DNA of 63,852 nucleotides, filler included, from Squatina squatina (taxonomy: Eukaryota): assembly GCA_031763465.1 (NCBI GenBank). It is 4 parts of 4 records of this genome, joined end to end, with 100 filler letters (N's around TTAATTAATTAA, not from the genome) between each part and the next. Parts side by side here need not be neighbours in the genome. Positions count along the whole stretch, not along the records: positions 13,702 to 35,933 come from JARFOE010000100.1; 3 more parts are not named here. One strand, written 5' to 3'. How positions within the stretch are numbered: the stretch's first letter is position 1; each line of letters opens with the position of its first letter. Under the pieces are notes generated by a model. That model had not been told where the DNA came from, made no database searches, and saw only the letters and a list, made by a program, of their open reading frames with translations. The position numbers and the translations under genes were made by a program. Below are positions 1 to 63,852 of this stretch, one piece after another.

Positions 1-57
1 CAAATGTGCTTCAGCACAATACAGTAATAGTGAGTATCCAATCACAATAGCTCACTA

Positions 58-375
58 GGTCCATTCAATGAGTAGCACAGCCTTGCAGACCAGAGATCTG
101 AAGTTTTACCTCCACCCTCTGCTACGTTCTATGATCTAAGCCACCTTGTTGGAAAAGGTATGAGAGCTGGTCACACCTATCCCCACCTGACCACCGCCCC
201 CAAATTAGGAGAGAATTGTTCAAGATTCCTGCTCTGGATTCACTGTCCGGCAACTCCTACTGGAAGTGTGTATTCATAGATGTTGGGTGAGGATAGAATT
301 GAACTTAGCTGGGATGCCTCGTGGAGCTCATACATGAATATTGCCATTGAACCAAACCACAACAAGGAGTCAATG
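58..375 (+). mobile_element. Degenerate tRNA-derived SINE-like interspersed repeat
   Basis: Shares the core CCTGCTC..ATCC..GGAAGTGTG..GGTGAGGA with copies at about 29030-29325 (+), 41935-42300 (+) and 31480-31745 (-). Family not named with certainty. Confidence 0.55.
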
Positions 376-1025
376 CCTTCAGGAGCGAAGAGGAAAAGCT
401 TGGTAGAAAACATCAGTTAGAAATAAAGCAACAAGTGAATGGCACCATGAATTGGGAGGAGGTAATTTTTCCTCCACCTTGGCTTGTACCTGTGATTCCA
501 TAGGTTCCTGATCTCAGTCATGCTGCAGTGCAGGAGAGAAAATCAGAGGGAAAATTACCCTGGGATACACTTACACACCACACCATGGCCGTATCCAGAT
601 AGGTGATGAGCATAAAGAGAGTGAAAAGGAAAGAAAGTGAGACAAAGAGGTCAAAATATATAAAAAATATAAGTTAATCTTAATTACATTCTAACTACTT
701 ATTTTATTTGGAAAGGCAATTATTAAATGGTGAGATATTAATGGTTTATGATACTTACATCATTATTTTAAATTTTGTGCAGGTTGGTAAATTGTTGAAA
801 TAATGCAAAAAAAAAAGAGAAGCATGCAATTTAAATATGGCAAATGCAGCAAAATAGTTCAACAACGTTCACTTAACTAGAATTAATTCTGTGACTTAAT
901 TGGGAATGAATGTAAAAGGTGCAGATGGGAAAAAAGCAATTGGATATTCAATGTTTTTTATATATAATAACTATTGTTCTATTGGGTAAGCAGTGTTGAT
1001 AGTGTTCATACTTTAGAAAGAAAGA

Positions 1026-1472
1026 GTTACATTTCTACAGCATCTTTCTCAACCACTGGAAGTCCCAAAGCACTTTACAGCCAATGAAGTAATTTTATAG
1101 AGTGTAGTTTCCGTTGTAATGTGGGAAACGAGTCAGCCGATTTGCGCACAGCAAGCTCCCACAAACAGCAATACGATAATGGCCAGATAAACTGTTTTTG
1201 TGATGTTGATCGTGGGATAAATGTTGGCCAGGACACCAGGGATAAATCCCCTGCTCTTCTTTAAAATAATGCCATGGGATCTTTTACATCCACCTGAGAG
1301 AACAGACGGGGCCTTGGTTTAACGTCTCATCCGAAATACGGCGCCTCCGACAGTGCAGCACTCCCTCAGCACTGCTCTGGAGTGTCAGCCTAGATTTATG
1401 GGCTCAAGTCCTTGGAGTGGGACTTGAATTCACAACCTTCTGACTCCGAGGCAAATGTCAGCCTCAGTTGAC
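1026..1472 (-). mobile_element. Near full-length tRNA-derived SINE (DeuSINE/SacSINE-like)
   Basis: Minus strand has a tRNA-like head (GTTGTGAATTCAAGTCCCACTCC), a central domain and an L2-like tail (GTAAAGTGCTTTGGGAC). Other copies at about 3385-3689, 8325-8686, 14885-15012 and 58085-58200. Confidence 0.75.
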
Positions 1473-4209
1473 ACCGTTTATTCATCGTAATCTTTCTCAT
1501 TTTGTATATTTTTCTCCATTTTCCTGTGTTCTGCTATCATATTATTAAATGTTACATCAATCTTTTGTTAGAAGGAGAACAAGGTAACACACTAAATAAT
1601 TATTGTGACCAGTCATAACTTGGTGCAGTGATCTCTATGGCGGAAAATATCACAATATGGTAATAAGGAAGCACATCATCTGTGAAAGCAATTAGATCTT
1701 GTGTACAGATGGATTTTCCATTCATCTTTCTGACAAACNNNNNNNNNNNNNNNNNNNNNNNNNNNNNNNNNNNNNNNNNNNNNNNNNNNNNNNNNNNNNN
1801 NNNNNNNNNNNNNNNNNNNNNNNNNNNNNNNNNNNNNNAAGAAACCGAACTACATGGTAGGGTTAATACTATGCCAATTAATAAAAGGTGAATGTGCTTG
1901 CAAAGGAAGAATGTGGCTCATAGCTGTAACAGCTTTGATGAGATAGAAAATAATGAACTGTTGAAAAGTAATAAACAAGCAATCTCCAGAATGGTTAAAA
2001 GCATGATTGGGAAGAAAGCAGTTAGTAAACAAGTGGGTTATTAAAGTTTGAGGGAAAAAAAAGGTGAAATTGCCATCATTGAACAAGACAAGCCATGCCA
2101 GGCCAGAAACATCAAGGCAGGATTACTGATCAACCCTGGACATGGAACAGATGGACCAAGCCATCGTCTGGGCATGCAGACTCGCATTGTGTTTGGCTGG
2201 CCAGAGTGTTAAACATTATTTCAGAATAATACAGTACTGCATTATGAATTGCAAATTGTAGAAACAGTAACTAAACTCAGTAATCTGGTTTCAGACTCCC
2301 TCTGCTCCTGAAGCGAACAAAGTGGATAATGCAGAGATAGGCTGAAAGATTAATCTTGTAACCTAGGCAACCTAAAACAGAAGTCGAGAGGGGTTCTAAT
2401 TAACCCAATTAAAATTGGATATACTAGAGCTGAATTCATTCTTACTCCCAGGCCCCTTAATCTTTCTGTGCTAATTTTGTTTGATGCTTTGGAGAAAAGA
2501 TGAGGGGGGGGACATGACACAGTTCGTTATTAAAAGAATGAAAGTAATAGATATTGTTAAAATAAGCATGTTATATAAAATCAGACAAAAGGAGCACAAG
2601 ACTGGAGAACATAAGTACAAAATGCACCAATCTAGTGGTGTGTTAGCCCATTTAATCCTGCTTACCACATAAATATTGGCATTTAAAATGTCTAGAATGA
2701 AACCATCATGTCCTCTTGAGCTCTGTAACTCACTCTTACATCACTGAAGCATTGGTTGCTTCCGACCCTCCATCAGTGTTAAAACTAATGTAAACTGGTA
2801 GACTGCCCATTTGGGACTCGTCTCTGCAACTCCAGAGATTTTAAGCTGCTGCTGTGAGATTGCGGTAGCTCCGGTCTTTTTCCGCTATTTAATAACTGTA
2901 GAAGGTCAAAGTCTTCCTGCAATAATTGATGCTGGCATTTGCTGATGATCCTTCCCTTCTACTAGTTGACGCTTGTGATTTCACGAGAGAAACCCTTTGT
3001 CATATAAAAGTAATGCACCATTGCCTACACAAACCATTCCCTGATCACAAATGATGTCTGATTAAATGCAAATGGCCCAGGCTGCAACATTAGTTCCATT
3101 TTGTTATGATCTCTGAGTTCATGCTGATACTCCCACATTGTTGCTCGTATTAAAATCTCCCATGGATTTGTAACACTGCTGCCTCTTTCTAAACATCACC
3201 GATAATTCCCATGATAATCACTGCGACGCAATGTATAAGCGAATAATTCACAGCTCCTTTTATCTACATGGCAATTAGAGTTTGTATCGTTTACAATCAA
3301 AGGTAATTACAGCAGCCACAGAGACACTATTAAAATATATTGCCAGCTATTGTATACGCTATAGATTTATAAAGAAAGAATTATATTTATATCGCACTCA
3401 AAATGCTTCACATCCAATGAAATCATTTTTGAAGTGCGGTCATTGTTGTAATATAGGGCAGCTAATTTGTGCAAGGAGAGATCCCACAAATTGTAGCAAT
3501 AGATCATCTGTTTTAATAATGTTTGTTGAGGGATAAATATTGCCGAGGAGAACTTCCCTGCTCTTCCTTAAAGAGTGCCATGGGTTTTGCACCAACCTGA
3601 GAGTGCATATGGGGCCTGGCTTTAATATCTCATCTGAAAGACAGAACTCCAACATTGCAGCACTCCCTCGGCACCGCACTGAAGTGTCANNNNNNNNNNN
3701 NNNNNNNNNNNNNNNNNNNNNNNNNNNNNNNNNNNNNNNNNNNNNNNNNNNNNNNNNNNNNNNNNNNNNNNNNNNNNNNNNNNNNNNNNTTAAGGAGACA
3801 GTTGATAGTGGAGAAAAGAAGCTGGGAGTTATCTTTCATTCAAGATGAAGCTAGAGTAATGAGCAGTTTTGGCAGAGGAGAGCAGGGCTCAAGAGTGCTG
3901 GAGTCCAGATCTGGCTAAACGAATTGTGCGGCATACCTGTACCTGTGCCCCGAGAGTGAAGATGGAGGCCATACCACAGGACACGACCAGGGTGGGACAG
4001 AGTAAGGGGCTGAAATTGGACTTTTTCTTTCGCCACATTAGCGCTTCCGGGAGGCACTATTGGGGAAGTAAGGCCCTTTCGCCTGGGAATGGCGGTTCCA
4101 TCGCATCCTGCGGAAATGGCCCCGCGGCTTGCGGTGCTCGTTGGCACATGGCGATGATGACATCATCACCGTGCACATCGCCCCTGAGTGCCCCTGCTGT
4201 AAAATTGGG

Positions 4210-4440
4210 CCACGCCTTTTGCTGTCTCAGCCCTCCCAAGGTCTGCAATTCCCTCCCTAAACCTCCCTGCCTCTCCACCTCTTTCCTCCTTAAAACCTAC
4301 CTCTGCGAGCACACTTTTAGTCAGCTCTCATAATATCCCCTTCTTTGGTTCGGTGTCAATTTATTTCTCATTGTTCTACTGTGAAACGGCGTGAGACATT
4401 TACGACTTTAAAGGTGCTGTATAAATTCAAGTTGGTGTTG
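4210..4440 (+). mobile_element. L2-type LINE 3' end remnant
   Basis: TCTGCAATTCCCTCCCTAAACC...CTTAAAACCTACCTC...GTGAAACG...AAAGGTGCTGTATAAAT is a typical L2 terminus. Confidence 0.6.
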
Positions 4441-7378
4441 TTATCAGTGGTTCGATATAAGTTGTAAAGAGCACTGAAGCTGCTGCTAATGGCAAGTAGA
4501 GGCTTTCTTAGGGGCTCTCACATTATCAGTTTTTCAGCATCTTTATCACTTGTTTACTCCAACATAGATCTGACGTGATTGAATGGAACACATTGAATGT
4601 CTGTAACTGAATACATTCTGATACCCTTATTGGATAAAATTGGATGAGCAACAGCAGAGGCAATCTTTCTTAATATAATTATTGAATCTGTTGACTCGGC
4701 ACCAGAGACAACACATTATTTGTCTGCCATTGTCTGATTCTGTCTGTAACTGCAGTAATTCAGTAATTGCCTCTCTTTCAGCTGGGTTGAGTCCATCAAG
4801 CCACTGATGAAGACAAGAAACAGGGGAAGCCACATATTCATTTCAACAACTCAGCAGACACACCAGAATTGACCAGCTTCTCAATGAGATGGCAATGCCA
4901 GAAACTGCTGCGGACTCTGTAAAAGTTGATGTCGACAGGGCCAATCTAAGGTTAGCCTTGGCTCAGTTGATAATACTCTGGGCACGACTTGGGACAGGGA
5001 GAGGCAATATAGACTTAATGGCAGAGTTCTAAAGAGTGTGNNNNNNNNNNNNNNNNNNNNNNNNNNNNNNNNNNNNNNNNNNNNNNNNNNNNNNNNNNNN
5101 NNNNNNNNNNNNNNNNNNNNNNNNNNNNNNNNNNNNNNNNAAACTTAATTTAACTCTCCTAACTGAAGTTGGGAAAAATATACCCACCGCACCTCCCCCC
5201 CACCTCACTGCACTAGCGCCCCTGGCAACTCCCTCACCCGTATCCTCCCTCGAAGTCAGCTTTAGCTGGATGCAGTGCATATGATGTTTGCACCCTTCAA
5301 CCCAGGAACTGGCAGTCACTCCTCATCTTCACTATAGCTTTCCCTTCTTATATGTTTTTGCTATAGTTCTTTTTAATGGTTTTAGAAGAAGTGTGTGAAC
5401 AGTAACGCTGCCACCCGTAGAAAATGTCAGAATTAGTCAGTTTCACACATTTCCAGCTTGTGCATTAGGCCTGTTATGTTTATTTGCACTCCACAGAGGA
5501 TGTCTATATATTTGACTGATCAAATAGGCAAGGTTCAGGGATACCTTTTCTCTTCACTGTCCCCCCCACATCCAAGCAATGCCTGAGGTTTTAATTTGAC
5601 ACTTGAGTGAACACAGATGAACTCTGTATCAAGGCCTTTGAATAGCTGATCACAGAGAAAAGACAGACTTTGCTGTAACTGGATGTTCCACTACATTGTG
5701 CGTTGCTGCTCAATCATAGGGAACCTCTTATCTTAACTCCTACATTTGTGCCAGATTAGCAGAACTGTTAGCCTCGCTCAGATGGAACATAGGCTCAAAA
5801 TCCCACCAATTGGCCAAACTGATTGAAATAATAAAGGTAGGGAAAGAAAACATGATTGTTCTTGGAGTAGCAATGCTTGTAGTTTAAACCCTCGAACAAA
5901 GGTGACTTCAAGGTTTCAATATCTTCAGCCAATTTCATTTTGCTCTTTCAGTTTTTTTTATACCAGGATAACTGAAATGGACCACTAATTTCCAATGAAG
6001 CCATTCTGTTTCCAAAGGCAACAGCAAAGAGATCAGAGGACTAAAAATAAGATAACAGGGTAAACAAACTGGGGTAGTGCTAATCCAAGGATAGTCTCGC
6101 TCAGTGAGTTCTATATTTGCTGTTGGTGCTGTTTTTCAGTGAGTTTTGTATGTGTCAGCANNNNNNNNNNNNNNNNNNNNNNNNNNNNNNNNNNNNNNNN
6201 NNNNNNNNNNNNNNNNNNNNNNNNNNNNNNNNNNNNNNNNNNNNNNNNNNNNNNNNNNNNGTTTCTAACGTCTTCATGCTCCCTGATGTGACAGGCTGCT
6301 GCCCTGATTACAGCTCATTTGCTCATACTGGTCTCCAGGTACATGGTAACCTATATCACAAACGAGATTTTGTTACAACATGGGTGACATAGCCTGTCCA
6401 AAAATAGCAAGCCCACACAACATCCTATTTAATTATCCCAATCTCTGCATTCGGGCAATTTAAATAGATCGGGCTGGTCTATACAGTGAAATCTTATGCA
6501 AATGCTGCTGATGGCTTTCAAAACCCTCTTCAAGCTGATTCTGAAAACAAGGCTTCCATAATGAAAGAGGTGAATGGAATGTAATTTGTATTTTTAACGG
6601 CCCAGTAAAAGACCAAATAGCTATTATTTTCTAATGCTTGAATAGGCACTGCTGGTTTGTGACGCTTAGAAGTTAATGAATGGATACGTTTATACAATTA
6701 ATTTACTATACTGCTTTTATTTCATCTATTAAAGGGACTTCTAAATTTAGATAGTGATTAAATCCTCTGTGTAAAGGTTTGGAGAATGTGTTGCTGTGTT
6801 ATAGAGAAATGTATCATATTCTCACAGAGGGCTCCATTGCCATTTCTCCCCGGGGTGCATTCTGGGTGGGTTCATTATTGGGAGTTGTGTGTTGCCAAGA
6901 GCCACACTGGAGATGAGCCAAGCACTCATTTCACTTTGAGCCTTTACAGCCAGCAGGATAGCAACCCTCAGCCCTCAAGCCTGGTCTGGATTCAGGTTTT
7001 CGTGGTGAAAGCACAATGTCCTGAGTAATTGCATCCATCCATTCTTCTCCCTCCACAATTACATCAAGGTCACAGGCCTGTGATTTACAAAGAAAATAGA
7101 TTGAATTCTATCACTAGTTTAAAAAAAAAAGAATCCCAGGCAGGAAGACTGGAATTTGACTTATTCAGTCACTGAAAATCTAGTGACAGTAAGTATAACT
7201 ACAGTGCAGCACCATTAAGCAAGTAATGAGTCTGGACTTGATAAAAATGTGTCCATGTCAGGACTCTCTTAGGATTACNNNNNNNNNNNNNNNNNNNNNN
7301 NNNNNNNNNNNNNNNNNNNNNNNNNNNNNNNNNNNNNNNNNNNNNNNNNNNNNNNNNNNNNNNNNNNNNNNNNNNNNN

Positions 7379-7465
7379 CCACCGACTCCACCCCCCTCCC
7401 CGGCCCCCGACTCCCCCCCCCTCCCCCGCCACCGACTCCCCCCCCCTCCCCGGCCACGCCCCCAC
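7379..7465. repeat. C-rich low-complexity minisatellite, truncated by a gap
   Basis: CCGACTCC(C)nTCCCC repeated about three times next to the gap. Confidence 0.8.
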
Positions 7466-8324
7466 AACCACTGTCTACTCTTTTGTCCTTCTGATGTATT
7501 TTGAGTCTTTCTGTCAATGAAGAGCATGAAAGCATAAGGTAGAGATAATCTGTCTGATTTATAAGTTATCAGTGCTGTTTATTCAGCCGTGTTTGCTTCA
7601 GTGGATGTGATGAGAATATTGAGTAACTATAGTTAGGACATGTCTTTGCAGTTAGATTCCCAGCAACTTGGACACACTCCAGTTTCTCAAGGCTGTTTGT
7701 TTCTGCAGCAGCCAGTAGTTAACTTCCTGCCTCCAGCTTTTAGGTGCACAATTACTGTGATTAATTGTAGAAGTACACATTATGATAATGGGGTGAGGAC
7801 TTATTTTAGTCTGAAGTGATGAAACTGATTTAGCTGCTTGACACATACTCTTAGCAGTTGCTTTAACACTGCATTTTTACATTGAAAATTGAAGACAGTA
7901 TCATATAAAATGTACCATGCTTTGTTGTTTAGTGTGTGTACATGATTATCAAGGGGAGATATGGTAGTGATGGGAAATAGTCCACTATCACAGCAAGGTC
8001 GGGTGGAATGACTGCTTCGCAATGTACTTCAAGACCCCACGGATCCAGAAGATTTTCCCTTGTGGCATTGGTGTGACATTTCTACTTCCCACGTATCCTG
8101 TTCAGTTTCCAAAGGACTGGCAAATCAATGCAATTAAATACATGCATTAATGCAGAGTCTCAATGCAATGAAGCATCTTCAAATGCTTCCCAGACAACTA
8201 ATGAATTATGAAGTGAGGTGAGTGTTGTGTAGACAAGAAGCAGACATTTTGCGCACAGCATTCATCAGTTACACTATTTGGGTAGTGTTGGTTGAGGGAG
8301 GAATGTTTATCCCAACAAGCTGTG

Positions 8325-8686
8325 TTCTGGCTCCGTGGTAGCCTGCTCACCTCTGCTTCAGAAGGTAGTGGATTCAAGTCCAACTACAGAGACTTGAGCA
8401 CATAACACAGTACTGAGGAAAAGCTGCACTGTTGGAGGTGCTGTCGTTCGGAGACCCTGTTCACCCTCTCAGGTGAACACAAAAGATCCCATGGCACCAT
8501 TACAAAGAAGAGCAAGGTGTACTGGCTAATATTTATCCCTCAACCAGCACCTAATAACAGATTTTCTGATCATTATCTCATTGCTGTTTGTGGGGGCTTG
8601 CTCTGCATTAATTGACTGCTGCATTTCCTATATTACAACAGTGACTGCACTTCAAAATGCTCGATTGGTAAAGTGTTGTGTTGTGG
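8325..8686 (+). mobile_element. SINE copy (same family as 1026-1472)
   Basis: Head GGCTCCGTGGTAGC...GGATTCAAGTCC, then the central domain AAAGATCCCATGGCAC...TTGCTGTTTGTGGG. Confidence 0.7.
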
Positions 8687-11600
8687 NNNNNNNNNNNNNN
8701 NNNNNNNNNNNNNNNNNNNNNNNNNNNNNNNNNNNNNNNNNNNNNNNNNNNNNNNNNNNNNNNNNNNNNNNNNNNNNNNNNNNNNNGAGGTAGAAGATCA
8801 GCCGTGATCTTATTGAATGGTGGAGCAGGCTGAAAGAGATGAATGGCCTACTCCTGATCCAATGTCTTGTTTTCCTCTGTGCATTATGTGCAACAAAACA
8901 TTTTGTAAGAATGTGTTTACGATTCTGCTACACAAGTTCACAAGGGAAATCTTCCCTCAGAAGAATAAGACAATTGTCTAACCAGTGAAATGTTACTGAT
9001 TGAAGGGAAATAATTCATTGTCATTTAAATCAAGTAAATCAGTCTTATTTATTTGCATTATTTGTTGCAAAGTAGTATGTAATCCAGACAGATTTTTAAA
9101 ATCTGACCTAATTAACTTTCTATCAAAAGTCAATATTAAACCCCTCTGAATATTTGAAAAAATACAATTTTTCATATTTTAATTCATGTAAGGTAAACAA
9201 ATTTCTGCAGTAAAAATTGCCAATTTGACTTAGGAATATCTTTCAATTAAAGCAATTTCTCCCTCTGCAATCATTTGAACTGAATTTATATCCAATTCAA
9301 TGCTTCAGCAGNNNNNNNNNNCAATTATTGCAACACAATTTTTGTTTTCAATGTATCAGTGGGTGCCATGGAGAGTGATCTGATAAAGATGTCTCCTTTG
9401 TGCCAAGCTTCATGAAAATACAGTGTTCTCAGTGGCCAGACCCAGTTTGTGCATTCGTACCACTGCCCCTGCACACTGAGGGCAGGACGGCTTGCCTGCA
9501 TTCAAATCAGTCACAAAGCCAACCTCTCAAAGAAATACCAGCTGCCACAGTGAAAACGTGAAAACTTCAAAATCTTCTCACCAACTCGAGCTTGGACTTC
9601 TTTTATCTCTATCGATTTGTGTGTTGTGGTTGCTGGTGCAGCTGTCTCTTAATTCTAAGTTGCTTAGTTTGAATATTAACTTAATGTAGTTTAATTGAAA
9701 GTTAAATCAGTGCAAAAATTGCTGATCTGCTGAAATTGATCTTATAGTACTGCATAAGTGAAAACTTTTTGAGCACAAAACTACTTTGAATTAACATGTT
9801 ACAATTGGTTCAAACAAATAATAGGCAAATTTAAAAAGTTCCTCTCAATACAAAGAGTGATCAAAACATGGTAGCAAAAGCCTTGGAATCAGTTAAGAAA
9901 AATTGGATGCTGTAATGTGGGGTCTGTAGGTTCTTTCTACACGGATACGATATGGTTTTCTTTATCCAGATCTATTTGTTACGCAGACTTGGGTTTTAAG
10001 TGTTTGCTTGTAGGAAGCACAATCCACTGAGTCTAAACCACATGTACTTACAGATATGTTGAAAGTCAAGAGTTGGCTTCAAGTTGAAGCGTGTAAAGCA
10101 TGAAAGCATTTTGGGTGCTCAATTCACGGGTAAACTTTTAGCGCGAAATCAGCGCAAAACGGGCGTACCTGCACTTCGAACGTCCAAACGCGGGCACAAC
10201 ATTCGGGTCCTGTTGGCACCGGCGCGAAATGGGTGCAAGGCCTGTAAGGCTCCAAGCGCTAGCCTAAATGTTAAGGCGGCGCTATGACATCATCAGTACG
10301 TGCGGTGCCCAAAATGGCCGCCGCACCCGGAATTCCACAGTGTCAGTGTGCACTAAACCCAGCGGTGACAACGTCTGGATTTTTCAGCGGTGACACGGNN
10401 NNNNNNNNNNNNNNNNNNNNNNNNNNNNNNNNNNNNNNNNNNNNNNNNNNNNNNNNNNNNNNNNNNNNNNNNNNNNNNNNNNNNNNNNNNNNNNNNNNAA
10501 TAGTACCACGGAATCTTTTACGCCCACCTGAGAGAGCGTGAAACGAGTCAAGCAGCCAAGAGAAAATAGGAACAGGCACTCATTCTGCTTTTACATTTCA
10601 TGTTAGTTGGAATTTTGAATGAACCCATAACTCATTAAAACAGGACTACTTTATTTATGGCTTTCAATCTCCCGTTACTTGTAAAACATCAGCATTGCTT
10701 GGCTTTGAACATTTGATATTCGTTGCTGCTTTATGAATTAATAAAGGATTGAGTCGCAGAATATATCAAGACAGGAGAAGGACTGTGAAGAAAAATGTGG
10801 GCAGTTGCATCAGGAAACCAAATGCAAGCTAACGGATTTAATTAGTAGATTAGTTCAAACATTGCAGAAGTTAATACCTTCCTTCAGTTTTACATTATTC
10901 CTCACCTCTTTTGTTGACCATGCCTGTTTTATTTGGGAAGTAGAGCTCTTGCCCTTTAGAGATGTATACTGGTCCTGTATCATGCCAAATTCTTTTTTGA
11001 ACACCTCCTACTGTTCATCTGTAGTTTTACCCAATAACCCGTTTTTGACCAGTTTGCTGTTGCCAGTCTCTGTCTCATCTGTTAAAGATAGTTGTACCAA
11101 AATCTAGAATCTTTAGCAGCTGGCTANNNNNNNNNNNNNNNNNNNNNNNNNNNNNNNNNNNNNNNNNNNNNNNNNNNNNNNNNNNNNNNNNNNNNNNNNN
11201 NNNNNNNNNNNNNNNNNNNNNNNNNNGAGCAAACATTACACTTTAAGGACCATTGTACAAGCTTATTAACCTTTTTCATATTTTGTCACCACATTTTCAT
11301 CTCTTGCTGGTAGGGACAGGGATCCTGAAATCTCTGCTCGATGTGCAGTGCGAAACATGGTTGTCATTGGCTATGGTCTGTTCATTTGCCTGTGCTGCCT
11401 GCTCAATTTGGGTTGAAGGAATGGCTCTTGATTTTTTTTTAAGCCATAATAATTTGAAGTGCCTATCTTATGCCCCAAAGGGAGAATTCAAGAACTGGGA
11501 ATCTCTAAAGGTCAAACTGCACTCTCTGAGATAGGAGGAAATATATTTAGAATAACAATGCTATCTTTAACATTTACAAAGCAACAATTGCTCACCAATT

Positions 11601-12316
11601 TATTATGTTCTTGGCCCAGCTTAAAGAGAAACCTGAAAGCATTGAAGGAAAACAATTCACAGGTAATGCAATGCCTTTTGATTTAATTCAATCGACCTGA
11701 AGACAATCAATTCCCTCAACTAATCTTAACAGATGCTCGGCAGACACTTGACAATTTGCAAGAGGGAACCGTAATGTCACCAGATCAAGTGTCCTTGCGT
11801 ATCAGTGGAGTTCACCAGGGCTCTCCACATTTCAATCCAGGAGCGTCCTCATGATCCAAAGATTCCAAAAATTGCAAAAGAGAAAGGAATATTAGGGAAA
11901 TAAAACATCTAGCAAAGAAAATTGGAATAATCAATGGAGCTGAGATTAGTTAAGTCAGTGCAGCACTAATTTGACAATCAATAAAACATTCAAGGCACTT
12001 GTGTCTCTCTTAAACCTTGTTCATGATTGTAGCTATGCGTGACAGAGTCTTGTTTTGCTGACTCTCTCCATACTTACATCACACTGATATAAAGCAATTG
12101 TTCAAAGAAAGCTGATTTATTTCTGCACTACATTTTGCTAAAATCAGCAGTATCTTCTTTGACTGGCTGATGTGCACCTTTTTTTTTGAGGAGAAACGGA
12201 CATATTGTTGCGGGCTGAAAGGTGGCTGTCAGGATAGGATTACAATGGAAGATAACCTCCAAGGATTACTGCAGGGGAAGGCAATTACTCATGCCTAGAT
12301 ATACCGAAAATACATT

Positions 12317-13601
12317 GGGGACCCATTTGGACAGCGCCGCGCTGATAGCACAAGTTGCCAAAATGGTATGATTTGTGCGCCATTTTTGCCCCACTCATTT
12401 AAAATGTGGAATTGGTCCCTTGAAAATGTGTTTTTGTGTCGGGGCGCTAATGGGGCCAGATTTGAGTGCCAGGAGACTCAGCTGTGGCGCTAAGCGGGTG
12501 AGACATTTTTAACAGGATCAATTCACTGAACTCACTAATGGGATTCAATCGGTTACCAGCCCACTCCAGCCCTTAAAGGCAATGTAGAAACTCAGTGCAG
12601 CTGCTGCTCAGGTCAGTGGAAGGTGAAGATTGTGAGGGTTTTGCTGTGGTGAAGTGCTTATACTGTGTGCAGAAACCTTGCTCAACATTCCCATGGCTGC
12701 TGTTGGAAGAGGGACACAAACCCCAAGGTCTACAGACCAGGCTCTGGAGGCACTCATGGCAGCGGTGGAGGCGAGGGTCAATCAGCTGTTTGCCAGGGCA
12801 AGCGGAAGGGGAAGTGCTCAGCTGGTGGGGGGGGCTTGTTGAGGTTTTGGCATCAGATGCAGTTGCAAGGACGTCACATCAGTGCCGTAAAAAATTCAAT
12901 GACCTGGGTCGTTCAGTGTAAGTAAGTGCGCTTTGCTGTTGACTGTAAAAATGTGCATGTGTGTGATAAGTGTTCTGATTGGGAAAGCCATCATATTGTC
13001 CCTTCACTTTAAGTTTGATGATGCATGCATCACTCATTGGTGCTCATTGGCAAGTGGCACAGTATAAAGCCATGTTATGCATTGCCCTTATATATTACAA
13101 GTATTTTGCTTAGTACTGTTTTTGCCTTTTATGTAAGCTAGCAAGGAACAGACATGAGCAGCAGCGTAGTCAGGAGGGGAGCCAGAGTTGATCCCTCTGT
13201 CAGATCTGGAGGAGCCGATCGTGCGAGTACTGGGCACCGACGTTGCTGAGCCCATGGCTGCTGGTGGGGTTCTTCCTGCTGCAGCAGACGATGGTAATTT
13301 CATGTCCTAAATTGCAACGTTGTTGGCCTTAACCCTTTCACTTCACAATGGAGCCCATTGTCAGTGTGAATGCATGTAGTTGCCCCATGGCTGCCTCCAT
13401 CCCCCCTCACCCTCATGTACGTGGTCTTCACTTTACAATTTCAGACGAGTCGTCATCCCCTGAGATACCTGTGCCTCCAGTGGCAATGGAAGGAACAGAG
13501 TCGGAGGAAGGATCAGCCCATGCTGAGGAGGAGGACGGTGTGGAGATGGAGGAACATGTGCTATATCGGGGTGGGAGGGTGGAGGAGGAGGAGGAGCAGG
13601 G
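12317..13601 (+). mobile_element. Harbinger-type DNA transposon remnant with a frameshifted Myb/SANT-like gene
   Basis: ATG at 12693 gives MAAVGRGTQTPRSTDQALEALMAAVEAR, then in another frame RTSHQCRKKFNDL followed by a GTAAGT donor (about 12918). Downstream come GGEPELIPLSDLEEPIVRVLG and an acidic tail. Confidence 0.65.
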
Positions 13602-13701
13602 NNNNNNNNNNNNNNNNNNNNNNNNNNNNNNNNNNNNNNNNNNNNTTAATTAATTAANNNNNNNNNNNNNNNNNNNNNNNNNNNNNNNNNNNNNNNNNNN
13701 N
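13602..13701. other. Artificial concatenation linker N44-TTAATTAATTAA-N44
   Basis: 12-mer at 13646-13657 with stops in all six frames, centred in a 100-nt gap. Confidence 0.97.
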
Positions 13702-13846
13702 CAGGAAGTGGTTGATGCACAGACCACTATCATTTAAAATTCGAAAAATATTTGAAACAGAGGAAAATCCCCTCCCAAAAGAGGGGGTAATGAAACATCT
13801 AGATAGCATGCTAAGAAAGTTTTTAAACAACAATGATTTCACTTAC

Positions 13847-13944
13847 ATCTGCCCAGCTGAAATCTTCCAGGTTAAGGAAATGCCAGTCATTTAGTGCCAA
13901 CTCTCTGACTGAGCGACCACCATAGATAAACAGATAGCTCTGAC
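13847..13944 (-). CDS. LCMT2: LCMT2/TYW4 internal exon (kelch-like region)
   Basis: AG acceptor and GTAAGT donor, 98 bp. Encodes (G)QSYLFIYGGRSVRELALNDWHFLNLEDFSWAD, matching recalled human LCMT2 YLFVYGGRSVVEPVLSDWHFL. Confidence 0.88.
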
Positions 13945-14754
13945 CTTTTAAAAAAATGTAATGATCACCAATTATACAGAAAACACGGCAGTTCCAAACA
14001 GTGTTCTTACCTGGTTTTCTGTCATATTCTTTCTAAAATAATATATTAAAAATAAAAATCGAATCTAGAAGCTATTTGGTAGCACCAGTAGTAAACTACT
14101 GAGCCCGCAGTCAGACTGAATCCTAACCCCAATTGACACTAAAACTAAATGATCTCCACTGGAGGTGACCTGGTCAATTTTTGATAGGATGCTAAATAGA
14201 GGACTTTACGGTCCACGTTTTCGATGGGATAAGAGAGATTAGCATGACTTGTGGAAGAGAGCCACACCATTAACGGAATATGAAATGATACTGACAGTAA
14301 CTCTGTTGAAAGTATTTTAAAATAAATAACAGAACAAAATGGTGATGAAATACAAATAGCCATCTCAGTTCATAGTATTTTCTGAGAAAACTAAAAACAA
14401 ATCTGAGTTTTTGGTGCTGCAATGTTTCTGAGAGTTTGGTTGAGTCTACTTCTGTAGCTCTGGAACTCTCATTAAACTTACACCTCCACTATAGAATCTG
14501 GAGCAGGGAGAAAATTTACATAACGTTAAGATTTTGCCCACGCATAGATACCACATGATCAATATGAAATTGTGATTACATTTCCTCAGTCAAAGCCAGT
14601 AATTTCTTTCCATTTTTGTTTTTCCATTTGTCAGTTAGCATTTATAATGCTAGAAATTGGGGGAAAAAAGCAGAAAATGATCTGAAACTCTTTCTTACCA
14701 TTTTGTCTTGTTCTGTAATTAATGGCCACTTTTATTTAATATAATTTTTTTCAC

Positions 14755-14887
14755 CTTTGTAAATCACTTCTGTTGCTGTGTGTCGCCAGCGTGACGATGG
14801 TGCAGTGCCACTGCATTCAATCTCCTTTACTGACAAGCTGATATTGGAGATGGCACCATCGTCTATGTCACATTTCAAACAAGGCAC
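14755..14887 (-). CDS. LCMT2: LCMT2/TYW4 internal exon, 5' boundary uncertain
   Basis: Encodes VPCLKCDIDDGAISNISLSVKEIECSGTAPSSRWRHTATEVIYK(G) with a phase-1 GT donor that fits the phase of the 13847-13944 exon. RWRH.ATEV is an LCMT2 motif. The upstream end runs into a SINE. Confidence 0.78.
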
Positions 14888-15012
14888 CTGCGACAGTGCA
14901 GCACTCCCTGCACTGAAGTGTCAGCCTGGATTATGTGTTGAAGACTCTGGAGTGGGACTGAAACCCTCGAATTTCTTACTCACAGGGATGAGTGCTGCAA
15001 TTGAGCCAAGGC
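14885..15012 (-). mobile_element. SINE 5' fragment abutting the LCMT2 exon
   Basis: GACAGTGCAGCACTCCCT...GTGTCAGCCT...GGAGTGGGACT matches positions 1349-1425 of the fuller copy. Confidence 0.8.
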
Positions 15013-15099
15013 GGACAACCTTGTGTTGCACCCATTATTTAAATCTAAATTATACACAGCTTGAGCTGCAAGCTCTCAGTTAATTATAACCATCGCCCT

Positions 15100-16045
15100 C
15101 CAGCTGAATGAATGCACGAGCATCAAAGGCTGCTGCTGTTGCTGCTCTCCCGGTTCTCAGTTTGCACAGGCGATGCCGACGAGTCAGGGGCCGGGCTGTA
15201 ACAAGTGTCAGCTGACAGGGTCACATGCTTAAACCTTTCCGATCACTTCAGCAGTGAATATCGAAATATATCCACAAGTGAAATAAATGCATGTAATTGT
15301 AATAGGATTGGCCTTTCACCGGAGGAAGTGCTTACAACCTCCAAATGAGGGACAATGGTGAAATCTGGGATGCAGGTGTTTAACTTACACGCGGAAAGGT
15401 TTTGTTTACACTAAGCGCATTTCTCTTGTGGAAAAAAAACTAAAGTTGTTAAAATAATGCACACGCAACCCTACCCCACCCCGCACGATTTGGTTGTCGT
15501 CTTTTACCGGTGCACCTGGAGCCCAAAAACATCGATTTCCTCCGCACTTGCACCAAGGAGCAAAACCAGAATCTAGCCTTCCTAGTTTACCCTCGAAAAA
15601 ATGCCGTGGCATTAACTCGATAATTCGGTAAATACTAACGCATAGAGGAAAATCTCGGGGTGATTGTTTTCATGTCAGCCTCCCTCTTTGTTTTGGCTAT
15701 TCCTATAACGGCGCTCCACTCCCGACAACGCTCGCCCTGGCGGCCGAGTTCCGCCCTCGAACCAATGGTGAGACGGTGACTGAGGTGCCCAACCCTCCCG
15801 CTTTGGGCGGGAGTCTCCCGGACTGGGTGATTGGTCTCTCGACAGCTGCTGCTGGCAACTCGAGAGGAACGATCCGTGTGTGCGAGGTTCGTGCATGCGC
15901 AGTGCCCTGGCTCTCCGAGCTTGCAGCCAATGCGCGCCGTCTGGGCCTTGCAGGTCACCACGCTATTGGGAAACTCTGCTTCATTGCCGGATATGAGGAT
16001 GGCGGCATCGTGACCAACCAAAATCACCTGGCAAGTCCGTGTGCC
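15100..16045. promoter_or_regulatory. CpG-rich island with promoter-like motifs
   Basis: Locally high CpG density, several CCAAT/ATTGG boxes (about 15762, 15830, 15927, 15965), NRF1-like GCATGCGCA at 15893-15901 and YY1-like GATGGCGGC at about 15998. Confidence 0.5.
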
Positions 16046-16233
16046 ATCCAAACAATGAGGGACAGCTAAAAACCATCTGGTCCATCGAGCCTGTCCTACA
16101 CAATGGCGATAGCCTCTGTATCACAACATAAACAGGCCAACCCACTTGAAGAAAGATTTTAAAAAACCCAGGCCAATTCTGGAAAATTCCTCTCCGACCC
16201 ATCTAGGCAATCGAAACAAGTTCAGAAGATCAA

Positions 16234-16558
16234 CAGATGCGAAATACTGCGGAAGTTGGAATCTAGAATACAAACAAAAAATGCTGGAAAACTCAGCAGG
16301 TCAGCCTGAGAGAGAAAAACAGAGTTAACGTTTCGGGTCGATGACCCTTCCTCAGAACTAAAAAAAAGCCAGAAATACAGCAAGTTTTAAAGCACTGACA
16401 GGCAAAGGAGTGGGGGGTGGGCGAGGGAAGGACAAAGGGTAACATAATAGTGTGATTGTTTGGCAGGCAGAAGAGATTAAGAGATGATGCAAGGCAATCA
16501 GAGGTGGTAATGGCAACATAAGGAAGCACATTACATCTCGATAGGGTGTGAACAGGGG
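16234..16558 (-). mobile_element. Penelope-like element terminal-repeat fragment with 7-bp target-site duplication
   Basis: Flanked by the direct repeat AGATCAA (16227-16233 and 16559-16565). Carries a hammerhead motif. Same family at 16836-17076, about 27355-27425 and 49890-50065. Confidence 0.7.
16323..16359 (-). ncRNA. Minimal type I hammerhead ribozyme motif (Penelope-type)
   Basis: Minus strand AGTT-CTGAGGA-A-GGGTC-ATC-GACCC-GAAAC-GTT-AACT: stem I AGUU/AACU, CUGANGA box, stem II GGGUC/GACCC, GAAA box, loopless palindromic stem III (ACGU) and a GUU cleavage triplet. Confidence 0.8.
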
Positions 16559-16835
16559 AGATCAATGTTGTCCTGAATTCCCTGCAGTACCTACCTTCTA
16601 GAAGAGGTGATCTCCGCCCCAGCCAGAAACAGGTCCAGCTCCCGCTTGATGGAATTCAGTGAGTCCAGATCCACCAGACCAGACAGCAGCCTGTTCCAGA
16701 GGGCTGGGGGAAGAACAACTTCCTGACATCTAACCTAGATCTATACTTACACAACTAAATTTGTAACCCTTGGTCCTGCCTAACCTATTTAGTTTGAAAT
16801 AAACTGTCAGCTGGAAAACAACCAATTCTCTTCAA

Positions 16836-17076
16836 AAGCAAAATACTGCGGGTGCTGGAATCTAGAATGTAAACAAAAAATGCTGGAAAAGCTCAACAGG
16901 TCAAGCAGCTTCTGTGGAGAGAGAAACAGAGTGAACGTTTCAGGTCGTCTCGGTTCTGCTGAAGGGTCATCGACCCGAAACGGTAACTCTGTTTCTCTCT
17001 CCACAGATGCTGCCTGACCTGTTGAGTTTTACCAGCATTTATATCCTAGATTCCAGCATCCACAGTTTTTTGCTTT
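16836..17076. mobile_element. Inverted pair of Penelope-like terminal repeats (about 240-nt hairpin)
   Basis: Left arm 16836-16946 is the imperfect reverse complement of right arm 16971-17076. The right side carries a mutated hammerhead (CTGCTGA...GAAACGGT). Confidence 0.8.
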
Positions 17077-18202
17077 TGTACAAGAGACATCAGATTTGCC
17101 AGATTACATCGAAATGTGGAAAAATAGGCGATTATCATGCAATCGCTGGTCATTATGCTATTTGCAATGGCAGTGAATTGTCAGATATTACAGGTGACTA
17201 CAAATGTTCTATTTATGAAAAACAATTCTCAACTCAACAAGGTCTTGGTCAACACGAAAGACGTGTACATCCTGAACTACAAAAATATTAAGCTTTTATC
17301 GGCCAACTTGTTTGCTAAAAAGACCAGTAAAATATCTATTTGGTTTGACGGGGAAGCAGCTCTCCTTCCAGAACTTGAGAGCAAATATCGGAGCCAGTGG
17401 AATACTAACTTACAAAAAGTAATGAGCTGAATCAAAAACACACAGATTTCAGACAAGAGGAGGCTCTAAAAAGGAGGCTTTAAAGAAAAAAGCTCCATCA
17501 ACAGCTGGCAATACAACCAGGATAATTGCAGCCGCTGAACTTCCTCGCCAAGATCTGACTCCAAACCCATTGAAACAAAATTCATCCTAAAATGTTCCTT
17601 TATAGGAATATTTGACAACTGTGGTTAAAAAAAAATCAGCTGCTGAAGCAGGAAGAACTTTTCCATGATGCAGATAAGGCTAGACTATGGATCGGGCCAA
17701 GTTGAATCGATGACTGAATCCATGATTAATAAAAATTAAGTAATACTTCCTGTCGACACCTATAATTACACAAGGACTCAGACACTATATCATGAAGTTA
17801 GGAAATGTTTGGCGCATCAAATCATGTGTGCCCCCTGCAATATGAATTGTCCTTTCACTAAAGAGGAATTAGAGAGCAGTTTTGCTATTAAACTATCCAC
17901 TCTCAGTAATAAAGCAGACAGCAAACACTTTGCTGATTATTGTGGGTAACCAAACTGTGAAAATCTAATGAAGGTGACTAGTTAGTCTAGCTTTGTATGG
18001 AATGAAACAGGGTTGTGCAGCCAGCCCAGATGATACAAAAAGTTCCAATCTTAAAGATCTCTGTGATGAAAAAACACTAATCCCTGGAATATTCGCTCTT
18101 TGGCTTGGAACAGCCACTATTCCAGACTGTTTAAGGAGAAGCGGAACTGTTGTAATTCCAAAAATCGAATATGCTTCTCTTCTCGAGCAGGTTGACAATT
18201 AG
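17077..18202 (+). mobile_element. Degraded R2-clade non-LTR retrotransposon, N-terminal half
   Basis: Broken ORF with, in order: a CCHC-like finger (KCGKIGDYHAIAGHYAIC), a C2H2 finger (YKCSIYEKQFSTQQGLGQHERRVHP), a Myb-like start (IWFDGEAALL), a pre-RT block (YTRTQTLYHEVRKCLAHQI...CPFTKEELE) and RT regions 0-1 (MKQGCAASPDD...IFALWLGTATIPDCLRRSGTVVIPK...VDN*). Confidence 0.75.
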
Positions 18203-19473
18203 GGTATGGGACAATTCAAATGCCTTATTACTTATCGACTCTGTTCGAGTTTTCCAGCTCCAGCTTTTTGTGAATCCTATTGCTCCTTGTTCCTTTTGTC
18301 CCTATCACTCAGATAGGATCTGGGTGCTACTGAGTGAAGGCATCTGCTGTCAACGCCCCGTTTAGTAGAATCTGGGGCCCGGAGCAGCAGAAGCGATCTT
18401 CTAGGGCCCCACAAAGATCGCTTGGTCTGGTGCCACTGCCACTTTGAGACCCCTCCCCCCATCCCAACTGTGGACCCTCCTGAATTCATTACCTTAGTGT
18501 CCTCAGCTAGCGCCTGGCGCGGGCGCTAACTGGGCGCTGAGGCAGTAGCACCATGGCACGGCGTGTCCAACGACGCACACCTAATCCGCCCCACCAAAGT
18601 GCTGCCACCACGAGTTAGCACCGGGGACTTCAGCGCCGGGCAGATTGTGACGTCAGTGAGCGTGTTCACTGGGCGCCCGATCTGCAAAAACCCGAACAGC
18701 AACAGGGAGAAGAGGGGTCTAGCATGCGGAGGATGGCTCCAGAGGGTGCTACTTAAGGGGATCACGAGTAATGAGTCGCAGCTGTCAGGTCAGTGGTGTT
18801 TCACTCTTTGCTTGTCCGTTTAACATTGCGTAAAAGTTGAATTCAGTCATTTAAAGATTGTTTAGACTCTAGAGTGTTGTGGCTACTAAAAATTAGTGAC
18901 ATTTTTATTCTCACAACATTATCAAAGTGCTACAAGAGAATGAGGTTCTGCATCATCATTGAACTTCCCCGTTAAGAACTGGAAAGAGCCTGTGGCAATG
19001 ATGACTTGCGATTAGGCTGCACCTGATATTGCTTAGTGCTATGAGTGGGACACCACTGAGCTGGGTCCCTGGGCTATCATGAATTTCTCCCCCTCTGCGC
19101 AATGCATGCTGAAGAAAGCCACGATACAATAGATACAATAATGGGAAAACTGTAATCGAATCTCACTTACACAAATTTAACATGCATAAACATTCTAGTA
19201 CCATGTCCTGGAATTACCCAAATATTTTTAGTTTCCTTATGTTCCTCTTCGATATCATTATACTGACACTGTATAAGACATGGCATGATGCAATGGTTGG
19301 CAGAGATAAACTGCTCAGAGACATCAGACTGATTTATTGCATGTCTTTACAAGTTGTTAAACCTGTTCAACGCAAGGTTTTTTATTTTCCAAAAGTCCCC
19401 CACCTGATGTATAGATACCCCTTTAATAATTGATATTTTTTTATATTCATTTAGAATAGCACCGTAAACAGTT

Positions 19474-19690
19474 TTCAAGGGGCCCACATTGCTCCTGACC
19501 ACCCTTTGTTTCCTAATATAATTTTTAAAAATGTGTTGATTTTGATATCTCCTGCAAGTTTCCTTTCATACTCCTTTCTGTAGCTCTTACTGCCTGTTTT
19601 GTCACCTGTTTCTTTGTATCTCTTCCAGGCACCAGGATCTGTGCTAGTTTTTGTACTTTTGAAAGCTTTTTCTTCTAGTTTTATGTACAA
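19474..19690 (-). mobile_element. CR1-type LINE ORF2 fragment
   Basis: Translates to ...AWKRYKE...KEYERKLAGDIKIN..., the pre-RT linker of CR1 ORF2. Confidence 0.55.
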
Positions 19691-19945
19691 TTACCCCACA
19701 CCCAGTGCCAACTTCATGCTGCCTGCTCATTATAGTGATTTCTGCATGCAGCCAGTGCTAACTGTGTCATTACTTCCCAGCGCTCCTTAAAGCTAACCTG
19801 CACTGCCTGGACCTTTTAAATTGTGGCTGCTGGGGGTAATCATTGGGAATAGTGCTGTGCAACAATCAACAATGGCTGACCATGGGAGAGAACGTATAAC
19901 AAGGTTTTCAAATACAACACTGGAGAGCTTGGTGGAGGGGGTGGA
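19690..19945 (+). mobile_element. Harbinger Myb/SANT-like gene start (remnant)
   Basis: MADHGRERITRFSNTTLESLVEGV, cut by a gap. Same RFS..LE.LV..V motif as at 12693 and 24773. Confidence 0.55.
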
Positions 19946-20388
19946 NNNNNNNNNNNNNNNNNNNNNNNNNNNNNNNNNNNNNNNNNNNNNNNNNNNNNNN
20001 NNNNNNNNNNNNNNNNNNNNNNNNNNNNNNNNNNNNNNNNNNNNNGGCGATGTTACGGAGGTGGAAGTAGGCGGCCTTAGTGATGGTGCCCATCTCGAGT
20101 AATGTGCATAAGCCCTCTGCTGGCTCCTGATCGATGGACCATACCAGGTGGTAGACTTAGACAGGTTGAGAGTGTCCCGGCCTTAGATTTCAGTTTCTCA
20201 GAAAAGCAGAGCATTCCTACTTGGACAAGATTTCTCCCATCACTGAAGTCCACATTTGAGTCCTTTCCAAACTATAATCCTGTTTAGCAAGAATGCCTGA
20301 TAGCATTTGCCCATTGTATCACTGTCAAAAGCCTCACCAAAGTCAGCAAGCATTTTCAATGAAGCATGTACTTGAAAAACAATCGTAC

Positions 20389-20578
20389 CCATTTGAGCTG
20401 GTCTCATTTCATCAATGCAGCCTATGAGCTCCACGAGTTCCTGCTTGTTTTTAATCAGAGTGGCTTTGCGCTGAACGACATCTGGAAAATCAACCTCATA
20501 CATAATCACATTTTTCAGTTCCCCACTTGCCTTTAGCCGAAAGTACAAGGAATCAAACCCAGCTCCAAGTGAGAGGAT
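20389..20578 (-). CDS. LCMT2: LCMT2/TYW4 exon (SAM-dependent methyltransferase motif I)
   Basis: CAG acceptor and GT donor, 190 bp. Encodes ILSLGAGFDSLYFRLKASGELKNVIMYEVDFPDVVQRKATLIKNKQELVELIG. GAGFDSLYFRL and EVDFPDV match LCMT2 rather than LCMT1. Confidence 0.9.
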
Positions 20579-21855
20579 CTGTAGAAATGGGAATACATAC
20601 CAAGCTCTGGTATTAAGCTTTAATGTACTGTACTCAGTGACTGTCAGAACACAAATGTTCAGATCAAGTNNNNNNNNNNNNNNNNNNNNNNNNNNNNNNN
20701 NNNNNNNNNNNNNNNNNNNNNNNNNNNNNNNNNNNNNNNNNNNNNNNNNNNNNNNNNNNNNNNNNNNNNCAGAACAACTGCCAAAATCAATGTGGCCATG
20801 GTGCCTTTAAGGAAACTGGTTGGTGACACGCCATCAAGTGATGTCATCAGGACTGCTTCCTTCAATTGGCTGGGAACCTCGCAGGGCGAGCTTAACACGC
20901 CCCATCAACGGAAGATCCTTCACACAGTGCGGGCATAAGCCAGGAGCGGGGTCACCACCCGCCACTGACCCCGGCTGCCACGGTTGGCGATATCGCAGCT
21001 ACAATGTCAGTGGCATCATCAGTGATGCTGATCAGATTGAAGTCAGCAAACATGGGAAATAGTAAAAAAATCTGGACAGAAATATCTCCATATAAATTGT
21101 ATTACGTTTACATTTGCTGCAGCAATAAATTTTCTGACTTGTGAAGCAGATTATTTCTGGCTGTTTGTGGAATATGATCTCTGTGATAGTGTTTCTTTAA
21201 TTCGAAGGAATCTCTGAACAAAGAATAACATTCTCACCTTGTAGCATGATTTACTTTGGTGAAGAAATGCCACTGCAATCTTTGAAACATTTAATTGTGT
21301 GGACACCCTGCTCGGTTCCTTGCTATAAAGGAACAATACCAGAAGTGTAATGCAGTACTGGAAATGACAAGCCCATTAATTGCTACTGTCTGTGGCATAA
21401 AAATCCTACCCTGTTAATCAGTCTTTTATACCTAATTGTAAGATGCATATGACAGTGGCTCCTGGGAAATGAGTTTCAATATAAAAGGCTGATTCACTAT
21501 GTTTGATAAATCCTAATGCACAGTTACAACAAGCCAGGCTGCTGATAGGTGAAGTATGAATTAAAAGAACAGTTGTCAAAAAATGGATCTGGAACAGGAA
21601 GTCAAACTTTCAGATGTGCTTTGTACATCAGCTTGATGTGTATTGGTGCTTACAGTGGGACTAATGTTGAGTAAAACAGTAAAAGTGCCAGGGGATGTGT
21701 TGGGGCAATGGACAGATAAAATGAATTGATTAATAAAAAAAGTCACGTGGAGCACNNNNNNNNNNNNNNNNNNNNNNNNNNNNNNNNNNNNNNNNNNNNN
21801 NNNNNNNNNNNNNNNNNNNNNNNNNNNNNNNNNNNNNNNNNNNNNNNNNNNNNNN

Positions 21856-22686
21856 CATGGAGTATTTTCCTTCCCTATGTGTCACACTTCACACTTGCCT
21901 GTATTAAATTTCATTTGCAATTGTTCTATTCATTTACATATCTTGTCCAATTCACTTTGTAATTTCTGAGCTGCCTCCTCTGATTCTGCTGCTTCTCCCA
22001 GTAAGGTATTGGCTTCTAATTTGACCAATTTATTGAGTTTCTGAATCCAGGTGATTCATGTAAATTAGAAACAGTGGTGGTCCCAATGCCAAGCCCTGAG
22101 TCACCCCACTCCGTGCTCTGATAATTCATTTAATGAGGACTCATTCTTTCCTACCCTTCAGCCAGTTTCTTATCCATTCCCAGGACTTATCCTTAATTCC
22201 TACAGCTTTGAGTTTGACTCCTGCAAAACTTTGTCAAATATCTTTTTGGAAATATAAGTAGACTATGACATAGGGCTTTCCGCAGTCCACTCGGAAGATG
22301 AGGGGGTTGGTCAGGCAGGATCTTCCCCTTCTGAATCCATGTTGACTGCTGTTTACTCGGTTACTATTGTACAGATAATCCTCAAGTCCGCTGATAATCA
22401 ATTCCATTATTTTACATGGAATGGATGTGTTACTAATGTTTGCTTGTGTCTGTTTTGTTACTCTTTTTGAATATGGGCACTACATTAGCCTATTTCCAAT
22501 TGACTGGTGGAGTTTATGATCAATTTTATGAAGGAACATCTTGTGTTAACTTTTTTTGCTTGTCCCCAGTGTCCAGTGACACCCTCATGATTGTCAGTGC
22601 TTTATAAATCTTCTTGCTAGTCTCTTTCAGAACTCTACGATAAGTAACATCTATTTGTTTTGAGCCCTCTCAGCCTATCTAAAATT
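21856..22686 (-). mobile_element. Degraded CR1-type LINE RT region
   Basis: Minus-strand remnants of S.QHGFRRGRSCLTN, VYL.FQK.FDKV and GVTQGL.LGPPLFLIY. Confidence 0.7.
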
Positions 22687-24469
22687 NNNNNNNNNNNNNN
22701 NNNNNNNNNNNNNNNNNNNNNNNNNNNNNNNNNNNNNNNNNNNNNNNNNNNNNNNNNNNNNNNNNNNNNNNNNNNNNNNNNNNNNNAATGCTCCTTTTAA
22801 AAATTTATTTTAATGTCCACTAACTGCTTCAAATGAACTTACATTAACAGTAAAAATAAATGGTTATGTCTTTTTTTTGATTGATCATGGTTTAGATTTG
22901 ATGCAGACCATCTGGTAAGAGGGCAGTGTGAATTGTTCGGAAGCAGTCATTTAAGCTCAGTGTCGCTGCTACTGCTGCAGAAATAGACAAATCACATCTG
23001 CTAATACTCAACAAGTTTGTTAGATGTATTGACAAATTGTTTCCTACATGTCATATTTGAAAAGTACAGAATTAGAGATAATTGTATGTCAACCTATTAT
23101 GCACTAAGCTACTGCATTAAAATGTAGATAATGTACCTATCACCTCCCTTGTCAATTTAGAAAATTACTAGTTAAGACAGTGCAATTGGATTTCGATCTG
23201 ACCTGTCTCTCTAACATTGCCTTTGGCAGAGACTCTGATAAGCTGCTACTTTTACAAAAGCATACTGTGGGATATTTCTAGAAGTTTCCTTCACTGTTCT
23301 GATGTGCAGCTTAGGATACAAACTGCTGAATAGCCATAATAATCAGTGTATAATAACTCCTATATACCAAGCCTCCTGGAATTCTCTCCCAAAAGCACTT
23401 CACCCCACCACCTCCTCCCTTCCTTAAAAATTCTTCTCTGTGGCCTCCTTAAATTTTCCTTCTTCTGCCTTCCACCCAATCACTAACCTTACCCTTTGTT
23501 CTTCCCTCTTCCCCCACCCCCACCATTTCCCGTCCACCCATAAGTGCTTTAAAAATTNNNNNNNNNNNNNNNNNNNNNNNNNNNNNNNNNNNNNNNNNNN
23601 NNNNNNNNNNNNNNNNNNNNNNNNNNNNNNNNNNNNNNNNNNNNNNNNNNNNNNNNNCAGGATAATTTAGAAACTCTGGATGTGATGCTGTTTATTGGTT
23701 TACACGCATTGTTAAAATGAGTTACGTGATTTTCAATTGTTGCTGAGATTTGACTGTATATTGATCGCAGTGCTGAGTGCTTAGTGTACTTTAGGACAGT
23801 TTTGTTATACTTTAAATGGCCAATTGACAGTCATGTCTACAACTGTTTTATATCACGTGTGTACATAGTGAATGCATTGAATTTTAAACCTTGCCTTTAG
23901 AAAATGAAATGTGCAGCAATAAAAGCTAGATTAAACAGATGTCACCTTTCAGCATCTCAATCCCATTGATCTACCTTCAGCACACACTCTGTTGACCAAT
24001 TTTGTTACTATAGCAGCAGAGGTCAGATGAGTTGGGTGCATTGGTTTCCTTGGATACTGATTCTCGATATCTGCCAGTCATAGAAACTACTTGTTAGGAA
24101 GCAGCAAGAAATGGGATCCCAGGATGTCAACCCCTAACATGGATGTTGGAGCATGATGCTAATTAGTGTACACAATAAAGAAACTGCTTCTGTCGCTATC
24201 TGCCTGTCTCAAAATAGATACTTAACAATTGACAGAATATAAATTTTACTCCTTTTTTAATTTTAACAACAGTCATCAGTGCTTAGTTGCTTTGTGGAAT
24301 GGTGCCTAAGGGATGATGGAAACTGTTCCAGGTACAGATTTTGAAGAGGCATAAAGTAGCAAAAATGACTGCATACTGCCCTTTTGCTTTTTTTTTGTTG
24401 ATTCTGTACAATATAGGACATTTAAAAATGAATGTCAACAAGCATGTAGTTTTTTTTAAATTAACGGAC

Positions 24470-24927
24470 CTGGGGCTCGAAATTGGGTGTAGCCATGCTT
24501 GAAATGCTGCATCACTAATTAGCGCCAAAACAGCACCTGGCGTCAATAGCGCCATGGAGATCCCAAATTCGCTTATGTTTTTCTGCTGACCAGGTGTGGC
24601 GCTGTTGGAGGGGCTGACAGCTGCCTGAAGGCGCTGTTAGGGGTGCTCTCTTGACTGCTCACAGTTCTATCAGGTGACCCAGATCGTTCAGTTGCATTCC
24701 CAATAGCTTCATTCATATAAAAGCCTGGCGGCTCACACTTCTGCAGCTTCTTTGGCTCAGTTGTGAAGAAAAATGTCAGTTGTCCATAGGAGTCATAGAT
24801 TCTCTGATGGGGTTCTTAACACACTGGTGTCTGGTGTGGAGAGGAAGCGCTGCCCCAGCTGTTCACTGTGCCACCTGGCAAGAGATTTCAGAAGTGTCAG
24901 CTTCAGATGTGGAGCCAAGGACACCTA
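24470..24927 (+). mobile_element. Harbinger-type element 5' part with Myb/SANT-like remnant
   Basis: GGGGCTCGAAATT terminus, TATAAAA at about 24716, then MSVVHRSHRFSDGVLNTLVSGVERKR and, frameshifted, TWQEISEVSASDVEPRT. Confidence 0.55.
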
Positions 24928-26271
24928 NNNNNNNNNNNNNNNNNNNNNNNNNNNNNNNNNNNNNNNNNNNNNNNNNNNNNNNNNNNNNNNNNNNNNNNNN
25001 NNNNNNNNNNNNNNNNNNNNNNNNNNNGTGATCGTATTGAATGGCGGAGCAGGCTCGCGGGGCAGATTGGCCTACTCCTGCTCCTATTTCTTATGTTCTA
25101 CCGTGAAGACAGATACAAAATATTTGTTCAAAGTCTATTCCATTTCCTCGTTTCCCATTATTATTTCAGTTCCCACAACAGCAGGAAAATTTGCCCTGTG
25201 TAACAGTGCGTCTGAGCATCCGATATGCCTATCTGTATCCGACTCTCGCATCGTAGATCCAGAACATGGGGTTGTGAATCTGTAGTGATCCATCCGCATA
25301 AGTTTTTTGGGCATCATTGAACTGTGCTGATGTTTCTTCCTCTTCTGATAGTCAGGGAGGCCTCTTTGTCTTTTTCTGTCACCTTAGCTCCCTGAGCTGT
25401 GGAAGCTGGTTGAGTTTTGCCAGCACTCATCCAGGTCAAGCCATGGTAATCCGTCCGCATTGATTTTGACTGTTAATTTCTGCAGCCACTGATACCAGCC
25501 GATCGGGTGGTTGGCCCGATACGGTGGGTGTGTTTAGGATCCCAAAACCTGTTGTGCTGACGAGAACCGTTATATAATCAGCCTTTTAGGCCTTTTCCAT
25601 CGACTGTTTTATTAGCACTTTGTTTAATTCACCTTGGAATATTCAAGTTTGTGGTAAGTACAATAAAGATAGCATTATTGTCAAAAACATGACAAGCATC
25701 AAAATAACCTTCTGTCAATGGTGTCTGAGCAGTAATGTTAAAAGGGATAGAACGATTCACATTTGGGTGTTAATCCTGCATGTCTCCAGCTGAATTCTAG
25801 GATGTAATCTGATAACAACAAAGCTGGTTTGTGATCATCTAAGTAGCGTTGTTGTTATTGATTGCAGCTGTGGTTTGTTATGATGGGCTTTAATTGTGAT
25901 GTAATCAATACTAATTTAGTTTTAAAAAGCCACATCCATCTGGGGCACTTAGGAAAAAATGTAATGGTTCAAATTACATGCATCATGGATACAGTGTGTG
26001 CATGTAATAATGCCTTGCTGCCAAAAGTCAATCATTAATGAAGATTTTTGATGCACAAAATGAAACCCGATGAGACCATTANNNNNNNNNNNNNNNNNNN
26101 NNNNNNNNNNNNNNNNNNNNNNNNNNNNNNNNNNNNNNNNNNNNNNNNNNNNNNNNNNNNNNNNNNNNNNNNNNNNNNNNNACAACTCCATTTCTACCCA
26201 TTACAAAAGGTCTATCAAGATGTAAATGTTCTCCACTGGTAAAATAAATCAAAGTTTTTAATCTTGCACAG

Positions 26272-26510
26272 GAAATCAAGGTGGATCAGTAGCGATGGCC
26301 CTATTAAAGGATGGCACATTCAAGGTGAGAGCTATTACAAGGAATCCAAGAAAAAAAGAAGTTAAAGAACTGAAATATCTTGGAGCTGAGATAGTGAAAG
26401 CTGATCTGGACAATGAGAAGAGCCTGTTTGATGCATTGAAAGAAGTGTATGGAGTCTTCTTAGTCACAGACTACTGGGAGTATATGGACAAAGATAGAGA
26501 AATACAGCAG
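26272..26510 (+). CDS. NmrA-like family (NMRAL1/NMRAL2-type) exon with Rossmann-fold start
   Basis: CAG acceptor and GTATGA donor, 239 bp, open frame: (G)NQGGSVAMALLKDGTFKVRAITRNPRKK...GVFLVTDYWEYMDKDREIQQ. Collinear with recalled NMRAL1 [29 protein letters not shown]. Paralogue identity unresolved. Confidence 0.9.
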
Positions 26511-29500
26511 GTATGAAGGAAATGATGTACAGAACAGTTTTCCTAAGCACCAGTCTGGTTTAGAACTGTGCCCTCACAGCATGTTGTATATATGTTTTGC
26601 CCACAGTCAATAATAGAGACAGCTGTAAAACATAAAAACCTGTTGCAATTAAGGGACTGAAATCCTGCTCCTGTTTGCTGATGACACAGAGGGAGCAAAA
26701 CAAACAGGATCAGTCCCAGTGCGCCCCATTTGTGCTTGTCCTCGGTTTTCCGTTGGGACTGTGTCGGAGGCATCGGGTGTTTGTGCTGCTCCATGGCACA
26801 AGTCTCATTGCAACATTCACTGGGGTTGGTGAGAATTGTGATGCGTTGTGCCCTTGGAGCCAGGCCAGTGCATTTCACCCTTAGAAGATGGAGCAAAGGA
26901 CTCTCCTGCAGGCAACCTGAAGTGCCTTTAAGACTGACCTTTTCATGAGATTCGTCTTTTTTTTCTGTTTTTGTTTTCTTGGCATCGCACCACTACTTGC
27001 CTCTTTGGATTAGGTGTTAATTGGTTCCCTTTTATTTGATTTTACCTTTACTGTTGCATCCTACCATTCAAAATAGTCGGCTTGACATAGGTTACCCTGC
27101 CTGCCCTCTAGACATCTGAGCACTAAACAGGAAATGCCCAATTTCAAACTTTGCCGTGAGCGGGGCTTGCAGGTGCTATTTTATGAAGCTGCACCATATT
27201 TTTGTGCTCCTGCCCAGGAAATCCAGACCTTTGTGTTCCCACTGCATGATGCAGATTTCACTGGGAGCATGTCATCTGCACTTATATTAGGGGACAGACT
27301 AGCTCTGAAGAAGAGTCCATACCCGAATTGGCTGTTCTCGCCTCGGGGCTTCTCTGGCCTGCTGAGTGTTTCCAGAATCTTCTGTTTTTGTTTCAGATTT
27401 CCAGCATCCACAGTATCTTGCTTCTTGTTCAGGAAATTTGGGGAATTGCCCTCAGTACACATTAGTGCAAAATGTGCCAATGCACCTGGGGTGGAATTTC
27501 AGCCCCTGAATCATCACATTATGCTCTACACACGCAAGACTTGCAACACTTCTGGTGACTTCAGAAAGACATGCTTCCACCTAAAGTGGGATAGGAGGAT
27601 GTGACAGTTCATGACAAGATGCTATTTTCCCCTCCCCCAAATTTTTTTGTCTTATTTGCTCCCCTAATTTATACTCACTGGCCCACGTACAGATGTCTGG
27701 CCGTGAGGTAAATGATCTGCTCCCAGGACTCTGCAATGCACCTTCTGAGATGAACGTGTGTGAAAGGAACCAGGAGAGACTCTCCCATTTATCATTCCAA
27801 CCTAGAGTTACAAAATGTTACAGCTCAGAAGCAGAGCCTTTGGCCCATCATGTCTGTGCTGGTCTTTTTCTCTACATGAGCCACCTAGTCCATTCTTACT
27901 CTCCTTGCTCCCAAAACCCTTTCAATATTCCTCTTTTATAAACAACTACCTAATTTCCATCTAAAAGAATTTATGAACTCAACAACGATTTGTGGCAGAG
28001 AATTCCACATTTCAGCTACCTTCTGTGTAAAGAAATGTGCAGAAATGCCTATCTTCCCCCACTGACATGGCTGAAATCAGGAAATTAGAGTGTGCGGCTA
28101 CCATTTGGTGGCACAGTGTTTTATAACCAGCATTGTGCCACCATGTCACCTTCATAATGCGTTTTTAAGTTAAAGGTGACGTGGACTTGGTGGTCAAAGA
28201 TTCTACCAGCTTGTGTTTTTGTAGTTTTCTGCCTAGTACTTGGGATTTGCAGAAATCTAAACCAAGTTTTGTCAGTTGTATTGGGTTGGGGTCTGTTATC
28301 CTATAAAACACAANNNNNNNNNNNNNNNNNNNNNNNNNNNNNNNNNNNNNNNNNNNNNNNNNNNNNNNNNNNNNNNNNNNNNNNNNNNNNNNNNNNNNNN
28401 NNNNNNNNNNNNNTGAGGTAGAAGATCAGCCGTGGTCTTGTAGAATGGCAGAGCAGGCTCAAGGGGCCGAATGGCCGACTCCTACTCCTATTTCTTATGT
28501 TCTTATTTGTTCACGCTAATCATCCCCTCTACACCCACTCATTCCAGTCTCTGGCTGGTGACTATAAACAAACTGTAGTTTGGTTAGATTGCTGCCGCTG
28601 ATAAAGGATAAATCAAACGTAGTGCTGTGAGAGGCACGTTTAATAATGCACAGATTACATTCTCTGTATCCACAAACTCTGAACAGTTGCTGCTGCTGAC
28701 TGACTTCTCTTTTCATTTTATCTGTAATTATCTGGGTTCTCATGACCAGGGATTCACTGAGTTACAGTATTTCCAATCTGTAATCTCAGGGTGAGAGGAA
28801 GAATTTGAGAATTTTTTTTTTCCTTCCCAAAAAAAACCATAAAACAAAATGACTACCAAGTGAAGGTTACAACTACAAAGGTCTTTGAAATAGTACATGA
28901 TCCTGATTATCGTGAGAAAGATGGCACACTCTGAGCACACTAATTCTTCAACATCTGCTTTTGTTAGATCTATGCATTCCNNNNNNNNNNGTGAGAACAA
29001 TTCCCAGATCTTTCATCAGCGAGGGCAGCAGTGCGTGTAGGACAATCAGTTTCAGGACCCTTGGGCTAAGGAGGAAAAAATCAGTCGAGTTTGGGTTCCT
29101 GATTGCTATCCATGACCTCGATGGTAGAAGTGCATGTGTGTGGACATCCATTGGGGACATGACTGGTTTTGGCTGTGATGGTCTCCGTGGATGGATAACC
29201 TGCTGACTCTCGCTCTCTAGGCTCACACATGAACAAACAATCATTTAAGTGAGGTAGCAGAGGGTAGCCAGCACCCATGGAACTATCCTAGCAAGAGGTT
29301 ACCCCCACCAGGAGCAGGGAGAATCNNNNNNNNNNCTTTGAGGGGAAAAGTAAGTTCCCAGGTCTGAGTATGTTGTTTCTTTATTCAGTATGAAAGTTCC
29401 TGAGGATAGCTAGTCAGGTTCAAATAATTCAAGCTGCAGTGCAGCAAATACAAAACACAATTAAACTATCAACACATTTCACTGATCTGTCTAACAGTTA

Positions 29501-32280
29501 CAGTTAGAAACAGGTGCAGTAAGCTAAGACTCTGTCTAGTTTCCAGAGCAACAGGGATCATTTTACCAGTCTGCTGCCAGTGGAAATTTCACCCACTGGA
29601 AACACAAATCAGAAATTTGAGCGCACACCAGCTGTGATTTTTCAACCAATAAAGTTTTGGGCAATGAGCACCCGAATTTCTATTTGTAAGGCTATTCAGC
29701 AATGCAGACTGATAAAATTACCCCCAACGTGTTTTCCCATTTTTATCCAGCAACCTAAGTGAGCGCAAATAAGGGATACTGTTATCTGGTCCAAGGTCCT
29801 TGCTTTCTCACCCTCTCACCAATCCTTTGCACATCCTGTGTTGCACTTAAAAATCTAAAGTTGAATTTCAAAGACCCTCAATCCATCCCCCTCTTCTGTT
29901 GCACGACTTAAAACTGCTCGTTCCTTCACACAATATTTCCAAGGGAACCACTGACTCTTTGATCTGATTTTCATCTCTATTGATTTCAATGAAAATTTTA
30001 AAAAGGTGGTTTTTGTAATGGGTGGCTGATCCACAATGCCAATTTTACATCCAGGCAGTGAGTTGAAAATGTACCCCGTAGTGCTCGAGTGAAAGCAAAC
30101 AAGTAGCATAAGCTGAATAACAGGTTCTTAATGTAAGTCCTCACAGTGTCTGAAATGTAAACATCACTTTTTATTTGTATTAATGTATCAATTTACCAGA
30201 ATTTCAATTGTTTAGGTGAGATGTAACAGCTGCTTTTAATTTCAATTACCAACAACCACTAACACAATCAGAGCCCACTAAAAGATTGCAGTGCTGGAAG
30301 AGTTACTGGGGCAATGGATATGACGGCATACTCTGAGCCCTCTGCTGCAGAACTCATGTGCAATCTCGGCCTCCAGCTGGCACCTGCACTACCCTTGCTC
30401 CCTGCCCTGGCTAGAGGTCAATCACACCCGGTGTCTCACCATGTGCAGATCATGCCTCTAAGTTATCTGTTAAACTATTTGCAGTGTCAGTATCTGAGCT
30501 GCTGGCTGCGAGTGTGAAATTGTGTGACAGTGTTTCTTCATTATCACTGTCTTCTTCCTCTTCCAACTGTTGTTCTTCCACCACTACCTGGTTAGTTGCA
30601 GTTCTTGGCTATCTGAAAGGAGAATGGAACAAATGTAGGGTTGTGGTGCGGGGAGGTGGGGTGGAAAGTAAGAGGTGCATGCTTACACCATCCGCAGCTC
30701 GTAAATCAGAAGAGATTGTGGGATGAGGGCAAAGTGGGGAAGTAGGAAGGAGGATTAGGTATGAGAATACAGTCTGTAAGGTGTTTTGTTCCCTTTTGCC
30801 TTACAATGATTCTTGGACTCTGGAATTACAAGAACAAAATATACACAACAGATCGGTTTTAGCTCAACCCAAATGAATTAGTTTGCAAAACCACAGTACA
30901 AACCCTTTAACGATTTGGCTGAAACTTACAATCGCCCATGTAGCTGGTTGTTACCGATGTTGATTGTAGGCCTGGACCTGGAGATGACCAGTCTCTGTGT
31001 TTCCTCTCCTGGCTGCAGCCCCGACGTGTCGATGNNNNNNNNNNNNNNNNNNNNNNNNNNNNNNNNNNNNNNNNNNNNNNNNNNNNNNNNNNNNNNNNNN
31101 NNNNNNNNNNNNNNNNNNNNNNNNNNNNNNNNNNGTTTGACCCCAGTATTTTTTGAAAAGTAAAATAAAAATTAAAAACTGCAAATCTGAAATAAAAATA
31201 GAAAATGCTGGCAGTTTGTTTTGATGTTTTAAAAGGAAGTGGTTCAATCATCTATTTGAACCACTTCTGTACAATATAAGTATGACATCAGTGCCTTTCT
31301 ATTCCCAATATCCATCTCAGGGACTGCCGTGTGATGTAAATTTTTTTGCTGCACCACATAAGTGCTTTGTCCTTATGTTATTAATGTCACCCACTGTTCT
31401 GTCAGTTAACTATTGTCACCTTCACACTTCATGATAGTGTGAAATGGTCATTTACATTTCTTTCCCCAGAAGGTGCTGACTCTAGCTGGGGTGCAGTTCC
31501 ATAGATGCAGTCAGCCTTGCCTGGCAAGTGAATGTCAGCAGACATTTTAATCATGCAGGGAATCACAGCCAACCCGCTCCTGTTCACACCCTACAATCAC
31601 ACATGCGGACTATTCAGTAGTATTTAAATAGCAATCAGGAGTAGGCACTCTTGTTGATTTATCCCCGCCATCCAATGGCAGTAAAGGCCAATTGTAGCAT
31701 CTCCAATGCTGCTCCGAATAGACCAGCTAACTCAGCATTGATCAGGTTTATATGGTTTAGGACTTTAATATGTTGTAAAAGTCCTTTTTATGGAACCTAA
31801 GATGTTGCAAGAAAATGTTGTCCTTGCATATTGTAGAGAAGATATGTTTTTTTAAAAAAAACATATCTTCTCTACAATATGNNNNNNNNNNNNNNNNNNN
31901 NNNNNNNNNNNNNNNNNNNNNNNNNNNNNNNNNNNNNNNNNNNNNNNNNNNNNNNNNNNNNNNNNNNNNNNNNNNNNNNNNCACACCTGAATGCATTTCT
32001 GATAGTAACACACAGCCCAGTAGTTAGGCTTCCCCCCCCACCCCCGCCCCTTAACTATCAAAGTGGAGGACTTAGCCATATTAAGTCACACTTGTTAGTG
32101 CATCGTCAGTGAAGCACGTGGCAGCTTCTTCAGTAGTGTGATGCTACTGTACAACTTTTAGGCTCTTGCATATTCTGAAGAGCGGGATTCTTAACACAGC
32201 CGAGTACAACAGTACCACATAGGATGCTCTTTTTCAGCTGGACAGTGATGCAGTCAGTCACATGGGCTGCTGAGATTCAG

Positions 32281-32502
32281 TCAATATGCAAAGCCCTCTG
32301 GATACTGGAGATTGTTGCAGTGATCCATTTCCAGTAAGTAGGCCGCATTGTCATCGAAATGCGTGAGGGGGACAGTATCCTCTTTGTTAATATGACAGTC
32401 GATTTCAGTCTTCAGGAAGGGGCGTTGATTGTCTGGGAAGGCCATAGAGAAAAGTGCCTCAGGGTCACACACAAACTTGTACACATACCGTTCTCCTGCA
32501 AC
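32281..32502 (-). CDS. ETV5: ETV5 last coding exon
   Basis: VAGERYVYKFVCDPEALFSMAFPDNQRPFLK...LTHF...YLLEMDHC...EGFAY*. The GFAY ending and QRPFLK are ETV5-like rather than ETV1 or ETV4. TAG acceptor present. Confidence 0.9.
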   Translation of the reverse strand, partial: VAGERYVYKFVCDPEALFSMAFPDNQRPFLKTEIDCHINKEDTVPLTHFDDNAAYLLEMDHCNNLQYPEGFAY

Positions 32503-33083
32503 CTAAAGTGCAAAAAAAAAATTAGGGTTATGCCTGTTAATCAACTATAATATTTCAGACTAGAGAATTGATTTTAAAAGTTATTACATGTTAAAATAAA
32601 ATGCTCAAGGGTTAAACCTCAATGAAAGTTTTAAACCAATTAACCAAAAGACATGACACAGTAATAGGGTATGCGATGGGCACAATTTACATAAACGTGA
32701 CTGTAAATCAGTGTTTGAACGCATGTCATTTTGAAAGACTGACTACAACTCAACATTCATACTTAAAACAAAAACAGAATTCCATTTTAACATAGTAAAN
32801 NNNNNNNNNGGATATTTAGGGCTGCGCTGATAGTAAGTGAGCAGACTTCACACACAAGCTGCCACTTTAAGTGAGGCTGTCACAGGGCGATAGGCGCCAA
32901 TGCTACAGAGGCCACTATCAATGAGCCCTTTAATTTTTTTGGGGGTGTGCCACCCCTTTAAACGGGCTTCAAATTCCCATGCATGTGCGTTTTTCCCCCC
33001 ATATAACAGTGTGTGCAGCCTGCGTGGGAGCTCCAGATGCAGCTTAATGGGAGCATTGGCCACTTTTTAAAAAAATCTTCCAC

Positions 33084-33185
33084 CTTTTGCATGATCCCCT
33101 TTTCATAGTAATAGCGAAGCGAGCGGCTCAATTTGTCGTAGTTCATCGCGGGGCGGTTCTTCTGGATGCCCCAGCGCCGAGCAAC
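33084..33185 (-). CDS. ETV5: ETV5 ETS-domain exon
   Basis: 102 bp, AG/GT, phase 0-0: [34 protein letters not shown]. Confidence 0.93.
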
Positions 33186-35167
33186 CTGCAGCAAAAACAG
33201 GAGAGAAGGGGAAAAAAAAAATTATATTTGTAGATATGGACACAGCATAAATGAACTCTCAAATGGATGCAAAGATAAAATGACCATAGACTGTGTTTGT
33301 GCGCTATTGATCTATATCCCATTAGTGTGCATTTCAGTAAATGCAAGAGTCTGAATATAGAAATCAATAGAAGGTAATAGCAAGGCCCATAGGTCATCAC
33401 TGTAACCGTAGCAGTGCAACAGCCGCTTGCTAATGGGACTGTTGATGTGGCAAGCATGATTTTAATGAGATTTTGGAAAGTGCTTAGTCTTTATTGGCTA
33501 TTTTGTGTTTTAAAAAAAGGGTGAAAATGACAGTACTTCTGCTCCCAAGGACACCCACTCCAGTACTTTAACACAAATACTGGAAACTGCAATATGAATT
33601 GTAGAACATGATTGAACAAAGACAAAAGAACATAATGTTCGTTCAAAAAAAAAAATCAGAATAATAAATGTTCTCTAAATCCAAGCAGGCTCATGTGTCT
33701 TGTGGTCTTCCTAAAATTAGCTCACTGGCCATCAAGTGTTGCAACTTAATGTGCCCTTCAAATCCCTTGGAGGTCTCCAAGCAATCAGATGAATAAGGTG
33801 CATGTACCAAGCATTCGTCATAAATGGATGCAACCACCAAGTCTAGTTCCAATACGGCATGCTTCACGTCTAGCTCATGGTTCTTATAATTAGGGCTAAA
33901 GATTAGCTTGCGCTTGGCAAATAATGAGTTGTATTATCACCTTGACCACTGACACACAAATCAGAGAAGGAAGCTTTCGATTCAAATCTAATTTGATTCG
34001 GTTGGCCAGTAATTAAAGATTTTCTATTTCATGCATTTTCAAAGCCACAAGCAGACGTCTTAGGTCTGTAAAGTTGCTGTGATTTCAGTCATGATCTGTT
34101 GAAACATGCATCACTCAGACATGCATAAAGCTCATTTCAAGAGCACGACACATTCATTTAATNNNNNNNNNNNNNNNNNNNNNNNNNNNNNNNNNNNNNN
34201 NNNNNNNNNNNNNNNNNNNNNNNNNNNNNNNNNNNNNNNNNNNNNNNNNNNNNNNNNNNNNNAAATATTGGCCCTGACACTGTGATCTCCCCAGGTGGGA
34301 ACAATGTTCCTACGCACCCGGGGAGACATCGCAAAAGCCGGTTACGGGGCTGTACATTATAAGCCCGCATAACCGGCATTTGTGATCTGTCCAGAAACTT
34401 CTGGACAGATCCAACACGGAGGCTGCGAGGCCCATCCCCAGCACAGAGCTTTGCGATATTTTTGCATAGCTTTCTGCTGGGGATCTCTTCAAATTTTTTT
34501 ATGCATGATAAAACCGAGCGAATGTTTTACCATCTGCTTGGTTTTACTGCAGATCGCCATTCACTGCTTCCTATAGGTGATGGTATTTTTAGGCCTAAGC
34601 CGATTAGAAGATTTCAGTTACATCATAGAGCATCAAATTAGTAACATCCTTGAAGTAGCAGTAGTGCAAACTACATAAAACAGTGTGATCCATTAAATAT
34701 CAAAGTCTCGGTATAGGCTCTTGTTATTGTTTAAATAAATATAAAAAAGGATCTGCCACCTAACACAAGCAGGAACATTTCCATTTAAAATTAATACCAG
34801 AAAGGAATTATTCCAAAAGCTGGGTTTTGAGAGTTTCCCCTTCCCCTACGAGGCAAGATTGAGCAAAATGAAAAGGTCACTTTATAGAATGTGCTCAGCT
34901 ACATCTGTCAAGCAACCTCCATAAATTAAGTGTGAAATGCCAACCAAGGCCTATCGCTGCAGTAACAAATCTCTCAGCTTCCTGATGTCAAAAGATAATA
35001 AAAGTGATGCAGAATACTCATGGGCAGGAAGAGGGCCCAGGTTCATTCCTGCAAACCATCAACAACCCATCATTTGACAGTTAGGAGAGACTGCATTTTA
35101 CACCTACTAAAATAATGGATCAATGCGATCTGTGGACCTCAGCAGCAGTCCCGAGTAGAGAACCAAC

Positions 35168-35415
35168 CTGAGTCATAACAGTAGTCTCTTGGCTCCTGCT
35201 TAATCCCAAGGGGGGGCTGGAAATTTTGTCTGCTGGGACCGACGCCTGTAGCGACGTGATCATAACGAGAGTCGTGGTACTCCTGCTTGTAGCCCTGAGG
35301 AGACGGCGAAGGCATCGGTTCTGACATCTGCCTCTGGTAAACTTGCCGACTGTCGCTGGGGACTCCTGACTGGGGTGGGTACGGGTGGCATGGTTCAGAC
35401 ATCTGCCTCTGAAAC
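35168..35415 (-). CDS. ETV5: ETV5 central exon
   Basis: 248 bp, AG/GT: [15 protein letters not shown]...YQRQMSEP...GYKQEYHD...[13 protein letters not shown], with the PEA3-family KQE motifs. Exons between this and the 33084-33185 exon are not visible and are probably lost in the gap. Confidence 0.9.
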
Positions 35416-35933
35416 CTTAATGATAAAACAAGAAGTCAAATATTTATTTTGGGTCTTGGTAATACTGAGGCACTTAACTAAGTAACTGCAGTGGCATTTG
35501 CGAACAGTGGGGAAATGTCACATGATCAAATGTCATGTGATTAACCTTCATGAGCGGTGTCACACGATCAAATCTCCAGGTCAAACCAGAGTTGGAAAAC
35601 CTACCTCAGAGTAAAAGTTGCTCCCCTACCTTCTGTATTTTGAGACATCAGGGAGCAGCATTTTTGCACAAGCGATTGAATGGTGAAACATAGGTACTTT
35701 TGAAGCTGAAGATGAGGCAATGAAGGGTGGGGCTTGTAGTTTGTTTCTGTGGGAGGCATAGGGCAAAGAGAGACAGAGTAAGATGGGGAAAGCGGCAAAA
35801 AGAAAAAAAATATATAAATCCTGCTGTATAACCTATGAATCTGTTAGCTAGCAAAAAAAGCGACTGGACTGTGTGTGTTTAAGTAAAGAGAAAGCTGGGT
35901 GGCAAATCCCCATGTAAGATGGGGCGACTGGAG

Positions 35934-36033
35934 NNNNNNNNNNNNNNNNNNNNNNNNNNNNNNNNNNNNNNNNNNNNTTAATTAATTAANNNNNNNNNNN
36001 NNNNNNNNNNNNNNNNNNNNNNNNNNNNNNNNN
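35934..36033. other. Artificial concatenation linker N44-TTAATTAATTAA-N44
   Basis: 12-mer at 35978-35989. Confidence 0.97.
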
Positions 36034-36089
36034 CCCAATGAGGATTCTAAAGCGGCTGCTTTAAGTTAGGTTTTAAAAAAAAATGTATT

Positions 36090-36353
36090 CATGCCAAGGG
36101 TGGTGGGGGTCTGGAACTCACTGCCTGAAAGGGTGGTAGAGGCAGAAACCGTCATCATATTTAAGAAGTACTTGGATATGCACTTGAAGTGAAACATGCT
36201 TCACACGGCGAATGTAATTTAAGAATGGCTCCATACAGGGCTATGGACCAAGAGCTGGAAAGTGGATTAAGGCTGGATAGCTCTTTTTCGGTCGACACAG
36301 ACACAATAGGCCAAATGGCCTCCTTCTGTGCCGTAAATTTCTATGATTCTATG
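36090..36353 (+). mobile_element. CR1-type LINE 3' end
   Basis: TCTGGAACTCACTGCCTGAAAGGGTGGTAGAGGCAG...GGCCAAATGGCCTCCTTCTGTGC..(TTCTATGA)n tail. Similar ends at 42315-42697 and 46420-46625. Confidence 0.8.
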
Positions 36354-36639
36354 AAACTCTTTCTGTGAAGCCAGGAGGAATAGGAATACTCCCCTGATTC
36401 CACAGACGCTGTGATTGATGCTTCCACCCCTGCTGCCTGCACCAGCCCTTTGGAACTTAACTTTGGGCTGCTTTCAGCAAGGTATTCCACTACTGTGAAC
36501 CATTTCATCTGGTAATCCAATCAAGGACTAGCGAATCTTACTCACACAGGATAGCCATTCCTAAATTATGTACACCATGTGAAGCATATTTCACTTCAAA
36601 GCACTTCCAGATCATAAACACTAATGCAACAACACCCAC

Positions 36640-36773
36640 CTATGCTTCTTTTTGCAATATACCAGCAAGTTATCAAAGAGGAAGAAAACTCGTTCCTGGA
36701 TGTTCCCAGCTGAAATTTTCAGTAAAATCCCTTGCATCAGCATTTCAGTGCATGAATCTGTTAAGTTGGAACC
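36640..36773 (-). CDS. PREX2: PREX2 exon (start of PH domain)
   Basis: 134 bp, TAG/GT: [44 protein letters not shown](R). Too short for the ORF track. Confidence 0.9.
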
Positions 36774-37474
36774 CTATAAAAAAACAAAGTCAAATAATAA
36801 TGATTCTCAGCAGCTCTAAGAGGCTACTGAAAAGTGTACTTCTTCAGTAATGGTTGCATTTTAAAAACAAATAAATCTCCTCCATCATTTACCAAATTAT
36901 ATATCATTTGCTTTTAAATAAACCTTAAAGTGGGTGAATTTGCATGAAGATTTTCTCACTGTTCTGCCTTAACTTCAGCAGAAAAGCCAGGGAAATGTAG
37001 CCATTTGTACCATTTTGCTGAAGTTACAATGGACCACCTGGAGAACCTCCACAGAAATTCACACCCAGAATGTATAATTAAGAACTTACCATGTCTTTTA
37101 AGTTACATTTAAAAAGAGTAAAATGAGAAATAGTGAAGAGCTTGCTATATTTCATCTTTTCTTTCTCATTTACATTGGAAAGCAGAAAATTGGATTTTGA
37201 TGGGTGTGCACTGTATATTCACAATTGCATTTTCTTTATCTCAGTGTGCAATTCACCATGACACTTCAATCCATTTTAGCCAACAAAATCCATAATCTTT
37301 AACCACAAGCTGTTGGAGNNNNNNNNNNNNNNNNNNNNNNNNNNNNNNNNNNNNNNNNNNNNNNNNNNNNNNNNNNNNNNNNNNNNNNNNNNNNNNNNNN
37401 NNNNNNNNNNNNNNNNNNTAGCATAGCTTTAAGTTTGGAGCTGTAAAAGTTTAAACTCGGTAGAGTAGCTATAC

Positions 37475-37636
37475 CTCCCATCCTTCTATATGTGACTGCC
37501 ATTCTTCGAGAATTTCCAGTTTTTCCATTTGTCTCTTGGCTTCATTGATAGTGGAGCACACGGTTTTCATGGCCTGAAGAGCCTCGAGTACTGCTGCATA
37601 GTCATTATGTCTCCTTGGTGTCCTCTTCATCAGTTC
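37475..37636 (-). CDS. PREX2: PREX2 exon (end of DH domain)
   Basis: 162 bp, TAG/GT: [54 protein letters not shown]. Confidence 0.92.
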
Positions 37637-38658
37637 CTAAATAAATGTAAATACGCATTCTTAAAAATGTTTACAACTTTCAGTGACTTTCAATAATAAA
37701 AAGAAATGAAATAGGAGTTCTTTCCTTAAAAATAGAAGCATAGAGTGCAAAAGCAAGGAAGTTAAACCATTCTAAAACACTATTAGGCCCCAGCTGGAGT
37801 ATTGTGGCCAATTTTGGGCGCCACACTTTATGAAGAAGTGTTTGGTAAACCTCTTTTATTTGGCAAGTTTGAGAAGCCAGCCTTATTTCATTGCAATTAC
37901 ATTAATAATAAGCAATCATAAGTTTGGCACAATTCTTCACGGTTTGTGTGAGTAAGCAAATGGAAAAGGTTTGCTGAACAGTTGGAAGTTATTCTAACAT
38001 CCCACTCTTATAATAATTCATTACTGTTCCAGATTACATTTTAGAAAAATAAGGATTTGGACAACAGCGATCAGCCGGTATTCTTATGTTAAAAACTGGA
38101 AAACTAATGCAATATAGTAACTTAAACATTTTCACATGTTTCAGTATCAAATATAAATAGATGCTAGCCTACAAAAATACTTCATTCAACAAAAATATAC
38201 ACTCGCCGAAATAATTAAAGCCTTAGGCAATTCCAAAGTCTTCACAGGACAATTTGTTGTTCTTTAGAAAGATGCATTATTCCATTTGTTTTTTCCTTCC
38301 TTCTGGAAACTTGACGTTATTAGTCTTACTTAGCTGAACCACAGTCTAGACAGATGCATCCATGCCAATTTTTAATTTACTTTTTTCAGTAGAGTTGCAA
38401 ATGCTGCAGATTTAAGAATATCCCAGTACTCTATACAAAAGAAACTATACGAACAGTGCTGCCAAATTACAGTGAAACCATTTTATGAAAATGGCACCAA
38501 ATTAAGAAAAATGTATACAAAATAACTAAAAATAAATCTAAGAACCAATCCTGGTATGAATATTTCACTCTTTGGATATGGGAGGTGAAGTAACATTTTT
38601 ATATATTCAAAATAGACAGTATATGCCATGTAACAACTGATATCATTATCTTAAGTAC

Positions 38659-38760
38659 CTTTAGCAGAAGTGGATACTTGCATATCCTTTGTATGGGAGC
38701 CACTAGATATCCTTCAAGTGGAACGTCAGGGTTCTTCCGTCCTGCTAGCAGCATGCAACC
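38659..38760 (-). CDS. PREX2: PREX2 exon (DH domain)
   Basis: 102 bp, AG/GT: [34 protein letters not shown]. Confidence 0.92.
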
Positions 38761-38864
38761 CTTGTGTTTCAAGATGCAAAATGACTAATTAGATCGTACA
38801 TATATTGATACTTGCAGAGCCTATTATGCAGTTATGAAACAGTTCTTGTACCGATAAATCACTC

Positions 38865-38941
38865 AGTGCAAGTTCAAACTGTCACAGGACAGGAGAGTGT
38901 CAGTTCAAACTGTCACAGGACGGGAAAGTGTCAGTTCAAAA
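38865..38941. repeat. 31-bp tandem repeat, about 2.5 copies
   Basis: AGTTCAAACTGTCACAGGAC(A/G)GGA(G/A)AGTGTC repeated. Confidence 0.85.
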
Positions 38942-38984
38942 TGCTTCATAATTTATCACTTAATCATGTCTTTGTAACTTAATT

Positions 38985-53531: not shown

Positions 53532-53797
53532 TCACATGTTTTCTTCTTCTCAATCTTCGAGAGAACGCAATTAAATTTTTCTTTGTGATAGAAGAGATTG
53601 TGCAATTAAACACAGCAAAGTACTTCAGATGCTGATAATCGAATAGCGATGAAGACATGTCCTCAAATCTGCCGCTCACCCACAAAGCAGTTCAAACTCA
53701 CAGATTCAAAAACAGCCATTGATGGAGAATCAAACTTAAACACAACTCGAGGGACGAGTGAAACCTGTGAACAGGCCCAAAGGCAGGTGCAGGTTTT

Positions 53798-53871
53798 GGC
53801 ACCGTGGCTTAGTTGGTTAAAGTGCTTGTCTGGTAAACTGGAGATCCTGGGTCTAATTCCTAGCCGGGCCT
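53798..53871 (+). pseudogene. tRNA-Thr-derived pseudogene (anticodon reads GGT)
   Basis: GGCACCGTGGCTTAGTTGGTTAAAGTGCTTGTCTGGTAAACTGGAGATCCTGGGTCTAATTCCTAGCCGGGCCT versus tRNA-Thr(AGT). T-loop/B box mutated. Confidence 0.8.
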
Positions 53872-54009
53872 CGTGATAATCAACATTTTGTGAATTTAAG
53901 TAACAAAATAAGAAGATTGTGCCTCTGTAATTGATGAGCAACCAGCTCGGAAATGCTGCCTCCGCTCTGCTCCCGCTCAGATTTAAACAGATGCTATTCT
54001 CTGCTTCTG

Positions 54010-54330
54010 CTCTTTACACCGCCGCACCTCTCCGCTCCCACTCTTTACACAGCCACACCTCTCCGCTCCCAGTCTTTACACAGCCGCACCTCTCCGCTCC
54101 CACTCTTTACACAGCCGCACCTCTCCGCTCCCACTCTTTACACAGCCGCAACTCTCCGCTCCCACTCTTTACACCGCCGCACCTCTCCGCTCCCACTCTT
54201 TACACAGCCGCACCTCTCCGCTCCCACTCTTTACACAGCCGCACCTCTCTGCTCCCACTCTTTACACAGCCGCACCTCTCCGCTCCCAGTCTTTACACAG
54301 CCGCAACTCTCCGCTCCCACTCTTGAAGCA
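54010..54330. repeat. 31-bp minisatellite, about 10.5 copies
   Basis: Unit CTCTTTACACAGCCGCACCTCTCCGCTCCCA with few substitutions. Confidence 0.97.
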
Positions 54331-54559
54331 GCTGCTCCTCTTCCCTCTGCCTCTTGAAGCAGCCGCTCCTTTCTGTTCCTGCCCTGTTTCATCAGTCACA
54401 TAAATCTGCTTCCACTTTTAAACAGCCACTCCACTCCGATTCTGCTCTGTTTCAATGGACCACCCCTTACAGCTCCTGCTATTTAAACGCCCAACAGAGC
54501 TTTTCAACAGTGCTTCGTACTATATTTTGTTATTTTTTTTACTGGATTACATTTATGAA

Positions 54560-54622
54560 ATATGCTTTAAACATGGGTTTCCCACGTGTCAGGCGAGAAT
54601 TCTACTCCTGCACCACCAATGC
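54560..54622 (-). pseudogene. tRNA-Gly pseudogene (anticodon reads GAC, 3' end lost)
   Basis: GCATTGGTGGTGCAGGAGTAGAATTCTCGCCTGACACGTGGGAAACCCATG. Confidence 0.75.
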
Positions 54623-54838
54623 TGACATTTTCCCTTTTTTATTAATTACGAGATAACGCAATTACATTTTACTTTTTCATCGCAGTGGTTGCACAATTAA
54701 ACACAGCAAAGTACTTCAGATGCTGAAAATGGAAGTGTGGAACGGACATATTTTCAAGTCTGCCGCTCACACACAAAGCAGCACAAACTCACGGATTCAA
54801 AAACAACCCATAGGTGGAGAATCAAAGAGCCGGGCTTT

Positions 54839-54913
54839 GGCTCCGTCGTTTAGTTGATTAAATATCAGTCTAATGAACAGAATATCCTGGGTTCGAGGTC
54901 CCAGCGTGGGCCT
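54839..54913 (+). pseudogene. tRNA-Thr-derived pseudogene
   Basis: GGCTCCGTCGTTTAGTTGATTAAA...ATCCTGGGTTCGAGGTCCCAGCGTGGGCCT. D and anticodon arms disrupted. Confidence 0.75.
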
Positions 54914-55267
54914 TGCATTGATCTGTTATATGTCATCTTCAGCAGCAAATCAAGACAAACTCTCATTTGTAATTGATTAGAAACAAGCTCGGAAACGAGA
55001 CCTCCTTCTCTGCTCCCGCTCTTTGAAAAACCCCATCCTTTCTGATCCCCATCTTTAAACACCTGCTGCGCTCTCCCTTGAAACAGCCACAATTCCCTGC
55101 TTCCCGCTCTGTTTTAAACGGCCGTTCCTCACTCCTTTTGCTCTTTCAGAAGCTGCTCCTTTCTGCTTCACATCTTTAAACCCACTGCAGAGCATTTTTC
55201 TGCAGTGCCTCATGTAACTTTTTCATTCAAATTGTTGACTGAAGTAAATTAATTTAATGCAGTGTTT

Positions 55268-55338
55268 TGCATTAGCCAGGAGTCGACCGAGGCCGACCAC
55301 ATGTCAGGTGATGAATTCTACCACTTCTCCACCAATGC
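55268..55338 (-). pseudogene. tRNA-Gly pseudogene (anticodon reads GAC)
   Basis: GCATTGGTGGAGAAGTGGTAGAATTCATCACCTGACATGTGG...CGACTCCTGGCTAATGCA, 71 nt. Confidence 0.75.
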
Positions 55339-55601
55339 TCACGTTAATTCTTTGGTCAATTTTCGAGAGAACACAATTATGTTTTTTTTTCATATCAGGG
55401 GTTGCACAATTAAACACAGCAAATACTTCAGATGCTGAAAATGGAGCGCGGTGAGGACATATCTTCATGTCTTCCTTTCACACACAAAGCAGCGCAAATT
55501 CACAGATTCAAAAAGAAACCACAGATGGAGAATCGAAATTAATCACAACTGGAAAGGTTACCAATACCTGTGGCCCAAGCGCCACAGTGGAGCTGGGCTT
55601 T

Positions 55602-55675
55602 GGCTACGTGGCTTAGTTGGTTAAAATGTCTGGCCTATAAACACATGGTCCTGTCTTTGATTCCCAGTGGGATCT
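55602..55675 (+). pseudogene. tRNA-Thr-derived pseudogene
   Basis: GGCTACGTGGCTTAGTTGGTTAAAATG...TTTGATTCCCAGTGGGATCT. Confidence 0.7.
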
Positions 55676-56666
55676 TGCGATAATCTATATTAAGTGAATT
55701 TAAGTAACAAAATACGACAGAATTGCATCTGTAATTTCTCAAGTACAGCTCGGAAAGGATATCTCCTCTCTGCTCCTAGCTCAGTTTTAAACGGTTGCTG
55801 CTCTTTCCTTCCTCTCTTTAAGCAGCCACACCTCTTCGCTTCCCCTCTTGAAACAGACGTGCCTCTCTGCTCCCAGTTTATTTTAAATGTCCGATTCACT
55901 CTGCTTCCACGTTTAAACAGTCACTTTTCTCTGCTCCCGGTTTTTAAACAGCAGCTGCTATCTGCTCCCGCTCTTTGAATGGCCACTCCTCTATGCTCGC
56001 TGCTCTTGCTCAGTTTTAAACGACCGCTAAGCTATGCTTCTGGTTTCTAAATAGCAGCTCCTCCCAATTCCCCTTCTTGCAATATAGAAACATGTAAAAT
56101 AGGAGGAGGAGTCGGACTTTCGGCCCTTCGAACCTGCTCCACTATTCAATATGATCATGGCTGATCATTCTAATTCATTACCCTGTTCCTGCTTTCTCCA
56201 CATACCACACAGAAGGGTCAAAGCTCCATTCCAGGCCTGTGCTATGTTTGCTATCTCATTCAGTGTGCTACTGACCCCCGTAGAGTGCAGAAACGGCAGT
56301 GACCCATCATTGGCCTGGGCTCCAGTGTATCTGATTCCCAGGGCACCCAGTGAAGCAACCACGTGTATATCTGATCTCTGCATTGATTAACAGTTGATAG
56401 CAATTCAAACAGTTGTGAGAAACCCATGTTCCATATTAATACCTCACTGTCAAGATTGCTTAATGAATGCCTCAAAACAGTTTTTCAAATTAGTTTCTTT
56501 GACATATTTTTTTAAATTACTATTTCCATGTTCCCACAATGAATGCTGCATTCTGTAATTGGGACAAAGAAACAGATGGTGGAGAGTTGCCCTCTTGTTC
56601 ATTGACCCGAAGTTTTGGCTCGGTAACTTCTCGCTTTTGTGCATGGCGTCTGGGATGGCTGCATTT

Positions 56667-56739
56667 GTCTCTGTGGAGTAATTGTTTAGTGCGTGTGGCT
56701 GTTCACAAAAGGTTGGTGGTTCAAGCCCACCCAGGGACG
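56667..56739 (+). pseudogene. tRNA-Asn(GTT) pseudogene
   Basis: GTCTCTGTGGAGTAATTGTTTAGTGCG...CTGTTCAC...GGTGGTTCAAGCCCACCCAGGGACG. Acceptor and T arms intact, D and anticodon arms damaged. Confidence 0.82.
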
Positions 56740-57354
56740 ATGATCTTTATTTCCCATTTCCAGGATTTATGTCTGATTTGGCAGCAAGATAATGGATAAA
56801 CTGCACTAAAAAGAGTTCAATTTGTGAAATTTTGAGATCATCCACCTGTTGTCAATTATAAATCGTGCAAAATGGTTGTCTTTCAACCAATCGATTATTT
56901 GCTCTTCCCCAACTCCAGAGTGAGGTCGGGACCAGCAGCAACATTCCGGATCTCACTCTCCAAGCAGCCGCTGCCGGCAAAAAGTGGCGAATGCAGCCTG
57001 AATCAGTGGGTTACTGTCCATCCCTGGGATACAAGGTACCACAGCCGGGAGCCAAACCTCCCCACACAGCGAACATAGACTCAGGAATACGCGGGGAGAT
57101 TATATCCCCAACACTGAGCCTTCTAGCAGCATTTACAAAATACCGGAGTTCGGGAAATTGTCATCAGCAATGAAAACTTTGACCCAGACAACTACAGTTT
57201 GTAAAATGGGACATGGTTTAATAGTTAGCATGTAAAGCACACAATAAGTTACTGAAGTATCGAATCTCCTTCAGTTAGCATCTCTTTAATTTTGCAAAAG
57301 ATTGTTATCAGGTATTTACTGATACTTTCCCCTGAAAGCAACATATAATTAATT

Positions 57355-57426
57355 TACCCAACGTGGGGCCCAAATCCCCGACCCTGAGATTCAGAGTCTC
57401 CTGCTTTATGGACTGATTCGCTGGGC
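57355..57426 (-). pseudogene. tRNA-Lys(CTT)-derived pseudogene (anticodon reads CTG)
   Basis: GCCCAGCGAATCAGTCCATAAAGCAGGAGACTCTGAATCTCAGGGTCGGGGATTTGGGCCCCACGTTGGGTA. Confidence 0.78.
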
Positions 57427-57888
57427 CTCACTTGGAATGAGCCTCCTTGTCGCAGATGTCAGCCTGGCTGCACTGGGCCTGGATTCACCCCAGGGCTTTA
57501 ACCTGTTCTATTAACCACGAACCAGGTTCTGTTGAATTCTAACGTGTGCCAGGCAATCAACCATTGAAAGCCCTTTCCTTAAGGACAGGGTTTCAGGCAA
57601 ATGTCTGACAGGAAAGCGCATTGAGCCCTTGTCAATATCCCTTGTCTATTCTGCTGTGTTTGCTGATTCAGTCTGTCTCTCTGGCTCAGTTTCATCTGTG
57701 AGTGGCCACCTGCAGGTTGATCGTAAAACAATACGTGTGTGTCTTGTGAGATCAAATGCCTGAAGATCTCATATACTTATCTGTTTGGCACTGGAGAAAG
57801 AATGAGGCCGACATTCGAGCGAGGGTCTGATTACCATGAAACAGCAAAGAAAAGGTTAATTCCACGCTATCAACATTATAAGGAACTT

Positions 57889-57959
57889 TGACCCGATGTG
57901 ATTTGAACATAAAGCCTTCAAATTTTCAGTCAGACACGCTACTGTTGCGCCACAAGGTC
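57889..57959 (-). pseudogene. tRNA-Trp-derived pseudogene
   Basis: GACCTTGTGGCGCAACAGTAGCGTGTCTGACTGAAAATTTGAAGGC...GTTCAAATCACATCGGGTCA. CCA anticodon lost. Confidence 0.78.
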
Positions 57960-59056
57960 AACAGTGCCACCTGGCGATGTTTGACTATATGAACGTTCTG
58001 AAACATAGTTTTATTTGTCCTGCATTGGTGTGATGAAACTGTTTTAAAATCCCAACGAGTTGGAATTCAAACTTGGTGATTTGGCACAACTTTTTCTACG
58101 TTACAACACTGACTGCACTTCAAGAGTACTTCATTTTCTGTAAAGCGGTTTGGGACGTCGTGATGTTGGTTAGGGCGGTGTGTAAATGCAAGTATTTCTT
58201 TGCAACACTTCCAACTGCAAGTTCAAAAATATTGGCAAGAAGAAAACTCGCCCAGAGATTTGTACCTGGGGCATCTCGCTATTATTCAAACAACAGCTCC
58301 CTAAGGGGAAAATCCGAGACCATGAAGCCGACTGCGTAACATTAACACAGTTAGAGAAAACCATTGGCAAACCATGTTAAATGTGTGGTTATTCTTGATA
58401 ATCAGGGCACTTGAGACCGAGGCAGTGACATTGCCTTTTCCACCTGTGTTCTAAAGCGATGGTTCCACTCCCACAGTTAATAAACTGTTCGGACATTAAT
58501 GTGTTCAGGCTGCTGGAATCCATCCCGAGCGCAGCAGAGGAGATTCTGCACCAGTCCTGCGTGGAAACGTTTTTTTATCATCTCTTTTCCTCTTGTGCTT
58601 CTATTTCACTTTCTCTTCCGATGTTGCAGTTTCCAGAATCATAACACGGTCGGGGATATGTTTGAAGATGCGGTTTCTTTAAAAGGGCACCAGACATTCA
58701 GATTGAAATTGCAATTTGAATCCGATCACTGGCCCTGCGTTTTCCGGTTCTATTATCTTCTGCTTCCACACTCTCGATGACAAAGTTCCCATAAAATAAG
58801 ACCCAACTCTTCAGGCAGCAACACGCAAGGGGGCGATTCCCCATATCAGTGGCCACTTTCCCCAAATCATTCTGAAAGTGCAATAAACAAAACTGTGTGC
58901 TGTATGGGAAATATAACTGAGAATTATTCCTACACTGTAGTGGTATTTGATTGGCATAATTCGCTTGTTAATGTGTACTTATGTACACTGAACGAAACAT
59001 GTAAATTATCCCAGTCTTCATATTTCCTCAACTTGAATGGAGAAAAGCTATCAAAT

Positions 59057-59129
59057 TGCTTCCAGCAACATTCCAACCTTTGGCATTTCCTCCATTAGTG
59101 GAATGTGATAACCGCTACACACCGGAAAC
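59057..59129 (-). pseudogene. tRNA-Val-derived pseudogene
   Basis: GTTTCCGGTGTGTAGCGGTTATCACATTC... matches the tRNA-Val 5' half. 3' half degenerate. Confidence 0.65.
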
Positions 59130-59598
59130 ACTCAGCACTGAGGTGCATTGCATTGCAACGACTCAGCAGGAACAGCAAGAGGCCATTCAGCCCCTCAGGC
59201 TTGTTCCGCCATTCAGTTAGACCCTGGCTGCTCTGGAACTGAACTGTATCTACCCGCTTTGGTTCCATAGCCCTTAATAGCCTTGCCTAACGAAAATATT
59301 TCGACTGAAGTGCAAATCTTTACCCTGAAACCAGCTGCGCTCCCGAATACAGAGAGAAAAGGCTTCTTACTGACCGTCACAGCACAGGTTAAAGTCTTTC
59401 ATTTCTGAGCTTTACTCGGGAGGGACTCGGAGATTCCCAAATGGAACAAAAGATGAAATGGACGTCACTGCACATTAGTTTTCTCTCACTCAAAGTAATC
59501 AATTGTTGAAGTGAATTAAACAGCAATTCAAGAATAAGGAAGCGGCCTCTGTCACCGTTTTGACAGGAGAATTGTTTGTTGATCCACTGCATGTTTAA

Positions 59599-59671
59599 AC
59601 ATAATGCTCGGGATCAAACCAGCAACGTTGCACTTGTAAAGTGAACATGTTAACCACGACACTAGGGGAAC
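59599..59671 (-). pseudogene. tRNA-Val-derived pseudogene (TAC-like)
   Basis: GTTCCCCTAGTGTCGTGGTTAACATGTTCACTTTACAAGTGC...GGTTTGATCCCG. Confidence 0.62.
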
Positions 59672-60529
59672 AGCTGATGCCCTCATTTTTTAATGGACAC
59701 AAATAGACGTGTTCCGTGAAGTGTTCCGGCCAGCTTGATAAACCAGGCCCTGCTCCCCACCTTTACGGGATCTCCCAATGCGCTTCATAGACGGGTCATC
59801 AAAAATATGGACGCCAAGTCCAAAGAAGGGGCCATTGGGATGTGTGACCAAAAGTCTCCTCAAATCTTACGGCTTCAGGGAGCATCTTAAAGGAGAACAC
59901 GGGAGAGTTAGGGCAGGGAATTGGAGACAGTGAGGCACAGGTTATGTCAGCCTATTTGTACTGTGAACAGAATGGGGGCGCACACGAGGCTGGTGTCATA
60001 GAATTTATAATCTTTGGATCATAGAATCTTGCAGTACACAAGGAGGCTAGTCTGTAAAAAGTTACAGAACACAAAATGTCTGTAATATTCCACGTTGTTC
60101 ACTCGAGTCTGGTGTGTTGTGAATGGAGAGAAGGCCCGGAGTCCCACTGAGCTGCAGTGACCACGAGCCAAGGTGAAATTATATCAATTTCAATCTTTAG
60201 CAGTGAGCGGGTGGAGATAGTTAGGAGTCCAGAATCAATGAGTAATATTCTGTAGTGTTGTTGAATCTCATTTATGTCAATAACTCCTTGAATTCTCCGC
60301 TTGGGAATTCAGAGCTGGGGATCGCCTGTGAAATCAGCTTAAAAGAATTGAAACAACAGCCTCAGTCCCCCATCTGTCAGTTATGGAAGGGTGGCAGCTG
60401 GTGGCTCCGCCCCAGGGGCTCAGCTTGTGAGCAAAGTTTGCAGATCTCACCCGGTGAGGTCCTGAGCACCACACAACAGAATGTGATCAGGTTCCTTCCT
60501 GGGCCTTAGGCATGTTAGTTTGATGCACA

Positions 60530-61060
60530 CGGTGTGGTACTGAGCCCCACAAAGAACAGGGAAAGCTCAGGCTCCATCCCCGGCCTGTGGTATGTTACTC
60601 CATCTCAATCGGTGAGATACTAGCCCCACACAGAACAGTGAAAGCCCAGGCTCCATCCCCGGCCTGTGGTGTGTTACTCCATCTCAATCATGAGATACTG
60701 AGCCGCACAAGGAACAGGGAAAGCCGAGGCTCCATCCTCGGCCTGTTGTGTGTTACTCCCTCTGATCCAATGTGAAACTGAGCCCCAAAAAGAACAGGGA
60801 AATCCCAGGCTCCATCACCGGCCTGTGGTGTGTTACTCCATCTGAACCAGTGTGATACTGAGCCTCACAAAGAACAGGGAAAGCCGAGGCTCCATCCCAG
60901 GCCTGTGGTGTGTTACTCCATCTCAACCAGTGTGGTACTGAGCCCCACAAAGAACAGGGAAAGCCCAGGCTCCATCCCCGGCCTGTGGTGTGTTACTCCA
61001 TCTGAGCCAGTGTGGTACTGAGCTCCACAAAGAACAGGGAAAGCTTGATATCCAGTCTGT
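60530..61060 (+). repeat. 80-bp tandem repeat, about 6.5 copies, resembling a tRNA/SINE head
   Basis: Unit TGTGGTACTGAGCCCCACAAAGAACAGGGAAAGCCCAGGCTCCATCCCCGGCCTGTGGTGTGTTACTCCATCTGAACCAG, starting at about 60533, 60612, 60691, 60771, 60851, 60931 and 61011. Confidence 0.95.
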
Positions 61061-61641
61061 GTTGATGTTCTCTTCCAGTGGAGCCACTCAGAGCCGGGTG
61101 TGATCAGCTTCCGTTCCCGTGTTGTGTTCAGTTTTCTGATCTCAGCCACCGTTTATTTAGCACCAAACAGACCAGGATGAGCCACTGCTCCATTCCAGTC
61201 CTGTGGTAGGTTCGTTATTCTCATTCAGTGTGCTGCTGACCCCCACAGTGAGCAGAAAGGGCAGTGACCCATCATTGACCTGGGCTCTGGTGTATTTGGT
61301 TCCCAGGGCACCTAGTGAAGCAACCACGTGCATATCTGATCTATACGTTGTTGAACAGTTCATAACAATTCCAACAGTTGTGAGAAACCCATGTCCCATA
61401 TTAATACCTCACTGTCACGATTGGTTTATGAACTGAGCTAATGGCTCAAAATAAGTTTTCAACTTAGTTTCTTTCACGTATTTTCTTTAAATGACTATTT
61501 CCATATTCCCACAATGAATGTTGCATTCTTTAATTGGGACAAGGAAACAGATAGTGGAGAGTTGCCCTCTTGTTCACTGACCTGAAGTTTTGGCTCGGGA
61601 ACTTTCTGCTTTTGTACATGTTGTATGGGCTGGTCACAGAT

Positions 61642-61715
61642 GTTTCTGTGGAGTAATTAATTAGCGCATTCAGATGTTAACAGAAAGGTTGGTGGTTCAA
61701 GCCCACCCAGAGACG
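61642..61715 (+). pseudogene. tRNA-Asn(GTT) variant, probable pseudogene
   Basis: Acceptor stem (GTTTCTG/CAGAGAC), GTT anticodon and T arm retained. D-loop GG lost and anticodon stem mismatched. Confidence 0.8.
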
Positions 61716-62342
61716 ATGTTTTTTATTTCCCATTTCCAGGATTTCAATATGTCTGATTTGGCAGCAAGATAGTGAATAAACTGCACTAGAAGGGCTTCAA
61801 TGTGGGAAATTTTGAGATCATCCACCTGTAGTCAGTTATAAATCGTGCTAAATGGTTGTTTTTCAACCGTTCGATTATTCGCTCTTCCCCAACTCCAGAG
61901 TGAGATCGGGACCAGCCGCAACATTCCGGACACGCACTCTCCAATTAGCCGCTGCCGGCAAAAAGCAGCGAATGCAGCCTGAATCAGCGGGTTACTGTCC
62001 TTTCCCGGGATACAAGGTACCACGGCCGGGGCCAAACCTCCCCACACACCGATCACAGGCTCAGGAATACCCGGTAAGATTATATCCTCGTCACTGAGCC
62101 TTCTTGCAATCTACAAAATACCGGAGTTAGGGGGAATTGTCACCAGCAATGAACACTTTGAACCAGACAACTACAGTGTGTAAAATGGAACATGGTTTAA
62201 TAGTAAACATGTAAAGCACGAACTAAATTATTGAAGTATCGATTTTCCTTCAGTTAGCATCTCTTTTATTTTGCAAAAGATTGTTATCAGGTATTTACTG
62301 ATGCTTTGCTGAAACTGATACTAAAGCAACATATAAGTCATT

Positions 62343-62414
62343 TACCCACTGTGGGGCCCAAATCACCGAACCTGAGATTCAGAGTCTAATGCTCTATGGA
62401 CTGATTAACTGGGC
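62343..62414 (-). pseudogene. tRNA-Lys-derived pseudogene (anticodon reads CTG)
   Basis: Paralogue of 57355-57426. Confidence 0.75.
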
Positions 62415-62733
62415 CTTATTGGAACGGGCCTCCTTGTCGCGTAGAAAGTTCCCAGACCCAGTTTTAAACAAGATAAGGCCCACCTCTTCAAGCAGCGACA
62501 TGCGAGGGGGCGATTCCAAATATCAGCGCACACTTTCCCTAAATCTTTCTGAACGTGCCTCAATAAAAACAGTTTCCTGTATGGGAAATATAACTGAGAA
62601 TTATTCCCTCAGTGCAACTGCGACATTTGATTGGCATAATTCGCTTCTTGATGTGTGTTTATGAACACTGAACCAAACATGTAAATTCCAATTTCCATAT
62701 TTACTAAACTTGAATGGAGAAAAGCCAACAAAT

Positions 62734-62805
62734 TGCTTCCAGCCACATTCAACAGTTGATAATTTGTGCATTAGTGGAATGCAATAACTGCTACACACCG
62801 GAAAC
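62734..62805 (-). pseudogene. tRNA-Val-derived pseudogene
   Basis: Paralogue of 59057-59129. Confidence 0.6.
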
Positions 62806-63272
62806 CCTCAGCACGAGGGTGCGATGCATTGCAACAATGCAATAGGAAGAAGAAGAGGCCATTCAGCCCTTCAGGCTTGTTCCTCCATTCAGTTAGAGCA
62901 TTGCTGGTCTGGAACCGAACTCCATCCATCCGCTTTGGTTCCATAAACCTTAGTACCCTTGCCGAACGAAATTATTTCAATTGTAGTGGCAATTTTTAGC
63001 CTAAAACCAGCTGCACGCCCGGATCCAGGCTTCTTACTGATGGCTACCATGCAGATTAATGAATTACATGTGCGAACTTTACTCGGGAGGGATTCGGAGA
63101 TTCCCAAAGGAAAAAAAAGATGAACTGAGCATCACTCTGGATCAATTTTCTCTCACTCAAAGTAATCTATTTACTGAAGTGAAATAAAGAGCAATTAATG
63201 AATAAGGGAGCGGCCTCTGTCACCGTTTCGACAGCAGAATTGGTTGTTGATCCAGTGCATGTTTAATCATAA

Positions 63273-63345
63273 TATTCCTACTTGGGATCATACCAGCAAC
63301 GTCGCACGTATAAAGTGAACATGATAACCACGACACTACAGAGAC
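63273..63345 (-). pseudogene. tRNA-Val-derived pseudogene
   Basis: GTCTCTGTAGTGTCGTGGTTATCATGTTCACTTTATACGTGCG..., paralogue of 59599-59671. Confidence 0.62.
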
Positions 63346-63777
63346 AGCTGATGCCCTCATTTTTTAACAGACGGACGTGTTCGGCAAAGTGTTCTGCCCA
63401 GCTTAAAAAACCCGGCCCCGTTCCCCACCTCTGGGGGATCTACCAATGTGCTTCATACAGATGTCATCAAAAATGTGCAAGCCAAGTCCAAAGAAGGAGC
63501 TGTTATCATGTGTAACCAAAAGATTCCTCAAGCTTACGGCTTTAGGGAGCCTCTTAAAGGAGGGCACGGGAGAGTTAAGGCAGGAAATTCCAGAGAGTGA
63601 GGCACAGGTTATGTCAGATTATTTGTATTGTGAAGAGAATGGGGGCGCACATGAATCTGGAGTCATTGAATCTTAGAATCTTCGGATCAGAGAATCTTGC
63701 AGTACACAAGGAGGTTATTCTGTAAAAAAGTTACAGAACACAAAATGTCTGTAATATTCCACATTGTTTACTCGGCT

Positions 63778-63852
63778 CATAGAAACATAGAAACATAGAA
63801 AATAGGTGCAGGAGTAGGCCATTAGGCCCTTCGAGCCTGCACCGCCATTCAA
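63778..63852 (-). mobile_element. CR1-type LINE 3' tail
   Basis: (CATAGAAA)n then ATAGGTGCAGGAGTAGGCCATTAGGCCCTTC. Near-identical to 39619-39706. Related ends at 56085-56165, 25028-25100 and 28414-28505. Confidence 0.85.

What the first reader, a model, noticed from the sequence alone, without database searches (positions are those of the whole stretch)
16323..16359. Intact minimal hammerhead ribozyme in a Penelope-type insertion with a target-site duplication
Seen on the minus strand: AGUU CUGAGGA A GGGUC AUC GACCC GAAAC GUU AACU, with all core nucleotides and perfect stems I and II. Stem III has no loop and is palindromic (ACGU), so it would probably fold only as a dimer. The carrier element is bounded by AGATCAA direct repeats, which suggests a clean insertion. 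Known: Penelope-like elements carry such minimal hammerheads in their terminal repeats. It lies in the sense orientation of LCMT2, between its exons as scaffolded, so it could be present in pre-mRNA (inference).
Basis: partly seen in the sequence, partly recalled or inferred. Interest (0 to 1): 0.7.

Follow-up and report, generated by a model that had tools for sequence, protein, structure and literature searches.

The report
Shark Penelope-end hammerhead in LCMT2 intron
A 325-base scrap of a Penelope-like jumping gene landed in an intron of the LCMT2 gene of a shark or ray and still carries an intact miniature hammerhead ribozyme motif; it is one of over a thousand such copies, is likely idle, and is an ordinary example of a known kind.

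Summary
The motif is real: a minimal type-I hammerhead at 16359-16323 (minus strand) with a full core, 5-bp stem II, 4-bp stem I and a loopless ACGU stem III. It sits in a 325-bp 5'-truncated end (pLTR plus tail) of a Penelope-like retrotransposon whose longer copies encode reverse transcriptase and GIY-YIG endonuclease. The AGATCAA duplication is genuine: 17 of 19 paralogous host-repeat sites are uninterrupted. It lies sense in an LCMT2 intron of a cartilaginous fish. Nothing singles this copy out. The genome holds 1,195 exact intact-core copies. Across 54 related copies the core decays like its flanks, and catalytic G8 and G12 are changed in about a quarter. No same-strand partner was found in the sequenced bases nearby, and stem I is predicted not to form in context. 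It is most likely an idle passenger. The class was described in 2014, and this scan has noted it in at least 14 other genomes. A side result: short tailless stubs that start at the ribozyme's edge carry 8-15 bp duplications (4 of 4). Cleavage and expression were not tested.

The parts
16323..16359 (-). Minimal type-I hammerhead motif (stem I 4 bp, CUGAGGA, bulged A, stem II 5 bp with 3-nt loop, GAAA, loopless ACGU stem III, U17). G at position 7 is rare in the family: C 43, T 11 of 54 copies.
16234..16558 (-). 5'-truncated 3' end of a Penelope-like element (solo pLTR with tail), 325 bp; best paralogue 90% identical
16234..16268 (-). Optional ~33-nt tail; family 3' ends fall in two groups, at this end and 27-37 nt short of it (boundary approximate)
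16227..16233 (+). Target-site duplication, left copy (AGATCAA; the junction base may be element-derived, so 6-7 bp)
16559..16565 (+). Target-site duplication, right copy
16149..16760 (.). Older unnamed dispersed repeat into which the element inserted (extent approximate; limits are those of the queries used)
16299..16311 (-). Copy-specific net 7-nt loss downstream of the ribozyme; the new junction is predicted to pair with the CUGAG core
16833..17079 (.). Separate head-to-head inverted pair of the same family; plus-strand core broken (A6 changed, palindrome lost), minus-strand arm truncated inside stem II
20381..20581 (-). LCMT2/TYW4 exon, about aa 100-166, upstream of the element across a scaffold gap
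14747..14896 (-). LCMT2 exon, about aa 460-509, first exon downstream of the element, same contig
13841..13948 (-). LCMT2 exon, about aa 504-541

Best explanation
This is the cut-short 3' end of a Penelope-like retrotransposon that inserted into an older repeat in an LCMT2 intron, and its intact minimal hammerhead is likely an idle passenger. Shown: the fragment matches the repeated end (pLTR) of a longer element encoding RT and GIY-YIG endonuclease, it ends at the family's tailed 3' end, and it is flanked by a true duplication. Inferred: the element's endonuclease nicked the target, reverse transcription began at the tail end and stopped after 325 nt, and repair duplicated 6-7 bp. The copy spans the scissile bond, so its template RNA was uncut or re-joined at this site. 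In the parent element the two same-strand pLTR hammerheads about 3.2 kb apart would pair through their ACGU palindromes and swap stem I strands, probably helped by the element's protein. This solo copy has no such partner and stayed intact by chance, helped by loss of the CpG at positions 7-8.
For: Family of 5'-truncated copies with shared 3' ends. Upstream sequence encodes a Zn-linker plus GIY-YIG C-terminus, 58% identical to a zebra shark protein and 41% to an 889-aa RT/GIY-YIG protein. L145 is pLTR-ORF-partial pLTR. Host repeat uninterrupted at 17 of 19 paralogous sites. 1,195 exact copies against 0 control. Core non-CpG change 20/486 against flank 437/6858, equal medians 0.037, p=0.27; G8 changed in 14/54 and G12 in 13/54. 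No second same-strand core with a stem II in the known bases of 49 kb; P(stem I) about 0 in every context longer than the bare motif. Literature: monomer min-HHR inactive and dimers weak (PMC4209133); protein-assisted and dispensable in vitro (PMC11167929).
Against: This copy is one of only 3 of 55 that are fully intact; it was, however, picked for being intact. Pooled core substitution is somewhat lower than flank (4.1% vs 6.4%), though not significant per site. About 20 kb of the 49 kb fetched is N and most LCMT2 introns are unassembled, so a partner cannot be excluded. Folding is nearest-neighbour only, and other intact copies also fold poorly. No complete two-hammerhead copy was seen: the 3' pLTR of L145 stops before the motif.
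Confidence: 0.9

Rival explanations
1. The copy cuts LCMT2 pre-mRNA at a low rate by dimerising in trans with other element RNAs or with an unassembled intronic copy, with little or no effect on mature mRNA.
For: Core, stems and palindrome all intact; sense orientation; more than a thousand intact potential partners in the genome; GUU is listed as a cleavable NUH site (PMC3138052, passage).
Against: Stem I and core are predicted to be sequestered. The swapped dimer (-13.7 kcal/mol) scores no better than two monomers (-15.6) in the energy model. In Anolis no RNA-seq reads ended at the cleavage site (PMC11167929). The nearest sense half-copy lacks CUGANGA and lies in a long hairpin.
Confidence: 0.07
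2. The ribozyme has been domesticated as a regulator of LCMT2, like conserved intronic hammerheads of amniotes.
For: Intact in a family where most copies are broken; the CpG at 7-8 is lost, which protects G8.
Against: The copy is 5.2% diverged from the family column majority against a median of 6.1%, so it is not unusually preserved. It has no stem III loop and no tertiary-contact elements. It is nested in another repeat.
Confidence: 0.02
3. The motif or the duplication is a chance match or an assembly artefact.
For: No Rfam hammerhead match; folding z about 0; 7-bp matches arise in 20 of 992 shuffled flank pairs.
Against: 1 of 300 shuffles gives the motif; 2,122 genomic matches against 23 control; empty paralogous sites join the two flanks directly; no gap within 2.4 kb of the element.
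Confidence: 0.01

Closest known systems
Minimal hammerheads (min-HHR) of metazoan Penelope-like elements (Cervera and De la Pena 2014, PMC4209133; Results, Discussion and start of Methods read)
   Same: Type I, short helix I (4-5 bp), unpaired nucleotide between 9 and 10.1, G10.1-C11.1, palindromic 15.2-16.2, located in pLTRs, mostly found as single motifs of truncated elements.
   Different: Stem II is 5 bp here (7-8 bp in their Schistosoma families). Cartilaginous fishes are not named in the text read; supplementary figures were not seen.
Poseidon element of Anolis (Frangieh et al. 2024, PMC11167929; main text read)
   Same: Two 3' ends about 30-40 nt apart (tail), hammerhead upstream of the tail, insertions made from uncleaved RNA.
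   Different: There the ORF starts inside the ribozyme; here the likely start lies about 45 nt beyond the tail end. This family has the CX4CxxC linker that Penelope/Poseidon lack.
Neptune/Nematis clades of endonuclease-positive PLEs (Craig et al. 2021, PMC8557442; passages)
   Same: C-terminal GIY-YIG with CCHH, Zn-finger linker CX2-5CxxC, pLTR, inverted 5'-truncated copies.
   Different: No tree was built, so Neptune versus Nematis is not decided; Neptune is the recalled fish clade.
Non-LTR retrozymes (bioRxiv 10.64898/2026.07.22.740005; first fifth and passages)
   Same: PLE-derived type I hammerheads, reported in one chondrichthyan genome; about 43% of Xenopus copies overlap introns.
   Different: Retrozymes are tandem arrays; this is a solo, dispersed fragment.

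Membership tests
min-HHR | CUGANGA, GAAA and UH core in type-I order | tested here: met
min-HHR | Unpaired nucleotide between A9 and G10.1; G10.1-C11.1 pair | tested here: met
   family 53/54, 51/54 and 46/54
min-HHR | No loop 3, palindromic 15.1-16.1 | tested here: met
   ACGU
min-HHR | Compensatory changes in stems | tested here: inconclusive
   Only a one-sided U-G/U-A switch at 1.1 (31 G, 19 A of 54); the 100 listed of 2,122 matches are essentially one family
min-HHR | Self-cleavage as a dimer | not testable with these tools
   Energy model does not favour the dimer but ignores core tertiary contacts
Hammerhead families of Rfam 15 | Match to a covariance model | tested here: not met
   No hammerhead among 11 matches at E<=10
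EN+ Penelope-like element | Single ORF with RT and C-terminal GIY-YIG | tested here: met
   In longer copies, in pieces; homologue P0122 has RVT_1 above cut-off and GIY-YIG just below; the 290-aa L060 ORF itself gave no Pfam match
EN+ Penelope-like element | pLTR direct repeats around the ORF, hammerhead in the pLTR | tested here: met
   L145: window element matches at 1944-2295 and 5134-5273 of the turned locus; second repeat is partial
EN+ Penelope-like element | Optional 30-40 bp tail | tested here: met
   14 of 32 ends at -27 to -37, 16 of 32 at -3 to +8, 2 elsewhere
EN+ Penelope-like element | Inverted 5'-truncated copies; optional short TSD | tested here: met
   TSD of 7 bp or more in 6 of 32 against 20 of 992 null; 8-10 bp TSDs in PMC3846280
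Neptune clade | CX2-5CxxC linker and CCHH | tested here: met
   shared with Nematis
Neptune clade | RT phylogeny | not tested
   no named reference set at hand
Non-LTR retrozyme | Two or more tandem units each with a hammerhead | tested here: not met
   single intact motif in the window

The most novel reading that the evidence does not exclude
The more than a thousand intact copies, this one included, act as dispersed half-ribozymes: sense intronic copies pair in trans with element transcripts through ACGU, chaperoned by the element's protein, and cut host pre-mRNAs such as LCMT2 whenever the family is expressed.
Probability: 0.03. Interest if true: 0.7.

Novelty: new member of a known kind. 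Interest (0 to 1): 0.12.

Why it matters
As it stands it adds one cartilaginous-fish example to a class described in 2014. What the hammerheads of Penelope-like elements do is still open (PMC8557442, passage), but a solo decaying copy is a poor place to test it. The family statistics are more useful: two fixed 3' ends, many 5' ends at the ribozyme's 5' edge, and clean duplications on the shortest stubs bear on how these elements integrate.

Tried and rejected
Rfam scan: no hammerhead, only hairpin-type miRNA matches on the inverted pair, all below gathering score. Sequencing runs: none was listed, so no reads were laid; this is no evidence on expression. Pfam on the 290-aa ORF: nothing. Covariation within the genome: not informative, one family dominates. 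Dimer energetics: not informative. First TSD count on tailed copies alone (2 of 17) understated the rate and was redone with both end types. The ATG after the CACAG in the tail region was considered as the ORF start and rejected: in L145 that frame closes after about 42 codons. Lünse et al. (RNA Biol, dimer cleavage) is not held; seen only as a citation in PMC6765202. Paper searches for 'Penelope-like, shark, Neptune' (0 papers) and 'hammerhead ribozyme, shark, Penelope' (1 review, shark only as a shape) found no shark-specific report; the library lacks most subscription papers, and supplements of PMC4209133 and the bioRxiv preprint were not seen and may list cartilaginous fishes.

Full report
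Observation. The minus strand at 16359-16323 carries the stated motif with all core bases, a bulged A after A9, a 5-bp stem II, a 4-bp stem I and the loopless palindrome ACGU. The predicted cut after U17 lies between 16327 and 16326. A descriptor finds this one site in the window and 1 of 300 shuffles gives a hit. Rfam has no hammerhead match here and the bare motif folds no better than shuffles.

Carrier. A search of the own genome with 16234-16558 gave 4,441 candidates, 40 scored, paralogues 84-90% identical. The 29 paralogues fetched share the 3' part and mostly extend further 5' than the window copy, to variable points. Upstream sequence encodes a CX4CxxC linker and GIY-YIG/CCHH domain. 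A 290-aa open piece is 58% identical to a zebra shark protein and 41% to an 889-aa protein with RT and GIY-YIG. One locus, L145, shows the window element upstream of an ORF matching aa 24-846 of that protein in frameshifted pieces, and again, partially, 3.2 kb downstream. The fragment is therefore the repeated end (pLTR) of an endonuclease-positive Penelope-like element of Neptune/Nematis type. Among 32 of 86 copies with both flanks readable, 3' ends fall at the window's end (16) or 27-37 nt short of it (14), with 2 elsewhere. This is the optional tail described in PMC8557442 and PMC11167929. The window copy has the tail.

Duplication. The element sits inside another repeat. In 17 of 19 paralogous sites the left flank runs straight into the right flank over one AGATCA; one locus ends 18 bases later and one diverges. 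Most paralogues have C next, while both window copies have A (1 of 19 paralogues does), so the duplication followed the host copy's divergence. Duplications of 7 bp or more occur in 6 of 32 copies against 20 of 992 shuffled pairs. TSDs of 8-10 bp, and insertions without any, are described for PLEs (PMC3846280, passages).

Host gene. The exon at 20581-20381 matches TYW4/LCMT2 of rays and sharks at 88-96%. Exons for about aa 460-509 and 504-541 lie at 14896-14747 and 13948-13841 on the same gap-free contig as the element, with consensus splice sites. Exons for aa 167-455 are not in 14900-35933; one lies on a separate small contig. The element is thus in a sense intron about 1.3 kb before an acceptor, but much of the gene is unassembled.

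Is this copy special? The exact 28-base core plus stem II occurs 1,195 times (control 0), a looser pattern 2,122 times (control 23). In 54 of 57 loci chosen by whole-element similarity (3 dropped for not covering the motif), non-CpG core sites changed in 20 of 486 cells and flanks in 437 of 6,858; per-site medians are equal (0.037; p=0.27). G8 and G12 lie in CpGs and are changed in 14 and 13 of 54. Core intact: 23 of 55; core plus palindrome: 14; fully intact: 3, including this one. The window copy is 5.2% from the column majority, median 6.1%. This is neutral decay, and the copy's rarity is explained by how it was picked. Its G7 removes one CpG.

Can it cut? Published min-HHRs were inactive as monomers and weak as dimers (PMC4209133); the Anolis one needed protein, was not needed for insertion, and left no read ends at the site (PMC11167929). 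In 49 kb around the site, of which about 20 kb is N, no second sense core with a stem II was found; the sense arm of the inverted pair 600 nt upstream has only the 3' half. Predicted P(stem I) is about 0.5-0.7 for the bare motif and about 0 in five longer contexts; forcing the fold costs 7.7 kcal/mol, against 3.4-8.6 in seven other intact copies. These are model results only. Because the insertion spans the scissile bond, its template was uncut or re-joined there (inference).

Comparison and verdict. It works like, and meets every testable feature of, the metazoan PLE min-HHR; it is not a tandem retrozyme. The scan's notes hold 88 findings with these words in at least 14 genomes and none in this genome; these are unchecked notes and are not counted as support. 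One of them prompted a tally of 5' ends: 10 of 16 pattern-selected copies with a clean 5' flank start within 10 nt of C3 (30 examined, selection biased toward motif-bearing copies), and all 4 tailless stubs of about 100 nt with both flanks readable have 8-15 bp duplications, against 2 of the other 28. Verdict: real, ordinary, likely idle; interest 0.12.

Noticed in passing
L090-L119 (e.g. L100, L101, L109, L116): Short stubs start at the ribozyme's 5' edge (10 of 16 within 10 nt of C3). The four tailless ones with both flanks readable all have 8-15 bp duplications, against 2 of 28 other copies. The sample was chosen by the ribozyme pattern, so it is biased.
   Followed up: partly
window 16833-17079: Head-to-head inverted pair of the same family, tails at both outer ends, junction at the ribozyme; both cores broken.
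   Followed up: partly
window 16558; L145 (turned locus, 1944); L010; L003: Several copies share nearly the same 5' boundary, at the T-tract/C-run where the window copy starts; possibly a preferred truncation point.
   Followed up: no
P0121 C-terminus (zebra shark protein): The read-through tail ends in residues compatible with a hammerhead core at the same place in the element, with a stem II region one base shorter; inferred from protein only.
   Followed up: no
family sequence just 3' of the ribozyme (altered in the window copy at 16299-16311): Pyrimidine tract plus CAG followed by ATG looks like a splice acceptor and short upstream ORF; the window copy has lost it.
   Followed up: partly
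window 49898-50064, 23461-23557, 27355-27434: Further decayed fragments of the same or a related family; the one at 49933 has a broken core.
   Followed up: no
window 26262-26513 (+): Exon of an NmrA-like protein (Pfam NmrA, E 1e-18).
   Followed up: partly
window 32284-35435 (-): Exons of an ETS-domain gene (Pfam Ets at 32961-33221); ETV4/ETV5-like by recall.
   Followed up: partly
window 19946-20045 gap: The 100-N gap must hide several LCMT2 exons (aa 167-455); one is on contig C1015941, and an aa 600-647 exon is on C716619.
   Followed up: partly

Follow-up and report, generated by a model that had tools for sequence, protein, structure and literature searches.

The window analysed here is a stretch of 63,852 nucleotides, filler included, from the shark Squatina squatina (assembly GCA_031763465.1), joined from four parts of four records. 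Its plus strand holds, at positions 17080..18200, a broken internal fragment of a lineage-A R2 retrotransposon, identified by tblastn blocks, nhmmer and a protein tree. This fossil lies on a 15-Mb scaffold (G000:C100:12230127-12231267, equivalent to 17070-18210 of the window). Its R2 homology is distributed over four collinear blocks (17076-17282, 17281-17490, 17761-17970 and 17981-18199, in frames 3, 1, 1 and 2), which display 36-53% identity by tblastn with R2 proteins of the same genome and contain three stops; nhmmer recovers 17072-17459 (E 4e-19) and 17765-18200 (E 2e-27). From the proximal to the distal end, the fossil starts with the residues KRH (17080..17090), which align with LNKRH of a family copy (L026) and are assigned to the end of zinc finger 3, a short match that is supporting only. 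Zinc finger 2, of CCHC type, follows at 17106..17165 and zinc finger 1, of C2H2 type, at 17205..17270, both recognised from matches to R2 proteins. The former has lost its first cysteine (TSKC where CxKC is expected) and the latter has a tyrosine in place of the second (CSIY where CxxC is expected), its Pfam match to zf-C2H2_6 (E 3e-4) falling under the cut-off. A Myb domain remnant (IWFDGEAALL...QISDKRR, 17338..17466) lies past a frame change, contains a stop and is 36% identical to copies L022 and L026. It is followed by the N-terminal extension (-1) block, with one stop (17761..17970, 47% identity with L022 over 70 residues), and by RT motifs 0 and 1 (17981..18199, 43% identity with L022), which terminate at a stop where the relatives have NW. 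A degraded continuation into RT motif 2 (18200..18270) is possible, the evidence being a gappy, weak pairwise alignment. The 5' UTR, the RT core, the endonuclease and the 3' UTR are absent, and both ends are missing.

Comparison with the PDB leaves little doubt on the identity of the finger block: it matches the R2Tg chains 9nl3 and 9dou (E 7e-9 and 8e-9), with ordinary zinc fingers ranking well below, as well as another vertebrate R2 chain, 9nl2 (E 1e-7), and 8gh6, which we take to be the silkmoth R2 (E 0.02). The RT0-1 block also finds R2Tg chains (E 0.0015). The Myb remnant alone was not detected against the PDB, nor did the middle of the fossil read in a single frame (P0001) give an R2 match there; the 72-residue RT0-1 block used as a homolog query found nothing, a weak test for such a short query. 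The fossil thus exhibits zinc fingers and a Myb domain ahead of an R2-type RT, and of the lineage-A finger set CCHH-CCHC-CCHH it retains fingers 2 and 1 and the tail of finger 3, finger number by itself not being decisive for R2 lineage according to the available part of PMC13188248. A previous reading of the sequence alone had listed the fingers, a Myb-like motif and RT regions 0-1, all of which are present in a six-frame read; both of its fingers are there, each short of one cysteine, and it had overlooked the tail of the third. Taken alone, the fossil is ordinary.

The surroundings of the fossil are devoid of rDNA, as that reading had noted for 28S: Rfam finds no rRNA in the window, and a blastn query with 28S from this genome is equally without a match there and across 50 kb of flanking DNA (30 kb to one side and 20 kb to the other). 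The fossil copy is therefore not an insertion at the 28S site. With profiles built from family copies, neither another R2 piece nor a 3' UTR or a ribozyme is detected over the window and this flank. The 5' end is bounded by a palindromic MITE-like repeat (16827..17087, on neither strand in particular, inverted self-match 79%), with partial copies at 16233-16358 and 49898-50064. On the minus strand, an open frame with a leucine carboxyl methyltransferase exon (20243..20668, Pfam LCM E 4e-9, LCMT1 match) and a Kelch-repeat exon (13826..14032, Pfam Kelch E 6e-5) probably derive from one gene, which by its domains would be LCMT2/TYW4-like; the list of its LCM/Kelch exons also includes L005:4644-4856(-). 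The fossil would then probably lie antisense in an intron of this gene, the exon link being interrupted by a scaffold gap at 19946-20045. The apparent intron also contains a CpG-rich, promoter-like stretch with CCAAT boxes (15300-16100, CpG o/e 0.83-0.86), which might represent a nested promoter or else result from mis-ordering of the scaffold. Further away are an NmrA-like exon (26262-26513, plus strand) and two PEA3-type ETS exons (32961-33221 and 35142-35435, minus strand). Three weak tRNA-family matches (53798-53871, 56667-56739 and 57889-57959), in another part of the stretch, are probably SINE heads.

In an R2 protein tree of 37 rows and 276 columns (those filled by the fossil), rooted at midpoint and built without L002 and P0003 (gaps), P0012, P0028 and P0030 and with no R4, NeSL, Hero or CRE row knowingly included, the fossil falls inside a shark clade (support 99.4/100), as sister to a family of its own genome (78.5/96). 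PDB matches, tree and blastn together bear out the proposal of a chondrichthyan R2-A-like lineage outside rDNA. The fossil is only 30-46% identical to the family copies; a closer sister is L002, 69% identical in nucleotides over 354 query bases and likewise without ends. The younger R2 family accounts for eight more RT0-1 matches and five more finger matches in the genome, and all three fingers are seen in L026, L028, L029 and the protein P0005. An intact relative had been surmised to exist elsewhere, and a long-frame copy is indeed present: L022 (G000:C858332) has a stop-free frame of 957 codons. It scores 554-563 bits with 9nl2, 9nl3 and 9dou, 253 with 8gh6 and 94 with LINE-1, and is thus closer to the A-lineage than to the D-lineage reference proteins. 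The C-terminal CCHC knuckle and restriction-like endonuclease (PDL...VDV), missing from the fossil, are seen in it by eye. The L022 contig folds back in the R2 endonuclease region, the other strand having 124 stop-free codons; this likely results from misassembly of a young element present in many copies, and because the contig folds back on itself its 3' junction is unusable.

Relatives in other sharks extend this picture. The best database matches of L022 include catshark and bamboo-shark proteins. P0005 belongs to the shark clade of the fossil, and its first 400 residues correspond by eye to R2-1_CPu in the available part of PMC13188248 (Table S2), where this element has 28S on both sides. 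Shark R2s are therefore already published, in PMC13188248 and, as R2Sqj, in PMC5035012, as far as the accessible portions of these papers go. Shark homologs on contigs of 0.26-4.4 Mb may hint at the same spread elsewhere. In one bamboo-shark gene model, P0028, an R2 RT piece is joined to receptor domains (PF01094, PF07562); this model is probably a mis-annotated dispersed copy.

A first question is whether the fossil arrived as DNA, through an rDNA orphon, a duplication or capture at a break, and not by its own reverse transcription. TPRT always copies the 3' end first, and the fossil is an internal piece without a 3' end. A second internal piece is known on a 24-Mb scaffold (L081/L082, G000:C1:20321324-20322046): it comprises 723 nt of RT, 86% identical to L022, and stops abruptly at non-R2 DNA. 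Two loci associate R2-type ends with 28S outside arrays: L133 (412-498), with 87 nt of decayed upstream 28S, and L074 (734-906), with 173 nt of inverted 28S (96%). Against such an arrival, the window and its flank hold no 28S or second R2 piece, end loss is common in old copies, and the many precise junctions of the family are a simpler source. Arrival as DNA is hence unlikely, if worth keeping in view.

The 5' ends of the relatives are informative. Six copies (L023, L026, L027, L029, L051 and L078), found without the leader pattern, carry a 28S-like leader directly after non-rDNA; the search with the leader pattern gave 14 exact matches, two of them uninserted 28S. Among 13 5' junctions not at CR1, the 28S match ends exactly at -28 in seven and between -24 and -28 in 11, the other two having longer 28S pieces. 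In the part of Eickbush 2013 (PMC3774820) available, -28 is the common ribozyme cut and the leader forms P1. An HDV-like fold over 12 aligned 5' ends is 83.5% paired, against 26-57% when slid, with P3 at 100%, P1.1 at 91%, P1 at 72% and five to six of the six P2 pairs in 10 of the 12 ends; covariation is not beyond shuffles. The MFE fold has a z of -2.5, by a method that cannot show a pseudoknot, and Rfam gave no ribozyme match in nine loci. These data are compatible with a putative HDV-like double-pseudoknot ribozyme at the relatives' 5' ends, whose P1 would be provided by the 28S leader. None of the 14 exact leader matches is a 5' junction in long, clean 28S, and an rDNA-resident master copy is not demonstrated in this assembly.

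Many relatives are non-coding, with a length of about 1 kb. Seven elements (L071, L072, L078, L074, L011, L090 and L075) have no tblastn match to R2 protein, and the four measured are 958-1425 nt long with longest stop-free frames of 77-122 codons; a 5' probe yields 41 matches. They share with the coding copies a ribozyme-like beginning and the terminal 50-150 nt, while their middle does not match the coding family, and they occupy the same sites as coding copies, 28S included (L011). A ribozyme-like 5' end, an R2 3' end, the lack of an ORF and the use of R2 sites are the hallmarks of SIDEs, and all are found here. This points to R2-derived non-coding elements spreading in a vertebrate, which would have arisen by internal deletion. 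Tandem ribozyme-like modules occur in L071, L142 and L151, as would be expected from the leader-duplication model of PMC3774820, as far as its available text describes it.

The 3' junctions describe where the family lands. The 3'-end searches returned at least 44 and at least 18 matches, and 43 loci were examined (39 plus four added), of which 34 were kept; L050 and L044 (no end), L022 (fold-back) and L033, L084, L085, L046, L074 and L086 (end broken or interrupted) were dropped. The end was placed by eye in seven of these 34 (L079, L075, L010, L094, L093, L132 and L151). Three intact junctions are at 28S, 13 at one CR1 site and 18 elsewhere, so that a genome-wide search of the kind advised in the sequence-only reading finds both 28S and varied sites (3/34 and 31/34). 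The three 28S junctions have merely 32-77 nt of 28S up to the contig ends, flanks that Rfam misses at its gathering score and for which blastn was used instead. As short-read contigs collapse rDNA copies, 3/34 is not a rate, and the accessible part of PMC13580325 gives the same caution on contig-based location counts. The sequence after the scattered junctions starts with TAG in 15 of 18 and with TAGC in 11 of 18, for backgrounds of 1.1% and 0.24%; leaving out four hand-set ends, the counts are 11/14 and 7/14. An empty paralog was found for only one of the 18 scattered sites (L072), and the TAG at the scattered sites may have been brought by the RNA and not by the target. The downstream flanks of L042 and L090 look alike by eye, which may indicate that these two also have a site in common, a third one, within another repeat. 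L010, at the 28S site, is a divergent element of 978 nt on a long branch, family-like only in its last 74 nt. The 28S sequences of L008 and L024 are just 80% alike over 1.2 kb, and one of them may be foreign DNA or a pseudogene.

These counts could also be read as those of a lineage that has turned generalist after losing its target specificity, comparable to the R2NS families known from planaria and liver fluke. The excess of junctions outside 28S, the lack of a clean rDNA 5' junction among the exact leader matches and the ribozyme leader that dispersed copies carry themselves would fit such a lineage. However, the junctions are far from random, and by their 3' counts the family does have a target preference, with its TAG starts and 13 copies at one site. 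Moreover, one short-branch group of the junction tree (97/93) mixes a 28S copy with CR1-site copies and others, and close shark relatives are published in 28S (PMC13188248, in the part available). Finally, present-day locations overstate off-target use, rDNA copies being lost faster, as stated in the accessible text of PMC13580325. A generalist lineage is thus quite improbable. Of the two options left by the sequence-only reading, off-target insertion and lost specificity, the first is supported for the family: as 28S is still used and scattered sites have TAG, the data favor leaky targeting and give no support to a loss of specificity.

The main CR1 site deserves closer description. The repeat is presumably of the CR1 family, on the basis of CR1 motifs, and the site is near the end of CR1 ORF2, as placed from the reading frame. 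Empty copies read ATAAGA|TAGTCA in 30 copies, to be compared with TTAAGG|TAGCCA in 28S. A second CR1 site, TGAAGG|TAGCAG, has a single insertion, L072. Position -20 is a T in 27 of 30 and 14 of 20 copies of the two sites, respectively. With exact 22-mer counts, a mere proxy for site abundance, the two are equally common (576 and 567), and yet insertions are 13:1 (p 0.002). In the 3'-end junction tree, built without L075 and L095, CR1-site copies are scattered; a single clade is rejected (AU p 1e-46), with at least five changes forced. In L136, both CR1 halves flank an insert of 1011 nt and the site is split cleanly. Because the copies do not form one clade and L136 splits its site cleanly, the site was entered by repeated insertions. 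The downstream CR1 sequence common to the 13 copies, and the R2/R1 hybrids of Drosophila described in the available part of PMC3414825, would fit a single R2-CR1 chimera amplified by CR1 enzymes. The rejection of one clade largely refutes this; in addition, coding-family and non-coding copies alike use the site, and nine 5' junctions (eight of the 21 listed, plus L140) still have the CR1 half that lies upstream, a part expected to be missing from any template cut by the ribozyme, so that such a chimera is very improbable. That the fossil is a domesticated DNA-binding module is scarcely credible: its DNA-binding region is retained about 1.1 kb from the CpG-rich, promoter-like stretch, but frame changes, stops and lost zinc ligands argue against it.

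The reading we favor, and consider rather likely, is that the fossil is an inactive remnant from the interior of a shark lineage-A R2, lying outside rDNA and likely left by an old off-target insertion, and that its family still uses 28S and repeatedly lands at 28S-like sites. The R2 or SIDE RNA would be cut from a longer transcript by the HDV-like ribozyme at -28; the R2 protein would nick and prime where the target resembles 28S around the nick (TAAG.|TAG) and at T-20; and the 28S leader would be copied into the new site. Off-target copies would last, rDNA turnover not removing them, and the fossil's two ends would have been lost through later deletion or insertion. Because both ends are gone, we infer the fossil's own insertion route from the family alone. 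More tentatively, and with considerable doubt, dispersed shark R2-A and SIDEs, whose own 28S leader would complete the ribozyme outside rDNA, might themselves be source elements; the CR1 site, with 13 insertions against one at a site that is just as common and more similar to 28S, could then be a natural retargeting under way, a second home.

Several known systems allow this family to be placed. Best structural-database matches are to R2Tg and the vertebrate A-clade (9nl3, 9dou and 9nl2). The shark lineage-A elements R2-1_CPu, R2-1_STig and R2-1_CCar, as given in the available part of PMC13188248, are of the same clade, with three fingers and Myb and 28S at -1/+1. That survey annotates copies by their 28S flanks, and its available rows and sections describe neither dispersed copies nor a CR1 site, nor any non-coding derivatives. 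In cells, R2Tg off-targets have the same match of 4-5 nt downstream of the nick and T-20 (PMC12222951), and avian R2 off-targets share bases just past the nick, at about 1% and 0.1% (PMC11371274), according to the accessible parts of both papers. The natural site pattern thus matches the laboratory off-targets of engineered avian R2. The latter are engineered, in human cells and at about 1% or less, whereas the shark insertions arose naturally, are inherited and concentrate at one CR1 site. Finger 2 reads bases near the nick in the available text of PMC12180492, and this reading is a candidate basis for the 13:1 site bias.

The R2 SIDEs and R2/R1 SIDEs of Drosophila (PMC3414825, as available) are likewise non-coding elements of about 1 kb, ribozyme-like at the 5' end and R2-like at the 3' end. 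In contrast, the shark ones are in a vertebrate, mostly outside rDNA and in some cases with tandem ribozyme-like modules; the word "vertebrate" is absent from the main text of that paper in the form available. R2NS-1_SMed and R2NS-1_CSi (PMC5035012) and the cockroach BLAG (PMC7650587) are also R2-related copies outside rDNA, but these are of the C/D-clade or a sister clade and described as non-specific in the accessible portions, while the shark family is of lineage A, keeps a site motif and has 28S copies. The literature, in the parts available, contains non-specific flatworm R2 families, elements related to R2 in cockroach and in sponges, and R2s of sharks inserted in 28S. In the openly accessible papers covered, no report was found of such off-target insertions in a shark, of the CR1 site or of R2 SIDEs in a vertebrate.

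The finding is therefore the site behaviour of the family and not the fossil, which by itself is of little importance. A-lineage R2 proteins are the basis of gene-insertion tools under construction, and their off-target rules come so far from short cell assays. At least 31 inherited off-target junctions, together with one strong and one weak hot spot, are natural substrates for testing which bases matter. The dispersed copies of this family likely record how R2 misses its target in nature.
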